Source: an uncultured Parachlamydiaceae bacterium (GTDB lineage Bacteria; Chlamydiota; Chlamydiia; Chlamydiales; Parachlamydiaceae). Taken from it: a stretch of DNA of 64,000 nucleotides. The stretch lies in NCBI GenBank assembly GCA_963742415.1, contig CAVULX010000003.1, forward strand, positions 672,001-736,000, written 5' to 3'. The translations under genes were made by a program, and so were the position numbers. A model generated the notes under the pieces. The model was not told the DNA's origin. It did not search any database and was given only the letters and a program-made list of their open reading frames with translations. How positions within the stretch are numbered: position 1 is the stretch's first letter; every line of letters begins with the position of its first letter. Shown here piece by piece: positions 1 to 64,000 of the stretch.

Positions 1-149
1 GTGATCCAAAAGCAGAAGCTGAATATAATGATAAGCTCACTTTTATCATTCTGCGTGAGGTTGGCGAAAGAGAGCAAAAAGACCAGCTGAATCAAACTAC
101 AAACCAACCTAGTAATACACAAATACAAACCAATACCCAAAAACAATAA
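1..149 (+). CDS. 3' end of an upstream gene, probably part of the pseudopilin/T2SS operon (partial)
   Basis: Frame starting at position 3 is open (DPKAEAEYNDKLTFIILREVGE...NTQKQ) to TAA at 147-149, 6 bp before the next gene. Confidence 0.6.
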   Translation, partial: DPKAEAEYNDKLTFIILREVGEREQKDQLNQTTNQPSNTQIQTNTQKQ

Positions 150-155
150 AAAGCT

Positions 156-704
156 ATGCTTCTTTTTCACAAACGTCATTTCATCATGCTCGAGGTTTTG
201 ATTGCTGCGGTCATGGTGGCGTTTTGTGTTTTACCGATGATCTATCCCCATGTTGTCATGTATAAAGCAGAAAGTGAATTTGTTAGAAAAATGGAAGTAG
301 ACCATGCCGTAAACCTTCTATATGGAAACATACTCGAAAAGCTTTACTTGAACAAAATCAGTTGGTCTGACATCCAACAAAACACCTTTGAAGTCACCGA
401 TGAAATGTGGCAAGAGGTCCATCTGACCCCTTTACCGTTTACAGTAACTTATAAATTCACTGAAGTTAAACACAAACCTAAGACGATTGGAAATTACAAC
501 TTGTTCGAATTTTTATTAACGTTCCGCTTTGTTCCTTTAAGACTCAAGGAAGCCGATGAAGAAAAACAAGAGGAACAAGCTCAAATATATGAATATACTG
601 TTTTTATCGTAAGGGATTTAAGGCCTCCCGGAACCGCCGAGCAAGCTCCGGCTCAAAATCCACAAACGCCATCTCAAACTCCACCAGCGCCAGGAAAAAA
701 ATGA
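156..704 (+). CDS. Type II secretion minor pseudopilin-like protein (GspI-like)
   Basis: N-terminal KRH-FIMLEVLIAAVMVAF: basic leader, F1...E5 and a hydrophobic helix; overlaps the next gene (ATGA). Confidence 0.65.
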   Translation: MLLFHKRHFIMLEVLIAAVMVAFCVLPMIYPHVVMYKAESEFVRKMEVDHAVNLLYGNILEKLYLNKISWSDIQQNTFEVTDEMWQEVHLTPLPFTVTYKFTEVKHKPKTIGNYNLFEFLLTFRFVPLRLKEADEEKQEEQAQIYEYTVFIVRDLRPPGTAEQAPAQNPQTPSQTPPAPGKK

Positions 705-1438
705 AAATAAAAAAACATTTTTTTACACTTCTGGAAACATTAATTGCAGTGGCATGGATTGTCATATTATTGAGTGTTTTGAGTTTTTCTTACCAACAAA
801 TGGTAACGCTTAACAATAAAGGGGAAGCGATCCAGAATAACACTTTCCATCAACGGTATCTTGAAAATCGCTTATCGATGATTTTCCCCAGAACCTTCAA
901 CGAAGAAGACAATCAAAAAGATTTTTACTTTTTTACTTATACTGAAATAGGTGGTTTATTTAAGCAAGGAAGCTCAAAAAGCTTAATATTCACCTATGAT
1001 AACAATGTGGATATAGACAAACAATTGTCCAATCATGTCGTCGGTCTATTATACCTTGACCCTCAAGGGCGTTTAAGCTTAGCAACTTGGCCTTCTCCAA
1101 AACGGTGGGTACAGGGGGTCAATCCCCGCATGAAAAAAGAAGTTTTGCTTGATGACGTCGATAGTTTTAGCATGTCTTTTTTTATTCCTCCTGAAAAAAA
1201 ATGGGAAATTGCCCCCCCGCCGGATATCACCACAGGCCCAATAAAGAAAACCAAAGCAAATACTTCAACGACACCTGCTATCAAACCGGGCCCTGAAGGG
1301 GGATGGGTGGAGGAATGGCTCAGCGATTACAAGCTTCTACCAGGTATGATCCGTTTAGAGGTTAAAAGAAAAGGGACGACAGAATATTTTGTATTTCCAC
1401 TTTCAATGACAAGCCGGCAAATTGTGTATAATCAATAA
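701..1438 (+). CDS. Type II secretion minor pseudopilin-like protein (GspJ-like)
   Basis: N-terminal KKHF-FTLLETLIAVA type IV pilin-like motif; C-terminal W...LPGMIRLEV resembles GspJ. Confidence 0.7.
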   Translation: MKIKKHFFTLLETLIAVAWIVILLSVLSFSYQQMVTLNNKGEAIQNNTFHQRYLENRLSMIFPRTFNEEDNQKDFYFFTYTEIGGLFKQGSSKSLIFTYDNNVDIDKQLSNHVVGLLYLDPQGRLSLATWPSPKRWVQGVNPRMKKEVLLDDVDSFSMSFFIPPEKKWEIAPPPDITTGPIKKTKANTSTTPAIKPGPEGGWVEEWLSDYKLLPGMIRLEVKRKGTTEYFVFPLSMTSRQIVYNQ

Positions 1439-1446
1439 GAAACGAT

Positions 1447-2490
1447 ATGAATGTTTTGCTATTTGTAACAAGTATGATCATGGTCATGGCCATGTTGACA
1501 TATGGTCGCCTGCAAACGTATCGCAGCTTTAGTTTGACCCAAAATGAATTTAATCGTTTTATGACCGAAACCGAAAGGGGAGATATCAACAAGGCAGCGA
1601 TGCTATGGTATGAAAATTCCTTGGGAGAACGCAGGGGAAGCGGGGCTTCGCAAGCGGCAGCTACCCCATCTACAACCTCCTCCAAATCTCAAGGGGCACC
1701 CTCCACCTCTACAAGAAGCCAGGCGCTTTCCCGTCTCAGCTTTGCCACTTTTATCGATAACAAAAAAAAGGAAGCCCATCAAAAAGAATACCCACAAATT
1801 CGCAATTTGGCCCAGAAGTTGATCTATGTTTTGTACAGAAACCAACCCTTCTTCAAAGAAATGGAAGCCAAAAATCCCGACTTTGTCAATTCATTATTAA
1901 ATGCTTTGATGGTCGCCGATACCTTAAGCGATGACAATAAAATCAAACGAGCCAGTGAATTGGCAAATCTGAATTTGGGGGATGAAGATCTAAATCACGT
2001 TTTTTACGAAATGCTTCAAGGGACGGCCCAACCCGGAGAGCGGCTAACAAAACCCAAAACAGGGGAGGAAATGCCTAAATTGGAGTTTCAAGCTCCTGAG
2101 GATAAAGGGGAACCGGAAGACAAAAGCATCGAGGGGGGAAGAAAAGAGGAGTATTATTCTGGTTCGGGATACTATTCTTTGCTCGATTTTATAACCTTGC
2201 GCGATTCAACCAAGGTGCGTGTTTATTTAGCCCCAAAAATGTTGCTCATGGCCATTTTCGATGATCCCGGTTTGGTAGATTCGATTATTGCCGCTAGAAA
2301 TGACCTCTATAAAAAGGTGTCGAGTAATGAAATTTCTGATTCTGATGCCTCAAAATCATTTGAAGATATGTTTAAAGGCAGAATTGATCCCAACCTCAGC
2401 GAAATCCTGGACTTCTCCGTTTCATCGACAAATCCAGCCAAATATCGGCTTTATAATTCAAAAAACCTTCCATGGCAGCAAAAGCCTTAA
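1447..2490 (+). CDS. Membrane-anchored protein, GspK-like by size and position
   Basis: N-terminal hydrophobic helix; 347 aa; last gene of the pseudopilin-like operon. Confidence 0.5.
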   Translation: MNVLLFVTSMIMVMAMLTYGRLQTYRSFSLTQNEFNRFMTETERGDINKAAMLWYENSLGERRGSGASQAAATPSTTSSKSQGAPSTSTRSQALSRLSFATFIDNKKKEAHQKEYPQIRNLAQKLIYVLYRNQPFFKEMEAKNPDFVNSLLNALMVADTLSDDNKIKRASELANLNLGDEDLNHVFYEMLQGTAQPGERLTKPKTGEEMPKLEFQAPEDKGEPEDKSIEGGRKEEYYSGSGYYSLLDFITLRDSTKVRVYLAPKMLLMAIFDDPGLVDSIIAARNDLYKKVSSNEISDSDASKSFEDMFKGRIDPNLSEILDFSVSSTNPAKYRLYNSKNLPWQQKP

Positions 2491-2501
2491 TAATTAAATT
2501 A

Positions 2502-2535
2502 ACCACTGAGCCAGTGATCTCACTGGCTCAGTGGT
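2502..2535. repeat. Palindromic element A, copy 1 (16-bp perfect arms)
   Basis: accactgagccagtga-tc-tcactggctcagtggt between convergent genes; 31 bp (2508-2538) recur identically at 29990-30020. Confidence 0.9.
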
Positions 2536-3493
2536 GAAACTTATGCAGGAGCTCATTAGCATAAAACTTACAAGCGCCGAAAAATTCGGGAAATTTGCCT
2601 ATCACACATCCAAAGGAATATAAGAAGGCATCTTTTTGACCCCACTTAGGACTGCTTTTTATATAAATTCGGAAAAAGAGCAACGGATAAATTAATAGCA
2701 GCAGCAAACTATATCCCTTCGTTATGGATAAAAAAACGATGATGAGTATAGGAATCACTCCTCCAAACAATATTGTAGATGCGATTTCTTTCTTGAATAT
2801 CTTATCGGAGGAATCCCAATGCAGCCACGACACTTGGGCATACGCGTATCCGGTACGCATGGCTCTCTTCCAAAAATCTCTAAAAGTGTTGACCATGGAA
2901 TCGTGCTTTGCCATTTTTTTATCGATGCGAAGAATTTTCCATCCCTGGCTTCTCACTCTTATACAAAAATCGTCATCCTCAGCTGCTATGACGGTAGGAT
3001 CGAATCCGTTGACCGTCTTAAATACATCGGCTCGGGCCATCATGTTGCCTCCGGTGGTTTTAATTTCACCGGAGGTTGTCTTCCATTCCATAACGCTTAA
3101 TCTTTTATACATAGAAGCTGAGCCATTTTTTTCTTCTAATAGGCCTGTGACAATAGCAGCTTCTGGATGGCTTTTAAAGGCACTATTTGCCTCTTCTATC
3201 CAACCAGGAATAATTTCGCAATCCCCATCGATAAATTGAACCAATGTGATTGCGGGATCCACTTCGAGCAGTTTGGCGAAACCTTCATTGCGCGCCCTGG
3301 CAGGGGTCGTGGGGACGCTTTTACCTAGCAAGACAATATTTACAGAAAATTTTTGGGCAATGGCGACACTTTGATCTTCTGAAGCTGAATCGACATAAAC
3401 AACGGGAACATTTTCAATTTTTACAGCTTCTAATGTTCTTTCTAGATGTGTTCCTTCATTGCGTCCAATGACAACAATCCCGATTTTTTCCAT
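2528..3493 (-). CDS. Glycosyltransferase family 2
   Basis: GIVVIGRNEG, YVDSASED, ARNEG, FIDGD and EDDDFC motifs; C-terminal TM helices; start coupled to the upstream stop (TAATG). Confidence 0.9.
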   Translation of the reverse strand: MEKIGIVVIGRNEGTHLERTLEAVKIENVPVVYVDSASEDQSVAIAQKFSVNIVLLGKSVPTTPARARNEGFAKLLEVDPAITLVQFIDGDCEIIPGWIEEANSAFKSHPEAAIVTGLLEEKNGSASMYKRLSVMEWKTTSGEIKTTGGNMMARADVFKTVNGFDPTVIAAEDDDFCIRVRSQGWKILRIDKKMAKHDSMVNTFRDFWKRAMRTGYAYAQVSWLHWDSSDKIFKKEIASTILFGGVIPILIIVFLSITKGYSLLLLLIYPLLFFRIYIKSSPKWGQKDAFLYSFGCVIGKFPEFFGACKFYANELLHKFHH

Positions 3494-5607
3494 TATGCCA
3501 TCCAATGCTCAGCAGGCTTTTCTATCCCTTCGATCATGAGCTTTTGCTTGTCGCTCAAAGGGCGCCATTTCAGAACTTGCTTGGCTTTGCTGCAATCATA
3601 TTTGGACAACTGGGTGCGGCTAAGCCAATCATGATAAGCCGGAAATTTCCTTTCGGAGTGTCTGACAAGACATTTGATGCTCCATTTGAATAGATCAGTA
3701 AGATACAATCGCCATATAGGCGTGGGATAGACATCAAAAGCCACTTTCATTTTTCTCCCAAGAATTTCAACATAGTCTTTCCCAGACAAGAGAGGATCAT
3801 CGATGAGATTAAACGATTCCCCCTCTATACCTTCTGTTTCCATGCAGCTGACAAGCCCCTGAGCAACGTCATCTACCCAGACAAAAGGCAATGGATTCCC
3901 CCCTTTTCCCCATAAGCAGCATATCGATCCATAAAACCACATTCCAACACCCCAATGAAAGGGGTTCGAGCCAACGCCTAACACAATTCCTGGTCGAACG
4001 ATAACCGCCGGAAAGCCCGTGTCTTGATACATTTTCATGAGGATGGCTTCCTCTGCAGCTTTGGCGCGCGCATAATTATTTCTACAATCAATAAGTGGAT
4101 CCAAAGGTGTTTGCTCGGTGATCACTTGCTTTGCAAATCCGGCAAAATAGGAATCGATCGTCCCGGTATAAATAAATTTCTTTACACCAGCTTTCCTGCT
4201 TTCCTCCGCAAGCAAGCGGGTGGTCTCGATCTCTTGATCGACGTAGTCTCCCCAATCTTTAACTTGGGCGCGGGCTAAATGAAAGACAGTTGTGACCCCT
4301 TCAAGAGCTTTCTGTACGGCAGCTCGGTCGCAGAGATCCCCTTTCTGAATGTCGATCTCTTCGTGAAAAAAGGAGGCATCCAACTTGCCGGGATGCCTTA
4401 CAAGCAATCTGATAGGATATTTGTGCTTTATAAGCAGGTGCGTCAAGGCTGTTCCGATAAATCCTGAGCTCCCTACGATAAGTATGGAAGGCTTTTTATT
4501 AACCTTGTAATTCGGCAAAGGTTTTGCACTTTTCTTCTCTTGGCTTTTCAATGCGGTAGAAGCCATTTTTTCACATGCTTGAATGACTCGCAGCGCAAGT
4601 TGAGAACTCAGCCGTGGATCTATAGTGCTTTCGAGTCCTTTATAAAACGATCCAATGCTGGCTGCAATGCTATAACTATAAGGATCCCCAAACTTTGACA
4701 ATTTGAATTTAGATTTTATGTATTCAATTAAAGAATGTCTTCCTCCTCGGTTTATCTGTGAGGCTTCGCTGCGTGTCATCCAATACAAATCAAGAGGTCG
4801 AGAGTAATCTGTATGCCGTCTCAAGATAAAAAAATTCCTTTCAAAATCGACGGTTGCAGATCCTGCTCTTCCTCGAGCGTCAAGCTGGTGGACAGTAAAA
4901 CCATCGGAGACTGAAAGGCGTAGATCAATGCAAATTTTCCCTACCTGCCCCATGGCTGTCCAACGGCGCCACACAGTTTCTCCATTGGGCAATAATAGGG
5001 GATCGCTGGCTTCTACTTGGAGAGATTCAGGGTTTTGGACCAAGTTTAGCAAAGGAGAAAATAGATGGGGCCCTATTTCGAGGATGACATGACTGGGCTG
5101 CCGCAGCATCCAAATGTCAAAAGGACCAGCATGCAATTGGTCCAATGCTTTTTGCCAAGTGATGGTGAGGTGGTCCAAAGGTCCTAATTTATTTTGGATA
5201 ATATTTGAATAAAATTCTTCATAAACAGGATAAAATAAAAAATTATGATTGACTCCGATCTTGAGATTTTTTTGCTCTGCTAACTCTGAAAGTCTGAGGC
5301 ATTCTTCAGCAGAAACCGCCATCGGTTTTTCAAGGAAAAGGTGTTTTCCAGATTGAAGCACTTGAATGCCGTAAGGATAATGTAAATCGGGGGGAAGCAA
5401 GAGATGGATCACATCGAGCTGCTCCTGCTTTAGCATCTCATCAAACTGCGTATAATGGGAACAATGTCCGATTGTTTTCAACAGGGGGCGAATTTGAAGA
5501 GGATTTACATCGCATAGCGCTGCAATTTTAACATTGGGGAGAGCTTGTAAAGCTTTGATGTGATGGAGGGCGATATATCCTGCTCCAACAAGGCCTACTT
5601 TCCACAT
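3493..5607 (-). CDS. Gfo/Idh/MocA oxidoreductase fused to an NAD-dependent epimerase/dehydratase
   Basis: N-half has GLVGAGYIA and EKP; C-half has GSSGFIG, YARAK (YxxxK) and VRPGIV. Confidence 0.9.
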   Translation of the reverse strand: MWKVGLVGAGYIALHHIKALQALPNVKIAALCDVNPLQIRPLLKTIGHCSHYTQFDEMLKQEQLDVIHLLLPPDLHYPYGIQVLQSGKHLFLEKPMAVSAEECLRLSELAEQKNLKIGVNHNFLFYPVYEEFYSNIIQNKLGPLDHLTITWQKALDQLHAGPFDIWMLRQPSHVILEIGPHLFSPLLNLVQNPESLQVEASDPLLLPNGETVWRRWTAMGQVGKICIDLRLSVSDGFTVHQLDARGRAGSATVDFERNFFILRRHTDYSRPLDLYWMTRSEASQINRGGRHSLIEYIKSKFKLSKFGDPYSYSIAASIGSFYKGLESTIDPRLSSQLALRVIQACEKMASTALKSQEKKSAKPLPNYKVNKKPSILIVGSSGFIGTALTHLLIKHKYPIRLLVRHPGKLDASFFHEEIDIQKGDLCDRAAVQKALEGVTTVFHLARAQVKDWGDYVDQEIETTRLLAEESRKAGVKKFIYTGTIDSYFAGFAKQVITEQTPLDPLIDCRNNYARAKAAEEAILMKMYQDTGFPAVIVRPGIVLGVGSNPFHWGVGMWFYGSICCLWGKGGNPLPFVWVDDVAQGLVSCMETEGIEGESFNLIDDPLLSGKDYVEILGRKMKVAFDVYPTPIWRLYLTDLFKWSIKCLVRHSERKFPAYHDWLSRTQLSKYDCSKAKQVLKWRPLSDKQKLMIEGIEKPAEHWMA

Positions 5608-5771
5608 GGCGCTACTTCTGATTTCTCTTTATACTTCATAGTAGATAATTTTATTTTTAAATGGTAGAACTAGAATGTTTTCGCCAGAAATAGGGAGTTT
5701 TTAAAAACTCTTTTGTTGTTTAGGCGAAACCTTCTGAAAATCAAGGAGAAAAACTAAACCCATAAAAAAAG

Positions 5772-7169
5772 ATGACAACTCTACTTGCTTGGATTCCCGC
5801 TTTTTTCGCTATCTATGTGGCGTTCTTCCGCTCTCCAGAAAAAGCATTTATGAATGTCTATCTCCCTATTTTAATTCTCCTGCCCCAGGTTTATTACGCA
5901 AAAACCTTAGGGTTTCCTCAGTTCAATTTTTGTGAATCAGCTATCATTCCCATCTTCATCATTTTTTTGTTCACCCGCCTCAATTATTGGCATTTCAGCT
6001 TCACTGACGTTATCATCGTGTTATTTATCGGAGTGAGTTTTTACTCGGAATGGGTCAATTCTGATTTTAGTTTTGCTAAAAATAAATTGGCTACAACTTT
6101 AGCTGATGTCCTTGCCCCTTATGTTTTAACTAAAGTTTTCATCCATCCAAGAGGCCTTTCAATCCCATTCATTAAACGGTTTGTCTTTTTAATGTTTATC
6201 AATTCCCTTATTACACTTTATGAATTACATGCTATTGCTATACCCCAAGTAAAAATTCTTCAGAGATTTTTTCCTGGACAGGGCCAAGATTGGATTCCTC
6301 TCCAACGTTATGGTTTGCTAAGAGTACGCGGCCCTTTTAGCCAAACGATTTTTTATGGGATGGGGTTAGCCATTTCAATCATTCTCAATTGGTGGATGAT
6401 TAAAAATAAATTGTGGACAGTAACATTTAAAAATATGCCCCATCTTTTTTTTAGGAAGGGGACGATCATTTTATTCTTTTTGGCTTTAGCTTTAATTTTC
6501 ACTTTTTCCAGAGGACCTTGGTTAAGTTGCATTATCGGAATCATCATGATGGGGATTGCATTTGCAAATAATCCTTTCAAAAGCAGCCTAGTAAGGCTAG
6601 CTATCGTTTTTGCCATTTCTTTCTTTTACTTCCAATCCGTTACAACATACACAGACATCGATCCAACACTTGCAAAATCTGATACAGAAGCCAATATCGC
6701 CTATCGAAGTCAGCTCGTTGAACAATATGTCCAATACATCTGGCAAAAACCTTATTTCGGGTGGGGATCACAAAATTTACCTTTGATAAAAGGGATCCGT
6801 TCGATAGACAATCAGTACCTTTATCTTGCCTTAAAAAATGGACTTGTCCAAGTAGCTATCTTTGTCTTTCTCATTGCATGGATGATGGTCCGGCTATATC
6901 TACGAGGAATTAAAACCCATCTGAAATCAAAATTAGATAGCACCTTGTCTTTTACTCTGATGACGATATTTTTTATGTATGCCGTATTGCTTGTGACTGT
7001 TTATCTCGGTTTGCAAATCGAGATTATTTTTTATTTGCTCATAGGATGGTCAGAAGGGCTTCTCATGTCAAAACCGGATGATAGTTTATTTGAAACAAAA
7101 CAATATCAATATCAAAAAACAGCGACCATATTCCGCCCTCGGCGGACTCTGGCTATAACAAGGACCTAA
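5772..7169 (+). CDS. O-antigen ligase / Wzy polymerase-like membrane protein
   Basis: Many TM helices with RVRGPF, TFSRGPW, KPYFGWG and SIDNQYL motifs. Confidence 0.85.
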   Translation: MTTLLAWIPAFFAIYVAFFRSPEKAFMNVYLPILILLPQVYYAKTLGFPQFNFCESAIIPIFIIFLFTRLNYWHFSFTDVIIVLFIGVSFYSEWVNSDFSFAKNKLATTLADVLAPYVLTKVFIHPRGLSIPFIKRFVFLMFINSLITLYELHAIAIPQVKILQRFFPGQGQDWIPLQRYGLLRVRGPFSQTIFYGMGLAISIILNWWMIKNKLWTVTFKNMPHLFFRKGTIILFFLALALIFTFSRGPWLSCIIGIIMMGIAFANNPFKSSLVRLAIVFAISFFYFQSVTTYTDIDPTLAKSDTEANIAYRSQLVEQYVQYIWQKPYFGWGSQNLPLIKGIRSIDNQYLYLALKNGLVQVAIFVFLIAWMMVRLYLRGIKTHLKSKLDSTLSFTLMTIFFMYAVLLVTVYLGLQIEIIFYLLIGWSEGLLMSKPDDSLFETKQYQYQKTATIFRPRRTLAITRT

Positions 7170-8408
7170 ATGGACATCAATCCCCCTCCCACCTTAGCTT
7201 ACCTGAACAGTTGTTATCCCGCTTTTTCCCATACGTTCATTTTACGTGAAGTTGTAGGTCTCAAAGCCCAGGGCTTCAATATTCAGGTGGCTTCCATCAA
7301 TGAATCAGATATTCCAGAAGAAAAAATGTCGCCTATAGATCATGAAGAAGCACAATCCACATTTTATGTTAAAAAACAAGGGGCATGGAGAGCTTTCAAA
7401 ACAGCCTTTAAGCTTATGTTCACTTCTCCAAAGGCTTTTTTTAGCACGCTGTTTTTTGCGGTCAAATGGGGTGGATGGGATCTAAGAAAACAACTTTATC
7501 ACCTTTTTTATTTTGCAGAGGCGATCCTCATAGGAAATTGGATGGCTAAATCAAACCTCAAACATCTCCATGTTCACTTTGGAAATCCCGCTTCCACAGT
7601 TGCCGTTTTTGTCCATCGGTTGTTTTCTTTTACGTTTTCCATCTCCGTCCACGGTCCGGATGAGTTTTACGATGTAACATTAATGGGGCTCTCCACAAAA
7701 ATCAGAGAGGCTAGTTTCATTTTTTGCATCGGGTATTATGCTAAAAGCCAACTCATGCGCTTGTCGGCTCCAAATGAGTGGTATAAGATTCACGTTGTCC
7801 CTCTGGGAGTCGACCTCAACCTTTATGCTCCCTCAAATCAAAAAAAGGACAAATCTCCACTCACGTTTATCTCAGTCGGCAGGCTGACTCCATCTAAAGG
7901 ACAATTTATTTTGTTAGAAGCTTTCCAACTGTTATGCAAGCAGCGGACAGATGCCGTTCTGCATATTGTTGGAGATGGTCCAGATCGGGAAAGTTTGCAA
8001 AAGGAAGCAGAAGCCTTGGGAATAAACGAGCGGGTTATTTTCCATGGAGCATTGAACCAAGAGCAAACATGGAAAAAGATGCAGCTTGCCGATGTCTTTG
8101 TATTAGCCAGTTTTGCCGAAGGCATTCCTGTTGCCTTAATGGAAGCGATGGCTCAAGAAATTTCTTGCATTTCAACAGAGATCAATGGCATACCTGAATT
8201 AATTCAAAACGGGGTCAATGGTTTGCTTGTAATTCCCGCTAATCCTGTCACATTAGCTGCTGCCATGCAACGTTTGGGAGAAAATGGTTCATTACGTCAG
8301 TCTTTGGGCCAAGCAGGCCGCAGGCATGTATATGAAAAATATAACTTAGAGAAAAATATTAAACTTCTAGCAGAAGAGTTTAAAGAATGTCTAAACAAAC
8401 TTCGTTAG
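7170..8408 (+). CDS. Glycosyltransferase family 4 (WcaL-like)
   Basis: YPAFSHTFILRE, HLHVHF, VGRL..KG and EGIPVALMEAMA motifs. Confidence 0.92.
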   Translation: MDINPPPTLAYLNSCYPAFSHTFILREVVGLKAQGFNIQVASINESDIPEEKMSPIDHEEAQSTFYVKKQGAWRAFKTAFKLMFTSPKAFFSTLFFAVKWGGWDLRKQLYHLFYFAEAILIGNWMAKSNLKHLHVHFGNPASTVAVFVHRLFSFTFSISVHGPDEFYDVTLMGLSTKIREASFIFCIGYYAKSQLMRLSAPNEWYKIHVVPLGVDLNLYAPSNQKKDKSPLTFISVGRLTPSKGQFILLEAFQLLCKQRTDAVLHIVGDGPDRESLQKEAEALGINERVIFHGALNQEQTWKKMQLADVFVLASFAEGIPVALMEAMAQEISCISTEINGIPELIQNGVNGLLVIPANPVTLAAAMQRLGENGSLRQSLGQAGRRHVYEKYNLEKNIKLLAEEFKECLNKLR

Positions 8409-10996
8409 CAGAGTTTCCCAAAAAAAACTACAAGTGGACAATCCTATTTTGGACAATTGGCTTGATATCCATCTCCGCCATTTCCATTCTCTTATTCAAT
8501 TCCACTATCCTTGCTCAAGCTCCAGCTCCAGGAGCTCCAGTGCCCATACCCTGTGTTGTAGATCCTAATCCCACCATCCCCACGACCGAAAGGATTGGGA
8601 TGAACATGTCTTTTTGGACCTCCTATGGAGCGGAGCAATACCAAAAAAATGTCATCATGAATCCGGGATTTGAAGGTCAAGTAGATAGGATTGTTGTCAT
8701 TGTAAGCCAGTCAGATCAAACAAGCTTTAGCGATGGACAAGGATTAGGCCAGCAAGATGGCCATTGGAATGGAGCCTCCTTCGAAGTTCGCTCAGGACAA
8801 TCTGTGGGGGCTACAGGCACGATTGAAAAATCGTTAAATCAAGGCGCGAACGGGCTGCCGCAATACTTCACAACCGGAGCTCCTCCTCCTGTTGCGGTCA
8901 ACGATGTGATCATCTTGACCATGGACACAACTCCAACTCCTGTCCAACAATGGTGGATTAATACAGCTTCTCTGCCTGCAGTTACGCTTGACAATTCTTC
9001 TGTGCCGCCAGGGAGCACCGGAACTTATGCTTTAATGCTGGCTCCTACAGATCAAGCCCCTGCTGAAGCGGATTCTTATCTCGATTCCATGAACTCCGTA
9101 GCTGGCAATTTGATTGTATTAACCGGAGATTGGCAATTTTCTTGTTGGCTGCGAGGGGAAGGCACTTCACCCTCTTTAGACGTATCTTTTCAACGGCTAA
9201 ACGGCACAGCACCCTTTTTTTCACAGAACTTTCCTGCCACTACTGATTGGCAGCAAGTTCAATACAATTTTACTCCCAATGATACGTCTGCTCCCGGGAC
9301 TTTGAAATTTGCTATGATAAATAACAGCATAGGTTCGCAAGTTTATGTGGATAATATCAGCTTAGGCCCCGTCCAGTCCTCCAATCCCCTTACACCCTGG
9401 CGGCAAGATATCATCGATATGTTGAAAGCGATCCGCCCTTCTTATCTGCGCGACTGGCAAGGGCAGCTTGCAGATACCTTCCGTAACCGGACGATCGATG
9501 TCTTTGGACGTCAATGCTGGACCATGAGGCTTACAGGGGGTGCCGGCAGTCCTTCGTTCGGCTATTCCATTCCCGATTTTCTTGAACTCTGTACACAGGT
9601 GCAAGCCACCCCTTGGATGATCATTCCAACCACATTAACAGACTCCGAGCTAACTCAATTCGGGCAATTCCTTGCGCAAAATGCAGACACTTCCAAGTTC
9701 CCTGAGATCGTTTTAGAATTCGGCAACGAAAACTGGAACTGGCTATTTCGTTCAGGGGGAATCCCAGTGCCGGCTGCACACGGACCTGTTGCTGACCGAG
9801 CTTTTGACTTTATTACAGCAGCCTCAGGACCTAACGTAAATATTAATCGAGTCATTAATGGGCAATTCTATAGTCCAGGACTTACACTTCAATTTGCACA
9901 AGCTGCCAGCCACTACGATACGATGGCAGTCGCCCCCTATTTCTTCCTGACAATGGACTCAGGTGGAGCTCAGGCGGACTACCTCACGGCGATGTTTACA
10001 GATAATAATGACCTTTTTGACCAAATATACACCGGGGTCCAAGGACTAAATAAAAAAATGGCTACATATGAGGAAAATTTGCACACGATGTCAGGAACTG
10101 AACCCGCGGCTAGTCGAGAGCCCTACGTCGCCGGTGCAGCGGCTGGAGCTGCTCTAGCAAAACGCCTCATTGATGGGATGTTCCACAACGCTTCACCAGA
10201 GCTGGTCTTTTGCTTTGCTCAATTTAGCTCCAATGCATTCGACGTTTCTGGAACAGTTAAACTATGGGGTACATGCCGTGATTGCAGTCCGACCAAACGT
10301 CTAAGGCCCACCGGCTTGGCCGTAAAAATGTTAAATCAGGTCATCAACGGCAGCCTTCATAAAATTAACCCGACACCACCTCCTGGTCCTGGTGGAACTG
10401 CAGGGACTTTGCCGCCAGCAGCGAATAACTTGACTCTCGGAGCTTTTAGAACCGACACTGCATGGGGTGCTGTAGCTGTCAATGCCAATTCAAGTCCCCA
10501 ATTGATTCAACTGCAGTTTCCCGATGATAGCCGCAGTTTGCCTGCCTATGTCAACGTCTTGAATTCAAGCACCCCCATGGACACAAATGAAGACGCAGAA
10601 AACGTCACCATCTCCCAGCAAAATTTTGTTCCGAATCAAAGAAATATCCAATTTACAATTCCGGGCTATGGATTGTGTGTTTTTACCTCTGATAGCATGC
10701 CCCAAACGTCCCAGTCTTTTTCTGGCTTGACTAATCCGACTGCTGTATCTAACCCTGCAACAGCTCCTGAAGCCTCTTCTGCTACAACTCAAACCCCGCA
10801 GCCTGAAGCGGCTACAACACCAGCAACAACTCCTGCAGAGCCGCCCGCAACGCCAACTGCTTCGCCATCTCCAACTCCTGCTGCAACAGAGCCAGCTTCT
10901 CAGCCGCCAACAAAACCTCAAAAAGGAAAGAAGAAAAAAAACAAAAGCAAACAGATTGGATTTTCTCAATCCCAGCCGCTTAGAAGCATCCAATAG
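8387..10996 (+). CDS. Membrane-anchored/secreted glycoside hydrolase (clan GH-A, GH51-like) with CBM-like domain and P/T/A-rich tail
   Basis: N-terminal TM/signal; NPGFEG CBM4/9-like start; LEFGNENWN acid/base motif; TYEEN candidate nucleophile; low-complexity tail ending KGKKKKNKSK. Confidence 0.7.
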   Translation: MSKQTSLAEFPKKNYKWTILFWTIGLISISAISILLFNSTILAQAPAPGAPVPIPCVVDPNPTIPTTERIGMNMSFWTSYGAEQYQKNVIMNPGFEGQVDRIVVIVSQSDQTSFSDGQGLGQQDGHWNGASFEVRSGQSVGATGTIEKSLNQGANGLPQYFTTGAPPPVAVNDVIILTMDTTPTPVQQWWINTASLPAVTLDNSSVPPGSTGTYALMLAPTDQAPAEADSYLDSMNSVAGNLIVLTGDWQFSCWLRGEGTSPSLDVSFQRLNGTAPFFSQNFPATTDWQQVQYNFTPNDTSAPGTLKFAMINNSIGSQVYVDNISLGPVQSSNPLTPWRQDIIDMLKAIRPSYLRDWQGQLADTFRNRTIDVFGRQCWTMRLTGGAGSPSFGYSIPDFLELCTQVQATPWMIIPTTLTDSELTQFGQFLAQNADTSKFPEIVLEFGNENWNWLFRSGGIPVPAAHGPVADRAFDFITAASGPNVNINRVINGQFYSPGLTLQFAQAASHYDTMAVAPYFFLTMDSGGAQADYLTAMFTDNNDLFDQIYTGVQGLNKKMATYEENLHTMSGTEPAASREPYVAGAAAGAALAKRLIDGMFHNASPELVFCFAQFSSNAFDVSGTVKLWGTCRDCSPTKRLRPTGLAVKMLNQVINGSLHKINPTPPPGPGGTAGTLPPAANNLTLGAFRTDTAWGAVAVNANSSPQLIQLQFPDDSRSLPAYVNVLNSSTPMDTNEDAENVTISQQNFVPNQRNIQFTIPGYGLCVFTSDSMPQTSQSFSGLTNPTAVSNPATAPEASSATTQTPQPEAATTPATTPAEPPATPTASPSPTPAATEPASQPPTKPQKGKKKKNKSKQIGFSQSQPLRSIQ

Positions 10997-11032
10997 AATC
11001 ATAACTCAGGTTCATAGCAAAGGATTGGAAAA

Positions 11033-12193
11033 GTGATTCTAGCCTTAGAAGTTATTGTCGCAATAATTTTGACTTTGGCCACATTGCCCGGAACTTTGGA
11101 ATTGCTCCTATTGACCTCGGCTGCCTTGTTTCCCTCTGCACCTAGTCGAACCAATAAAAAATCCACTCAAGCAAAACCTAAAACGGCTGTGATTATTCCA
11201 GCCCACAATGAGGAGTCAAATATTTCCCGCATCATCAAGAGCGTCCAAGGATGCCAGGGGGACTACGATATCATTGTTGTTGCTGACAATTGTACAGATC
11301 ATACAGCCCAAAAAGCGGAAAGCTATGGAGTTCGAGTCCTTACACGAAAAGATCCGGGCCGCTTTGGTAAGCATTATGCGCTGCAGCATGCTTTTACCCA
11401 TCTACTAAAAGAAGACTATGCTTTATTATTCATTGTAGATGCCGATGCCATCGTAGAACCCAATGTGATCGAAGAAATTCAAAATGCATATGCCAACGGA
11501 ATTCATGCCATGCAAGTGAAAAACTTATGTATGAACCCTCATGACTCATACTACTCCCGTCTCAAAAATATCGCCTTTACCGCCTTCGATTGGGTCAGGC
11601 CCAGAGGCAGGCAACGGTTAGGGCTTTCTGCAGGTTTGCTAGGTAATGGATTTGCCTTAAGTCGAGAAATCCTAGAGGCCATCCCTTTTGAAGAAGGATC
11701 TATCACAGAAGATCTTGCCTATCATCTCAGCCTTGTTAAAGCAGGTTATTCAATCACGTTTTTAGAAACAACAGGTGTGCAAGCCGAATTTCCTTTGCAA
11801 GTTAACGGGAGAAAAATAGAGCAAGCCCGATGGGAAGGGGGAAGGCTTCGTTTGATGTGGGATTGCCTTCCAAACCTATTAAAAGAGATAGCAAAAGGCA
11901 ATTTCCGATTGATTGAGCCTTGTTTTGATTTGCTTTTGCTGCCTCTTGGCTATCATGTCATCCTCTTGTTAATGCTGCTTGCCATTCCTTTATTCTATAC
12001 CCAAATCTTAGCCCTTGTTGGTCTCTTTGTTTTAACTTTCCATGTCTTAGTTGCTCTTAAATTTGCCAACGGCGGCTACAAAGATCTGCTCGCCTTGCTC
12101 ATGTCCCCTCTCTATGTCTTGCAAAAGCTCGGCCAGATAAAGCGCATCGTCCAAGAAGCTATCCACGTAAAATGGGAACGCACCCCCCGCTAG
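11033..12193 (+). CDS. Glycosyltransferase family 2 (cellulose synthase-like)
   Basis: IPAHNEE, VADNCTD, DADA, TEDL and QARW (QxxRW-like) motifs; terminal TM helices. Confidence 0.92.
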   Translation: MILALEVIVAIILTLATLPGTLELLLLTSAALFPSAPSRTNKKSTQAKPKTAVIIPAHNEESNISRIIKSVQGCQGDYDIIVVADNCTDHTAQKAESYGVRVLTRKDPGRFGKHYALQHAFTHLLKEDYALLFIVDADAIVEPNVIEEIQNAYANGIHAMQVKNLCMNPHDSYYSRLKNIAFTAFDWVRPRGRQRLGLSAGLLGNGFALSREILEAIPFEEGSITEDLAYHLSLVKAGYSITFLETTGVQAEFPLQVNGRKIEQARWEGGRLRLMWDCLPNLLKEIAKGNFRLIEPCFDLLLLPLGYHVILLLMLLAIPLFYTQILALVGLFVLTFHVLVALKFANGGYKDLLALLMSPLYVLQKLGQIKRIVQEAIHVKWERTPR

Positions 12194-12204
12194 AACATCT
12201 ATAT

Positions 12205-13683
12205 TCATTTTTTGTGGTAAGTCGCTTTAATCCCGTTAGCATTGGTAAACTCTAGACTGTCAGGTCTAGTTTCGCAATTGAGAAAATCGATCATTAAATT
12301 ATCAAATAGAGTAAAAAATTTGCATTTGCTTGATGCGTACAACTGTATTGGGGGCAAGCCATTCTTGAAATCAATAAATAAATTTTTATCTACCAGGTTG
12401 ATTTCAAGTTGGTCTTCACCTTTTACATAATGTCCTTCAAAAAGGGCTAGGCCAGAAGGGTCAACGGATATCGTTTTCTTTTCAATGAGTTCAAAATGGG
12501 GCCATCGATAAGTATCTGCGATGCTATTCAGAATTTCTTCCATTAGAATCCATCCTGAATCATTATTTATCATAATGACGGCACCTTGACCTCGAAAAGC
12601 AAATCCAAAAAGGCGCGCGATAAACCCTTCATCTTGCCCTCCATGGCCAAAGGCTAGATCTTTTCCTTCATTCTCTAAAAATAGCCCAAGACCCGAATCA
12701 ATTTCTTTATCACTGATTTTTTGCCGGGAGATCATCTCTTTCACATAATAGGGACTGAGAGGCTTTGTTTTTTCCTCTTTTAATGCCGTTTGAATATAGA
12801 CGATAAATTGGGCTAAATCTTTCGGAGTGGTCCACAACCCAGCAGCAGCCATCTCAGGATAAACATGCCATTTATCTTCAACGGCGACTTGGTTTAAATG
12901 ATACCCATAGGCAGCATTAAGTGAATAAGAGGGTGGTAGTGGTTGCGCAAATGTACTTTAAGACATCCCTAACGGTTTAAGCACATTATTTTGCACCCAA
13001 ACATCAAAAGGTTCCCCTGTAATGTCTTCAATTAATAGTTGCACAATTGTTGTTCCACCTCCGGAGTACTTGAATTCCGTCCCAGGTTTAACAATCACTG
13101 TAACTGGATCGGTATTCACGAGGGGCTTTTTTCCGTTTAGGATCTCTATAATTGTAGGAAGTGTCGATTGGGCCGAATACCCAAGAAACCCATGGACACT
13201 AGTCCCTGCAGTATGGGAAAGCAACCGTCGTAAAGTCACTTTTTCCTTCTTTGTATATTCATTGTCTTGGACTTTCCATCTTTTTAAGCGCAGATTGACC
13301 TCTTCGTCCAAAGACAATTTACCCTGTTGAACAAGCAAAAGAGCTCCAAATGCTGTGATTGATTTGCTAATAGAACCCCCCTGAAATAACGTATGCTCAT
13401 CAATCGGAGCAGATTTAGGATCATCTGAAATGTGCCCGTAACCGCGAGTCCATTCGATTTTGCCATCATTAACAACGGCTAAGCTGACGCCTGAGACTTG
13501 ATAATGTTTCATCCTCTCAAAGATGTTCCCCTTATTGTGTGGAGCACCAGCAATTAGGACCTTGAGGCGCAAGCCATTCTCAACCTCAATTTCTTTCGCG
13601 TGTATAGTCTCACTGACCTCTGCGGAAAGTGTGCTCACAATAAAAGTACTAAAAATAAATAAAATGATGTTCATCTTGTACAT
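12205..13683 (-). pseudogene. Beta-lactamase-family (class C-like) serine hydrolase with an in-frame TAA
   Basis: Signal peptide, SISK, LLSHTAG, YSG, AAAGLWTT and GHGG motifs; both ORF halves share a frame and read LGMS*STFAQPLPP across TAA at 12958-12960. Confidence 0.85.
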
Positions 13684-14048
13684 TCCAAGTATACCTTTCG
13701 ATATAAAAGCGGTTAATATAGAAAAAATTGTATCAGATCAAACTGTATCGGTCAAAGATGTCTCGAGTTTGGAAATTTTGTAAAAATTTTTTTACATTAT
13801 CAAATCTCTTTCGCCGCTGCCGCATACGCATCGAGCTGAGGAAAACCATTTGTACCAGGCTGAAAGCCTGCCATATAATAGCAAATTTCTTTGCTAACAA
13901 CTAACCGTAAACCGTTCTCTTGAAAAATATTGAAGGAAAATTCGAAACAAGATAGCATTCTTGTTTTTTTATGATGATAAAGACATATATCAATACTTAA
14001 ACACAACAATGCAGTTGTTATAACTGCGAAAGGATAAGGAGTTTTTTT

Positions 14049-14537
14049 ATGCAAACCGCTTCTGGTGTCTTTAATTTCAAAAACGGCCCATTTGAATATG
14101 GCCCTATCCCTCTTGACACTAATAGAGTCATAAGAAATGAAAGACAAATTCAATTTTCTCAAGATAAAAAAATTATTTCTAGTGATCACCCTTTAATAAA
14201 CAAATATCCTAATTTTTTCTCAAAATTTTTTCAGAATATGCCAAACGATCAATTGAGTATGACGCAAAGAAAAGAGGAAATTATGGCAAAAATAACCCCA
14301 TTTTTTAGGATCGGTTGCACCATAAAAAGTTGTACTGTTAACATATGCCCGATTAGCTATGAATCTGTTTTGCTTGGGGTTGCTTTTTTTGCCAACAACC
14401 AGCTCCTGGATTTAGATAAACTTCCACAAACTCCATTGCATATTGATGGGGATGAGGACTCTATTAATGGTAACCCTTTAAGCAATTTTGTCATTCCACC
14501 AGAGATAACCTCTGACACAATTTCGCTGAGGAATTGA
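14049..14537 (+). CDS. Hypothetical protein
   Basis: 162-aa ORF with an AAGGAG RBS and a downstream hairpin. Confidence 0.65.
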   Translation: MQTASGVFNFKNGPFEYGPIPLDTNRVIRNERQIQFSQDKKIISSDHPLINKYPNFFSKFFQNMPNDQLSMTQRKEEIMAKITPFFRIGCTIKSCTVNICPISYESVLLGVAFFANNQLLDLDKLPQTPLHIDGDEDSINGNPLSNFVIPPEITSDTISLRN

Positions 14538-14581
14538 AACGGGAGTTTCGTGAAAATAACAAACGAAAGCGTCAGATAAGA

Positions 14582-14609
14582 AAAGCCTGTGGAAGAATTG
14601 CCAGGCTTT
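14582..14609 (+). terminator. Possible intrinsic terminator
   Basis: aaagcctg...caggcttt inverted repeat 45 bp after the stop; weak U-tract. Confidence 0.35.
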
Positions 14610-14740
14610 CTCTTCCCAAAAATGCCTTCTATATAGCCTTTCAGGCAGATCATAATTATTAAAGATTTATTGACTTGACATTTCACCTTTTTGTCGTGTA
14701 AAAATTTGCTCTTTTTAATTCAGCAAACCCATCAAGAGCT

Positions 14741-17700
14741 ATGTCAAAATTAATTTTTACGCTAATTTTCCTTTTTTCTAGTCCGCTATTTGGAGCCAAT
14801 TCTCCCGCAGATTCATACAAAATGCCGGACTCCCTTTCCAATATGGAGGGGATCCCGTCATCGTTCGCTTACGGGTGTGTCAACGTGATCACAGGGGATT
14901 ATGTCGATGGGGAGACCGATATTGCTCTGCCGGGCATCGATCCTCTTACTCTCCAACGGTTCTATTCAAGCTCCTCAGGCGCTCGCGACCTGTCAGGCAT
15001 CGGCTGGAGCTTCAACCACCACGGATACGTCAGCGCCCATGTTCTCGAGGAAACCGAGAACTACTCCCAATATGGATACGATTTTTGCGACCACCGCGGC
15101 TCCAAGATGCATTTCATCCAAGACAGGATGGATTATGATAACCAACGTCCAGATATCAAGATCGATGAAACGGTCTTCTCAAAAGGGGTCACAAATTGCG
15201 GCGGAGGGGAGATAAGCGGCCGGACAAATTTAAAAAATATCCGCCTATACCATGGCAATCATGACTTGCATGCCACAGACGGCTCAGGCACAGATTACCG
15301 CTTTCAAAAATTTAAGAATATCCACAGAGTGCGCAAAATCGACCGGGTCAAACTTCCTAGCTTCAACCGCATCGTCTATGGCTATGATGAAAAGAGTGAA
15401 ACGTTGAAATCAATCAAAATGATCAACCGCGGCGGTTCCATCATCAGCTCTCTAAATATCTCCAAAGTCAAAGACGTTGAAAAGGAGGAATGCACCAAAG
15501 TAACTTCTAGCGATGGCAAAGAGGTTAAATACAAGTTCATCGACAAAAAACAAACTAAGCTTCTCGTCTCCTCTAACTTTTCTGCGCCCCTCGTTTATCT
15601 ATATGCAAAAGATGAAAAACAAAATCCTATTCACAAAATCATCCGTAAAGAGCTCCCTGAAGGAAGATATAAAAATATACAATACTTCGGCAAAAAAGAT
15701 AAAACCCTTATCAGAGGTCGTGTCGAGTCTATTCAGGAGCCGGCAGGAACCGACCAAACGCTTGTCACGACCGCTTCTTTCACTTATGAGCTCGATCCCG
15801 ACCGATGCCCCTATTCTAGAAAATATTCAGGAAAAACGCATGTCTTGGATGCCCTCCAACATAAAACGACCTACGCCTTTAATAATGAAGAAAGACTCAC
15901 CTCCATTCTCCGGCATGACAAAAATAACCGCGTTTATACTCAAGAGGATCTCTATTGGCGAAACAAAAAATTCCCTGAAAATACCTATCTCGCCGGACGC
16001 TCCCTCAAAACCGGCAGCGGCTTAACCCTTTTTTCTATCCATTTCGACTATAACCAGAACGGAAATATTATCTGCCAGACGTTGTATGGAAACCTCAAAG
16101 GCAACAATCAGGAGCCTCTTCTGATGGATGATTCCGGCATCCCCAAAAACAAAGCCAATAGCGATGAGCACAAGGTATCCTATACCTACACTGGCGGCGG
16201 CCGCAATCTTATGACCTCCGAAACCCACGCAACCTACAAAGTAGTCTACAAGTATCACAAGGAACAGGATGATCTTCTTGCCAAATTTATTCTCGCCGAT
16301 GGGAGCATACGTAAAAGGCATTTTTACGCCTACGACTGCAACGGCGCGATCACGCGGGAGATTGTCGACGATGGCAACACACAAAATGTGCATAACTTGA
16401 GCGGAGTCACCGAAAGGCAGATTAAGCATATTGTCAACACCTTAAACAACCCTTCAGGATTGCCAGAAATCATTACAGAGGCATACCTCGACCTTCAAAC
16501 ACAGCAAGAAGTCATTCTTCGCAAAACTAGAAATAGCTACGACATTCAAGGCAATATGATCTCGCAGGAGGTCTTTGGAGCAGATCAAAAGCATGCCTAT
16601 ACTCTGTATTGGGAATATGATGTACGGGGAAATGTTACCAAAGAGATTGATGCCTTGGGGCAGGTTTCTACCAAAAGGTATGACGCGAATAACAATTTCA
16701 TTTATGAACAAGGTCCCTGCCTTGAATATCATCATGAGTATGCTTACGATTTCATGGACAGGATGATCCGTAAAGAAAAAGTGGCTAACGATGGCACCCG
16801 CTGTGCTGAGACCTATCGGTACGATGTTTTAGGCAATAAAATTGCCAGCACAGACCGGCATGGCAATGAAACCCAGTACCACTACGATGAATTTAATCGT
16901 TTGACATCCACCTTATTGCCGCCGATTGCACTAGCTTCCGGAGAAATTGTGCGCCCCTCGATAATGCAGGAGTACGATCCGCTTGGCAACATAACAGTGC
17001 AAAGAACCGCAAATGAACAAACGCGTAAAAGCTATACGATCGGGGGAAAGCCCTACCTCATTGATCATGCCGACGGAACACAAGAAAGATTCCAATATCT
17101 GGCTAATGGCGACCTCAAAAGAGCCTACGCCAAAAATGGAACTCTGACCGTTTATTTCCACGACTATCAATCCCGTCCTGTCAAAATAAGCACTTATGCC
17201 GCCAGCGGCGAACTTATTGCTGAAAAAACTTACGTTTACAACGCCTTCCACCTCTTAAACGAGGTTGATGAATCAGGCTTGATAACTACTTATAGGTACG
17301 ATGGAGCAGGCCGACTCATCGAAACAAGGAAAGGAAGTCAAAGAACAGAACAGTTTTACGATGCTCTTGGAAGAGCTATGGAAACGCACGAATATGCAGA
17401 GGAAGGGAGATACATCTCAAAAATCAAGGTCTTAGATCTTCTTAACAAAATGGTTGAAGAACGGACAGAAGATGAGCAAGGGCGGGTCGCTAATCAAATC
17501 AACTACATCTACGATGCAGATGGCAATGTATCTCAGACAATCACCTATAATCAAGCCGGAGCTTCCACTGTTACCATCCGCTATAACATCTTTAAAGATC
17601 CGATAGAAGTCATTAATGCTAAAGGGGATCGGATTTTTACCACCTATGATTATTTTTATAAAAATAACTTAAACCAACGTGTTTGTTGTTCCCAGATGAC

Positions 17701-20215
17701 CGATTCGTTAGGGAATGTGACTATTTCTGTCAAAGATGCTTTGGGGCGGATTGTCAAAACGGAACGAAAAAATCCTTACGGGATCATAAATCAAAAGAAG
17801 GAAAACTTCTACGATCAGGCGGGGCATTTGGAATACCTGGTTGAAACGTTGTTCACACAAAATCTTGAAGTAGTAGATCAGGTCAAAACCCGTTGGATAT
17901 ATAATTCTAAAGGGCAATTAGCTTCCTTGATAGAAGCCGAAGGCACTTCTTTAGAAAAGCGGACGGGCTATGCATACAACGGTTTTGGTCAAAAAGAAAA
18001 AGATCTCAAGCCTGATGGGAGTTCGATCGAATATTTTTATGACCCATACGGCCGCTTGTCCGAGCGGAAAAGCTCAGATAGTACGATTCATGAATTGTAT
18101 AGCTATAATTCCCAACACAATCTCACCAAAGTGGAAGATCTTGTCTCTGGGCTGATCTCCTTAAAGGATTATGATGAAAATGGTTGGCTGACCCGTGAAC
18201 AACTCGGCAATGGTCTTGTTCTCCAGCATACCTATGACCCCCTGGGACGCCCTGTTTCGACTTTACTGCCGGATGGATCGGAAATCAATTACATCTACGA
18301 TGCTTGTCGAATGAAGGGGATCCACCGGAAAGATGTTCTTGGCAACATCCTGTATGTTCACACTTATGAGTCCTACGATTTGTCGGGTCATCCTACATCA
18401 GCCCAAATGATCGGAAATGCAGGTCAAATCCATTGGAACTATGACATCTTAGGAAGATTGCAAAGCATTGAAACGCCCCATTGGACAGAAAAAATGACCC
18501 TTTACGATGCCATGAGCAATCTGATCGAACGAAGCATCGAAGATCGGTCTGAAGTCGCATCTACCCAATATAGCTACGATGATCTGTACCAATTAAAAAG
18601 TGAACAGGGTCCTATCCAGCATCAGTATACACACGATTCCAGGTTCAACCGAACGTCAAAAGATGGTCAAAGCTACAGTGTCAATGTGTTAAATCAACTG
18701 ACGTCGGATGGAGAATGGCAATATGAGTATGACGCTTGCGGCCGGATGAGCGTTAAAAAATCGGCAAATGGGACATTTAGCTATGGATATGATGCTTTAG
18801 ACCGATTGACCACATTAACGTGCGGTAACGACCGGTATCAGTATATTTACGATTCTGAGAATCGCAGGATCAGCAAAGAACACTATGTCCAGGGTGGAAA
18901 TGGCCTCTGGCAACTGATGTCGAAGGTGAACTTTTTTTACGATGGGCAAAACGAAATTGGGGCTTGTGATACATCGGGTGCTATCGTGGAATTGAGAATA
19001 TTGGGAGAGGGAAAAGGGGCTGAAATTGGAGCTGCTATTGCGATTGAAATAGGGGATCAGACCTATGCTCCGCTGCATGATCACAACGGTAACGTGATGG
19101 GTTTGATCGACAGCCAAAGCGGGCAAGTTTTAGAGACCTATCAATATACCGCTTTTGGCCAACAAGAAAGCACCCCTTCGCTATATAATCCTTGGAGATT
19201 TTCGAGCAAACGGCATGATGAAGAAAGCGGCCTCATCTATTTTGGAAGAAGATATTACGATCCCGCTATCGGCCGTTGGATTACTCCCGATCCGATAGGC
19301 TTTGATGGAGGGCCCAACTTATATGCCTATGTATTAAACAATCCTCTTACTCATATCGACTTATATGGTTTAGAAGAGGCCATCGAAACAATCACCCGCC
19401 ATGAAGAAAACCGTTCGAACAATGTTTTTGCAAGAATATACCGAGGATTAGGGAGATTTCTTCGAACCCTTGGCGATCATGCGATTCCAATACCCTATGT
19501 GCACGACGGTATTTCCTACTTAGGCCATCGGATGGCAGGAGGAACACATAAAAACTTCCGCCCGATCTGCCGAAATGGGCCTTCCCGTTATCACCACTTG
19601 CATAAGCCTGAGCTGTTTGACTCAGTGCGCATCATTTATGTAAATGGGATGTTAAATAACAAACACGATTGCTATGGAGGAGCTGAATTTATTTCAAAAT
19701 GCTATGGAGATACAAATGTGCATTACTTGTTCAATACTTCACATGGTTTCAGTTTAGATGTAGGAGAAATCATGCTTCAAAAGTTAGGATTTAGAACCCG
19801 TGTTGTGGATATGCTGGTAAAAAATATTCAGACGCATATCCGCTCTTTAGGTGGCGTAAAAAGTGACGGATGTATTATATTGTATGGGTCTAGTCAAGGT
19901 GGATTGGTCATAAAAAACGCTTTAAAGCATTTGACTCCTGCCCAGCGCCACATGATTTCTGTAGTTACGTTAGGCTCTGCTTCGCTGATTACGGGTAAGG
20001 ACTTGAAAAGCTATAGAAATTATGTAAATTCTTGCGATCCGATCCCTATTTTTGGGGACCCATTAGGCTTTGTCAAAGGGATGATTACAGGAGATGGATT
20101 TCATATCTTGAAATCAAAATCCTCTTGGTTCGATCATTCGATCGATAGTGAAAATTATCGTTCTGTAATAAGAACTCAAGGCTTTGAATTTATGAAGGAG
20201 CAAGGAAACAAATAA
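14741..20215 (+). CDS. Rhs/YD-repeat polymorphic toxin with Sec signal peptide and C-terminal alpha/beta-hydrolase (DUF687-like) tip
   Basis: MSKLIFTLIFLFSSPLFGA leader; VNVITGDY...LQRFYSS...GWSFNH (DUF6531-like); many YDxxG repeats; core end RYYDP...PDPIG...NLYAYV.NNPLTHIDLYGL; 280-aa tip with GSSQG, DPIP and DHS. Confidence 0.92.
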   Translation: MSKLIFTLIFLFSSPLFGANSPADSYKMPDSLSNMEGIPSSFAYGCVNVITGDYVDGETDIALPGIDPLTLQRFYSSSSGARDLSGIGWSFNHHGYVSAHVLEETENYSQYGYDFCDHRGSKMHFIQDRMDYDNQRPDIKIDETVFSKGVTNCGGGEISGRTNLKNIRLYHGNHDLHATDGSGTDYRFQKFKNIHRVRKIDRVKLPSFNRIVYGYDEKSETLKSIKMINRGGSIISSLNISKVKDVEKEECTKVTSSDGKEVKYKFIDKKQTKLLVSSNFSAPLVYLYAKDEKQNPIHKIIRKELPEGRYKNIQYFGKKDKTLIRGRVESIQEPAGTDQTLVTTASFTYELDPDRCPYSRKYSGKTHVLDALQHKTTYAFNNEERLTSILRHDKNNRVYTQEDLYWRNKKFPENTYLAGRSLKTGSGLTLFSIHFDYNQNGNIICQTLYGNLKGNNQEPLLMDDSGIPKNKANSDEHKVSYTYTGGGRNLMTSETHATYKVVYKYHKEQDDLLAKFILADGSIRKRHFYAYDCNGAITREIVDDGNTQNVHNLSGVTERQIKHIVNTLNNPSGLPEIITEAYLDLQTQQEVILRKTRNSYDIQGNMISQEVFGADQKHAYTLYWEYDVRGNVTKEIDALGQVSTKRYDANNNFIYEQGPCLEYHHEYAYDFMDRMIRKEKVANDGTRCAETYRYDVLGNKIASTDRHGNETQYHYDEFNRLTSTLLPPIALASGEIVRPSIMQEYDPLGNITVQRTANEQTRKSYTIGGKPYLIDHADGTQERFQYLANGDLKRAYAKNGTLTVYFHDYQSRPVKISTYAASGELIAEKTYVYNAFHLLNEVDESGLITTYRYDGAGRLIETRKGSQRTEQFYDALGRAMETHEYAEEGRYISKIKVLDLLNKMVEERTEDEQGRVANQINYIYDADGNVSQTITYNQAGASTVTIRYNIFKDPIEVINAKGDRIFTTYDYFYKNNLNQRVCCSQMTDSLGNVTISVKDALGRIVKTERKNPYGIINQKKENFYDQAGHLEYLVETLFTQNLEVVDQVKTRWIYNSKGQLASLIEAEGTSLEKRTGYAYNGFGQKEKDLKPDGSSIEYFYDPYGRLSERKSSDSTIHELYSYNSQHNLTKVEDLVSGLISLKDYDENGWLTREQLGNGLVLQHTYDPLGRPVSTLLPDGSEINYIYDACRMKGIHRKDVLGNILYVHTYESYDLSGHPTSAQMIGNAGQIHWNYDILGRLQSIETPHWTEKMTLYDAMSNLIERSIEDRSEVASTQYSYDDLYQLKSEQGPIQHQYTHDSRFNRTSKDGQSYSVNVLNQLTSDGEWQYEYDACGRMSVKKSANGTFSYGYDALDRLTTLTCGNDRYQYIYDSENRRISKEHYVQGGNGLWQLMSKVNFFYDGQNEIGACDTSGAIVELRILGEGKGAEIGAAIAIEIGDQTYAPLHDHNGNVMGLIDSQSGQVLETYQYTAFGQQESTPSLYNPWRFSSKRHDEESGLIYFGRRYYDPAIGRWITPDPIGFDGGPNLYAYVLNNPLTHIDLYGLEEAIETITRHEENRSNNVFARIYRGLGRFLRTLGDHAIPIPYVHDGISYLGHRMAGGTHKNFRPICRNGPSRYHHLHKPELFDSVRIIYVNGMLNNKHDCYGGAEFISKCYGDTNVHYLFNTSHGFSLDVGEIMLQKLGFRTRVVDMLVKNIQTHIRSLGGVKSDGCIILYGSSQGGLVIKNALKHLTPAQRHMISVVTLGSASLITGKDLKSYRNYVNSCDPIPIFGDPLGFVKGMITGDGFHILKSKSSWFDHSIDSENYRSVIRTQGFEFMKEQGNK

Positions 20216-20721
20216 TGAAATTAATATCTGTTTTTTTATTATTGCTGGTTTTTAATCTAGCTTGCACTGTTATGTCAAACGACCAAAGTATTGCCCATTC
20301 TGTAATGCATTCGTTTGGTGAACAACAAACTAAAACTAATGGGTTGACTCTTTTAGGTCTTGGAGGATCGTTTTATGACAAAGTATCTATACTTGATCTT
20401 CATTTCTATTCAGATCGAGCTTTAACTGTGGAACAAGTTCGAGGACTTTACATTTCTTCCACTCAGCAGTTGTTGCAAATGGTCAACACCAATTGTAAAA
20501 TTCGACCTTATTTAAGAAATTATCCATTCAATGAAAATAATTTAAAATTTTCTATATCCTTTTATTCTAAAGATAATGGTTTCTTAGAATATCCTGCCGT
20601 AGCGCATGTTTTTCTTCTCAACGGTAAAATTAGCTATAACTATTACAACAACAAAGAGCAGAAGTTTATCGATGGTCCTATTGAAAGCTATGCGGATGCG
20701 CTAAAAATTGTAGGACGTTGA
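20215..20721 (+). CDS. Predicted lipoprotein, candidate Rhs immunity protein
   Basis: TAATG coupling to rhs; MKLISVFLLLLVFNLAC lipoprotein-like signal; 168 aa. Confidence 0.7.
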   Translation: MKLISVFLLLLVFNLACTVMSNDQSIAHSVMHSFGEQQTKTNGLTLLGLGGSFYDKVSILDLHFYSDRALTVEQVRGLYISSTQQLLQMVNTNCKIRPYLRNYPFNENNLKFSISFYSKDNGFLEYPAVAHVFLLNGKISYNYYNNKEQKFIDGPIESYADALKIVGR

Positions 20722-21092
20722 TTTTCAGATATTCCTGAACAGATTTTGCAGTCTTTATGCGATGATGAGCTTGCCGTGAAAAAAAGTAGACCATAAAAAG
20801 TCTCTTTTTCAATAACTATGCTTATAAACATAATGTTTTGCTGCATAGTTATTGGAAAGAGACGAAATTCATCAATCGCCAATTCAAAATGAAGTCATCA
20901 ATGCTTTGAAATGATGCTCCACATTGAGCAAGCAATTTTAAAAGCAGCAGTACGGATGTTCTGAAAATGGTCGGGCGGTGAATTTTCAATGCTTGCATAT
21001 TTGATTAAAAAGCTTGATAAAATTTCTGGTATATAATCTTCTGAGAAAAGTTGGTGATCCGCAATTCGTGGTATGTAAGGGGAATAAAAAGA

Positions 21093-22079
21093 ATGCTGCC
21101 AGATTCGAAATATCCTTTTGATGTATCTATAATTATTGTCTCTTTTAATACGAGAGATCTTTTGCGAAAATGCCTTCAAAGCATTATCCAGGAAGCTGCA
21201 CAGACAAAGCACGAAATTATTGTTATCGACAATGCTTCTAAGGATCATTCTGCAGAAATGGTAGCACAAGAATTTCCTGAGGTCAGACTGATACGCAGCG
21301 ATGTCAATTTGGGGTTTGGAGTTGCAAATAATGCTGCCATCAAAATGGCTCAAGGTCAATATATCCTTTTGCTTAATTCAGATGCTTTTCTCCACGAAAG
21401 GGCGTTAGAAAAAGCCTTGCACAACATTAGCACCGAACCTCGTGTAGGCATAGGTGGAGGAAGGCTTGTGGGTCCTCAAGGGGAATGGCAGCCTTCCGCG
21501 AGGTTATTCCCTTCCTTTCTCAATGAATTTCTTCAGATGTCTGGGTTGGCTGCCAAATACCCAAAATCCCGTTTTTTCGGCCGATACAACCGCACATGGG
21601 ATTTTCCTGAACACTCTTGCTTAACCGATTGGATCACCGGGGCATTTGCTATCATTCCTCGAGTTGTTTTTGAAGCTGTCGGAGGTTTTGATGAGAATTT
21701 TTTCTTGTATTATGAAGAAGTGGATCTTTGCAAAAGGATCAAAGATAAAGGTTATACAGTCGCTTATTGGGGCGATGTCATCGTCACACATTTAGGTGGA
21801 GAATCCTCAAAGACAGTTAAGACAGACGCTTTTTCCAAAAAAGAAGCGATGCTTACGTTATGGAGGGTGAGAAGTGAGCTCCTTTATTTTCGGAAGCATT
21901 ATGGGTGGTTGAGCACTCTTCTCATCGCTTCTCTTGAAAAATGTTGGCATCGAGTGCGCGCTCTAAAAAATTGGAAGCATCCTGAGAAGGCGGAAGAATC
22001 CCGCCAGATCATTCACTTAATGGATCAAGCTTGGCGCGAAACCCAAGGGGGAAAGGTTTCCCCTCCCAAACCTTGGTGA
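21093..22079 (+). CDS. Glycosyltransferase family 2 (WbbL/rhamnosyltransferase-like)
   Basis: SIIIVSFN, IDNASKD, NLGFG.ANN, LLLNSD and GGFDENFFLYYEEVDLC motifs; ATG at 21093 chosen as start. Confidence 0.92.
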   Translation: MLPDSKYPFDVSIIIVSFNTRDLLRKCLQSIIQEAAQTKHEIIVIDNASKDHSAEMVAQEFPEVRLIRSDVNLGFGVANNAAIKMAQGQYILLLNSDAFLHERALEKALHNISTEPRVGIGGGRLVGPQGEWQPSARLFPSFLNEFLQMSGLAAKYPKSRFFGRYNRTWDFPEHSCLTDWITGAFAIIPRVVFEAVGGFDENFFLYYEEVDLCKRIKDKGYTVAYWGDVIVTHLGGESSKTVKTDAFSKKEAMLTLWRVRSELLYFRKHYGWLSTLLIASLEKCWHRVRALKNWKHPEKAEESRQIIHLMDQAWRETQGGKVSPPKPW

Positions 22080-22145
22080 TGGATTAGTACAGCCTAGCGT
22101 TCGCTAGCCCTTCAACATTGTCCCATGTTGTAAAAATGGGGTTTT

Positions 22146-22985
22146 TTACGCTTGAGCAATCTTCAGCGTTTGGCCGAGATTTTTTAATTTTTGCTGGGCG
22201 GTTCCAATTGCTTTTTTCTCATCTAGGCTAAGAGGTTTTACTTTTGGAATAACAACTGCGCGAACATTCGTTTCAGGAATAGCTTCGAATAATTTGATCA
22301 GTGAGCGACCATGAATTTCATCTTTGAAAAGAGATAAATTTGCTAGGGTAATACTTGAATTCCCTTTAATGATTGGAATAATGACTTTGTCCATCCCAAC
22401 TTCATCGACAATCAAGCATTGTTTTTCTTTCGAAAGATTGCATCCAATGAGATCTAAGTCATTAATATTAATGTGTTTGCTTAATATTTCGAAGGTTGAA
22501 TTAAAAACTTTAGGAAGAATATTTTTTACAGCATTTCGTTTATTTTCTTCTTCTTTCTTTTTTATCTCGTCAATCTCCGTTTGATTGGTTGCTCTAGCGT
22601 CTTGAATTGTTTTCGCTTGTCCGTGCAAGGCGGTTTGCTTGCCTTGCAATACTACAGTTCTATTTGTCATTTCATCGCTTTTGCTTTGCAAATTTGAGAA
22701 TTGATTATTTAGTTCATTTCTTTTGCCTTGCAAATCTGTAAATTGATTATTCAATTCATTTCTTTTGCCTTGTAAATCTGTAAATTGCTTATTTAATTCA
22801 TCTCTTTTGATTAAAAGCCGGCTTGTTTCTTCTCTCTGGGCAATTTGTTGCTCATTTAAGGTTTGAAGTTGAACTGAATAGCATAAGTAATCTTGTACAT
22901 TCTTCTGTAGGTTTATATTGTCTTCTTGTGTTTTATAAACAAGGTTATGTGTCGGAATATTTCCTTGACTAACTTTTGCTGTCAT
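22146..22985 (-). CDS. Coiled-coil protein with 14-aa tandem repeats, putative secreted effector
   Basis: AAGGAGAG RBS before ATG 22985; Q/N/K-rich heptad repeats. Confidence 0.75.
   Translation of the reverse strand: MTAKVSQGNIPTHNLVYKTQEDNINLQKNVQDYLCYSVQLQTLNEQQIAQREETSRLLIKRDELNKQFTDLQGKRNELNNQFTDLQGKRNELNNQFSNLQSKSDEMTNRTVVLQGKQTALHGQAKTIQDARATNQTEIDEIKKKEEENKRNAVKNILPKVFNSTFEILSKHININDLDLIGCNLSKEKQCLIVDEVGMDKVIIPIIKGNSSITLANLSLFKDEIHGRSLIKLFEAIPETNVRAVVIPKVKPLSLDEKKAIGTAQQKLKNLGQTLKIAQA
22638..22805 (-). repeat. Four 42-bp in-frame tandem repeats (fourth degenerate)
   Basis: RDELNKQFTDLQGK / RNELNNQFTDLQGK / RNELNNQFSNLQSK / SDEMTNRTVVLQGK. Confidence 0.9.
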
Positions 22986-23170
22986 TTTTGACTCTCCTTT
23001 ATTAAAACTTAACAAATAAAATCATTAATTTATCATATTTAGCATTCATATTTCTACAAAAAATTTCATAATTTGAAAAAAATTAATTGATTAGGAGGAA
23101 GAATAATAATAATTTGCTTAAAATTATTTTTTTAATTTAAAATAAAATTGTAGTTTATATTGGGTTTTTT

Positions 23171-24613
23171 ATGAATACAGATCCTTTAGCCAATAAAATA
23201 GTAAATAAAGATGCTCTTCCAATTAACATATCTGCTGAAAGCCAAGAAGATATGCCAACGTCTTTAGAACAGGAAGAAGTTAATAATGTAGCTAAACCTA
23301 TTTTCTCATCTGAGGATGAACAAGCCAGCTTAGATTTTTTTGAGCTTTCTGAGGTTTCAAATTTAGGCCCTGAGCTAGAGAGTGACTGCAGCCGACATGT
23401 TTTCTGAGTTTGCCCAGAATCAAACTGAAACTGAGCATTTAATAACTTCTAAACTTGAAATTGAAGAGGTGCTCAAACAAAAAGAGAGAGAAGTTTCCCA
23501 GCAAAGAGCAAAAATCTCTCAGGAAATTGCAGAAGTGTCCCAGCAAAAGAAGAAATAAGGCTGCAAATGGAAGATGTTTTCCAGAAACAAGTTGAGGTTA
23601 CTCGTGAGCAAGCAGGGGTGGCACAGGAAGCTACTGCGACAGAGAAAAGAATGGAAAGTGTGACCGAGCAAATACCGGTAACCGCAGAGAAAATAAAAAT
23701 TTCCGTAAAAAGTGAAGAAGAAATAGCAGTCAAGACCGAAGAGGCAGTCAAAAACAAACGGGAGGCTAAGTCTGAAATCTACAGGAATGCTGTTATTTTG
23801 GTTAAAATTACAGAGCAGGGAGTTATCTTTGACCGGGCTGATCCAGATCGGATATCGGCATTCAAAAGGATTGAGGAGAGGCAAGGAAAAAAGATAAACA
23901 CCGATTTTGGTCATCCCGGGATTTCAAGTAAAGAGCTTCATGCAATTACTAAAGATATGGCAAAACTTAGGGACAATGGAGATATCGCATTAACGGCTGA
24001 AATTTTAAACCGTTATCCTCATCTGAAAAGAGCTATTATATTAAGCGATATTCCCGAGGGCCTCAGGGATAAATTAGAGGACTTTGATTTTGATGATCTC
24101 CCTGAGGGAGTCACAGTCCGTAATTTACATGAAATGACCGAGGAAGAATATGACCAAATCGAAAAAATAGTTCGATCTTATTTGATCTATTCTATTCATA
24201 TTCAGATACTTGCAATGCAGCAGCAAGCCTTGAAAAATTCTCTAAGCCAAAATGGATCCAAAGATAATAAAAGCGAAGTCGAAACAAAACCGATTCAGGC
24301 AAAACCGCTCGACCCGCAATTGCTGCAAGAAGCCAGAGCAAAAATGGGGCAAGAGCATCTTAATAGGCGGGATCATGTAAAAGAGGTCGCCAAGGATATC
24401 ATTAGGTTTGCCATGAATATGAGGATCCTGAAAGAAGCTGGGAAAAAAAGGCAAGAAAGGATAGAAGAGCAAAAGAAACAAGAGCTAGAAAAAAAACAGC
24501 GCCACTACGATAACCTGCAGGATGATATAAAGACTGAGCGAATTAAAGAATCACAGAAAGAAGAAACCATCCTAGAAGATTTGAAAAATAAACCTCAACA
24601 AGAAGCACGTTGA
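23171..24613 (+). pseudogene. E/K/Q-rich coiled-coil protein split by two compensating frameshifts
   Basis: ORFs 23171-23407 and 23567-24613 share a frame; 23382-23555 is open in the +1 frame (VTAADMFSEFAQNQTETEHLITSKLEIEEVLKQKERE...) with matching composition. Confidence 0.65.
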
Positions 24614-24709
24614 AGTGCAGTACCTTCTCGACAACTCATTTCCGCTTGACTTAATCTATTAAAAATATATTTTACACATTTTGCAAACTTCAATTAAGAG
24701 GACCTTGTC

Positions 24710-24832
24710 ATGAAGAGTCTTGTCACTATCGACCTCGAATCGTGGGAAACTCCCGTCTCGACGACAATACAAAAAAAAGCGGTTGAAGCATTAGAAGGGG
24801 GGAAAAGCTTGAGACAGCAATATGTTGTCTAG
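24710..24832 (+). pseudogene. 5' stub resembling the N-terminus of Kdo hydroxylase (KdoO family)
   Basis: AAGAGG RBS; MKSLVTIDLESWETPVSTTIQKKAVEALEGGK, then unrelated SLRQQYVV*. KdoO proteins begin with a similar I...W...ALExGK segment. Confidence 0.55.
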
Positions 24833-24927
24833 CAATATTGTTAGGTGCTATTCATTTATCTTTTTAAAACCTATCCTGAGATTATTTGATGCTTTAAAAA
24901 AAATAAACATATTAACCTAGAAAATTT

Positions 24928-25356
24928 TCAAAGTCTCGAAAGATGCTGTTCTAGGATTGTGATTGCTCTCTCTTTATCAAAAATGTAGTCAAATTTAGCT
25001 TGATCAGCAAGAATTGCTTTACCAATTAAACTTATTTCATCTCGTGAAGCTAATCTCATTGAAATAGATGATTCTAATTTTGAATCAATTAAAGCACAAT
25101 TGCGTGGTACTTCTTTTGGTTTTAGCAGCCTTTTCATCTCATAACCTTCTTCTCCACAGCTCCAATCTCTCGCAGGCTTGTCAATATAACCAAACTGAAT
25201 TGATTCATCTTCCGGAACAAATCCTTTGGAGGCATCTAAATAATATGAATTCGTCTTATAAGCAACGACACTTCCAGCGAATGGAGTTACATCCTTCCAA
25301 GAATTAATTGGTTGCATTTCTGAACTTCTTACTGTTAAATCAACAGAAAACGACAT
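24928..25356 (-). CDS. Hypothetical protein
   Basis: 142-aa ORF with an AAGGAGAG RBS. Confidence 0.75.
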   Translation of the reverse strand: MSFSVDLTVRSSEMQPINSWKDVTPFAGSVVAYKTNSYYLDASKGFVPEDESIQFGYIDKPARDWSCGEEGYEMKRLLKPKEVPRNCALIDSKLESSISMRLASRDEISLIGKAILADQAKFDYIFDKERAITILEQHLSRL

Positions 25357-25384
25357 ATAACTCTCCTTTAAAAAAATTAAGATT

Positions 25385-25554
25385 GCGGTGCACTAGCGGT
25401 GCAACGAATGACCTATCTTACCATTCAAACCCGTTAAATTCCAGTAGCATTTTAGGCATAAATGCCTTATCATCTTGCTCATAGCGGCTGGATGGTATTG
25501 GGTTTTAGGGCAGACCACCGCCCTCATAATCCGTTGTTCTCGGAATCAAATTCC
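25385..25554 (+). mobile_element. Possible decayed att site: degenerate tRNA(CAU) 3' fragment plus arm-type-like direct repeats
   Basis: gcggtgca direct repeat with 11-bp period (25385, 25396); ctcataatccgttgttctcggaatcaaattcc (25523-25554) resembles the anticodon loop to T-arm of a CAU tRNA. Confidence 0.4.
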
Positions 25555-25627
25555 ATTTTGTTTTTCTATAATTTCGGTTACGATTCCTAAGTGTCTTTTG
25601 TCTTCAAAAATTCCTTACGTATGAATG

Positions 25628-26884
25628 CTAGATAACTTTTTGACTGTTCCTAATTTGTTTCAATACTTTATCCAACTCATCCAATCTTTTGATTTTTCGC
25701 AATTTACCTATTTCTTTTTCGTTCGTTTTATAAGTTGTTCCTTCACCAATATTAAGCTGTTTATAATTAATTGAGAGATGAATATTTTTCTTTGCAGTTG
25801 TATCGACTACCAAATTAAGTAATTTGTCTAGTTCTGTTGTTTTCCATCCTGGGGAAGTAATGCATGGCAATTCTAACTTTAAATCACGTTGAAGACATTT
25901 TTTAGAGAATGTTTTCTTCTGAAGTTTTATAATAGAAGTCTCATTTATTCCAGTTTTGCTCAACGATGTATAATTTAAATTTGGGTTTGAAATCGCTGCG
26001 TAAAGCGGACCAACACCATTAATCGATTTATTTTTGCTCAAATCAACAAACTTAAATTTAGGAATTTTTAGCAATGCGACAGCTCCAGAATTTCCAATGT
26101 CATTGCCTTTTAAACCTAAAGAAGTTAATCCGTGTTGATCGTTTTTTTCAAGCGCTCGTGCTATATTAAGAGCACCTATATTTTTTACGTTATTATAAAA
26201 TAGAGAAACTAGTGATAAACTGTTTGGCATATTTTCAACTAGGGTTTTGGCGCCCTTATTTCCAATTTTATTTCTCGGCAAAAACAGCTGTTCAAGATGT
26301 GAATTTTTAATGCCATCAACCAGAGAAGGGAGGATTGTGTCGTCGATATTTGAACATTTCAAAGACAAGCTTTTTAAGACTTGGTTTGCTTTAAGATAAG
26401 TTGCTATTGCTGTGAGATGTTCATTTGTTAAAGTTTGATGATTAATGCCTATGTGTTCTAATTTATGACTGATGCCGTCTATTTCAAAAAGCTGTTGGAG
26501 TTGCTGAGCAGAAAGAAGGCAGCTTTTAAAGCTCAAACTTTTTAACCCCTTTTCTAGCATGTTTTTCAATTCTTCACAGAGGTCATTCCAAACCTCGGTT
26601 GCAAAGATGCAATTGGTAAAAGAGAGGTTACAAAAATTGTCAGAATTATTAGCAAAAAAATTGCCTATTTCTTTAATGAAGCCTGAGGATATTTGGAGAG
26701 TGTGTTTGCCTCCAATTACAAGATCTTCTTTAGAATTTTTGTATTTTTTAGACAAAACTCCTTGAACAGATTCGGTTGGATATTCTTCCAATTGGGCAAC
26801 AAGATTGAAATTGTATGTGTTTAAATAGGGAGACAACCAAACTTTCGGATTATTGGCTGCCATTGATGTGCTAGGTGCAGACAT
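25628..26884 (-). CDS. Leucine-rich repeat protein (ribonuclease-inhibitor-like LRR), putative effector
   Basis: LEQLFLPRNKIGNKGAKTL, LSLVSLFYNNVKNIGALNIA and LTSLGLKGNDIGNSGAVAL repeats; Ser/Thr-rich N-terminus. Confidence 0.85.
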   Translation of the reverse strand: MSAPSTSMAANNPKVWLSPYLNTYNFNLVAQLEEYPTESVQGVLSKKYKNSKEDLVIGGKHTLQISSGFIKEIGNFFANNSDNFCNLSFTNCIFATEVWNDLCEELKNMLEKGLKSLSFKSCLLSAQQLQQLFEIDGISHKLEHIGINHQTLTNEHLTAIATYLKANQVLKSLSLKCSNIDDTILPSLVDGIKNSHLEQLFLPRNKIGNKGAKTLVENMPNSLSLVSLFYNNVKNIGALNIARALEKNDQHGLTSLGLKGNDIGNSGAVALLKIPKFKFVDLSKNKSINGVGPLYAAISNPNLNYTSLSKTGINETSIIKLQKKTFSKKCLQRDLKLELPCITSPGWKTTELDKLLNLVVDTTAKKNIHLSINYKQLNIGEGTTYKTNEKEIGKLRKIKRLDELDKVLKQIRNSQKVI

Positions 26885-27038
26885 ATTTTTCCTTTTGTTA
26901 TGTTTTAACTGAATGATACTTTAGTTAAAGCTTATCTTTTAAGCAAGTTGCTGCTACGTTTAGATAGCAAAAAAACACGCAAATAGCTATTTTCAGGGCT
27001 GACAGTCCAAGAATTTCAGTTAAAACTTTCTAAAGCCT

Positions 27039-27641
27039 ATGTTTGCCTATATTCGTGGAAAACTTGTTCACTCTCTTCCCCAAGCAGCCATTGTGGAAAC
27101 TGCTTCAGGCATCGGATACAAAATTTTTATTCCGGCCAACGTTTTTGCGGGTCTTCCCCAATTGGGGACAGAAATCATTTTGTATACCTCCTTTGTTGTA
27201 AGGGAATTATCGCAAGCTTTATATGGATTTCTAAATGAACAAGAAAGAGATCTTTTTGAAGCTTTACTCGGAGTTACAGGGATTGGACCTAAGCTGGCTT
27301 TGAATTTAATTGGGCATCTCCCTCTGATCGATCTTCACCAGGCTCTTCAGCAAGAAGATATGGTTGCTTTCACGCGGGTTCCTGGAATAGGCAAAAAAAT
27401 GGCGGAACGGTTAATCATTGAAATGAGAGGAAAAATTTCCTCTCTATTACCTTTCCCCCACTTGTCAGCAAAAGCCGTTTCAGATCCTACGACGATGAAA
27501 ATTAACGATGCGATGAATGCCCTGATTAATCTAGGCTATAATCAATCTACGGCACAAAAAGCGATAAAAAAGTCATTGACAGACTTGCCTGAAGGGATTA
27601 ATCTAGCGGATTTGATTACACATGCGTTAAAAAATATCTAA
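27039..27641 (+). CDS. ruvA: Holliday junction branch migration protein RuvA
   Basis: MFAYIRGKL, LYGF, GIGPKLAL, VPGIGKKMAERLIIEM and ALINLGY motifs. Confidence 0.97.
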   Translation: MFAYIRGKLVHSLPQAAIVETASGIGYKIFIPANVFAGLPQLGTEIILYTSFVVRELSQALYGFLNEQERDLFEALLGVTGIGPKLALNLIGHLPLIDLHQALQQEDMVAFTRVPGIGKKMAERLIIEMRGKISSLLPFPHLSAKAVSDPTTMKINDAMNALINLGYNQSTAQKAIKKSLTDLPEGINLADLITHALKNI

Positions 27642-27660
27642 CTTTCCAAGAGCACCTCTC

Positions 27661-28776
27661 ATGCCTTTATTTTTGTTTGTCATGTTTTTTTCTATGTTTC
27701 AACTCCTTGGTGCTATGACACTTGAGGAAAAAGTGGGACAATTGATGATCATTCACTTTAATGGAGAGGCGGTCAATGATGAAGCTAAACGGTTGATTCA
27801 AGAAGCACACACTGGAGGGTTTATTTATTACAACTGGGCCAATGGTCTTGACTCACCCGAGCAGGTTCGCCGGTTAAGCAAAGAATTACAAGCTTTATCC
27901 CGCACCCCATTGTGGATATGCATCGATCAAGAAGGGGGGAAGGTAAGAAGATTAGATAAAGGCTTTCCCTATCTTCCCGGCAATCGGGAGCTTGTTGAGA
28001 AAAAGGATCCTCATAAAGCGGAAAAATGGGGTTATGATTATGGTCTTATTCTCAAAGATCTTGGGATCAACATGAATTTGGCCCCTGTGGTTGATGTAAG
28101 TGCTCATCCTGAGACCTCTTATATTTCTTCACGCACCTATGGAGAAACACCTGAAATTGTGGTGCAATATGGCAAGAAGGCTGTGGCCGGATACCGTAAA
28201 GCGGGGGTTGTTTCTGTACTGAAGCATTTTCCGGGGTATGGAAGTGTGGTGATAGATCCTCATGCGGATTTGCCCATCGTCATGAAATCTAGGTCTGAAC
28301 TTGAAGCAGTTGATCTGGTTCCTTTTAAGGAATTAGCAAAAGAAGCGGATGCGTTGATGACGGCCCATATTTTAGTGCCTGCATTAGACAGGATCAATTG
28401 TGCCACTGTTTCCAAAGAGATTATCGAAGGGGTATTGCGTCATGAAATGGGATTTGAAGGACTTGTCATTACCGACAGCCTTGTTATGCAAGGTTTGTTA
28501 AATCATTGTTCTTCGCTAGAGGAAGCTTGCATTCAAGCCGTAAATGCGGGATGTGATTTGCTGATTTTAGGCGGGAAGCAGTTGCTTGATCATAAAAATG
28601 GATTTGAGCTATCTGTGGATGGCAATTTGAGGATCCACCGTGCTTTGGTAGATGGGGTCAAGCAAGGGAGGATCACTATGGAAAGATTAGATGAGGCTGT
28701 GGGGAGATCTCTCATGCTAAAAGAAAGGTATTGCGCGGGCACAGTTTTAGCACCTTGTAAGTTGAATGGGAAATAA
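27661..28776 (+). CDS. nagZ: GH3 beta-N-acetylhexosaminidase (NagZ-like) with signal peptide
   Basis: IDQEGG.V.R, APVVDV, KHFPGYG....DPH, MTAH and ITDSLVM motifs. Confidence 0.85.
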   Translation: MPLFLFVMFFSMFQLLGAMTLEEKVGQLMIIHFNGEAVNDEAKRLIQEAHTGGFIYYNWANGLDSPEQVRRLSKELQALSRTPLWICIDQEGGKVRRLDKGFPYLPGNRELVEKKDPHKAEKWGYDYGLILKDLGINMNLAPVVDVSAHPETSYISSRTYGETPEIVVQYGKKAVAGYRKAGVVSVLKHFPGYGSVVIDPHADLPIVMKSRSELEAVDLVPFKELAKEADALMTAHILVPALDRINCATVSKEIIEGVLRHEMGFEGLVITDSLVMQGLLNHCSSLEEACIQAVNAGCDLLILGGKQLLDHKNGFELSVDGNLRIHRALVDGVKQGRITMERLDEAVGRSLMLKERYCAGTVLAPCKLNGK

Positions 28777-28778
28777 AC

Positions 28779-29837
28779 ATGGATGTGAAGGCTTTAGCAG
28801 AGTGGTTTGAAAGCAATAAAAGGGATCTTCCTTGGAGGGAGAATCCATCCCCGTATGCTGTGTGGGTCTCAGAAGTGATGCTGCAGCAAACGCAAGTGGC
28901 TGTGGTCATCCCCTATTTTCAAAGATGGATGGATCGTTTTCCCACCGTTGCGGCTTTAGCTGCAGCGTCATTGGATGAGGTCATCAAATTGTGGGAAGGG
29001 CTTGGTTATTACTCACGGGCTCGAAACCTTCATCAAGGGGCTCAATATGTGGTATCGTGTCATCAAGGAAAACTTCCAAGCAGTTATGAGGAACTATCCA
29101 AAATCAAAGGGCTCGGCGCATACACCGTTGGAGCCATCTTAAATTTTGCATATCATCAAAAAATTCCGGCTATAGATGGCAATGTGATGCGAGTTTTGAC
29201 CCGCTATTTTGCCATCGAAGGGGACATATCGAAAGTTAAAACGCAAAGGTCTATTCGTGAAATTGCTCTTAATATCCTTCCCGACCGTTCCCCTTGGATT
29301 GTTTCGGAAGCCCTTATTGAATTAGGTGCGACAGTATGTCAAAAGAAGCCGAAGTGCCTGCAATGCCCACTAAAGAAATCGTGTCAGGCCTTTTCTAAAG
29401 GGCTTGAACAAACTCTTCCCATAAAGCTCAATAAACAAAAAACAGAGTATCTCTACCGTACTGTGGCAGTTGTTTTATGCAAAGATCGCCTTTTACTTCG
29501 CCGTGTCTTAAAAGGGGAAATCATGTCTGATTTGCATGAATTTCCTTATTTTGAAGTTAACCAGAAAGGGATCTCGGAAAAAAAGTTCTCTCAGCTTTTG
29601 CAGCAGCGGATGAACTTAAAAGCTGCAATTGAAAAACCCCTTCCGCAGGTCAAACACTCGTTTACAAAATATCAAGTAACCCTTTTCCCCTTTCTCTGCT
29701 CAACTGGAAGATTTCAACAAATCGAAGGATATCAGTGGGTGAGTTTTGAGGAAGTGGGCAAATTGCCCTTTTCATCCGGCCACCGGCGGATTCTTTATCT
29801 TGTTGCACAAGTTAAAACAGGATATGCAAGATCGTAA
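28779..29837 (+). CDS. mutY: A/G-specific adenine glycosylase MutY
   Basis: RDLPWR, WVSEVMLQQTQV, WEGLGYYSRARNL, DGNV.RV and the C-x6-C-x2-C-x5-C Fe-S motif. Confidence 0.97.
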   Translation: MDVKALAEWFESNKRDLPWRENPSPYAVWVSEVMLQQTQVAVVIPYFQRWMDRFPTVAALAAASLDEVIKLWEGLGYYSRARNLHQGAQYVVSCHQGKLPSSYEELSKIKGLGAYTVGAILNFAYHQKIPAIDGNVMRVLTRYFAIEGDISKVKTQRSIREIALNILPDRSPWIVSEALIELGATVCQKKPKCLQCPLKKSCQAFSKGLEQTLPIKLNKQKTEYLYRTVAVVLCKDRLLLRRVLKGEIMSDLHEFPYFEVNQKGISEKKFSQLLQQRMNLKAAIEKPLPQVKHSFTKYQVTLFPFLCSTGRFQQIEGYQWVSFEEVGKLPFSSGHRRILYLVAQVKTGYARS

Positions 29838-29968
29838 ACGGCAGGATAAGTATGATAAAAGAAAAAACGATGTTTTTGAACAGTCTTAACTCAGTCATAT
29901 CCGCATATTCTTACTCTTTATTTAATATCTTGCTTATCCTGCCGTTTACGATCCTGCTTATCCTGTTT
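29815..29968. repeat. 154-bp MITE-like element with 43-bp imperfect terminal inverted repeats
   Basis: 29815-29857 matches the reverse complement of 29926-29968 at 39/43 positions; overlaps the last codons of mutY. Confidence 0.85.
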
Positions 29969-29989
29969 CTTCTATGCCTAGTCACTTAG

Positions 29990-30020
29990 GAGCCAGTGAT
30001 CTCACTGGCTCAGTGGTGAA
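29990..30020. repeat. Palindromic element A, copy 2 (left-truncated)
   Basis: gagccagtgatctcactggctcagtggtgaa, identical to 2508-2538. Confidence 0.9.
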
Positions 30021-30028
30021 CTTTTCAA

Positions 30029-31548
30029 TCAAAAGTGTTCGACCCGTTTGATCCCATTTTTGTCGATCACGAGTCTGAATTTTTTAAGTTCAACTAAAGG
30101 TTTTCCTTCGGGGATATTGATCGTATTTTTTAAGATAATATTCAAATGGTAGACGCGGGGAAGGTAGATCCTTTGCAAAGTTGTCGTGTCATCCTCGAGA
30201 GCCAAATAGGTTTGGTAAGGGTCTTCTGCTTTGGCTAAAAAATGGTGGATGTCAAAACGGAAGATAATGCTAAAACCATAAAAGCGGGCTTCGACTTGTT
30301 TGGGCTTTTTCTTGATGTTGATCGTTTTTTTGTAATAGATGATCTGTTCAGGGCGTTTGAAAGATTCTAAAATTCCATGGAATTCTCGGTTCCGAATTTC
30401 GATAATCTCCTGCGGGACCTTTTCTTCGTCCACAAACGAAAGGTATTCTTGCATTGTTCCTAAAACAGTTCCATTTGTGGGGGGATGGATTTCGGTAGTA
30501 TAATCGGAAAACCATTTGGCGGCTTGCTTATAGGAGAGAATACGCAACTCTTCTTTCATTCTGTCTTTAAGCACATAAATGATGATTGTAAGCAAAATAA
30601 AAGGTTCTGAATTCATCAGAAACACATTTCCTTGCCAAAGATACAAGAGAAGATAGATCATCATGGCAATAGCGGCAGGTATGCCTAAGATGATTCCCCT
30701 GAAGCGTTGAGCAACAGATGTACGGCTTGTTTTAAGAAGCAGGGGATCGATGATAAATTTACTTAATAGACCTTTCCGGTATAAAATATATTCATCTTGA
30801 TGGGGATCATCCGATTCTTTAAACGTTTCGGGGAACTTTTCCTTGCGATCCCTTTTTTCCTCCAGAATGATTTCACATATTTTTTTTTCTATATCTGTGA
30901 AATGGACCACTTGTTTGTTTCTTAGCCGGTTTAGGAAGCCCGTAAAGTAGTCGTTAATGATATCATTGATGAACTCATCCACGTACTGGAATTCGATTTT
31001 AAAAATTGCACTTTCCCATTTCTTGGCGATCTCAGCTTGGATAAATTGTAAGCGGGACCGAAATATTTTTACATCGTTGCAGAAGTTTAGAAAATCCAGC
31101 GCGAATTTTTTTTTGCCTTCTTCATTGTTCAGATTGTCAAGTTGTTCGGAAAAGAGGAGATTTGATTTCTAAGAATACTGTGGAAGATGCTTCCTACCAG
31201 TTTAATTTCTTGGAGGATCTCTTCTCCTATTTCTTGAGAACGGACATAGTCGTTAAGAATCAGGATCCTCACGAGGGGGGATTCGGAATTATCCATATCA
31301 TTCAATTCTTTTAAGGTAAACATGGGGGTCTTAAAGCGAATTAAATTGGTTTGGTCCCGATAAAATTGTTCTTTGGGGTATGTTTGGTCGTTAATTTGAA
31401 GGGAATTTGGAATAAAGAAATAAAATTCTTGTATCTGAATGTTATCTTTAAGATGGGAAAAAGGAAAAAACTCCGATTTTAATTCGAATTGCCATTTATC
31501 CCGAAACTGGATTCGGCCGGCTTTCAAATCTTCAAGGGATTCATCCAT
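30029..31548 (-). pseudogene. Uncharacterised membrane protein (~506 aa) split by a 1-bp deletion near 31160
   Basis: After ...LRNQI the alternative frame LFSEQLDNLNNEEGKKKF...EFQYVDEF runs continuously into ORF 30029-30982; span is 1520 bp = 3n+2. Confidence 0.75.
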
Positions 31549-32296
31549 TTTTCTTGTTTAACCTATGATTCGCTTCATATAGTTTGAGGTACTTATAAAA
31601 GGCTGTATTTCCATTGTAAGCCGAAATAATAAACCCTTCATACCCCCCTAAAAAACCCCGTTTGAGGATATAGGCTTTTAAAAAGGCCCCCCAGCCGTGT
31701 AAAAAAGCCTTGAAAGGGGAAGAGTGTTTGATTCCGGCATTTTGCTGGGCAAATAGGCTGGAATAGGTTTGCATCTTTGCAAGAAAATCGGCATGGGTTT
31801 CGTAGGAATAATGCCGGATAGGGCCCTTCATGGGAACCTGGCTCAATCCAACTGTGAGGATAGATTCATGCACTTGAGCGTCGGTAAACCGGGTCTTTGT
31901 TCTGTTGTACAGCCTTACTTGTCTGTCGGGATACCAGCCGCACCACCGGATGAATTTTCCATTGAAGTAATTATGGCGGGGAAAAGAGTAAACGTTTCCT
32001 GGGTCAAGCGGAATTTTTTTTATTTCTTCAGCCATTTCAGGGGTCACGATTTCATCGCTGTCGATTGATAAGATCCAATCGTTTTTCGCCAGGGACGAGA
32101 CTATATTGTGCGTGGGTCCGAATCCTTTGAACTTCCCCTTTTTAACAGTCACGTAAGGGAATCTCATAGCAATTTCGATAGTTGCATCGGAAGAGCCATT
32201 ATCGTAAATAATCACTTCATCAAAGGATGAAAGGGACTCCAAAACTTCGCGAAGATATTTTTGACTATTTCTTGTCAAAATAGTGACGCTGATCAT
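31541..32296 (-). CDS. GT2 beta-1,4-glucosyltransferase-like (LPS core WaaE/LgtF type)
   Basis: DNGSSD, WILSIDSDE, GWYPD...RL, VHE and Y.LK.GFL.G..G motifs. Confidence 0.88.
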   Translation of the reverse strand: MISVTILTRNSQKYLREVLESLSSFDEVIIYDNGSSDATIEIAMRFPYVTVKKGKFKGFGPTHNIVSSLAKNDWILSIDSDEIVTPEMAEEIKKIPLDPGNVYSFPRHNYFNGKFIRWCGWYPDRQVRLYNRTKTRFTDAQVHESILTVGLSQVPMKGPIRHYSYETHADFLAKMQTYSSLFAQQNAGIKHSSPFKAFLHGWGAFLKAYILKRGFLGGYEGFIISAYNGNTAFYKYLKLYEANHRLNKKNG

Positions 32297-32299
32297 AGT

Positions 32300-32776
32300 T
32301 CACTTGATATATCTTTGAATAGCCGCTAACACTCTCTCAAAATGACCTTCAACATTCACAGGCCGTTCAATCCATTGGATGATTCCGTCCCTGTCGATAA
32401 GAAAAGTTGTTCGTTCTACGCCAATCTGGGGTTTTCCGTGAACTTGGCTTTGTTGTATCACTCCAAATTTCTTGCACAGTTCTTTATCATCATCAGCCAA
32501 GAGTGTGAAATTGAGTTGATGTTTATCGATAAATTTTTGATGCGACGCTTCCCCATCAGGACTGACGCCGATCACGGAAACGTCGTAATCTGTTAGTTTG
32601 TCCATGTTATCGCGGAAAGTGCATGCTTCCTTCGTGCAGGTGGGAGTATCATCTTTTGGATAAAAATAAAGGACAACGGGTGTTCCAATAAAATCCTCTG
32701 AGTCTAAATCGTTCCCTTCTTGATCCTTAGCAGTAAACTCAGGAATGGCATCTCCAACTTGAATTTGATGGTTCAT
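32300..32776 (-). CDS. bcp: Peroxiredoxin Bcp
   Basis: YFYPKDDTPTCTKEAC and RTTFLID motifs. Confidence 0.93.
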   Translation of the reverse strand: MNHQIQVGDAIPEFTAKDQEGNDLDSEDFIGTPVVLYFYPKDDTPTCTKEACTFRDNMDKLTDYDVSVIGVSPDGEASHQKFIDKHQLNFTLLADDDKELCKKFGVIQQSQVHGKPQIGVERTTFLIDRDGIIQWIERPVNVEGHFERVLAAIQRYIK

Positions 32777-32829
32777 GATGGGCTCCTCATATAAAATACT
32801 TGGAATATCCTCATCGTATCATAAGAGGT

Positions 32830-33987
32830 CTAATGGAAACGAGCCCTTTTTTTCTGAAGAAAAGGGGATATGGCCTCTAGGATTACTTTCACTCTATGGT
32901 CCCAGGTATGGTTTTTCATCACAATTTGCTTCCCTTTCTTCACTTCAGCTGATCGCACCGCCTCGTGGGTCAAGTAAGTGTTGATTGTATGATCCAGGGA
33001 TTTAACCCTCGCTGGATCAAAAAAAACGATCCCTTGGCGATCGGAAAAACTTTCCCGCAGATATTGGCTTTCATTCGTAATCACCAGAGTTTCGCAGGCT
33101 AAGCCCGAGAATATCCTTTCATGAGCCCCTTCTTTATTTTTCAAAGAGGGATTTAAGATCACCTTAGATCTTTTGATGATTTCTAAAGCTTGCTGATAAT
33201 CAACTGGGTTGTGCACGTAAATATTGGGGTGTTTTTTTCCTAGATAAGATTTCCAATTAGAGCGGTCAACGGTTCCTCCAAAAATATGAAGAGTGCTGCT
33301 AGGCACTGTTTTTGCTAATTCGGCTCGGTTTCTACCTTTGATGTAAAGTTCTAAGTCTTGAAAAATTTCGGTTAATTGTTTTGATTCAAAACGTGAAGAT
33401 GTTTGTTTATGGGCTTCATCAAATGCTGTAATAAAAGATGTTTTTGGCTCATCAAAGGTTTTTTCTACTATTTGTTCCATCAGGCGGCGAACAGAAGCAG
33501 GATATTTTTGTTTCCATTCTTTCCACCGATTTTCGTAATCGATAAATGTGGCTAGCATCACTACATCGAGGTCTTTTTTTTGATTTTTATGGCAACACAA
33601 CTCCGGTTCAACGGCATGAGGCAAAAAGAAAGTGTTTTCAAACTGTAAATTATTTAAAAAGGTGCATCCAGTCTTGTCATCGCAGCCAATCATTGTGTAA
33701 GAGCTTTCAATTAAGTATAAAAAACTATAAGGGGGGTCGACAAGCAAAGAGACGTGGGGGATTTGAAATTTCTCGCAGTAAAGGAGATGGTCTGGATCTC
33801 TTGGGCCCCCATTAAAGCCTATAGTAAAATCGGGAGGAGAAGTGGAAATGGCTTCGAGAAAGCTGTCCCCGTTTAACAAACGGCATGCATGGCCTAAGCG
33901 TACAAAAGCTTCGTAAAGCTTCAGGGTAAAATGGGGAAGAACTTCATACTGGCTTGTTTTGCCCAGAAGAACATCGATTTTTGCCAT
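32830..33987 (-). CDS. GT-B glycosyltransferase (CgeB / Glyco_trans_1_2-like)
   Basis: FLPHAV, SKVILN, HERIF and HTWDHR motifs; paralog of the adjacent gene; start chosen at MAKIDVLL. Confidence 0.8.
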   Translation of the reverse strand: MAKIDVLLGKTSQYEVLPHFTLKLYEAFVRLGHACRLLNGDSFLEAISTSPPDFTIGFNGGPRDPDHLLYCEKFQIPHVSLLVDPPYSFLYLIESSYTMIGCDDKTGCTFLNNLQFENTFFLPHAVEPELCCHKNQKKDLDVVMLATFIDYENRWKEWKQKYPASVRRLMEQIVEKTFDEPKTSFITAFDEAHKQTSSRFESKQLTEIFQDLELYIKGRNRAELAKTVPSSTLHIFGGTVDRSNWKSYLGKKHPNIYVHNPVDYQQALEIIKRSKVILNPSLKNKEGAHERIFSGLACETLVITNESQYLRESFSDRQGIVFFDPARVKSLDHTINTYLTHEAVRSAEVKKGKQIVMKNHTWDHRVKVILEAISPFLQKKRARFH

Positions 33988-34018
33988 TTTTTGAGACCGC
34001 CTATCTTGCAACTGAGGT

Positions 34019-35203
34019 TTAAAGGTCAGCTGTGAGATTGTTCAATACAGGATCCAATTCCTTCAACAAGGTTGTGGCGCGAAAATCCCAGGAATGGTGA
34101 TGGATGGCTTGTTCCCGGCCGGCTGCAGCGATTTGTTTTCTTGCGGCATCATCAGTTAGGTAAAAATTAATCATTGAGTTGACTTTATCCAAGTCGTTGT
34201 ATTGGTAAAAAAGGATATTTTTTTCGTTGGTAAAATGATCTTTCATAAAGTCGTTCCCTTCTGTCAAAACTAAAGCTTCACTGGCTAAACCCGATAAGGT
34301 CCTTTCATGGGTCCCCTGTTTGATCCAGGCACAGCTATTCAGGATGATTTTACTTTTTTGCATGATTTCGAGGGCTTGATCAAAGGGCACGGCTGGATGA
34401 ATAACCACATTGCTTTGCTCCTTGCCTAGCTGTTTTTTCCAATCCGTTGCGGGTGAAGGGGATCCGAAAATGTCGACACGCGCATCTGTAATTGATTTCA
34501 CAAGCTCTACTCGGGCTCTCCCTCGAACGTACATTTCAAGTTCATCAAGGAGTTCTATCAAATTAATCTTTTGGGGGTCGATTTTACCTTCCATAACAAA
34601 CTTTTCCATGACATTGGCACAAGCGTGGATGTAAGAAGTTTTGGGGTCATACAAAGCGATCTCAGCTGATTGTTCAAGGATTTTTCTCAAGGGGGCGGGC
34701 AATTTTGTCCAGTCTGTCCGAATTTTTTCATAATCGATGCATGAAGCTAAAAAGGTGACATCATAGGGGCGTTCATCTTTGGGGTGAAGATGGAGGTTTT
34801 TTTCAATGCCATGAGGGAGAAAAAAGACATTTTTGCAATGGATCCCCTTAAAAAATTCGCAAGCTCCTTGGTCGACCGAAGCAATAATGGTCAGGGGGCT
34901 TCGTGACAAAGAAACGTACCCATTGGGGGAGTCTACAATGTAGGCGATGTGGGGGATCCGGATTAAATCGCAAAAAAACCTTCCCTCCTCATCGGGCAAC
35001 AGCCCATTAAAAGAGAGGGTGCAATCGGGCGGATCTTTAAATAATTCAGTTAGAAAGGGTTTTGGATTGTCATATTGAGCTTCCAAAATACGGCTCACTA
35101 CACCTAACCTCAAAAGAGCTTCATGGAATTTGATTGTAAAATGGTGCAGTACTCCGTACTGGCTGACATTGGGGGGCATAAAAAGATCGATTCGCTTGAT
35201 CAT
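34019..35203 (-). CDS. GT-B glycosyltransferase (CgeB / Glyco_trans_1_2-like)
   Basis: FLPHGI, SKIILN, HER and HSWDFR motifs; AGGAGA RBS before ATG 35203. Confidence 0.8.
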   Translation of the reverse strand: MIKRIDLFMPPNVSQYGVLHHFTIKFHEALLRLGVVSRILEAQYDNPKPFLTELFKDPPDCTLSFNGLLPDEEGRFFCDLIRIPHIAYIVDSPNGYVSLSRSPLTIIASVDQGACEFFKGIHCKNVFFLPHGIEKNLHLHPKDERPYDVTFLASCIDYEKIRTDWTKLPAPLRKILEQSAEIALYDPKTSYIHACANVMEKFVMEGKIDPQKINLIELLDELEMYVRGRARVELVKSITDARVDIFGSPSPATDWKKQLGKEQSNVVIHPAVPFDQALEIMQKSKIILNSCAWIKQGTHERTLSGLASEALVLTEGNDFMKDHFTNEKNILFYQYNDLDKVNSMINFYLTDDAARKQIAAAGREQAIHHHSWDFRATTLLKELDPVLNNLTADL

Positions 35204-35232
35204 AATTCTCCTGTATGAGGCTTCTTTTATAC

Positions 35233-35679
35233 TTAGTGGATAGGGATCCACTTTTTACGAGCACCGAGTGTTTTCCCTTTCCGTTCACTTGAAAGATTTT
35301 CTCTGGTGTGTTGCTTTGGTTTTAATTCCATCCCTAAGGCTGTCCATACTTTTTCCCCTAACATTTCTTTGCTTTTTGCCATTTTTTCCCAATCAGCAGG
35401 GGAAAAATTTTTAGGGTTTTCCATGAAGGCTTTAATATCTTCGTCACTCAGACCTGTTCTTTGTTTGACATCCTCCATTTTATTTTGCAAGTCTTGCTGC
35501 ATTGTATCAATTTTTTGCAGCATTTCGTTTATCTCAGGATCTCGGTGTTTAAGGGGGGTACCAAAGGGGGACTTGGTTGCAGCTTGGGCTGTAGGAGGAG
35601 CGGGAGTTTCTCCGGAAATTTTTTTTTTGCTTTTTCGGCCTAATTTTTTTGCGGCCGCTTCAAATATATTTTTTTCCAT
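35233..35679 (-). CDS. Chlamydial conserved protein, CT635-like
   Basis: TGLSDEDIKAFMENPKNFSPADW and C-terminal KKWIP recall CT635 (NPDNFSPEEW...NWIPL); adjacent to greA as in Chlamydia. Confidence 0.75.
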   Translation of the reverse strand: MEKNIFEAAAKKLGRKSKKKISGETPAPPTAQAATKSPFGTPLKHRDPEINEMLQKIDTMQQDLQNKMEDVKQRTGLSDEDIKAFMENPKNFSPADWEKMAKSKEMLGEKVWTALGMELKPKQHTRENLSSERKGKTLGARKKWIPIH

Positions 35680-35761
35680 GGATACCAGTTTACAGAGGGG
35701 CTTTATTTTATTTTAACACATAAAAATAAAATTTTCATAATCCTATTCGATAATCTTTAAA

Positions 35762-35791
35762 TTGATAATAAATAAATCAGAGGGCTATACT
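35762..35791 (+). promoter_or_regulatory. Candidate sigma66/sigma70 promoter for greA
   Basis: TTGATA-18 bp-TATACT. Confidence 0.5.
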
Positions 35792-35908
35792 TTTTTCCAC
35801 GGAGATGTGCACATATAATGAAACTTATAAGGGGGCCCCATGTAGCCTGTTACATGGGTCGCCATAACAATCTTTGGGCAAAACTTCCGACAAAAAAGGA
35901 ATTTTAGG

Positions 35909-38084
35909 ATGGGTTATCTTGAGGATCTTCAACAACAAATTAATAATCGTGATTTTAATAAATTCTGGCAACTATGGGAGGAATATTGCACTAGCGACAC
36001 CGTCGACATCGAAGAGTATGTAAATATTTTAAAAGCTATTAAAGCTTCCGATTTCGCTAAGCAATTCGGGCAGCTCATTGAAACAGCTATTCCCCTCTGG
36101 GAAACAATAAAAGATCCTAAAGGAAGCTATGAAATTCTCTCACTGCTAATCGATTTGCAAACGACGAATAGCCCTAAATTGGCCGATTTAGCTTACCAAG
36201 CTTTAAAAGAGAAACATGGTAACCAGGACCAATTTAACGAAAGACTACGGCTCGTAGGGCTGCGGACCCGTGATAATTTTCAAGGGGCTCTATCTTATTA
36301 CGATCTGCTTTTCCATATGGACAAAGGGAAGTTTGTTTTTCATACCGGAGGGTGGGGAACAGGGGAAATTGTCGATCTTTCTCCCATCCGGGAGCAAGTT
36401 TCTGTTGAATTTGAACATATTTCGGGAAGGAAACACTTCACTTTTGCCAATGCTTATAAAAACCTGATACCCCTTGCCGATGATAATTTTCTAGTCCGCC
36501 GCTTCGCCGATGCTGATGTTTTAGAAAAAGAAGCTAAAGAGGACCCTATAGCTGTCATCAAAATGCTTTTACGTGACATGGGGCCAAAGACAGCTATAGA
36601 AATCAAAGATGAACTCTGTGAAAGGGTCATTCCCGAGCAGGATTGGACAAAATGGTGGCAAAGCGCTCGAAGCAAGATCAAGAAAGATACCCTGATCGAG
36701 GCTCCCGAAGCATCGAAAGAGCCCTTTAAGCTGCACAAAGCTGAAGTGACCCATGAAGAGCGTTTACATAAAGCCATCACTAAAAAGAGCTCCATCGACG
36801 AACTCATTCAAGTCTCCTATGCTTTCGTACGTGATAATCCCGCCATGTTAAAAAAAGAAGAGGTGAGAAATTCGATCCAAAAAAAATTAACCGATGCTCT
36901 CCAAGCTCCTGATGTTTCCGAAGCTCAAAAGCTCCAAATCCACATTTTTCGGGAAACCCTCTTTGGTTACAAAGAAGAAGGGAAAGGGGTTAAGCATTTA
37001 ATCCAACACATAGATAACTTTGAAGAACTTATCGAAGCCATCGATGTGATTGCTTTTAAAAAACGGCTTCTAACTTTTATCCGGGAGTACCGTAAAGATT
37101 GGAGTAAGATTTTTCTCGAATTGTTATTTACCCAGCAACAAAGTACTGTGCGGGAATATCTCTTGAAAGAATTAAGCCATGAAGAGGAAAAAAAGCTCTT
37201 AGAAGCTAAGTTAAAAGATCTTTCATTACATCCTTTCAAAGCCCCCGAATTTTTAGTCTGGTACTTCCAAAAGCTCGTCAGTAAAGACAAAGATGAATTT
37301 TTGTTCAGTGATAAAGAAGGACAATGCCGTTTCTTTGAATCCTTCCTTATCCTATTTAGCCTTCTCGATTCAAAAGCGGAATATAAAGACTTAGCAAAAA
37401 AAATGTATCTCTTTATCACAGGCAAAAGGTACGCCATCGTCAGAAATATCCTTCATGATGCTTCTGTTGATTTTATTAAAGAATTTCTTCTGCTTGCGGC
37501 CAAGTGCCACGCTTTCACCGATCACGATCAAAAAATTCTTCGCTCCCTTGCTGAAGTGGCTGACCCTTCCATCGGCTCAGAAAAATCGCGGAAAGATCAT
37601 CCTCACTTTGATCATCAGACTTTATGGACGCACAGAGCAGGGATATCAACGCACAAAAGAGCGGATGCATAAAATCAGCACGACGGAAATGGTTGATAAC
37701 GCGAAGGAAATCGAAGCAGCGCGTGCTCTAGGGGACCTCCGTGAAAATTCCGAGTACAAGTTCGCCCTTGAGCGACGCTCAAGGTTGCAATCTGAGTTGC
37801 GCCATCTATCAGAACAAATCAGTCGTGCGCGTATTATTACGAAAGATGATATCCTCCCCGAAGAGGTCAGTATCGGCAGTATCGTTGAGGTGGTCAACTC
37901 TCAAGGAAAAACAATGACATATACAATTTTAGGGCCTTGGGACGCCGATCCGGAAAAAGGAGTTGTATCGGCCCAATCAAAATTTGCCCAAGCGATGGCA
38001 GGCCTTAAGAAAGGGGATTCATTTCAATTCAAGGAGGAAGAATATCAAATTGTGGACTTAAAAAACTTTATGGACGATGAGTAA
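35909..38084 (+). CDS. greA: Chlamydial-type long transcription elongation factor GreA, with an apparent +1 frameshift at ~37631
   Basis: Long N-terminal extension (FHTGGWGTGE); C-terminal EAARALGDLRENSEYK and ILGPWDAD; removing one C in TGG ACG c ACA GAG gives a continuous 724-aa ORF. Confidence 0.9.
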
Positions 38085-38700
38085 AGATATGGAAATCGTA
38101 ATTGCTAGCATGAATTTACATAAAATTCGTGAACTTAGGGAAATGTTTAAACCGTTCCCGATTTGGGATATCCTTTCTCTTCATAATTTTCCCGACTACG
38201 CCTCCCCGGAAGAGCATGGAAAAACATTCAAAAGCAATGCTCTGATCAAAGCCAAACAAGGGGCAGAAGTTTTGCAAAAGTGGGTTTTAGCCGACGATTC
38301 GGGGCTGGTCGTTCCTAGCTTAGGAGGAGCCCCGGGCGTTAATTCCCGCCGTTATGCGGGGGAAGATGCCACCGATGCGGAAAATAGGCAGAAGCTGCTC
38401 CAAGAGATGAAAGATAAAAAGGACCACGAACGTGCCGCTTATTTCGAATGCTGCCTTGCCATCGGGAGTCCCGATGGTCTTGTTAAGTCATTCACAGGGA
38501 TTTGCGAAGGGATTATTTTGACTGAGGAAAGGGGGCGCAACGGATTTGGATATGATTCCCTTTTTGTAAAACACGATTACGATAAGAGCTTCGCAGAAAT
38601 AGATGATACGACCAAAAATCGGGTCTCCCACCGGCGGAAAGCTTTTGAAAAGCTGATTGTTTTTCTAGAATCTTTTGCTGCTAAGGCACAACAACATTAG
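38077..38700 (+). CDS. rdgB: Non-canonical purine NTP pyrophosphatase (RdgB/HAM1)
   Basis: ADDSGL, GAPGV.S.RYAG, GFGYD and SHR motifs. Confidence 0.95.
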   Translation: MSKDMEIVIASMNLHKIRELREMFKPFPIWDILSLHNFPDYASPEEHGKTFKSNALIKAKQGAEVLQKWVLADDSGLVVPSLGGAPGVNSRRYAGEDATDAENRQKLLQEMKDKKDHERAAYFECCLAIGSPDGLVKSFTGICEGIILTEERGRNGFGYDSLFVKHDYDKSFAEIDDTTKNRVSHRRKAFEKLIVFLESFAAKAQQH

Positions 38701-38721
38701 AAGCTTATGCATTAGGAGGTT

Positions 38722-39399
38722 ATGCATTATCTCATTGACGGATACAACTGGATTTTTCGAATTTTACGTGCCGGCAATGATTTGATCGAACAACGGACCA
38801 AAATGGTCCGGGAGCTCAATGAAAAAGCTCAATATCTCGACCTCAACATGACGATTGTTTTTGATGCCCATCATCAAGGTGGTGAGTTGCATAAATCCCA
38901 TTTTAAACATGTGGAGATTGTTTTTACTGCGGCAGGGGAAACGGCTGATGATTATATTCTTCACTATTTGAAGCACTGCCGCCTCCCAGATGAATGTACA
39001 GTGGTCACTTCGGACAAAAAGTTGGCTTGGCAGGCAAGGCGCCGTAGTGCAAAAACAGAGGAGATCAGCCCCTTCTTACAGTGGCTTGATAAAAGGTATG
39101 TAAACAAAAAGCGGCGTATAAAAAAGCCTTCGCCGGCACCTCATGTTCCCAAGGCTTTGCCTCCAAAAAAGGAGGCCCAAAAGGGACCTGGGATTGATGT
39201 GATGCCTGAAGATTGCTTTGATTACTATCTACAGGAGTTTGAAAAGAGTCTTCAAGCAGTCGAATCAAAGGAAAAAATAAAAAAGCCCTCCACACCCAAG
39301 TATAAATCACGCAAGAAAAAATTCAAACCCAAAGAGCAGCCAGAATTAAGTTCCGCCGAAGATGACTTTAATCGTTGGCTGACAGCTTTTACTGAATAA
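38722..39399 (+). CDS. NYN-domain (YacP/Rae1-like) nuclease
   Basis: LIDGYN, VFD, TADD and VVTSD motifs; basic C-terminal tail. Confidence 0.85.
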   Translation: MHYLIDGYNWIFRILRAGNDLIEQRTKMVRELNEKAQYLDLNMTIVFDAHHQGGELHKSHFKHVEIVFTAAGETADDYILHYLKHCRLPDECTVVTSDKKLAWQARRRSAKTEEISPFLQWLDKRYVNKKRRIKKPSPAPHVPKALPPKKEAQKGPGIDVMPEDCFDYYLQEFEKSLQAVESKEKIKKPSTPKYKSRKKKFKPKEQPELSSAEDDFNRWLTAFTE

Positions 39400-39428
39400 A
39401 ATAAAAAAATAGGATTCATTTAAAATAA

Positions 39429-40454
39429 ATGGCCACTCTTATTGAAATCCAACAAGTATCGAAAGGATATGGAAGTGCAAAGCAACGTGTCAACGCATTG
39501 CACAATGTTTCCCTATCCATCGAAGAAAAAGATGTTTTTGGAATTGTCGGCTTAAGTGGTGCGGGTAAATCTACTCTGATCCGTTCTCTGGCTGCTTTGG
39601 TCACCCCCTCTTCAGGGAGAATTCTATTTTCCGGGAGCGATATCGCTCATATGAGGGAAGAAGGATTGCGGAATTTCCGAAAAAATATTGGGATGATCTT
39701 TCAACATTTTAATTTGCTATCCTCACGCACCGTTGCAGGCAATATAGCCTATCCTTTGGAAATCATCAATACCCCCAAAGAGGAGCAACAAAAGCGTGTC
39801 GATGAGTTGCTTGGGCTTGTTGAGCTCGAAGCAAAAAAAGATGCTTATCCTTCCCAGCTGAGCGGTGGAGAAAAGCAACGTGTTGGCATTGCCCGCGCCT
39901 TGGCGACACATCCTGCCGTTATGTTATGTGATGAAGCCACCTCTGCTTTAGATCCCAAAACAACCCGAGAGATTTTAAGCTTATTGCAAAATATCAATAA
40001 AAAACTCGGGGTTACCATCGTTTTAATTACCCATGAAATGGAAGTGATTAAACAGATCTGCAATAAAGTAGCTGTGATCGATAAAGGCTCCATTGTCGAA
40101 ACAGGCTTGGTGACTGAAATTTTCGCCGATCCTCAACACTCCATAACGAAACACTTTTTAGAAAAATCTTCCCACGAACTCCCTTCCGAATTCTATAAAG
40201 AGGTTTCCCCGAACAGAAAACTTTTAAGATTAAAATTCAAAGGAAATGTCGCAAGCGAGCCTGTCATTTCAGAAATTGTTAAAAGGTTTAATGTGGATGC
40301 CAACATTTTATTAGGATGGATCGATCGTCTCCAATCGTTGACGATCGGGACTTTAATCATCGAACTCATGGGGGCTCCGGAAGGGATTCAAAACGCCATA
40401 CATTATCTCGATCAGAAATCGGTTAAATATGAGGTGATTGAAAATGAGCCCTGA
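39429..40454 (+). CDS. metN: Methionine ABC transporter ATPase
   Basis: GLSGAGKST, IFQHFNLL, LSGGEKQRV and CDEATSALDP motifs; C-terminal NIL domain. Confidence 0.95.
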   Translation: MATLIEIQQVSKGYGSAKQRVNALHNVSLSIEEKDVFGIVGLSGAGKSTLIRSLAALVTPSSGRILFSGSDIAHMREEGLRNFRKNIGMIFQHFNLLSSRTVAGNIAYPLEIINTPKEEQQKRVDELLGLVELEAKKDAYPSQLSGGEKQRVGIARALATHPAVMLCDEATSALDPKTTREILSLLQNINKKLGVTIVLITHEMEVIKQICNKVAVIDKGSIVETGLVTEIFADPQHSITKHFLEKSSHELPSEFYKEVSPNRKLLRLKFKGNVASEPVISEIVKRFNVDANILLGWIDRLQSLTIGTLIIELMGAPEGIQNAIHYLDQKSVKYEVIENEP

Positions 40455-41130
40455 AAATATTCAACTTGCCTTGCACCTATTGCCTCTGCAATTGTGGAAC
40501 ACGATTTACATGGTTGTAATATCCACCTTTTTCGCAGTCCTTATCGGATTGCCCATTGGGGTCATTTTGGCAATTACAGACAAAGGGCATATCAAAGAAA
40601 ACGTCAAGTTTTATAAAATTTTAGAAACCATCGTCAACATTGGCCGCTCTTTTCCTTTTGCAATTCTTATGGTTGCTCTTATCCCCGTCACAAGGTGGAT
40701 TGTAGGGACTAGTTTGGGAACGACTGCTTCGATCGTCCCTCTGACGATCGCCGCAGCGCCCTTTGTCGCAAGGCTGATTGAAACAAGCCTCAAAGAGGTT
40801 GACCACGCGATTCTCGAAGCTGTCATTGTCATGGGATCCAACACATGGCAAATCATCACGAAAGTATTGCTACCCGAAGCTTTGCCTTCCATCGTATCAG
40901 GAATCACGCTCACGATCATTAATGTAATAGGATATAGTGCCATGGCAGGCATTGTGGGGGGCGGCGGATTGGGACAGGTGGCTATTCAGTACGGCTACAA
41001 CCGTTTTAATACTTTTATCATGGTTGTCACTGTGATCCTTCTCATCCTTTTGGTCCAGTGTGTGCAATGGCTTGGCGGTTATATCGTCAAATCAATTTAT
41101 AAAAAACGGGGAAAACTATCTCATGAATAA
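40444..41130 (+). CDS. metI: Methionine ABC transporter permease
   Basis: RSFPFAIL, PFVARL and SAMAG.VGGGGLG motifs. Confidence 0.95.
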   Translation: MSPENIQLALHLLPLQLWNTIYMVVISTFFAVLIGLPIGVILAITDKGHIKENVKFYKILETIVNIGRSFPFAILMVALIPVTRWIVGTSLGTTASIVPLTIAAAPFVARLIETSLKEVDHAILEAVIVMGSNTWQIITKVLLPEALPSIVSGITLTIINVIGYSAMAGIVGGGGLGQVAIQYGYNRFNTFIMVVTVILLILLVQCVQWLGGYIVKSIYKKRGKLSHE

Positions 41131-41914
41131 ATATTATTTTTATATCGTATGCGCACTGCCGCTTTTTTTCTCAGTTAGCTGTTCTTCTGAATCCAAAAAA
41201 GGGCTTAAAATTGCGGCTACACCTGTTCCTCACGCCCAAATTTTGGAATTTGCCAAGTCCGACCTTAAAGCCCAAGGGATCGATCTCGACATCATTGTTA
41301 CCGACGATTACAATATGCCTAATCGTGCTTTAGCCAATCACGAAGTCGATGCGAATTTCTTCCAACACCTCCCTTTCCTGCAGGAACAGATCAAGCAATT
41401 TCATTATCCGATTAAAAGCCTTGCGGCCATCGAATTGGAGCCGATGGGAGTTTATTCAAAAAAAATCAAGTCCCTGTCCGAGTTGAAAGAAAATGGAAAA
41501 ATAGCTGTCCCTAATGATCCTACAAATGAAGGAAGGGCCCTGCTTTTACTGCAAAGAGAGGGGGTAATCAAACTGGATCATTCCCAAAATTTGCAAGCCA
41601 CGGTTTTGAATATCGCCGATAACCCAAAGCACCTTAAGTTTATTGAAGTGGATGCAGCTATGCTTCCGCGGGCATTGGAAGATGTTGACGCAGCCGTTAT
41701 CAACACCAATTTTGCTTTGGGAGCTCATTTATCTCCTTTGAAGGACGCGTTAGCCATCGAAGATAAAGATTCCCCCTATGCAAATATTGTGGCCATTCGG
41801 ATAGAAGATGAAAATCGTCCGGACATTCAAGCTTTGAAAAAAGCTTTGACCACAGACAAAATGAAGCAATACATTTTGGAGCAATACAAAGGGGCCATTT
41901 TGCCTGCGTTTTAA
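41123..41914 (+). CDS. metQ: Methionine ABC transporter substrate-binding lipoprotein
   Basis: Lipobox FSVSC; TPVPHA, ANFFQH, PNDPTNEGRAL and SPYAN motifs. Confidence 0.95.
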   Translation: MNKYYFYIVCALPLFFSVSCSSESKKGLKIAATPVPHAQILEFAKSDLKAQGIDLDIIVTDDYNMPNRALANHEVDANFFQHLPFLQEQIKQFHYPIKSLAAIELEPMGVYSKKIKSLSELKENGKIAVPNDPTNEGRALLLLQREGVIKLDHSQNLQATVLNIADNPKHLKFIEVDAAMLPRALEDVDAAVINTNFALGAHLSPLKDALAIEDKDSPYANIVAIRIEDENRPDIQALKKALTTDKMKQYILEQYKGAILPAF

Positions 41915-42585
41915 TTACCAGAATGCGTGAGAGAAATTTCTAGAATTTCTATCGGTACTTGATATCCCTCGGTATAAAGATTCGATAAGGTTTCCTCAAA
42001 AAATGATGCGCAGTGTTCGTATTCTTCTGCAGCGCAGGAAAAATCAAGCATGCAGAGGCGTTGATCAATAATTGTAATGTACATAGTCGATATGTAGGGT
42101 AATGACTGATCAGGGATATCGAGGCTATTGTGTTCAATGATGACAGTAGTATCAGCAACAACCTTAATCCATTCAATACCTTTCACATTGATTCTGCTCA
42201 AATCCACAATGCGATTTTTTGGCATAGGTGTGTCGCCGTCCTCTTCTTCATTCTGTTCCAATAAGTCAAAGGCAGGAATTGTGTCAATTTGGCCTAGATT
42301 ATATTGGGATAATTGAATGTCCAAGAGATCCAAGGTGACATCGGATGGAAGTTTTGTTTTAGGAGAAGAAATCGAAAACTCGACGTCGCCCCTCATTTGA
42401 TCACTGCCGTGGTCACGGTATTCAAAATCCATGTTCTCTGCGCCTTCATCACCATATAAAATCCAACCTGGATTCAGATTGATATGGTTTAAAGGGGAGG
42501 GAAAGGAAGTATCGATGTCAGTAGAGTTGGCAAACGATTGGATTGCTAGGCAAATCCCAAAAATCAAATAAGATAATTTATTCAT
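41911..42585 (-). CDS. Hypothetical secreted acidic protein (224 aa)
   Basis: AGGAG RBS before ATG 42585; signal peptide MNKLSYLIFGICLAIQSFA. Confidence 0.75.
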   Translation of the reverse strand: MNKLSYLIFGICLAIQSFANSTDIDTSFPSPLNHINLNPGWILYGDEGAENMDFEYRDHGSDQMRGDVEFSISSPKTKLPSDVTLDLLDIQLSQYNLGQIDTIPAFDLLEQNEEEDGDTPMPKNRIVDLSRINVKGIEWIKVVADTTVIIEHNSLDIPDQSLPYISTMYITIIDQRLCMLDFSCAAEEYEHCASFFEETLSNLYTEGYQVPIEILEISLTHSGN

Positions 42586-42673
42586 AATAAAATAACTCCT
42601 ACAAAAATTTAAGAAGATTGTAACAAAAATTTCAATTAAATAAAAGAAAAATTTATTTAAGAGGGGATGAAAA

Positions 42674-43276
42674 TTGATTTTTATTTTCAAAAAGATGTTA
42701 GTGGCATATTTTGAAGGTATAGTAAGAGCAGCAGTTTGCTCTGGGCGAAAAAGGAAGTTTATGCAGCCGGCAAGGGTAGATGGTTCTTTAACCCTTTTGT
42801 ACACAAGCGGAGAAGGGGAAATCGCAATAGTTTTGTATGACGTGGAAAAAAAAGCTGGAAGTGCAGCACCTTGGCACAAAACAACAGACAAAGTCAATCA
42901 ACTGGCTAGTCAATGCGATTCGACCGTAGGAGTCCATAAGGACTCGGTAACTCATAAGTTCGACTTTATCAATGAATTTACTGATTATTTTTTTAAAACA
43001 GAAACAGCATCAAAACCCAAAGAAAAAAAGGAAAAAATTGTTGGAAATATCACCCGCTGTTCTACATGTGGGATAATCATTCTTAATATTAATTTAAATG
43101 ATGTGGCCAAAATGGAAAATGATCTCGATAAAACTTCATTTATTGATCCATATAAAGTTGGTCATTGCATCGTAAAAGATGGTATTTATCAGGTAGGTGA
43201 CGTTGGCTTAGGGAGATATGTGGTGACCCTGATTGGTAAACATGACCACACAGCCCACCATAAATGGCAAGGATAA
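42674..43276 (+). CDS. Hypothetical protein (start uncertain)
   Basis: 200-aa ORF filling the gap between neighbours; no recognised motif. Confidence 0.55.
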   Translation: MIFIFKKMLVAYFEGIVRAAVCSGRKRKFMQPARVDGSLTLLYTSGEGEIAIVLYDVEKKAGSAAPWHKTTDKVNQLASQCDSTVGVHKDSVTHKFDFINEFTDYFFKTETASKPKEKKEKIVGNITRCSTCGIIILNINLNDVAKMENDLDKTSFIDPYKVGHCIVKDGIYQVGDVGLGRYVVTLIGKHDHTAHHKWQG

Positions 43277-43382
43277 GTTGCCGTTCTTTTCTTCTATGAA
43301 TTTACTTTTCAAAAATACCCTAGAGTCATATCCTAATGCCCGTAAGAGCGGATTGCTCAAAAAAAATCAAAAAGGGGTCGAT

Positions 43383-43748
43383 ATGAAAAAAATATTACTA
43401 ATGCTCAGTTTAGCCGTTTGTAATTTAGAAGCCACCCATTTTCAAAGTTCAATGTCAGTGACCCCTATCAACGGTCAAGAAACAATAGAATATTTGGTCG
43501 AAATGCAAATTGAAAAAGTGGTTGATGGTTTTTCTTCACCCCAGCTCATCGCTTCACCGAAAATGATTTGCAGCCAAGGGGAACCCGCTCAAATTTTATT
43601 CGAATCAGAAGATAAAGCCGAACTCCTTTCCATTCAAGTAGTATGCGACGAAAGCGCTCTTCAAAAAGGGATTCACGCCTCAGTTTTGATGAAAGAAAAA
43701 GGGGAAGTTGTCCTCTCTTTTGAGAATAACATCAAAGTCCCCCTTTAG
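43383..43748 (+). CDS. Small secreted beta-rich protein (121 aa)
   Basis: AAGGGG RBS; signal peptide MKKILLMLSLAVCNLEA. Confidence 0.7.
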   Translation: MKKILLMLSLAVCNLEATHFQSSMSVTPINGQETIEYLVEMQIEKVVDGFSSPQLIASPKMICSQGEPAQILFESEDKAELLSIQVVCDESALQKGIHASVLMKEKGEVVLSFENNIKVPL

Positions 43749-43764
43749 ACTCAAATAATTTTAA

Positions 43765-44148
43765 ATGAGTAAAGGAGATCTCATGAGTTTAGATGGAATA
43801 GGAAGCTATTTTTGGGGCTTTCGCGCAGGTTATTTTTGGGGTTATGCAAATCAAGATTGTTTAATGGAAAAAAGATCCTCAAAGGGCGATGAAACTTCGG
43901 AAAAGAATTCTGTCGAAAATAAACAGTTACCTGCGGACTCTGAATGGGTAAACATAGATTTAGAGGATCTTGATCTGGATCCCTCAACGTTTAATTCGAA
44001 GTATGGCGGATTTGACAATCGCGGAGAGCCAGCATCGGTCAGTGCGGACTTGAAAGAAAAGTTCCACACCAAACGTCAACAAAAAAAACGTTCACCAGAA
44101 AAAAAGCAAGTAATTCAGGAGCTTGCTGGACAGATCATTCAAAAGTAG
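43765..44148 (+). CDS. Hypothetical protein (start may be the second Met)
   Basis: 127-aa ORF; AAGGAG precedes the second ATG. Confidence 0.6.
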   Translation: MSKGDLMSLDGIGSYFWGFRAGYFWGYANQDCLMEKRSSKGDETSEKNSVENKQLPADSEWVNIDLEDLDLDPSTFNSKYGGFDNRGEPASVSADLKEKFHTKRQQKKRSPEKKQVIQELAGQIIQK

Positions 44149-44161
44149 ATAACTGGCAGAA

Positions 44162-44206
44162 GTGGACAAAGCGGACAGCACGAATGGGCATGTACACCTT
44201 GTCCAC
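44162..44206. repeat. Degenerate inverted repeat with 9-bp-period arms
   Basis: gtggacaaagcggaca...tgtacaccttgtccac (13/16 complementary), just after a stop codon. Confidence 0.55.
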
Positions 44207-44307
44207 CCCTTTCCATAAAAAAATTATTTAATTTTAATAAAATTGATTTTGTCTGATGATAAAAACAATTGAGTAAAAATATTGAAGCTATCCAAGTCAT
44301 TTTTTAG

Positions 44308-44367
44308 CGAAATTATGAAATTTCGGAGTATACTCCTATTTTATCAAACAAAAATGGACTATACTCC
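44308..44367. promoter_or_regulatory. Tandem palindromic operator-like boxes, copy 1
   Basis: GGAGTATACTCC (44325) and GGACTATACTCC (44356), 31 bp apart; same layout at 50215/50247. Confidence 0.7.
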
Positions 44368-44397
44368 ATTAAAATTTAAAAAAAATTTGCATTTTTA

Positions 44398-44592
44398 ATA
44401 AAATCTGATATGGTTGATGCAAGCAATATTAGTTCTTTCCGTAAAATCACAAAAGATATTTCTGGATGTGAGGCAATCGTTCTTAGTCAAGATCGTTTTA
44501 TGAAAAAATTTGATCACGTCACTTGTTATCCATGGAAACAAGGTATAGAGGAATATTTTCCCGAAGTGATTAGTGCTCCTAAAAACACTTAA
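44398..44592 (+). pseudogene. C-terminal remnant of an AAA+/DUF4143-type ATPase
   Basis: IKSDMVDASNISSFRKITKDISGCEAIVLSQD...VTCYPWKQGIEEYF resembles the terminal ExK nuclease-like domain; shares its upstream motif with the intact ATPase at 50261. Confidence 0.55.
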
Positions 44593-44656
44593 AACTTGTA
44601 CAAACGTGTTCATCTACAAATACTTTTTTATACTAATTTCAAGATCGACTCTCTAC

Positions 44657-46825
44657 TTAGTCCAAGAGCGCGGTGGATTCTCTTTGATCGCTGATTAAAT
44701 CAAAGAGGGTCATGCCGGTATAGCCAATAGCTCCGACATCTCTCAACCATGCAGACATCCCTTCTCCAAAACGATCCCTTTCACTATGGGTATAGAAGAT
44801 ATCTAGAGGCATCGAAAAGCTCACACCTTTGTCGTGATAAGTTTTACCATTGATATGATCTTGTGCATTTGTCCATGTATACCAAATGTTCAACCGTAGG
44901 CCGCTAGGAAAATAACGGCTAACTTCAAAGCGGAAGCCCCAATCATTGGCCAAGAATTTTCCTGCTTTGACGCGGAAGTCGAGTTCGCAGGAGCACAAAT
45001 TATAATAAAAATTTAGAAAATATTGTTTTCCAATGAACTTTTTATAGGTCGATTCGAAGCCATGAAGCTTCCGGACCCGATCGGAAAAAGTCACACCTGT
45101 GTAGTTCCGTTTGCGCAGATAGGCTGTTTCTGCTCCAAAAGCCCAGCAAGATCTGACAGGATAATAAAGGAACTCAGTGGCGACACCTCCATAAGCTTCC
45201 TCAAAAAGGCCGGCAGAAACCCTTGAATACCATCCTCTCCCCATATTCCAGCTTTTTTGCACATAGGCTTCATCGAGAGAGATCCCTTTATGCTTGCTAT
45301 ACTCAATCGTGTCGGTTCTGACATTGATAAGCTGTGAAGGATTGAGCCGGTCGATCCCTGTGAGCCCTCGCATATTATTGAAGATGTTGATCCCGATTAA
45401 AGTGGAATAATAGACATCTTGGTACAAAAAGCCATTCAAGCCTAGATGAAGGCCTATGGCATATTTAAATTTACCTTTAGAGCTCCCAAAGAGGGTTTGC
45501 ACTTTGGGAAACAATTCGACATTCCAAAAATTGCGCCGATTTTTAAAGAGCAAAGCTGAATTGCAAGGGGAGGGATAGGTAACTTCTTGTAAGGGAGTCA
45601 AAAGATTCAGTTCATGTACTCCCATCTCTTCGATATTGTACAGATGGATATAATCCATGTTGTACCGATATTCTTGGATGGGGAACCCTTCGCTTTCGAT
45701 CACGATCACCACTTCGTCGACATCTTCTGGAATTAACGCTGAAACAAGGTGGTTTAAACGATCGCGAACCTCAGCCTCTTGACGGCAATTGTTGTTGATG
45801 ATCCGCAGCCTTAAGATCCTTCGAAGGCATTCGTCATAAGAAAGCCACACTTGCAATAAATCGAAACCCTGCTCTTCAAAGGGGTAAATCAAATCTTGCA
45901 CAAGAACGTCTTCAGGCCGGAGAATTCCCAAGGGTTCCGTGTTTGTAGGTGCAAGATAAGGCATCGGGTCATCTATTTTGGGAAGGATGCCTGTGGTATA
46001 GCCAAAATTATAAAAAGTGGAAAAAGCAAATGCAAGTTTTTGCCCTCGAACGTAGCTGAGGGTGAAGTCAAAATAGTCCCAAAGGCGATACTTTAGCCCA
46101 AAATTGAATGGGGTTTTTGTATTTCTCCCTTTGGGGTGATGTTCAATGTTATGTTTTCTATAGGGGGTAGCATCATATTCGGTCACAAGGCTCAAAGGCC
46201 GTAAATAGCACCAAGGGCATTTTCTGAAGGGAAACCAGGCCATGCCGCCGAACCACCGGTGGATCCGATGGTCTCCATAACCCAGGCTGACCTCCATGTC
46301 GTAATCTAAAAGAACCTGGGTCATCACGATGTAATAGGCATTGAAATTTTTTGTTCCGATAAAGTCTTCATAACCAATAGCGATACCTGGCAGGGTGTAG
46401 CCGCTATCTTCGGGAGAAAATATAGAAAACTTAACGTTAGCCCCTTTATCGGAAAGATCTCCGAAGCCCAATGGGGAAAGGACAGGATCTTCCACCCCCT
46501 TAAAAATCCGATAATCGCCGGAAATCTCAAGGCGGCGGGTCAGCTGAACTCGTAAGTTGTAATTGATATACGGCGGAACCCAGGAATAACCGAGTCCAAT
46601 TTCCCCATCATTGCCCATTCTGGCAGATGGCATGTTGAGATATCCGCCTTGTAAGAGGTGATCAAAGGTGACAGGAAGCCGATCATTGATTCTGCAATTC
46701 CAATAATTCACAATGGTGAGGTCTTTCATTAAATCGGCTTGGGTATCCCTAACTAGGGGTAAGTCCTGCGCGAGACAAAAATAGGGGAACGATAAAAGCA
46801 AAAACAAGCGATAAAAAAAAGACAT
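44657..46825 (-). CDS. YjbH/GfcD-family outer-membrane protein (exopolysaccharide/group 4 capsule associated)
   Basis: Signal peptide; G.LNMPSAR, DKGANVKF, PGIAIG.EDF.GT, EYD, G.FE..YGG...E.LY, GKFLA.D.G and DKG.SFSMP motifs. Confidence 0.85.
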   Translation of the reverse strand: MSFFYRLFLLLSFPYFCLAQDLPLVRDTQADLMKDLTIVNYWNCRINDRLPVTFDHLLQGGYLNMPSARMGNDGEIGLGYSWVPPYINYNLRVQLTRRLEISGDYRIFKGVEDPVLSPLGFGDLSDKGANVKFSIFSPEDSGYTLPGIAIGYEDFIGTKNFNAYYIVMTQVLLDYDMEVSLGYGDHRIHRWFGGMAWFPFRKCPWCYLRPLSLVTEYDATPYRKHNIEHHPKGRNTKTPFNFGLKYRLWDYFDFTLSYVRGQKLAFAFSTFYNFGYTTGILPKIDDPMPYLAPTNTEPLGILRPEDVLVQDLIYPFEEQGFDLLQVWLSYDECLRRILRLRIINNNCRQEAEVRDRLNHLVSALIPEDVDEVVIVIESEGFPIQEYRYNMDYIHLYNIEEMGVHELNLLTPLQEVTYPSPCNSALLFKNRRNFWNVELFPKVQTLFGSSKGKFKYAIGLHLGLNGFLYQDVYYSTLIGINIFNNMRGLTGIDRLNPSQLINVRTDTIEYSKHKGISLDEAYVQKSWNMGRGWYSRVSAGLFEEAYGGVATEFLYYPVRSCWAFGAETAYLRKRNYTGVTFSDRVRKLHGFESTYKKFIGKQYFLNFYYNLCSCELDFRVKAGKFLANDWGFRFEVSRYFPSGLRLNIWYTWTNAQDHINGKTYHDKGVSFSMPLDIFYTHSERDRFGEGMSAWLRDVGAIGYTGMTLFDLISDQRESTALLD

Positions 46826-46980
46826 GCGACTATTCAGATAAAATGAATATTAAATCATCTTAGAGAGTAAAAGGCAAGGAGTTCTCGACTTTAAAACTTA
46901 AGCCGGCCCGTTGGGCCTTGGAAAATCCTATGAACCCTTAATAGGGGGTTTTGGCATTTATTTTGCTTCTATAACCCTAA

Positions 46981-47010
46981 TTGAAACCAAATAATTATTA
47001 AAGGTATAAT
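46981..47010 (+). promoter_or_regulatory. Candidate sigma66/sigma70 promoter
   Basis: TTGAAA-18 bp-TATAAT followed by an AGGAG RBS. Confidence 0.6.
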
Positions 47011-47028
47011 AATCAGGAGGAGTATTTT

Positions 47029-48588
47029 ATGGGCAAGGATGATGAAATCACAAAAGAGCCACAAGGTCAACCATCCAATCTTCCCCCTCAGGCAAATTCG
47101 TCAGAAAATGCACAACATCCTAAATTTAAAGCGGTTATAAAAACTGGGACCAAAAAAGAAGGGGTTGCTGCCTCCGAAGCTAAGGTTGCCGGTTTGGCCG
47201 ATCTGCAAAAATTCAAGAAGGAAGAGGAGAAAATACACACCCGCTGGAAAAAGGTGATCGGTGAATTTGGAAAGACGCCTGAGACGGCCCTCTTACTTCA
47301 ATCTCTCGGACAACAAATGCAAAGGAGTGAAATAAGTTTAGCGGCTCATAAAGGGAAAATCATTTCAGTCGGGGATGAAAACAAGCGGATCTTTAAATTA
47401 GTCCAAGCGCATTTTGAGACAATTTCTAAGAAAACCATCGACGAAATAGAGCATTTATATCCCCACACCCTTCGACGGTTGTTCAATACTGCTTTAAGAG
47501 TCACAGAAGGGGATTGCGGCGAAAAAATTGAACATAAATTTGTTTTACACACTCAAGAATCCTCTTCATGGAAAACTGTATTTCCCCTTTTGTTGCTGGA
47601 AGCTTGTAGAAATTCTGCAAAAGGGCTTCCTTACCCGGAAATTTTTAACAAGCTCGTCAACAACCACCCTCAATGGAATAGGGTGATGGCTGGGCTCCAA
47701 TCCTTGTCCATACCTGAAATTGAGCATTTATTGTTGGAAGATACAGGGAATTTGAACCCCCAAACGGCTAAATGGAAACATCAAATTGAAGATCTAGGGA
47801 AACATGTCGATTGTGATCCTAAAACTCTTAAAGCGATCTCTTGGACATTTGAGCGTTATATCAGCCACTTATCCCACCCTTCGAGCCATCTAGTGCTCTT
47901 ATTTTTGAACATGAAATTCTACCATCGGGCTCTTGCTACGGCTGCAAACATGAAAAACCCAGCAGAAAAAACAAAAAGCCTTTTATTAGCTCTGGACGTC
48001 TTTCTAGAAAAAAAAGATATCACCCGGGCATTAGAATGCTGGGGCTTGCTTACTTCCAAAGGAGAGTGGATAAAAGCCTCTAGAAAAATAGAAAAGATGG
48101 TGGAAATTCTCATAGAAAATTCCCAAGTGGATCAAATCATGTCCTTAGCTAATATGGCTCATGATGATGCAGAGAGGGATATTGCGCTAAAAGAAGTGTC
48201 TCAATGTCTGATTAAATACCGATTTTATGATCAGGGATTGAAAGCAGCTAATTTGATTCGTGACGAAGATATCAGGGACCAAACCTTGAGCAACCTAGTC
48301 CATGTATTAGCTGGGCAAAAACAATTTAAAAAAGCTAAAGAATTGCTCCCCTCCATTCACGATGCAGGTTTCAGAGAAGATGGTGTCATGTACATTGTTA
48401 AAGCGTACTTGGCTTTAAGATATGTGGATGAAGCTGTCCATTTTATTGAAGCGATGCCTATTAAACAAGAAAAAGCAAAGCCTGCACGGCTTATTGAAAG
48501 TGCCTTGAAAGCCTTTCATATGGATGAAAAAGTCCGCAAATTGCGTCAAACGCTCCTCTTCCAAATGCCTCAACGCTTCGTGGCTTGA
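47029..48588 (+). CDS. Alpha-helical protein with TPR-like C-terminal repeats, putative effector
   Basis: Disordered N-terminus; repeated A..I.D...RD..L helical units. Confidence 0.7.
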   Translation: MGKDDEITKEPQGQPSNLPPQANSSENAQHPKFKAVIKTGTKKEGVAASEAKVAGLADLQKFKKEEEKIHTRWKKVIGEFGKTPETALLLQSLGQQMQRSEISLAAHKGKIISVGDENKRIFKLVQAHFETISKKTIDEIEHLYPHTLRRLFNTALRVTEGDCGEKIEHKFVLHTQESSSWKTVFPLLLLEACRNSAKGLPYPEIFNKLVNNHPQWNRVMAGLQSLSIPEIEHLLLEDTGNLNPQTAKWKHQIEDLGKHVDCDPKTLKAISWTFERYISHLSHPSSHLVLLFLNMKFYHRALATAANMKNPAEKTKSLLLALDVFLEKKDITRALECWGLLTSKGEWIKASRKIEKMVEILIENSQVDQIMSLANMAHDDAERDIALKEVSQCLIKYRFYDQGLKAANLIRDEDIRDQTLSNLVHVLAGQKQFKKAKELLPSIHDAGFREDGVMYIVKAYLALRYVDEAVHFIEAMPIKQEKAKPARLIESALKAFHMDEKVRKLRQTLLFQMPQRFVA

Positions 48589-48599
48589 TGGTTTTGTTT

Positions 48600-49991
48600 C
48601 TATCCGAGAACTTCTTTGGCATACTGTTTGAGCCCTTTTTTCATGATTTCTGTCATTTCTATTTTAGAAGGGCAGACAAAGGTAGGCAGGGCAAAATCTT
48701 CACTATCAACTTCGAGCAAGCCATAAGTATCGGCAAGCTCGAAATCTTCAGCCATCACCGCTTTGACCAAGAGCATTGTAGGAACATCCAAGGGCATCAC
48801 CTTATCGCACAAGGTGCTGTCGATAAAGGCGCGATGTTCCCCGTGCAAACTCGTTGTAAAGTCATACTCCCTCGTCCGATTGTCAAAATGCCCTGTCATA
48901 TAAGCACGGCTAAAAGAATAGGTATCGAGGCCTAATCTGAAAAAATGTAAAAATTCGCGGCTGGTGCTATCAGGTATCACACAAAAGACATAATCATGAA
49001 ATCCCAAAAAGTCGTCGGTAGAAACTTGATGGCCCATTAAAGGATCGCCAGAAACAAAGCGCAATTTCCCTTTTTGTATTCTACCGGCAATGGGAGCTTC
49101 TATAGGGTATCCATGGCGCACTTTAAAATATCCGACTCTGTCTTCCAAGATTCCTGGACCAGCTATACTGATCACCCGGTCGATCAAGTATTTCCCGTTG
49201 AGGAGCAGGTGGCCGATCCCTGCAACAGTATGGGCGTTAACTGTCCAGACTAAACTATCGGGTTTGGAGATCCTATCGATAAACTGAATGTGCAAGGATT
49301 GGTTTGCGATGGGATGGGGCCCTTCTGCGGTGTGTTTTTGAACATGCTTTGCTTCTGTCAATGCTTTGCTTGAGGTCTCTTTGTTATAAACGAGATGGAC
49401 CTTCCCCGTAGTCAATTTACTAAGAGCTGTCAACCCTGCTTGGAATTCTTTTTCATGACCGAGGAGCTGCAGTTCGGCAGGGGGGGTAAAAGGGGCAGAT
49501 TCTAATCCTTTGACAAAGATGCTTCGGGGTTGTTGTTCGGGATTTGCTAAAAGATTGAAAGGCCTTGAGCGGATCGAAGCAAACATTCCCCCTTCTTTTA
49601 ACCTTTCGATGATTTGCTCTCGAGTGGCTTTTTCGGGATCCATCGGAGGAAATGTAAGCCATTCTTCTTGCTTGGCCACTTGGATGACGATATCTCTTAA
49701 TGCTCTTTTCAGTCCTCTCCGGATCTCTTTGACAACCCCGGCGGCTGGGGACACAAACATTCGGCCCGGAAAAGATTTATCTTCAGCTAGAGGTTGTCCG
49801 ACTTTAACCACATCGTCCTCTTTGACGAGCAAGCGAAATTTGACATCTTCAAAAGGAGATAGATTAAGGGAGACAAAAGGGGGAGCTGGGAGGGAAGATG
49901 ATTCCCCGCTTAAGATAAGAGGTTTTAACCCTCCGGTAGGCTTCCCTTTGATGGGAATATCTAACCCTTTTTTAATTTTGATATGGACCAT
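48600..49991 (-). CDS. nqrA: Na+-translocating NADH:quinone reductase subunit A
   Basis: IKIKKGLDIPI.G, FVSPAAG, RSRPF, GPHP and EDFALPTFVCPSK motifs. Confidence 0.95.
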   Translation of the reverse strand: MVHIKIKKGLDIPIKGKPTGGLKPLILSGESSSLPAPPFVSLNLSPFEDVKFRLLVKEDDVVKVGQPLAEDKSFPGRMFVSPAAGVVKEIRRGLKRALRDIVIQVAKQEEWLTFPPMDPEKATREQIIERLKEGGMFASIRSRPFNLLANPEQQPRSIFVKGLESAPFTPPAELQLLGHEKEFQAGLTALSKLTTGKVHLVYNKETSSKALTEAKHVQKHTAEGPHPIANQSLHIQFIDRISKPDSLVWTVNAHTVAGIGHLLLNGKYLIDRVISIAGPGILEDRVGYFKVRHGYPIEAPIAGRIQKGKLRFVSGDPLMGHQVSTDDFLGFHDYVFCVIPDSTSREFLHFFRLGLDTYSFSRAYMTGHFDNRTREYDFTTSLHGEHRAFIDSTLCDKVMPLDVPTMLLVKAVMAEDFELADTYGLLEVDSEDFALPTFVCPSKIEMTEIMKKGLKQYAKEVLG

Positions 49992-50012
49992 ACGACTCCA
50001 TTAAGATATAGC

Positions 50013-50056
50013 TACCGAACGCAGCTCCAAATTCCAATTTTGAATTACGTTCGGTA
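50013..50056 (-). promoter_or_regulatory. Hairpin in the nqrA leader
   Basis: taccgaacg...cgttcggta 9-bp perfect stem, extended by G-U pairs on the minus-strand transcript; about 20 nt upstream of the ATG. Confidence 0.5.
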
Positions 50057-50177
50057 TAGACGAAAGTTACTAAAAATGAACCATTACGGGCAATATCTTT
50101 CAAAATCGTATACAGCAGAGGGCATAGAACTTTGTTTTTTCTTTGCCTAAAAATTGAGTTGCCCTCAGTAAAATGTT

Positions 50178-50258
50178 CGAAATAATGAAATTAGATTGCT
50201 TTTGCATGAAATTTGGAGTATACTCCCAATTAAGACACAAAAAATTGGAGTGTATTCC
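50178..50258. promoter_or_regulatory. Tandem palindromic operator-like boxes, copy 2
   Basis: GGAGTATACTCC (50215) and GGAGTGTATTCC (50247), 32 bp apart; cgaaataatgaaatt matches 44308-44322 at 14/15. Confidence 0.7.
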
Positions 50259-50260
50259 AA

Positions 50261-51472
50261 GTGTTCCGTTTTACTACTGAAACGTTTCACCGCCTTATTG
50301 AGAATCTAGATTTATCTCAAAGACGATACCTTTATCCTTCCTTTAATCTACGTAATAGATTGACAGGGCTCATTGGACCTCGCGGGGTGGGTAAAACAAC
50401 TTTATTACTCCAATACATTAAAAATGAGTTGTTTAAGGAAGGCAAATGCTTTTATTTTTCAGCCGATCTTATCTATTTTCAACAAACTACTCTACTGGAT
50501 TTCGTTAGCAATCTTCATTTAGTTGAAGGATATCGAATTATTTTTATTGATGAAATTCACAAATACCAGGGATGGAATCAAGAATTAAAAAACCTTTATG
50601 ATGCCTTTCCTTCACTTAAAATCGTGTTTTCAGGCAGTTCTATGCTTGATCTCGTAGAAGGTAGTCATGATTTGTCCCGTCGAGCCAAATTGTATCGTTT
50701 ACATGGACTATCTTTTAGAGAATATCTTAACTTTGCTTTGAATCTCGATTTAAAGACAGTTTCTTTCCAAGAAATTCTCGAAGATGCAGCAGCCTCTATA
50801 AGTCAGTTGAAAGGGGTTGATAGAATATTGCCCCATTTTGAAGATTATTTAAAAAACGGATACTATCCTTTTATGTTCGAAGATCCTCATTCTTATTATG
50901 AAAAGATATCTAGGGTCATTGACAAAACCGTTTTTGAAGACATAGCTAATTATTATAATCTGAAAACACCCAATCTCCAATATTTTAAGAGGCTATTAAC
51001 CTATCCTGCCTCAATGCCTCCTGGAGATCTCAATATGAACAATTTAGCAAAGAATTTAGGGATCGATCACAAAACTGTTGAACATTATATAACAATCTTA
51101 GCTTCGGTTGGATTGATTAGAGAAATGCGTCCTTATGAAGGAGGAAGTTCTGGCTTGCGAAAGCCTTTAAAAATTCTTCTAAACAATACTAATTTAATTC
51201 ATACGATGCAACAATATCTAGGCCAACAGCCTTCAAAAGGGATGGAAAGAGAATTATTTTTTATTCAATCTTTGCAAAATGCGGGTATTGAAATTTTTTA
51301 CTCTAAGCAAGCAGATTATAGAACCCGTCAAGTTGTATTTGAGATTGGTGGAAAGAATAAAACGAGGAATCAGTTAAGTACGATAAAAGAGCCTTCTTAT
51401 TTGGTTAAAGACAATATTCTTCATCCCCTTAAAAGAGAAATTCCGCTTTTCCTTTTTGGGTTTCTCTATTAA
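50261..51472 (+). CDS. AAA+ ATPase (AAA_14/DUF4143 type)
   Basis: GPRGVGKTT, FIDEIH, SGSS, GLSFREYL, GYYP, central wHTH-like segment, RE.FF and C-terminal D....FEIGG. Confidence 0.9.
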   Translation: MFRFTTETFHRLIENLDLSQRRYLYPSFNLRNRLTGLIGPRGVGKTTLLLQYIKNELFKEGKCFYFSADLIYFQQTTLLDFVSNLHLVEGYRIIFIDEIHKYQGWNQELKNLYDAFPSLKIVFSGSSMLDLVEGSHDLSRRAKLYRLHGLSFREYLNFALNLDLKTVSFQEILEDAAASISQLKGVDRILPHFEDYLKNGYYPFMFEDPHSYYEKISRVIDKTVFEDIANYYNLKTPNLQYFKRLLTYPASMPPGDLNMNNLAKNLGIDHKTVEHYITILASVGLIREMRPYEGGSSGLRKPLKILLNNTNLIHTMQQYLGQQPSKGMERELFFIQSLQNAGIEIFYSKQADYRTRQVVFEIGGKNKTRNQLSTIKEPSYLVKDNILHPLKREIPLFLFGFLY

Positions 51473-51539
51473 CCTGAACTTTGGGTTTTTTTGCCCTTTG
51501 ACGCAGCCCAAAGGGCAGAAAAATCCAAAGTTCAGGTTA
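51470..51539. repeat. Palindromic element B, full copy (31-bp arms, 8-nt loop)
   Basis: taacctgaactttgggtttttttgccctttg / caaagggcagaaaaatccaaagttcaggtta pair at 29/31; both mismatches are G-U on the + strand. Confidence 0.9.
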
Positions 51540-51654
51540 TTAATTGCTGGTGAACAGATGCGATTTTGCTTTTTTTGACCAAATACGCAACGACATGAGG
51601 CAGTTTCTGCAGGAAAACGATATTGACGCCAACTAGCAAGAAGCTTTTGAAGGA

Positions 51655-52122
51655 TCAACCTTTTATTGGTAGGTAAATTTTGGTTGCTTTCACTTCAGCA
51701 GAGTCATCTAAAAAATTAGTATACTCACAAAAAAGTGGAACTGTAGAAAGGGTGCAGCCAGAAGTAGGAAGCCATTCATGAAAAATTTTATTACAGGTTA
51801 CGCTTAATTCAGAATATGGGCCATTAATAGCAAATACGGCAAAACGTCCTCCTTCGAGCTCTTTTTTCTGGGTGTATTCATCCAGCTCGATTTCATCTTG
51901 TGGTCTTATCTTCGCACATGCATCAAAGCGGCACGCCTTGCTTTCTGTCTCATTAGGATTATCTAAACCCATCCCATAAATATTTTTGATTTCTTGAACT
52001 TTTCTTCCTTGAAGAAAACTAATAAGTTTCTTAAAAGCAATCTCTGGAGTCTCTTTATAATCTCCAGTTTCCCGAACATATAATACTATTTCTGTTTGTC
52101 GTTCTATAATCTCTGGCTGCAT
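51655..52122 (-). CDS. GyrI-like small-molecule binding protein
   Basis: G..LDNP, CRFDAC, GGRFAVF...GPY, WLP.SG, EY and TKIYLP motifs; AGGAG RBS before ATG 52122. Confidence 0.88.
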   Translation of the reverse strand: MQPEIIERQTEIVLYVRETGDYKETPEIAFKKLISFLQGRKVQEIKNIYGMGLDNPNETESKACRFDACAKIRPQDEIELDEYTQKKELEGGRFAVFAINGPYSELSVTCNKIFHEWLPTSGCTLSTVPLFCEYTNFLDDSAEVKATKIYLPIKG

Positions 52123-52288
52123 AAAACTGTGCTCCTGTTTTTTATGATTATTACAAACATTTTGAAATTTGATCAAAAAAAAAGTCAACTTCTTACTCCT
52201 TCACGGCTGAAAAAACAAAAGCTTGCCAACAGTGGCAATTATACCCGCAAGATGGTTTAGCGCTTTTTTGCGGAAAGCAGAAGAAAAA

Positions 52289-52479
52289 TATATGCATTTG
52301 GCAGATCTTAAATCCTATCTTGACGCTGATAAAAAGTTGTTTGAACTATATTCCAAACCCAACGAATGGGCTCATAAAGCTATTCTCAATGTGGCTGCTT
52401 CTGAAAATTTTCGAGTGATCGTACTATTGCTGAGTATGCATCGGATATCTGGAATGCCAAGCCATGCCCCGTTGTTTAA
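52289..52479 (+). pseudogene. glgP: 3' remnant of glycogen phosphorylase
   Basis: YMHLADLKSYLDAD...WAHKAILNVAAS-(frameshift)-FSSDRTIAEYASDIWNAKPCPVV*. Confidence 0.88.
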
Positions 52480-52561
52480 ATTGTTTTTTTGGTGAAGTGT
52501 TGACACTAAAATGAAAACTATCATATCTATCGTTTGTATGATCTGATCAGGGGGGGGATTT

Positions 52562-53455
52562 ATGTTTAAAAATCTGATTATAGCTATTTTATGTTTTCAG
52601 GGTTTGCTTGGATCTCTTTCGGCTATTGACAATGGAAGCGACAAAGAAAAAGTGCTTCAACGGCTTCAGGATTTAACGGCAGCCATTAATAGAGATAATG
52701 AGGATGTTCTTCCATCTTTTTTGACAGAGGATGTGGAATTTTCAAACCGCCTTACCGGAGAAGTTCTTGAAGGAAAAGAGAAAATCGCTAAATTTATTCA
52801 AGAGAGAGCGAAAGAAATTAACAAGAGGCAATTAACTTTCTCCTTTAAAGCGGAAAAAGTAGATTTTCCAGATCCGGATGTAGCTATTGTTGAGGGACTT
52901 TCAGAAATATCTGACAAAAAAGCCTTGCTGCAGCGAAATGCGCGTAAGATAGAGTTAGTCAAAGAGAATGGTCAGTGGTTCATAGACACTATTAGAGAAA
53001 TTGAAGTTGCTCCCCCGCCCCCCATATATAAATATTTGAAGGGATTAGAATGGCTGATTGGGAAATGGAAAGACCAGGATGATGATGTCTCAATCACATT
53101 TGCGACGAAGTGGGATAAATTTAAAAATTTCATTGTCCAACGATTTAAAATGGAAGTTTATGACACATTAGAAATGGAAGGGATTCAAATAATCGGGTGG
53201 GATCCCATTGAACAAAAAATTCGCTCATGGGTTTATGATTCGGACGGAGGTTTTGGAAGCGGGGTCTGGTCAAAGAGTGGGAACAATTGGAATGCAGTGT
53301 TGAATTATGTTTTAAGCGATGGAAAAAAAGCATCTGCCACATATTCCTACACGGAAATTAATGATAAAAGCTACAGCTTCACTGCCACCAACCGAACAAT
53401 TAATGGCAAAGAGCTTCCGAACATTGAGCCTGTAACTGTTGTAAAGGAGGAGTAA
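52562..53455 (+). CDS. Secreted SnoaL/NTF2-like (DUF4440, SgcJ/EcaC-type) two-domain protein
   Basis: Signal peptide; FLTED...G...I and VKENGQWFI, then LEWLIG.W...IGWDP...IRSW.YDSDGGFG.G.W. Confidence 0.75.
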   Translation: MFKNLIIAILCFQGLLGSLSAIDNGSDKEKVLQRLQDLTAAINRDNEDVLPSFLTEDVEFSNRLTGEVLEGKEKIAKFIQERAKEINKRQLTFSFKAEKVDFPDPDVAIVEGLSEISDKKALLQRNARKIELVKENGQWFIDTIREIEVAPPPPIYKYLKGLEWLIGKWKDQDDDVSITFATKWDKFKNFIVQRFKMEVYDTLEMEGIQIIGWDPIEQKIRSWVYDSDGGFGSGVWSKSGNNWNAVLNYVLSDGKKASATYSYTEINDKSYSFTATNRTINGKELPNIEPVTVVKEE

Positions 53456-53456
53456 T

Positions 53457-53798
53457 ATGTGCAAGTATTTAACCATTTTCTTAACAACATTGACTGTTTT
53501 ATTGTCTTTACTGAACCTCGATGGAAGTGACGCTATAATTGCAAGAGGCGGTGGAAGAGGCGGTGGCGGTGGAAGAGGCGGTGGGGGTGCAAGAGGTGTT
53601 GGGGGTGGTGTAGGAAGAGCTCCGGTCGCCAGGGGGGCAATTCAAAGAACTCCTACCATGAGTAGAGCCGGGGCTGCTGTTGCCGGAGCTGCCGTTGCAA
53701 GATCTCGCACATCCGATTACTATCCGACAACGCCTTATTATAATACCTCATTGCCAGATTACACTCTCTATCCTCAAACGGGATATCCACCGTATTAA
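53457..53798 (+). CDS. Small secreted Gly/Arg-rich (RGG) protein with Tyr/Pro-rich tail
   Basis: Signal peptide; RGGGRGGGGGRGGGG; RTPTMSR; starts 1 bp after the previous stop. Confidence 0.7.
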   Translation: MCKYLTIFLTTLTVLLSLLNLDGSDAIIARGGGRGGGGGRGGGGARGVGGGVGRAPVARGAIQRTPTMSRAGAAVAGAAVARSRTSDYYPTTPYYNTSLPDYTLYPQTGYPPY

Positions 53799-53831
53799 CC
53801 TGAACTTTGGTTTTTTTTGCCCTTTGGCGAG
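53793..53831. repeat. Palindromic element B, left arm only
   Basis: 53793-53826 matches 51467-51500 at 33/34; contains the TAA of the Gly-rich gene. Confidence 0.9.
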
Positions 53832-53838
53832 GATTTTA

Positions 53839-54040
53839 TCAAATCCGCGCAGATTCGCTTTCCATGACGATGTCATATTAGCCTAGGACAGCCGCGCTGT
53901 CGCACTTGGCCCGATGATAAAATGCCTGCTGACCTGCTTTGAAGTTTTCCTCCTTGCCGTACCAAGCTTTTAGCGCTTCGTCTTGCAACGCCCGCCCGTA
54001 CGTACGAAAAACTGAGCTTCCAAGGCTTTGTTCCCTCATT
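53839..54040 (-). pseudogene. 3' remnant of a class I (animal/plant-type) fructose-bisphosphate aldolase
   Basis: KPWKLSFSY-(GTAC duplication)-GRALQDEALKAWYGKEEN.KAGQQAFYHRAK.DSAAVLG*YDIVMESES. Confidence 0.88.
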
Positions 54041-54097
54041 CTGTTTTTTGGCTCGCTCGCCAAAGCGATGGAAGCAGAAGAAAAATCATTGAGTGTT

Positions 54098-57000
54098 TTA
54101 TAGATCGCAAAAGAAGAATTGTGCCGGAACTTCCCAACAGGGCAGCAGAATAGGTACACACCAATGCACATCTTCTAAGAAGTCTGTCAGGAAGTAGTAA
54201 TCACTAGCCAGATTAAATTGTGAATCATAGACGCCAATGACCGCAAACACATGGGTCCCTTTTAATGGTTTAGGTGGCGGCGGCGGTGGTGGAGGAGGCG
54301 GAGGAGGAGGGGGCGGCGGAGGAGGTGGCGGGGGTGGAGGCGCTCCACAATCCTTGATCTTAACTCCATTGAAAAAAATCACGCATGGGGGATTCGGTGC
54401 ATAGGCATGGACAGTATTATCTATCGACGTACCGTTAAAGTCTGCTAAATCTACACCTCCCGCTATAATTTGTTGGGGTGTATTGACAAGGATCGGGCTG
54501 GAAAGACTTCCTACATTCCCATCGAGAGCGTTAAAGAAGGCAGTATTGGCAGAAACAACGTCGACAGGCCCACCCGCATTGAGGATTGAAGTTTGTGAAG
54601 TAAAGGAAGGGTTGACTAGATTCATCGGTCCGTTCAGTACAACGGACCCTGCGTTTACAGTAACCGTATTGATAGTGCCAACATTTGATAAAGTTCCCAA
54701 AAAGGCAAGACCTGATCCCGTATTAATTGTTATGTTTTCAAAGTTAGTGCCTTGTATCGTGTTGAATGAAAATTCCCCATTATTAGTCTCCACTAACAGG
54801 TCGGATCCACTATTAAGGTGTGTCACTGGGCTCGCAAAGGCGATAGATCCCCCATTAGTAAGAAGAGTCGTAAGTCCAGGATTGACGAAATCGGTGTCGG
54901 CTCCAGATGAATAAGTTTGCGTATGCGCAGCATAGATGGTATTCAAAAGAGAAATTGTATTGCTCGCCGTAAGACTAAGAGTTCCACTCATGATTACATT
55001 TGGAGATCCTATGCCATTTAAAGAAATATCGTGAGCTGAGGCGACTGTAAAATTCTGCAAAGGGATCGATGTCGAAAATGCAGTTGGGACATTAACATCG
55101 CCCATTCCCGCTGTGATAGAAATAGAATGGGTCCCTTCTAAGTCAGTTCCTAAAATGATATTTCCATTGCCTGAATTGAGGGTGAGATCCCCTGTCAGAG
55201 TAATCGGCCCTGAGAAACTAATATCATTTCCGCTAGTAGACAGATTACCGCCGATATTTGTAGTGCCAAGCCCCGTTTGAGTGAAAGGTCCGCTGAGTGC
55301 AAGCGTCAGATTGGGAAGGATAGTTAAGGAAGCCGAGTTCGTAATCGCGAATTTACCGCCGCCCGATGTTGTCACGTTGTCGTTGAGGGAAAATGAGGCA
55401 CCGCTGAGGGTGATGCCGGAAGCCCCTGTGGTGTTTAGAGCTCCATGGAAAGTTACGAGACCGGAAACACTTTCGATGTCGATCACGGAGGCGTTGATGG
55501 CATTGGATGTGAAAGCAGTGCATTCAAGGACTTGGAAAGTAGCAAGCGGGGTTGTTCCTCCCACATCACCTGTCAGAAGGATCGATCCTGAACCGGCATC
55601 GAGTACAAGATTATTCAATCCGTTGACCGTATTTGAAAGGATAATAGAGCTGCCTAAACCGTTGAGGTCAAAGAGAGAAGATCCAGTTAAAATGATAGGC
55701 CCGGTAAATAAAATTTGATTGCCTTGCACTTGAATAGTTGTATCAAGAGAAGTAGCCCCTTGGCCATTCTGACTAAAGTTTCCTGCTAAATTAATGGGAG
55801 CAGAGCTTAGAAGAGACAATGCGCCTGAGTTGTTTATCGAAAGAGAGCCGATACCTGTAGTTGTGACTAGGGCATCGAAGGTAAAGTCTGTGCCTGTGAG
55901 GTTTATGCCGCTTGGAAGAGTTGTCGTTAACGCTCCGTTGAAGGTTGTCATTCCATCGCCCGAATTTTGGATGATGAACCCAGCTGAGATAGCTTGAGTC
56001 GAAACATTGTTTGCTGTCGTAATAGTCAGTGATGATATCGGGGTCGTGCCTCCGATATTTGCCGCAAGGGTTAAATTTCCTGTACCGGCAGTATAAACTA
56101 GATCAAAGGGCCCATCAATTGTGTTAGAGATGAGAATATCACCTCCACCGTCACTATTCAGAGTTGTTGCACCCGTCAGGGTAATCGGATTGGCAAAAGA
56201 GATGTTCGCGTTGTTTGCGTGAATTGTGCCCGCAAGGTTGACTGTGCCGCCCGTTCCACTTTCTGTGAAAGGGCCTGCGATAAGAGTCGAGGTTCCTGCA
56301 TTTAACGATAATAATCCAGTATGAGTGATTGCACAGGGACCGCTATTTGTGGAAACAAGAGAACCTGTAAGGGCAAAGTTGGTACCGTTCATGTTGATGC
56401 CGGAAGAACCATTCGTATCGATATTCCCTAAAATCGTTGTGGTTCCGGAACCCACGTTCTGTGTGATAGAGGCTGCGGTAATATCAGAAGTTGCGATGTT
56501 GCTTGCTTGGGAAAAAGTGATAGCGCCAAGACGAGATGAGCCTCCAACCATGCCTTGAATACTAATAGAACCTGAGCCTGCATTGAATGTAATGTTTCCG
56601 GGTCCATCGAGAGTGCTTTCAAGGGTGATTGGGCTGGCAGCTGAAGTAAGTGATGCTGTTCCAGAAGCACTGACAGGCCCCGAAAGACTAATCGAGCTTG
56701 ATGAATTAAGCGAGCTGCTAAGAATAGAAGCTCCGGCTCCGTTCTGAGTAAATGCGCCGGAGGAGCTACAAGCATTGGAAAGGGTGAAAAGGCCCGAATT
56801 GGAGATCGCTATAGGGCCTGAAGCTATCGTCGTTACAGGTCCAGTAAATTCGAAATTGTTTCCCGCCAATGAAATGCCGCTTAAGGTACTGCTGTTGACC
56901 ATTCCGGCCAAAATCGTTGTACCTGATCCTCCGACTTGGGTGATTGAAGCCGCATTGATTGCAGCTAAAGTTGCATTATTCGTTTGTGTGATGGTCAAAG

Positions 57001-60000
57001 CATTTAAAGGAGCAAGAGATCCAATCGAAGCTGCAGTGGTAATATTGCCTGTACCGCTATTTAATGTGAGGTTTTGGGTGCCATCGACTAAACCATTGAA
57101 GGTGATATTTCCTGCACCGGATCCGCTATTCAATGTAGTTGCAGCTGCAAGAGTGATAGGGCCTGTGAACCCAATGGCTGCATTGCTTGTCAGCGCACTT
57201 CCCCCGATAGACACAGGGCCTATGCCTGTCTGATTAAACGGCCCTGCCGATTGAATTACTCCTGGAGCAATGGAAGTGAAAGTTCCGGTGTTGGCCACAG
57301 TAATGCCGCCAGTACCAGCCGCCGTCCATGCAGCATCTCGAATTATATCAGTTCCTGTAAGATTGATACCTAAAGAGCCGTTGGTCGTAATTGCACCGTT
57401 AAAAGTCGACGTATTAGAGCCGCTAATTTGGGTGACCGAAGAAGCGGTAATTGCTTGGGCCATGACATTTGCAGCTGAATTTATGGTGATATCTCCTAAA
57501 GGAGTCGTGCTTCCGAGAGGTGAACTCAGAATAATATCGCCAGTTCCGGCAGTGAAGTTAAGAGAGGAGCCTCCATTAACCGTCCCGGATAAAATGATAT
57601 CTCCGCTTCCGGCTCCTGTATCGAATCCTCCCCCGGCAAGGAGAGTAATGGGGCTTGTGAAGGAGATGTTGTGGTCATTGGTGGTGATCGTTCCGGCGAA
57701 AAAGACAGGACCTGTTCCATTTTGCGTATAGCTGCCGTCAATGGAAGTTGTGTTGATGGAAGTACCAGTAATGAACCCCGAATTGGTCACAGTAAAATTG
57801 CCTCCGCCCGTCGTGATTAAAGAGCCGCTTCGAATAAAGTTTACCCCTATCAGAGTAATCCCTGCAGAACCGCTTGAACTGAGATTTCCAACAATCTGCA
57901 TGGTTCCTGTGGCTGTTGCATTCAGGGAGTTGCAAGCAAAGTTCTGGATCGAAATATTTCCTGCGCTAGCCACTGTCGTTGAACCGAGCGGCGTAATTCC
58001 CCCCGCATTCGCTAAGAGAGTGATATTCCCGTTACCTGCTCTTAACGTCCAATTGCCCGCTCCATTTAAGGTGTTAGAAAAGGTGATCGCTTGATTGTTA
58101 CTCGAGGTGTCCATTAAACATGTGCCCGATAACACAACGGGACCTGCAAAGGAGATCCCCCCTTGGTTCGGTGTGACAGAACCTGAAAAATTCGTAGAAC
58201 CTGCGCCATTTTGAATAAACGATCCATCTGGGTTTGCAGTCCCGGCAAAAGTAAATAGGCCGCTATTGTGGACGGTAATGGAAGAACCCGTCGTTGTTTG
58301 AATCGAACCGCTATTTTGAACATTTAGGTTCGTTCCTGTGAACTGAAATCCGATATTATTCACAATAGATACAGCACCTGAAATTGTGGTTGTCCCAGAA
58401 CCTGCTGATTGAATTAACCCATTGACAGCCATATTCCCGATAGAAACATTTCTTGCACTCGAGATGGTTAAAAGGTTTGGACGCACCAGAAAATTACTTC
58501 CGACAGATCCCGAGAAGGTAATATCGCCCGTGCCTGCAGCAAGAGTGAGGTTTTGTGTGTCGGGCGAGGAGCCGTTAACGGTACTAGAAAACGTGATATT
58601 TCCTCCGGCACCCGTTGAAATGACAGAATTGGTGTTGAGCACAACAGATGAAGGGAATGTAAGAGGATTATTGATGGTGGCAATATTACCGCCCACATTG
58701 AGTGTCGAAGAGGGAGCTAGCGAAATCGAATTTGCAATTAGAGCGCCTCCTAGTGTTAAATTTGCACCTGACAAAGAAGCTGAGGCAAATTCTCTATCTG
58801 CAGCAAGACCAATGGCCCCCACTTGGATATTGCCGGATCCGCTAGAAAGGACCAGGTTCCGGCCGCTATTTTGGCCGGCTCGGATCGAAAGAGTAGTTAA
58901 AATGCCGCCAGCTGTATTGAGTGTTAAGTCTGTTCCTGTTCCGAGATTGACAGTTCCATTTTGGAAAGAGAGGTCAGCGCCATTTGAAGAGATCGTCGTC
59001 AAAGCGCCGCTATTCATATTAAATTGTGTGGGAGCATTATAAGTTTGAGCACCGGCATTGTAAGTGGTGCCATTGAATTGAATGGCGCCGCTGGCTGTTA
59101 TTAATGTATCTCCGGTGATACCCTGAGAGGCTCCGCCCATATTGGAAAGTGCAATCTGATTTCCAGTGATTGTCAAAGAAGAAAGGGGAGTGGAATTACC
59201 GATCGGTTGTGTGATCGAGACATTCCCCCCACCTGCCGTAATCGTGAAGGCGTGAGCTCCGTCGACAGTATTTGCGATTGATACGCCTCCTGTACCACCG
59301 CTGGAATCCAGGGCCACATCTCCTACTAACGTAAAGGGGCTAATGATCGTAAAGCCGCCGTTCGCAGAGATTACTCCTCCCAGGTTAACTGTACCTGTAC
59401 TACCGGGGAGCTGCTTCCACTGCCCATCAATATTAGATGTATTGCTCTGAGTTCCGGTTATAGCACCTGAATTGAGGAAAACTAGACTTCCTCCGTTTGT
59501 CGTTACCAAAGAACCCTGTCTAAAGAATTTGTTTCCTGTGAGACTAATACCTTCAGGACCATTTGTATCGAATGTACCGATCAATGAGAATTGGTTGGTC
59601 AAAACCTGTTGGGTGAAGGAACTAGCTTTCACAGTGGCAAAATTTGCATCATGAGCGCTAACGATTAAAACATCTCCTAGACGAATATTTGCTCCGATAT
59701 CTCCGGTAACATTAATGTCACCAGCGCCTGCTATCACGGTAAACGGAAATGCCCCATCAACGGTATTGGAAAGGGCTATATTTCCAGATCCAGCGCCGCT
59801 GTTCAAGGCTGCAGCTGCAGTGAGCGTAATAGGCCCTGTAAAAGAGAGATCTTGATTTGCTGTTTCAACCGTTCCGGCTAAAGATACAGCGCCGCTTCCA
59901 GTTTGACTAAAGGCACCCGTTGAAGAGAGAGTTTGACCTGAGAGTGTAAGGGTTCCTGTGTTGGCAATCGAAAGTGGGCCTGCCGATGTGGCGCTCCCAA

Positions 60001-63000
60001 TAAGAGTAAAGGCAGTTCCTGTCAGGTTAATGCCGCTGAGACCATTGGCGGTAAGATTGCCATTGAATGTGCTAAGGCTGGAACCCAAGGTTTGCGTAAT
60101 GGAGCCAGCTTTAATGTCTTTAGTAGAAACAGCTCCTGCGCTATTGATGGTGAATGCTGTCAGGCTTGTGCCAACCCCAATATCAGATGAAAAGGTGAGG
60201 TTTCCTGTTCCAAGTGTGCAGGTGAGAGAACCAGGACCGTCGACAGTATTCAAAAACTGGATGGAACTGTTATTGGAAGATGAATCTATTGTCGCTATTC
60301 CTGAAGCAACGACGGAAATAGGCCCCTGGAAAGAAACCGAGTTCCCGGTTGCAAGTGAACCCTGGAGGGATACAGCGCCTGCTCCATTTTGGATAAAAGC
60401 GCCGGCAATATGAAGATTTGCAGATGGACCAAAGGCTAATGTGCCTGAGTTCGTAACATTCATCCCTGCTCCGGTACTCATAGAAGTCGTTGTCACCGAG
60501 CCGTTGACTACAAAACTGATGCCAGTCAAACTGATACCGGCGACACCATTGGTATTGATGTTACCAGCAAAGGTCGTTGAGTCGCTCCCTAATTGAGAGA
60601 TCGCTGCGGCGGTAACATCTCCAGTAGTGACATTTTCAGCAGAGTTGATCGTCAGCGTCCCAATTCGAGTTCCTCCTCCGACGGCGCTGCCGAATGTAAT
60701 GTTTCCTTCACCTGTAGTAAGGTTCAAATCATTTGCACCATCAACAGTGCCTGTGAAACTGATACTTCCTGAGCCACTACCTGTATTCAACGTTGTAGCT
60801 CCCGTCAAGGTGATAGCACCGCCAAAAGAAATATCATCATTCGATGTTGAGATCGATCCGCTTAAAGAGGCTGCTCCACCACTTTGGATAAAGCTTCCAT
60901 CAGCTTGTATCGATGCTCCTTGAGTCCAAGTGCCGGCATTTGCAATGGCAATTGGCCCTTCACTCGAAGTGGTGAGGGAGCCATTTTGCACTATCGTTGT
61001 CCCCGTCAATGAGATGCCGTTGGAACCGGAGGCGTTCATAGGTCCCGAAATGAGAGTCGTGCCAGAACTTTCCTGTTGTTCGATAGAAGCAGCAGAGACA
61101 CCTTGATAGGTAATGTTTGCTGCATTTTGCACGGTAAATGAATTTAAGGAATCTTGGTCGCCCACGTTGTCTAAAAATAAAAGATCTCCTGTTCCCGCAA
61201 TCAAGTTGAGGTTGTGAACTCCATTGATCTCGCCGTTAAACGTGAGGTTACCGGCTCCCGAGCTATTTGATATCACTGTTGTCCCCGCTAAATCCACAGG
61301 GCTAGCAATCGAGATCGCTCCCCCTGTCGTGAGAAGAGTGCCCGAAAGAGCCACGCTGCCGCTGCCGCTTTGGGTAAATGATCCAGAAATCGAGGAGCTT
61401 GGTCCACCTGTAAGGGTCAGTTGGCCGCCATTAGAAATCGAGACCGCTCCCCCCGACGTAGTAACAAGATTTCCGTTGATCGAGAATGTGATGCCTGTAA
61501 GAGAAATGCCCCCTGCAAGGCTCGTATTTAGAGAACCGAGAGCCGTGGTTCCTGAACCTGCTGACTGTGTAATCGTTGCTGCTGTGATGTTTTGAATCGT
61601 CACATTCTGGGCATTATCAATCGTGAAGTCGCCTATTTCAGTAATTCCCCCAATATTTCCAGCTATGAGTAGATCTCCAACTGTGCCTAAATTGAGTTCC
61701 AAAGAGCTTGAGCCATCGATTGTGCTGGAGAAAGTGATATTCGTCGAGTTAGCGGAAGTATCAAGAACTGCCAGATTGGCGAGGGTTGCCGCCCCAGCAA
61801 AAGAGATATTCCCATTTGCTGTGATGCTACCACCCAGCGTTACCGCCCCATTGCCCGACTGACTGAATGCACCATCCACGGAAAGTGAAGCTGCACCTCC
61901 TAATGCTAATGTTCCAGTATTGGTGATTGCAATAGGACCTGATGCAGTTGTTACCATGCTATTGTTCACTGCAAACGCATTGCCTGTAAGTTTAATTCCG
62001 CTCACAGAATTAACATCAATCGCACCATCAAAGGTCGTCGTGCCAGTTCCGGCAACTTGTGTCAAGGAAGCAGCACTAACAGCCCCTGTGGCGACATCAC
62101 CCGCACTTTCTATGGTGATATTACCGACCCTTGCCACGCCTCCAATGCTACCTGAGAAAGTAACATCTCCAATTCCGGCGGTTAAATCGAGATCGTAAGG
62201 TTGATCCAGTGTATTCAAAAATGTTATATCTGCTCCTGTTAAGCTCACAGTGTTGATCGCTAAGTCACTACTCAAATCAACAGCTCCAGCAAAAGAAACA
62301 ACATCATCGGTCGTTTGAATATTTCCGCCAATCGACACACTTCCTGCGCCAGTTTGCTGGAAGGCTCCATCAAGATTGAAGACTGCCCCGTTTCCCGTAA
62401 AAGTGCCGGAATTATTGAAAATGGCTGGAGCTTCATTTGTGGTGAGTGTAGATCCCGCGACCGAAATATTGTTTGTCTCGATATTGATTCCTCCCGCAAT
62501 GGCTTCGATTCCAGCAGAGATTGTCGTCGTGCCAGCACCATTCGTTTGTGACAAAGAACCCACAGTCATTTCCTGGCTGATGATTACATCTTGACCCGTC
62601 CCGATAGAAAGTGAAGTCAGAGGAACAGAATTACCAACCAACCCATTAAATGTTAATGAGTTTCCAGTCCCTGGATTGATTGTTACATTGCGGCTTCCTA
62701 CTCCGTCTCCATTGACAATGTTGTTGAATATAAAGCTTCCTCCTGAAAAGACAATATTATCTGCGGTGATCACAACAGGAGAGTTGTAAGTTAGGGGGCC
62801 AAGCTGATCTGTGCTTATAAAAGTAATCGTTGGAGACTGAAAGACAGGGGCTGTTGTTGAAAAAATGGGATCTGGGTGGTTGATGGTGCCGCCGGTGATC
62901 GTCACACTATTAACATCATTCCCCGAGGTTCCGATCTGAGCCACCGTCACAGTTCCCAAAATAGCGTCGAGAGTGATATTCTGCCCGGGCCCTGTAAGAT

Positions 63001-64000
63001 TTGTCAAAGTAATATTACCATTATTGCTATCGACCGTAAAATCAGTACCCGTGCTCAAAGCAATTGTCCCTGTGTTAAATGCAATCGCACCGCCACCCGA
63101 TGTAATAGTAGTCGGAGCTCCTGATGTGTAATTGAAGTTGAAGCCTGCCGTATAGTTTTGGGCGCCTCCTGTATAAGTAGTTCCTGTAAAATTAATAGCA
63201 TCGGTCGCACTGATTGTAAGATTTCCAGTAGAAGCGGAAGGGGAGGTACCGAAATTAGCAAGCGTCACGTCTTGGCCGCTGATCGAAAAAGTTGTCAAAG
63301 GGATAATTCCTCCGATCGTACCACCTAAAGTCACACTTCCCGACCCGGCTGACAGAGTCAGATTTCTTCCTGAAATATCCCCATTAATTGTTCCTGTGAT
63401 GGAAATATCCCCGCTACCGCTCCCGCTGCTCAAAGTGATATTGTTCGTCGTTGTTCTGGTGACATTACCTGTGATCGTGATATCGCTATTAGTCGTTGTA
63501 ATGTTTCCGCCCAGGTTCACTGCACCTGTCAAAGCAACTGCAGAAGAGGTTGTAATTGCCGCCGGTTGGATGATAGAGCTGGCTGTAGCCGAGAGGCAGT
63601 TAAGGGGGGTGGTACCTCCGAGCTGATTCAAAAATTGAATGGTTCCTGTCCCTGCAGTTAAAGTTAAGCAATAGGGGCCATCAACTGTATTGGAGAAGAG
63701 GATGTTACCAATACTTGCTCCAGTATCCATCACTACGTCGTGGGTCAGTGTAATAGGATCTGCCCAGCTTACATTGTCATTTGTCGTGGTGACATCTGCA
63801 CCTAATGAAACGAGGCCACCTCCAGATTCTGTGAATGGGCCATCGATTGAAATTGCTGAACCAAAAGGAACCGTTAGAGTACCTGAGTGAACAATCGAAA
63901 GCGGCCCGCTGTTCGTTGTCGTCACAGTAGAGTCAAATGCAACTTGATTAGCAGAAATTGAAATCCCTGTTCCTCCCGTCGTAGATAAAGCCCCGCCAAA
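54098..64000 (-). CDS. Giant repetitive beta-helical adhesin-like protein (>3300 aa; 5' end outside the window)
   Basis: Frame stays open to 64000 (FGGALSTTGGTGISISANQVAFDSTV...); G/T/S/N-rich with about 18 copies of a (D/N)G...L.L.AG.G.I.F motif; no C-terminal autotransporter barrel. Confidence 0.88.
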   Translation of the reverse strand, partial: FGGALSTTGGTGISISANQVAFDSTVTTTNSGPLSIVHSGTLTVPFGSAISIDGPFTESGGGLVSLGADVTTTNDNVSWADPITLTHDVVMDTGASIGNILFSNTVDGPYCLTLTAGTGTIQFLNQLGGTTPLNCLSATASSIIQPAAITTSSAVALTGAVNLGGNITTTNSDITITGNVTRTTTNNITLSSGSGSGDISITGTINGDISGRNLTLSAGSGSVTLGGTIGGIIPLTTFSISGQDVTLANFGTSPSASTGNLTISATDAINFTGTTYTGGAQNYTAGFNFNYTSGAPTTITSGGGAIAFNTGTIALSTGTDFTVDSNNGNITLTNLTGPGQNITLDAILGTVTVAQIGTSGNDVNSVTITGGTINHPDPIFSTTAPVFQSPTITFISTDQLGPLTYNSPVVITADNIVFSGGSFIFNNIVNGDGVGSRNVTINPGTGNSLTFNGLVGNSVPLTSLSIGTGQDVIISQEMTVGSLSQTNGAGTTTISAGIEAIAGGINIETNNISVAGSTLTTNEAPAIFNNSGTFTGNGAVFNLDGAFQQTGAGSVSIGGNIQTTDDVVSFAGAVDLSSDLAINTVSLTGADITFLNTLDQPYDLDLTAGIGDVTFSGSIGGVARVGNITIESAGDVATGAVSAASLTQVAGTGTTTFDGAIDVNSVSGIKLTGNAFAVNNSMVTTASGPIAITNTGTLALGGAASLSVDGAFSQSGNGAVTLGGSITANGNISFAGAATLANLAVLDTSANSTNITFSSTIDGSSSLELNLGTVGDLLIAGNIGGITEIGDFTIDNAQNVTIQNITAATITQSAGSGTTALGSLNTSLAGGISLTGITFSINGNLVTTSGGAVSISNGGQLTLTGGPSSSISGSFTQSGSGSVALSGTLLTTGGAISIASPVDLAGTTVISNSSGAGNLTFNGEINGVHNLNLIAGTGDLLFLDNVGDQDSLNSFTVQNAANITYQGVSAASIEQQESSGTTLISGPMNASGSNGISLTGTTIVQNGSLTTSSEGPIAIANAGTWTQGASIQADGSFIQSGGAASLSGSISTSNDDISFGGAITLTGATTLNTGSGSGSISFTGTVDGANDLNLTTGEGNITFGSAVGGGTRIGTLTINSAENVTTGDVTAAAISQLGSDSTTFAGNINTNGVAGISLTGISFVVNGSVTTTSMSTGAGMNVTNSGTLAFGPSANLHIAGAFIQNGAGAVSLQGSLATGNSVSFQGPISVVASGIATIDSSSNNSSIQFLNTVDGPGSLTCTLGTGNLTFSSDIGVGTSLTAFTINSAGAVSTKDIKAGSITQTLGSSLSTFNGNLTANGLSGINLTGTAFTLIGSATSAGPLSIANTGTLTLSGQTLSSTGAFSQTGSGAVSLAGTVETANQDLSFTGPITLTAAAALNSGAGSGNIALSNTVDGAFPFTVIAGAGDINVTGDIGANIRLGDVLIVSAHDANFATVKASSFTQQVLTNQFSLIGTFDTNGPEGISLTGNKFFRQGSLVTTNGGSLVFLNSGAITGTQSNTSNIDGQWKQLPGSTGTVNLGGVISANGGFTIISPFTLVGDVALDSSGGTGGVSIANTVDGAHAFTITAGGGNVSITQPIGNSTPLSSLTITGNQIALSNMGGASQGITGDTLITASGAIQFNGTTYNAGAQTYNAPTQFNMNSGALTTISSNGADLSFQNGTVNLGTGTDLTLNTAGGILTTLSIRAGQNSGRNLVLSSGSGNIQVGAIGLAADREFASASLSGANLTLGGALIANSISLAPSSTLNVGGNIATINNPLTFPSSVVLNTNSVISTGAGGNITFSSTVNGSSPDTQNLTLAAGTGDITFSGSVGSNFLVRPNLLTISSARNVSIGNMAVNGLIQSAGSGTTTISGAVSIVNNIGFQFTGTNLNVQNSGSIQTTTGSSITVHNSGLFTFAGTANPDGSFIQNGAGSTNFSGSVTPNQGGISFAGPVVLSGTCLMDTSSNNQAITFSNTLNGAGNWTLRAGNGNITLLANAGGITPLGSTTVASAGNISIQNFACNSLNATATGTMQIVGNLSSSGSAGITLIGVNFIRSGSLITTGGGNFTVTNSGFITGTSINTTSIDGSYTQNGTGPVFFAGTITTNDHNISFTSPITLLAGGGFDTGAGSGDIILSGTVNGGSSLNFTAGTGDIILSSPLGSTTPLGDITINSAANVMAQAITASSVTQISGSNTSTFNGAITTNGSLGINLTGTDIIRDAAWTAAGTGGITVANTGTFTSIAPGVIQSAGPFNQTGIGPVSIGGSALTSNAAIGFTGPITLAAATTLNSGSGAGNITFNGLVDGTQNLTLNSGTGNITTAASIGSLAPLNALTITQTNNATLAAINAASITQVGGSGTTILAGMVNSSTLSGISLAGNNFEFTGPVTTIASGPIAISNSGLFTLSNACSSSGAFTQNGAGASILSSSLNSSSSISLSGPVSASGTASLTSAASPITLESTLDGPGNITFNAGSGSISIQGMVGGSSRLGAITFSQASNIATSDITAASITQNVGSGTTTILGNIDTNGSSGINMNGTNFALTGSLVSTNSGPCAITHTGLLSLNAGTSTLIAGPFTESGTGGTVNLAGTIHANNANISFANPITLTGATTLNSDGGGDILISNTIDGPFDLVYTAGTGNLTLAANIGGTTPISSLTITTANNVSTQAISAGFIIQNSGDGMTTFNGALTTTLPSGINLTGTDFTFDALVTTTGIGSLSINNSGALSLLSSAPINLAGNFSQNGQGATSLDTTIQVQGNQILFTGPIILTGSSLFDLNGLGSSIILSNTVNGLNNLVLDAGSGSILLTGDVGGTTPLATFQVLECTAFTSNAINASVIDIESVSGLVTFHGALNTTGASGITLSGASFSLNDNVTTSGGGKFAITNSASLTILPNLTLALSGPFTQTGLGTTNIGGNLSTSGNDISFSGPITLTGDLTLNSGNGNIILGTDLEGTHSISITAGMGDVNVPTAFSTSIPLQNFTVASAHDISLNGIGSPNVIMSGTLSLTASNTISLLNTIYAAHTQTYSSGADTDFVNPGLTTLLTNGGSIAFASPVTHLNSGSDLLVETNNGEFSFNTIQGTNFENITINTGSGLAFLGTLSNVGTINTVTVNAGSVVLNGPMNLVNPSFTSQTSILNAGGPVDVVSANTAFFNALDGNVGSLSSPILVNTPQQIIAGGVDLADFNGTSIDNTVHAYAPNPPCVIFFNGVKIKDCGAPPPPPPPPPPPPPPPPPPPPPPPKPLKGTHVFAVIGVYDSQFNLASDYYFLTDFLEDVHWCVPILLPCWEVPAQFFFCDL
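54272..54340 (-). repeat. 23 consecutive proline codons
   Basis: Counted from the DNA; all four Pro codons are used. Confidence 0.95.

Follow-up and report, generated by a model that had tools for sequence, protein, structure and literature searches.

An Rhs protein with a likely signal peptide, an alpha/beta-hydrolase tip and a translationally coupled, putative immunity protein in an uncultured Parachlamydiaceae bacterium

The window, which is the whole stretch of 64,000 nucleotides analysed here from an uncultured Parachlamydiaceae bacterium, includes two ORFs, at 14741-20215 and 20215-20721, that are joined by the stop/start overlap TAATG (Table 1). The 1824-aa product of the first ORF is an Rhs protein of polymorphic toxin architecture: it matches the Pfam RHS_repeat model (E 6e-49), and its residues 1469-1544 match the NCBIfam model TIGR03696 for the Rhs-associated core. 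A Pfam search found no PAAR or VgrG domain in this ORF, and the N-terminus carries DUF6531 instead. The core terminus reads DPIG-x19-DLYG followed by L, beyond which a coding span of 19373-20212 specifies the tip. Self-cleavage of Rhs proteins maps to a core-end motif of this DPxG..DxxG type, as outlined in a recent preprint (10.1101/2024.02.26.582050). The YD repeats, the N-terminus without PAAR or VgrG, the core end with its 280-aa tip and the TAATG overlap with a 168-aa gene had all been made out in an initial annotation from the letters alone, and the domain searches and ORF calls agree with it on each. GC content drops along the locus: 44% in the core, 41% in the tip, 33% in the partner gene.

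Table 1. Features of the Rhs locus (window positions) and related loci of the same genome (contig positions)
Feature	Position	Strand	Basis or remark
Rhs/YD-repeat protein, 1824 aa	14741..20215	+	ORF call, Pfam/NCBIfam domains
Likely Sec signal peptide, about 18 aa	14741..14794	+	Sequence; cleavage site judged by eye
DUF6531 N-terminal domain, residues 47-97	14879..15031	+	Pfam match
Rhs-associated core with DPIG (D1517 at 19289) and DLYG (D1540 at 19358)	19145..19372	+	NCBIfam and motifs; autocleavage after GL inferred
Alpha/beta-hydrolase tip, 280 aa, Tox-ABhydrolase-2 type	19373..20215	+	Motifs, fold model, relatives
Predicted catalytic residues of the tip	S174 at 19892, D222 at 20036, H255 at 20135	+	
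Terminal helix of the tip, the chief surface predicted for partner binding	20150..20212	+	Highly variable across relatives' cassettes
Partner, 168 aa, exported, probably lipidated (Cys17), putative immunity protein	20215..20721	+	
S1, single-copy conserved lipoprotein paralogue of the partner (L268)	C3:579128-579850	-	Same genome
Short clade-B copy L269, 354 aa	C3:568547-569620	-	Same genome
Third, shortened tip homologue L270, HSQG, without Rhs core or partner	C2:154884-156365	+	Same genome
Five further Rhs loci, L271-L275	C3: 984-995 kb, 872-883 kb, 357-366 kb, 758-767 kb, 589-595 kb		Same genome

The source genome (2.69 Mb, 84% complete) contains five other matches to this core, with 58-61% identity and each with a different tip. 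The N-termini at these loci are mostly of the leader-peptide type, the tips are short and unrelated, and four of the five loci are fragmented; Imm53 genes are located at two of the five.

The leader of the Rhs protein, MSKLIFTLIFLFSSPLFG, resembles a Sec signal, and a hydrophobic N-terminus was scored in 39/46 full-length relatives among the matches listed, by a heuristic run without a negative control. Export of the Rhs protein by Sec is thus likely, judging from the leader. None of the T6SS markers VipB, PAAR and VgrG was found in the 84% complete genome, in which controls were detected, consistent with the earlier proposal of a T6SS-independent polymorphic toxin. That proposal had also pointed to a T2SS encoded nearby. 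A T2SS cluster is indeed present upstream of the Rhs gene, with its near end about 12 kb away, but the adjacency appears coincidental as far as tested: in 0/5 relatives was it conserved, the partner-linked Rhs gene being >200 kb from any secretin or on another contig. Linkage to the T2SS was therefore dropped as evidence for the export route.

The tip was modelled by AlphaFold2 from a 47-sequence alignment as an alpha/beta hydrolase (pLDDT 92). Among solved folds, a cutinase (Z 13.4, rmsd 3.3, 163 aligned), carboxylesterases, dienelactone hydrolases and acyl-protein thioesterases come closest, with no clear winner; the Legionella effector RavL is also among the fold neighbours. The initial annotation had called the tip lipase-like from GxSxG, D and H in alpha/beta-hydrolase order, here GSSQG (S174), DPIP (D222) and DHS (H255). 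The order of the motifs stands, as S174, D222 and H255, together with G92 and D129, are invariant in 54 partner-linked and 80 clade-B tips (defined below) among the matches listed, and such complete conservation argues that it did not arise by chance. Partner-linked tips average merely 26% identity among the matches listed, and the triad is nonetheless kept. The lipase label holds at the level of the fold only, and a profile search with the tip reaches a lipase at E 9e-4, with weak Lipase_3 matches in 8/47 tips; the nearest folds are, however, cutinases, carboxylesterases and acyl-protein thioesterases. Because the partner is exported, the substrate might be an ester or lipid of the envelope.

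The toxin domain had been catalogued before. The Tox-ABhydrolase-2 entry of Zhang 2012 (PMC3482391) lists the motifs NG, [DE], [KR], HSxG, D and H, RHS proteins as carriers, an occurrence in chlamydiae and signal-peptide ("T2SS") export. The corresponding residues of the tip are N91-G92, D129, K137, S174-x-G176, D222 and H255. When compared with the authors' table, the query has the same motifs and the same Rhs carrier, has a leader that resembles a signal peptide, and differs in reading SSQG for HSxG; the residue before the catalytic serine is His in 80% of the partner-linked relatives among the matches listed. These observations support assignment of the tip to the serine hydrolases of the Tox-ABhydrolase-2 type, with catalysis predicted from motifs and model. 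Both the domain and its chlamydial, signal-peptide Rhs context stand in that catalogue (PMC3482391). The catalogue entry draws no specific tie to lipases, pairs the domain with Imm-SUKH immunity and gives the chlamydial copy without immunity, proposing host targets for it (PMC3482391); here, in contrast, an exported partner adjoins most tips of two classes.

These classes emerged from a survey of the phylum. Matches to the tip are found in 263/401 sampled genomes, including 45/45 of the source's own family and 1/30 of a second family, f4, and matches to the partner in 286/400; one genome (G005) lies outside the scored set. The locus survey covered 148 non-own loci from the 150 tip matches listed, with 382 further matches beyond these. 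A tip tree, built without one short tip (L198), splits off a clade B (support 0.92) which comprises, among the matches listed, 79 loci in 78 genomes with 44% mean identity. The 68 loci outside it among the matches listed form class A, to which the query tip belongs, and DxxG is present in 61/62 class-A cores in this set. Comparison of the tips, proposed in the initial annotation, showed diverse tips in class A and conserved ones in clade B among the matches listed. Where at least 500 nt of downstream sequence was present (leaving out 4/68 class-A and 6/79 clade-B loci), the partner adjoins 53/64 class-A tips versus 0/73 clade-B tips among the matches listed. Selection by partner first gave a similar picture, with a tip within 1.5 kb upstream at 24/29 non-own loci, 21 of those with an Rhs core.

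Among the matches listed, 11/64 class-A tips are without this partner. Downstream of three of these (L103, L107 and L164) lies another small protein, exported or a lipoprotein, which might represent a second immunity family. Clade B is nearly always single-copy and is present in 28/150 genomes; in the matches listed, a metallo-beta-lactamase-fold gene neighbours 30/79 clade-B loci and the Rhs core is lost in 23. Many clade-B lineages appear to be shedding the Rhs shell. The short clade-B copy in the source genome itself consists of a leader peptide, a short remnant and an intact hydrolase, is devoid of Rhs core and partner, and adjoins a metallo-beta-lactamase-fold gene. In another genome (L094 / L023, on G300:C2), a clade-B tip is fused to a C-terminal domain of ~450 aa with kinase-like motifs, as judged by eye.

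The partner, described as lipoprotein-like in the initial annotation, has an exported-type leader with Cys17 and a non-canonical lipobox, FNLAC. Among 60 family members, 27 fit a relaxed lipobox pattern and 15 the strict one; the majority of the remainder carry a simple hydrophobic leader, which points to an exported family with lipidation in many members but not in all. It matches no Pfam or NCBIfam family, and no SUKH or other Imm Pfam domain is found in 58 partners. The partner model is confident (pLDDT 95.5). No clear match emerged from a search of solved folds, in which the best hit is of the CamS type (Z 7.5, rmsd 3.3, 95 aligned), and Foldseek with the partner returned nothing at E 0.001, which is not proof of a new fold; no solved complex resembling the tip-partner pair was found for the partner. 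Its profile matches 4213 clusters at 50% identity, which carry no taxon labels, and tandem copies, 2-4, occur in many of the best 150 of these clusters. Word-indexed homologue searches, which are nearly blind, returned 0 matches for the tip, 3 for the partner and 3 long forms; a partner scan of named genomes gave no match, and no plasmid match was found for the tip. A literature search, beyond whose reach lay subscription papers and the PMC3482391 supplement, found no description of the family. The partner therefore represents a large, apparently undescribed, immunity-like chlamydial family, and it probably neutralises the tip.

Two paralogues of the partner reside in the source genome. S1 occurs in 23/150 genomes, all 23 of which also hold a clade-B tip, a coincidence confounded by shared lineage; the second, S2, has no conserved orthologues (6/151 weak matches). 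S1 sits away from any tip, suggesting that the partner fold has other uses; it might, for instance, serve clade-B tips as a partner in trans.

Co-folding of tip residues 55-280 with partner residues 18-168, an experiment suggested in the initial annotation, gave an ipSAE of 0.85 versus 0.01 for the best of three controls; the ipSAE mark, a rough guide here (own alignments), was reached by 116/157 solved and 2/215 mismatched pairs. The runs agreed at 63% or more, with a partner pLDDT of 88 or higher. In the predicted complex, the confident interface places tip residues 209-218 and 264-279 on a face of the partner sheet, and S174, D222 and H255 lie outside the confident contacts, so that the model by itself does not make inhibition evident. 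Covariation at the 25 best contacts (mean z 0.81; 85 relative pairs and the query, sequences partly the same as those behind the fold) exceeds two nulls that keep relatedness, one entropy-matched (0.20, 9 of 10000) and one with permutation within the same columns (0.09, 2 of 10000). The strongest covarying pairs are not enriched at the interface (1/30 versus 0.62 expected), and the interface columns are also variable in the partner-less clade B (entropy 2.6 versus 1.77 background, among the matches listed). Overall, the modelling supports a partner that docks on the terminal helix of the tip and not at its catalytic residues.

Genomic arrangements in relatives bear on the same helix. Class-A loci with partner arrays number 15 among the matches listed; arrays in relatives hold 2-5 partners with pairwise identities of 23-98%. 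Orphan pairs, a search for which the initial annotation had proposed, were found in several relatives as tip fragments, mostly the tip 3' end, followed by a partner; the query locus itself contains no array or orphan cassette. In eight hand-picked comparisons of cassette DNA from five loci, identity is near 90-100% up to a conserved TY motif and then falls in the terminal helix at L050 (108/108 before to 27/48 after TY), L263 (96/108 to 22/48), L264 (first half only) and one L258 pair (101/108 to 23/48). The sharp fall is absent in L248 and in another L258 pair, and is gradual in two other comparisons; at L258, one 98% identical partner stands behind two helices merely 33% alike. With these exceptions, the pattern fits exchange of helix and partner together as a specificity module.

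The pair has likenesses to several known systems. WapA-like Rhs toxins are composed of a YD shell, a DPxG[LWF] motif and a swappable tip. T6SS-associated Rhs toxins likewise combine a YD shell, a DPxG[LWF] cleavage motif and a swappable tip, as set out in the preprint on their cleavage (10.1101/2024.02.26.582050). The query differs from both in lacking PAAR in a Gram-negative-type intracellular bacterium. In the Tle/Tli pairs of T6SSs, a serine hydrolase with GxSxG precedes a partner that is periplasmic or a lipoprotein (PMC9860674), as here, but for the query no VgrG, PAAR or T6SS was found, the Rhs container has a leader, and the partner falls outside any Pfam or NCBIfam family and matches no solved fold above Z 7.5; phospholipase activity is not implied by the likeness.

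The initial annotation had further proposed that the tip recalls the DUF687 family. The PF05095 (DUF687) model matches neither the query tip nor its genome (positive control, 5/5 f4 genomes); this result, the intact triad and the soluble end helix rule out membership of the query tip. A link nevertheless exists through a sister subfamily. PF05095 scores above cut-off in 58/400 genomes, 23 in f4 and 35 elsewhere, and full-length DUF687, a family described as Chlamydia proteins, is carried by 1.0-1.3 Mb genomes of the same order as the source genome, which is therefore probably that of an environmental chlamydia. Outside f4, matches are confined to the N-terminal ~200 model positions and lie for the most part on Rhs tips and in ORFs 1600-1940 aa long. 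Among the best 27 of 55 such matches, which represent the C-type tips (class C), the ORF also encodes an Rhs core in 21, a partner is adjacent in 22 and a nucleophile-elbow pattern is present in 25. Alignment of the query tip family with the N-terminal domain of DUF687 by hhalign gave P 73.5% and E 3e-5 over 145 columns, indicating homology of that domain to the tip family. In a tree of a 49-row subsample without an outgroup, DUF687 falls among the C-type tips as a long branch, and the split from classes A and B has a support of 100/99; an AU test did not reject DUF687 with clade B, at a borderline p of 0.052, and one DUF687 tree left out eight DUF687 ORFs without the anchor motif.

The DUF687 proteins of Chlamydia (the CT326, TC0600 and CPn0066 group; PMC3048545, PMC11878206, PMC6013670) were already known to combine an alpha/beta-hydrolase domain that is inactive with a membrane bundle. 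CT326 is among the putative Inc (inclusion-membrane) proteins of this family, and its orthologue TC0600 has been tentatively tied to gut colonisation (PMC6013670). Unlike the query tip, which ends in a soluble helix, they lack catalytic residues, an Rhs core and a partner, and end in the C-terminal membrane bundle. Because PF05095 matches a sister subfamily of active-type tips with the same partner, CT326/TC0600 and their relatives likely descend from C-type Rhs tips, as judged by sequence comparison; the change would have run from an active tip to the dead DUF687, since catalytic residues are more likely to be lost than gained. A literature search, limited to sources other than subscription papers, found no Rhs origin of DUF687 described. 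DUF687 may thus be regarded as a disarmed toxin tip, in which binding of a lipid or ester may persist. Within f4, the family to which the DUF687-bearing genus belongs, one genome (G157) retains a fragment of a tip next to a partner (L044).

The catalogue of 2012 thus already covers the toxin domain in its chlamydial Rhs setting. The partner family is apparently undescribed, and the locus further brings a predicted exosite binding and a probable evolutionary link to a protein family of pathogenic Chlamydia. Taken together, the data are best read, with a probability of roughly 0.65, as an Rhs polymorphic toxin in an antibacterial role: the serine-hydrolase tip is intact, and the translationally coupled partner is predicted to bind the tip and likely neutralises it. 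The antibacterial role is preferred because arrays of partners, like orphan cassettes, imply that toxins of non-self origin exert selection. Sec would move the Rhs protein into the periplasm, from which it might exit by a non-T6SS route, most plausibly a T2SS, to the inclusion or host compartment. The tip would be freed by the core aspartyl protease and would cleave ester or lipid bonds in the envelopes of neighbours, mainly other chlamydiae in the same host cell. The partner, anchored in the membrane, would dock at an exosite consisting of the C-terminal helix and strand 209-218, and not at the catalytic residues, blocking the tip allosterically or sterically. New specificities might arise by joint swapping of the last helix and the partner, which would explain both the orphan helix-partner cassettes and the divergent partner arrays.

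A host-directed effector, with a tip directed against membranes of the host or the inclusion, or one that removes acyl groups from host proteins, and a partner that merely guards the producer's envelope during export, is rather unlikely. Such a function would suit the obligate intracellular lifestyle suggested by the order, fold neighbours such as acyl-protein thioesterases and RavL, the triad retained by partner-less clade B among the matches listed, and DUF687 descendants that are putative inclusion-membrane proteins; host targets were also the proposal for the partner-less copy in the catalogue entry (PMC3482391). Self-protection, however, leaves the divergent arrays, the orphan cassettes and the 4213 partner clusters unexplained, and these point to non-self selection. 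A partner acting as chaperone, activator or membrane anchor, which would make the pair a surface-tethered esterase instead of toxin and antidote, is improbable: the predicted interface away from the catalytic residues, a reported immunity protein that activates its phospholipase (10.1101/2023.03.28.534661) and the lineage-confounded company of S1 and clade-B tips are in its favour, but S1 lacks the Gly-Gly strand predicted to touch the tip, and fast paired turnover and multi-copy arrays are unexpected for a chaperone. That a generic chlamydial lipoprotein family simply rides with Rhs loci, as standalone paralogues and the passive carriage of the tip 3' end by tandem duplication of an overlapping gene might suggest, is very improbable in view of the near-exclusive position next to tips of this family in different subfamilies, the strong predicted complex and the contact-specific covariation.

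A broader reading may be offered tentatively, at less than even odds: toxin warfare across the phylum among environmental chlamydiae in host cells, waged with Sec-exported Rhs esterases whose specificity is reset by a terminal helix and a new-fold antidote, the domain having been domesticated twice, as the partner-less enzyme of clade B and as the dead CT326/TC0600 linked to gut tropism. Zhang 2012 stated that intracellular bacteria such as Waddlia have many toxins and hardly any immunity genes, and hence do not compete with kin (PMC3482391); an immunity-like family as widespread as the partner's in chlamydial genomes challenges that view. In symbiont-mediated host defence, the mechanism is stated to be unknown and resource competition is favoured (PMC6520448). 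The tip-partner pair is a testable candidate for superinfection exclusion and for such defence.

Three other features of the window may be mentioned. At 54098-63925 (-), a 3275-aa protein has a weak DUF5649 repeat match as its sole domain match, and at 12205-13683 (-), a beta-lactamase-family serine hydrolase is apparently broken into two ORFs. A 162-aa ORF at 14049-14537 lies just 5' of the Rhs gene; as a 34% identical homologue is located 3' of the partner in the closest relative (G319), this ORF may travel with the Rhs locus.
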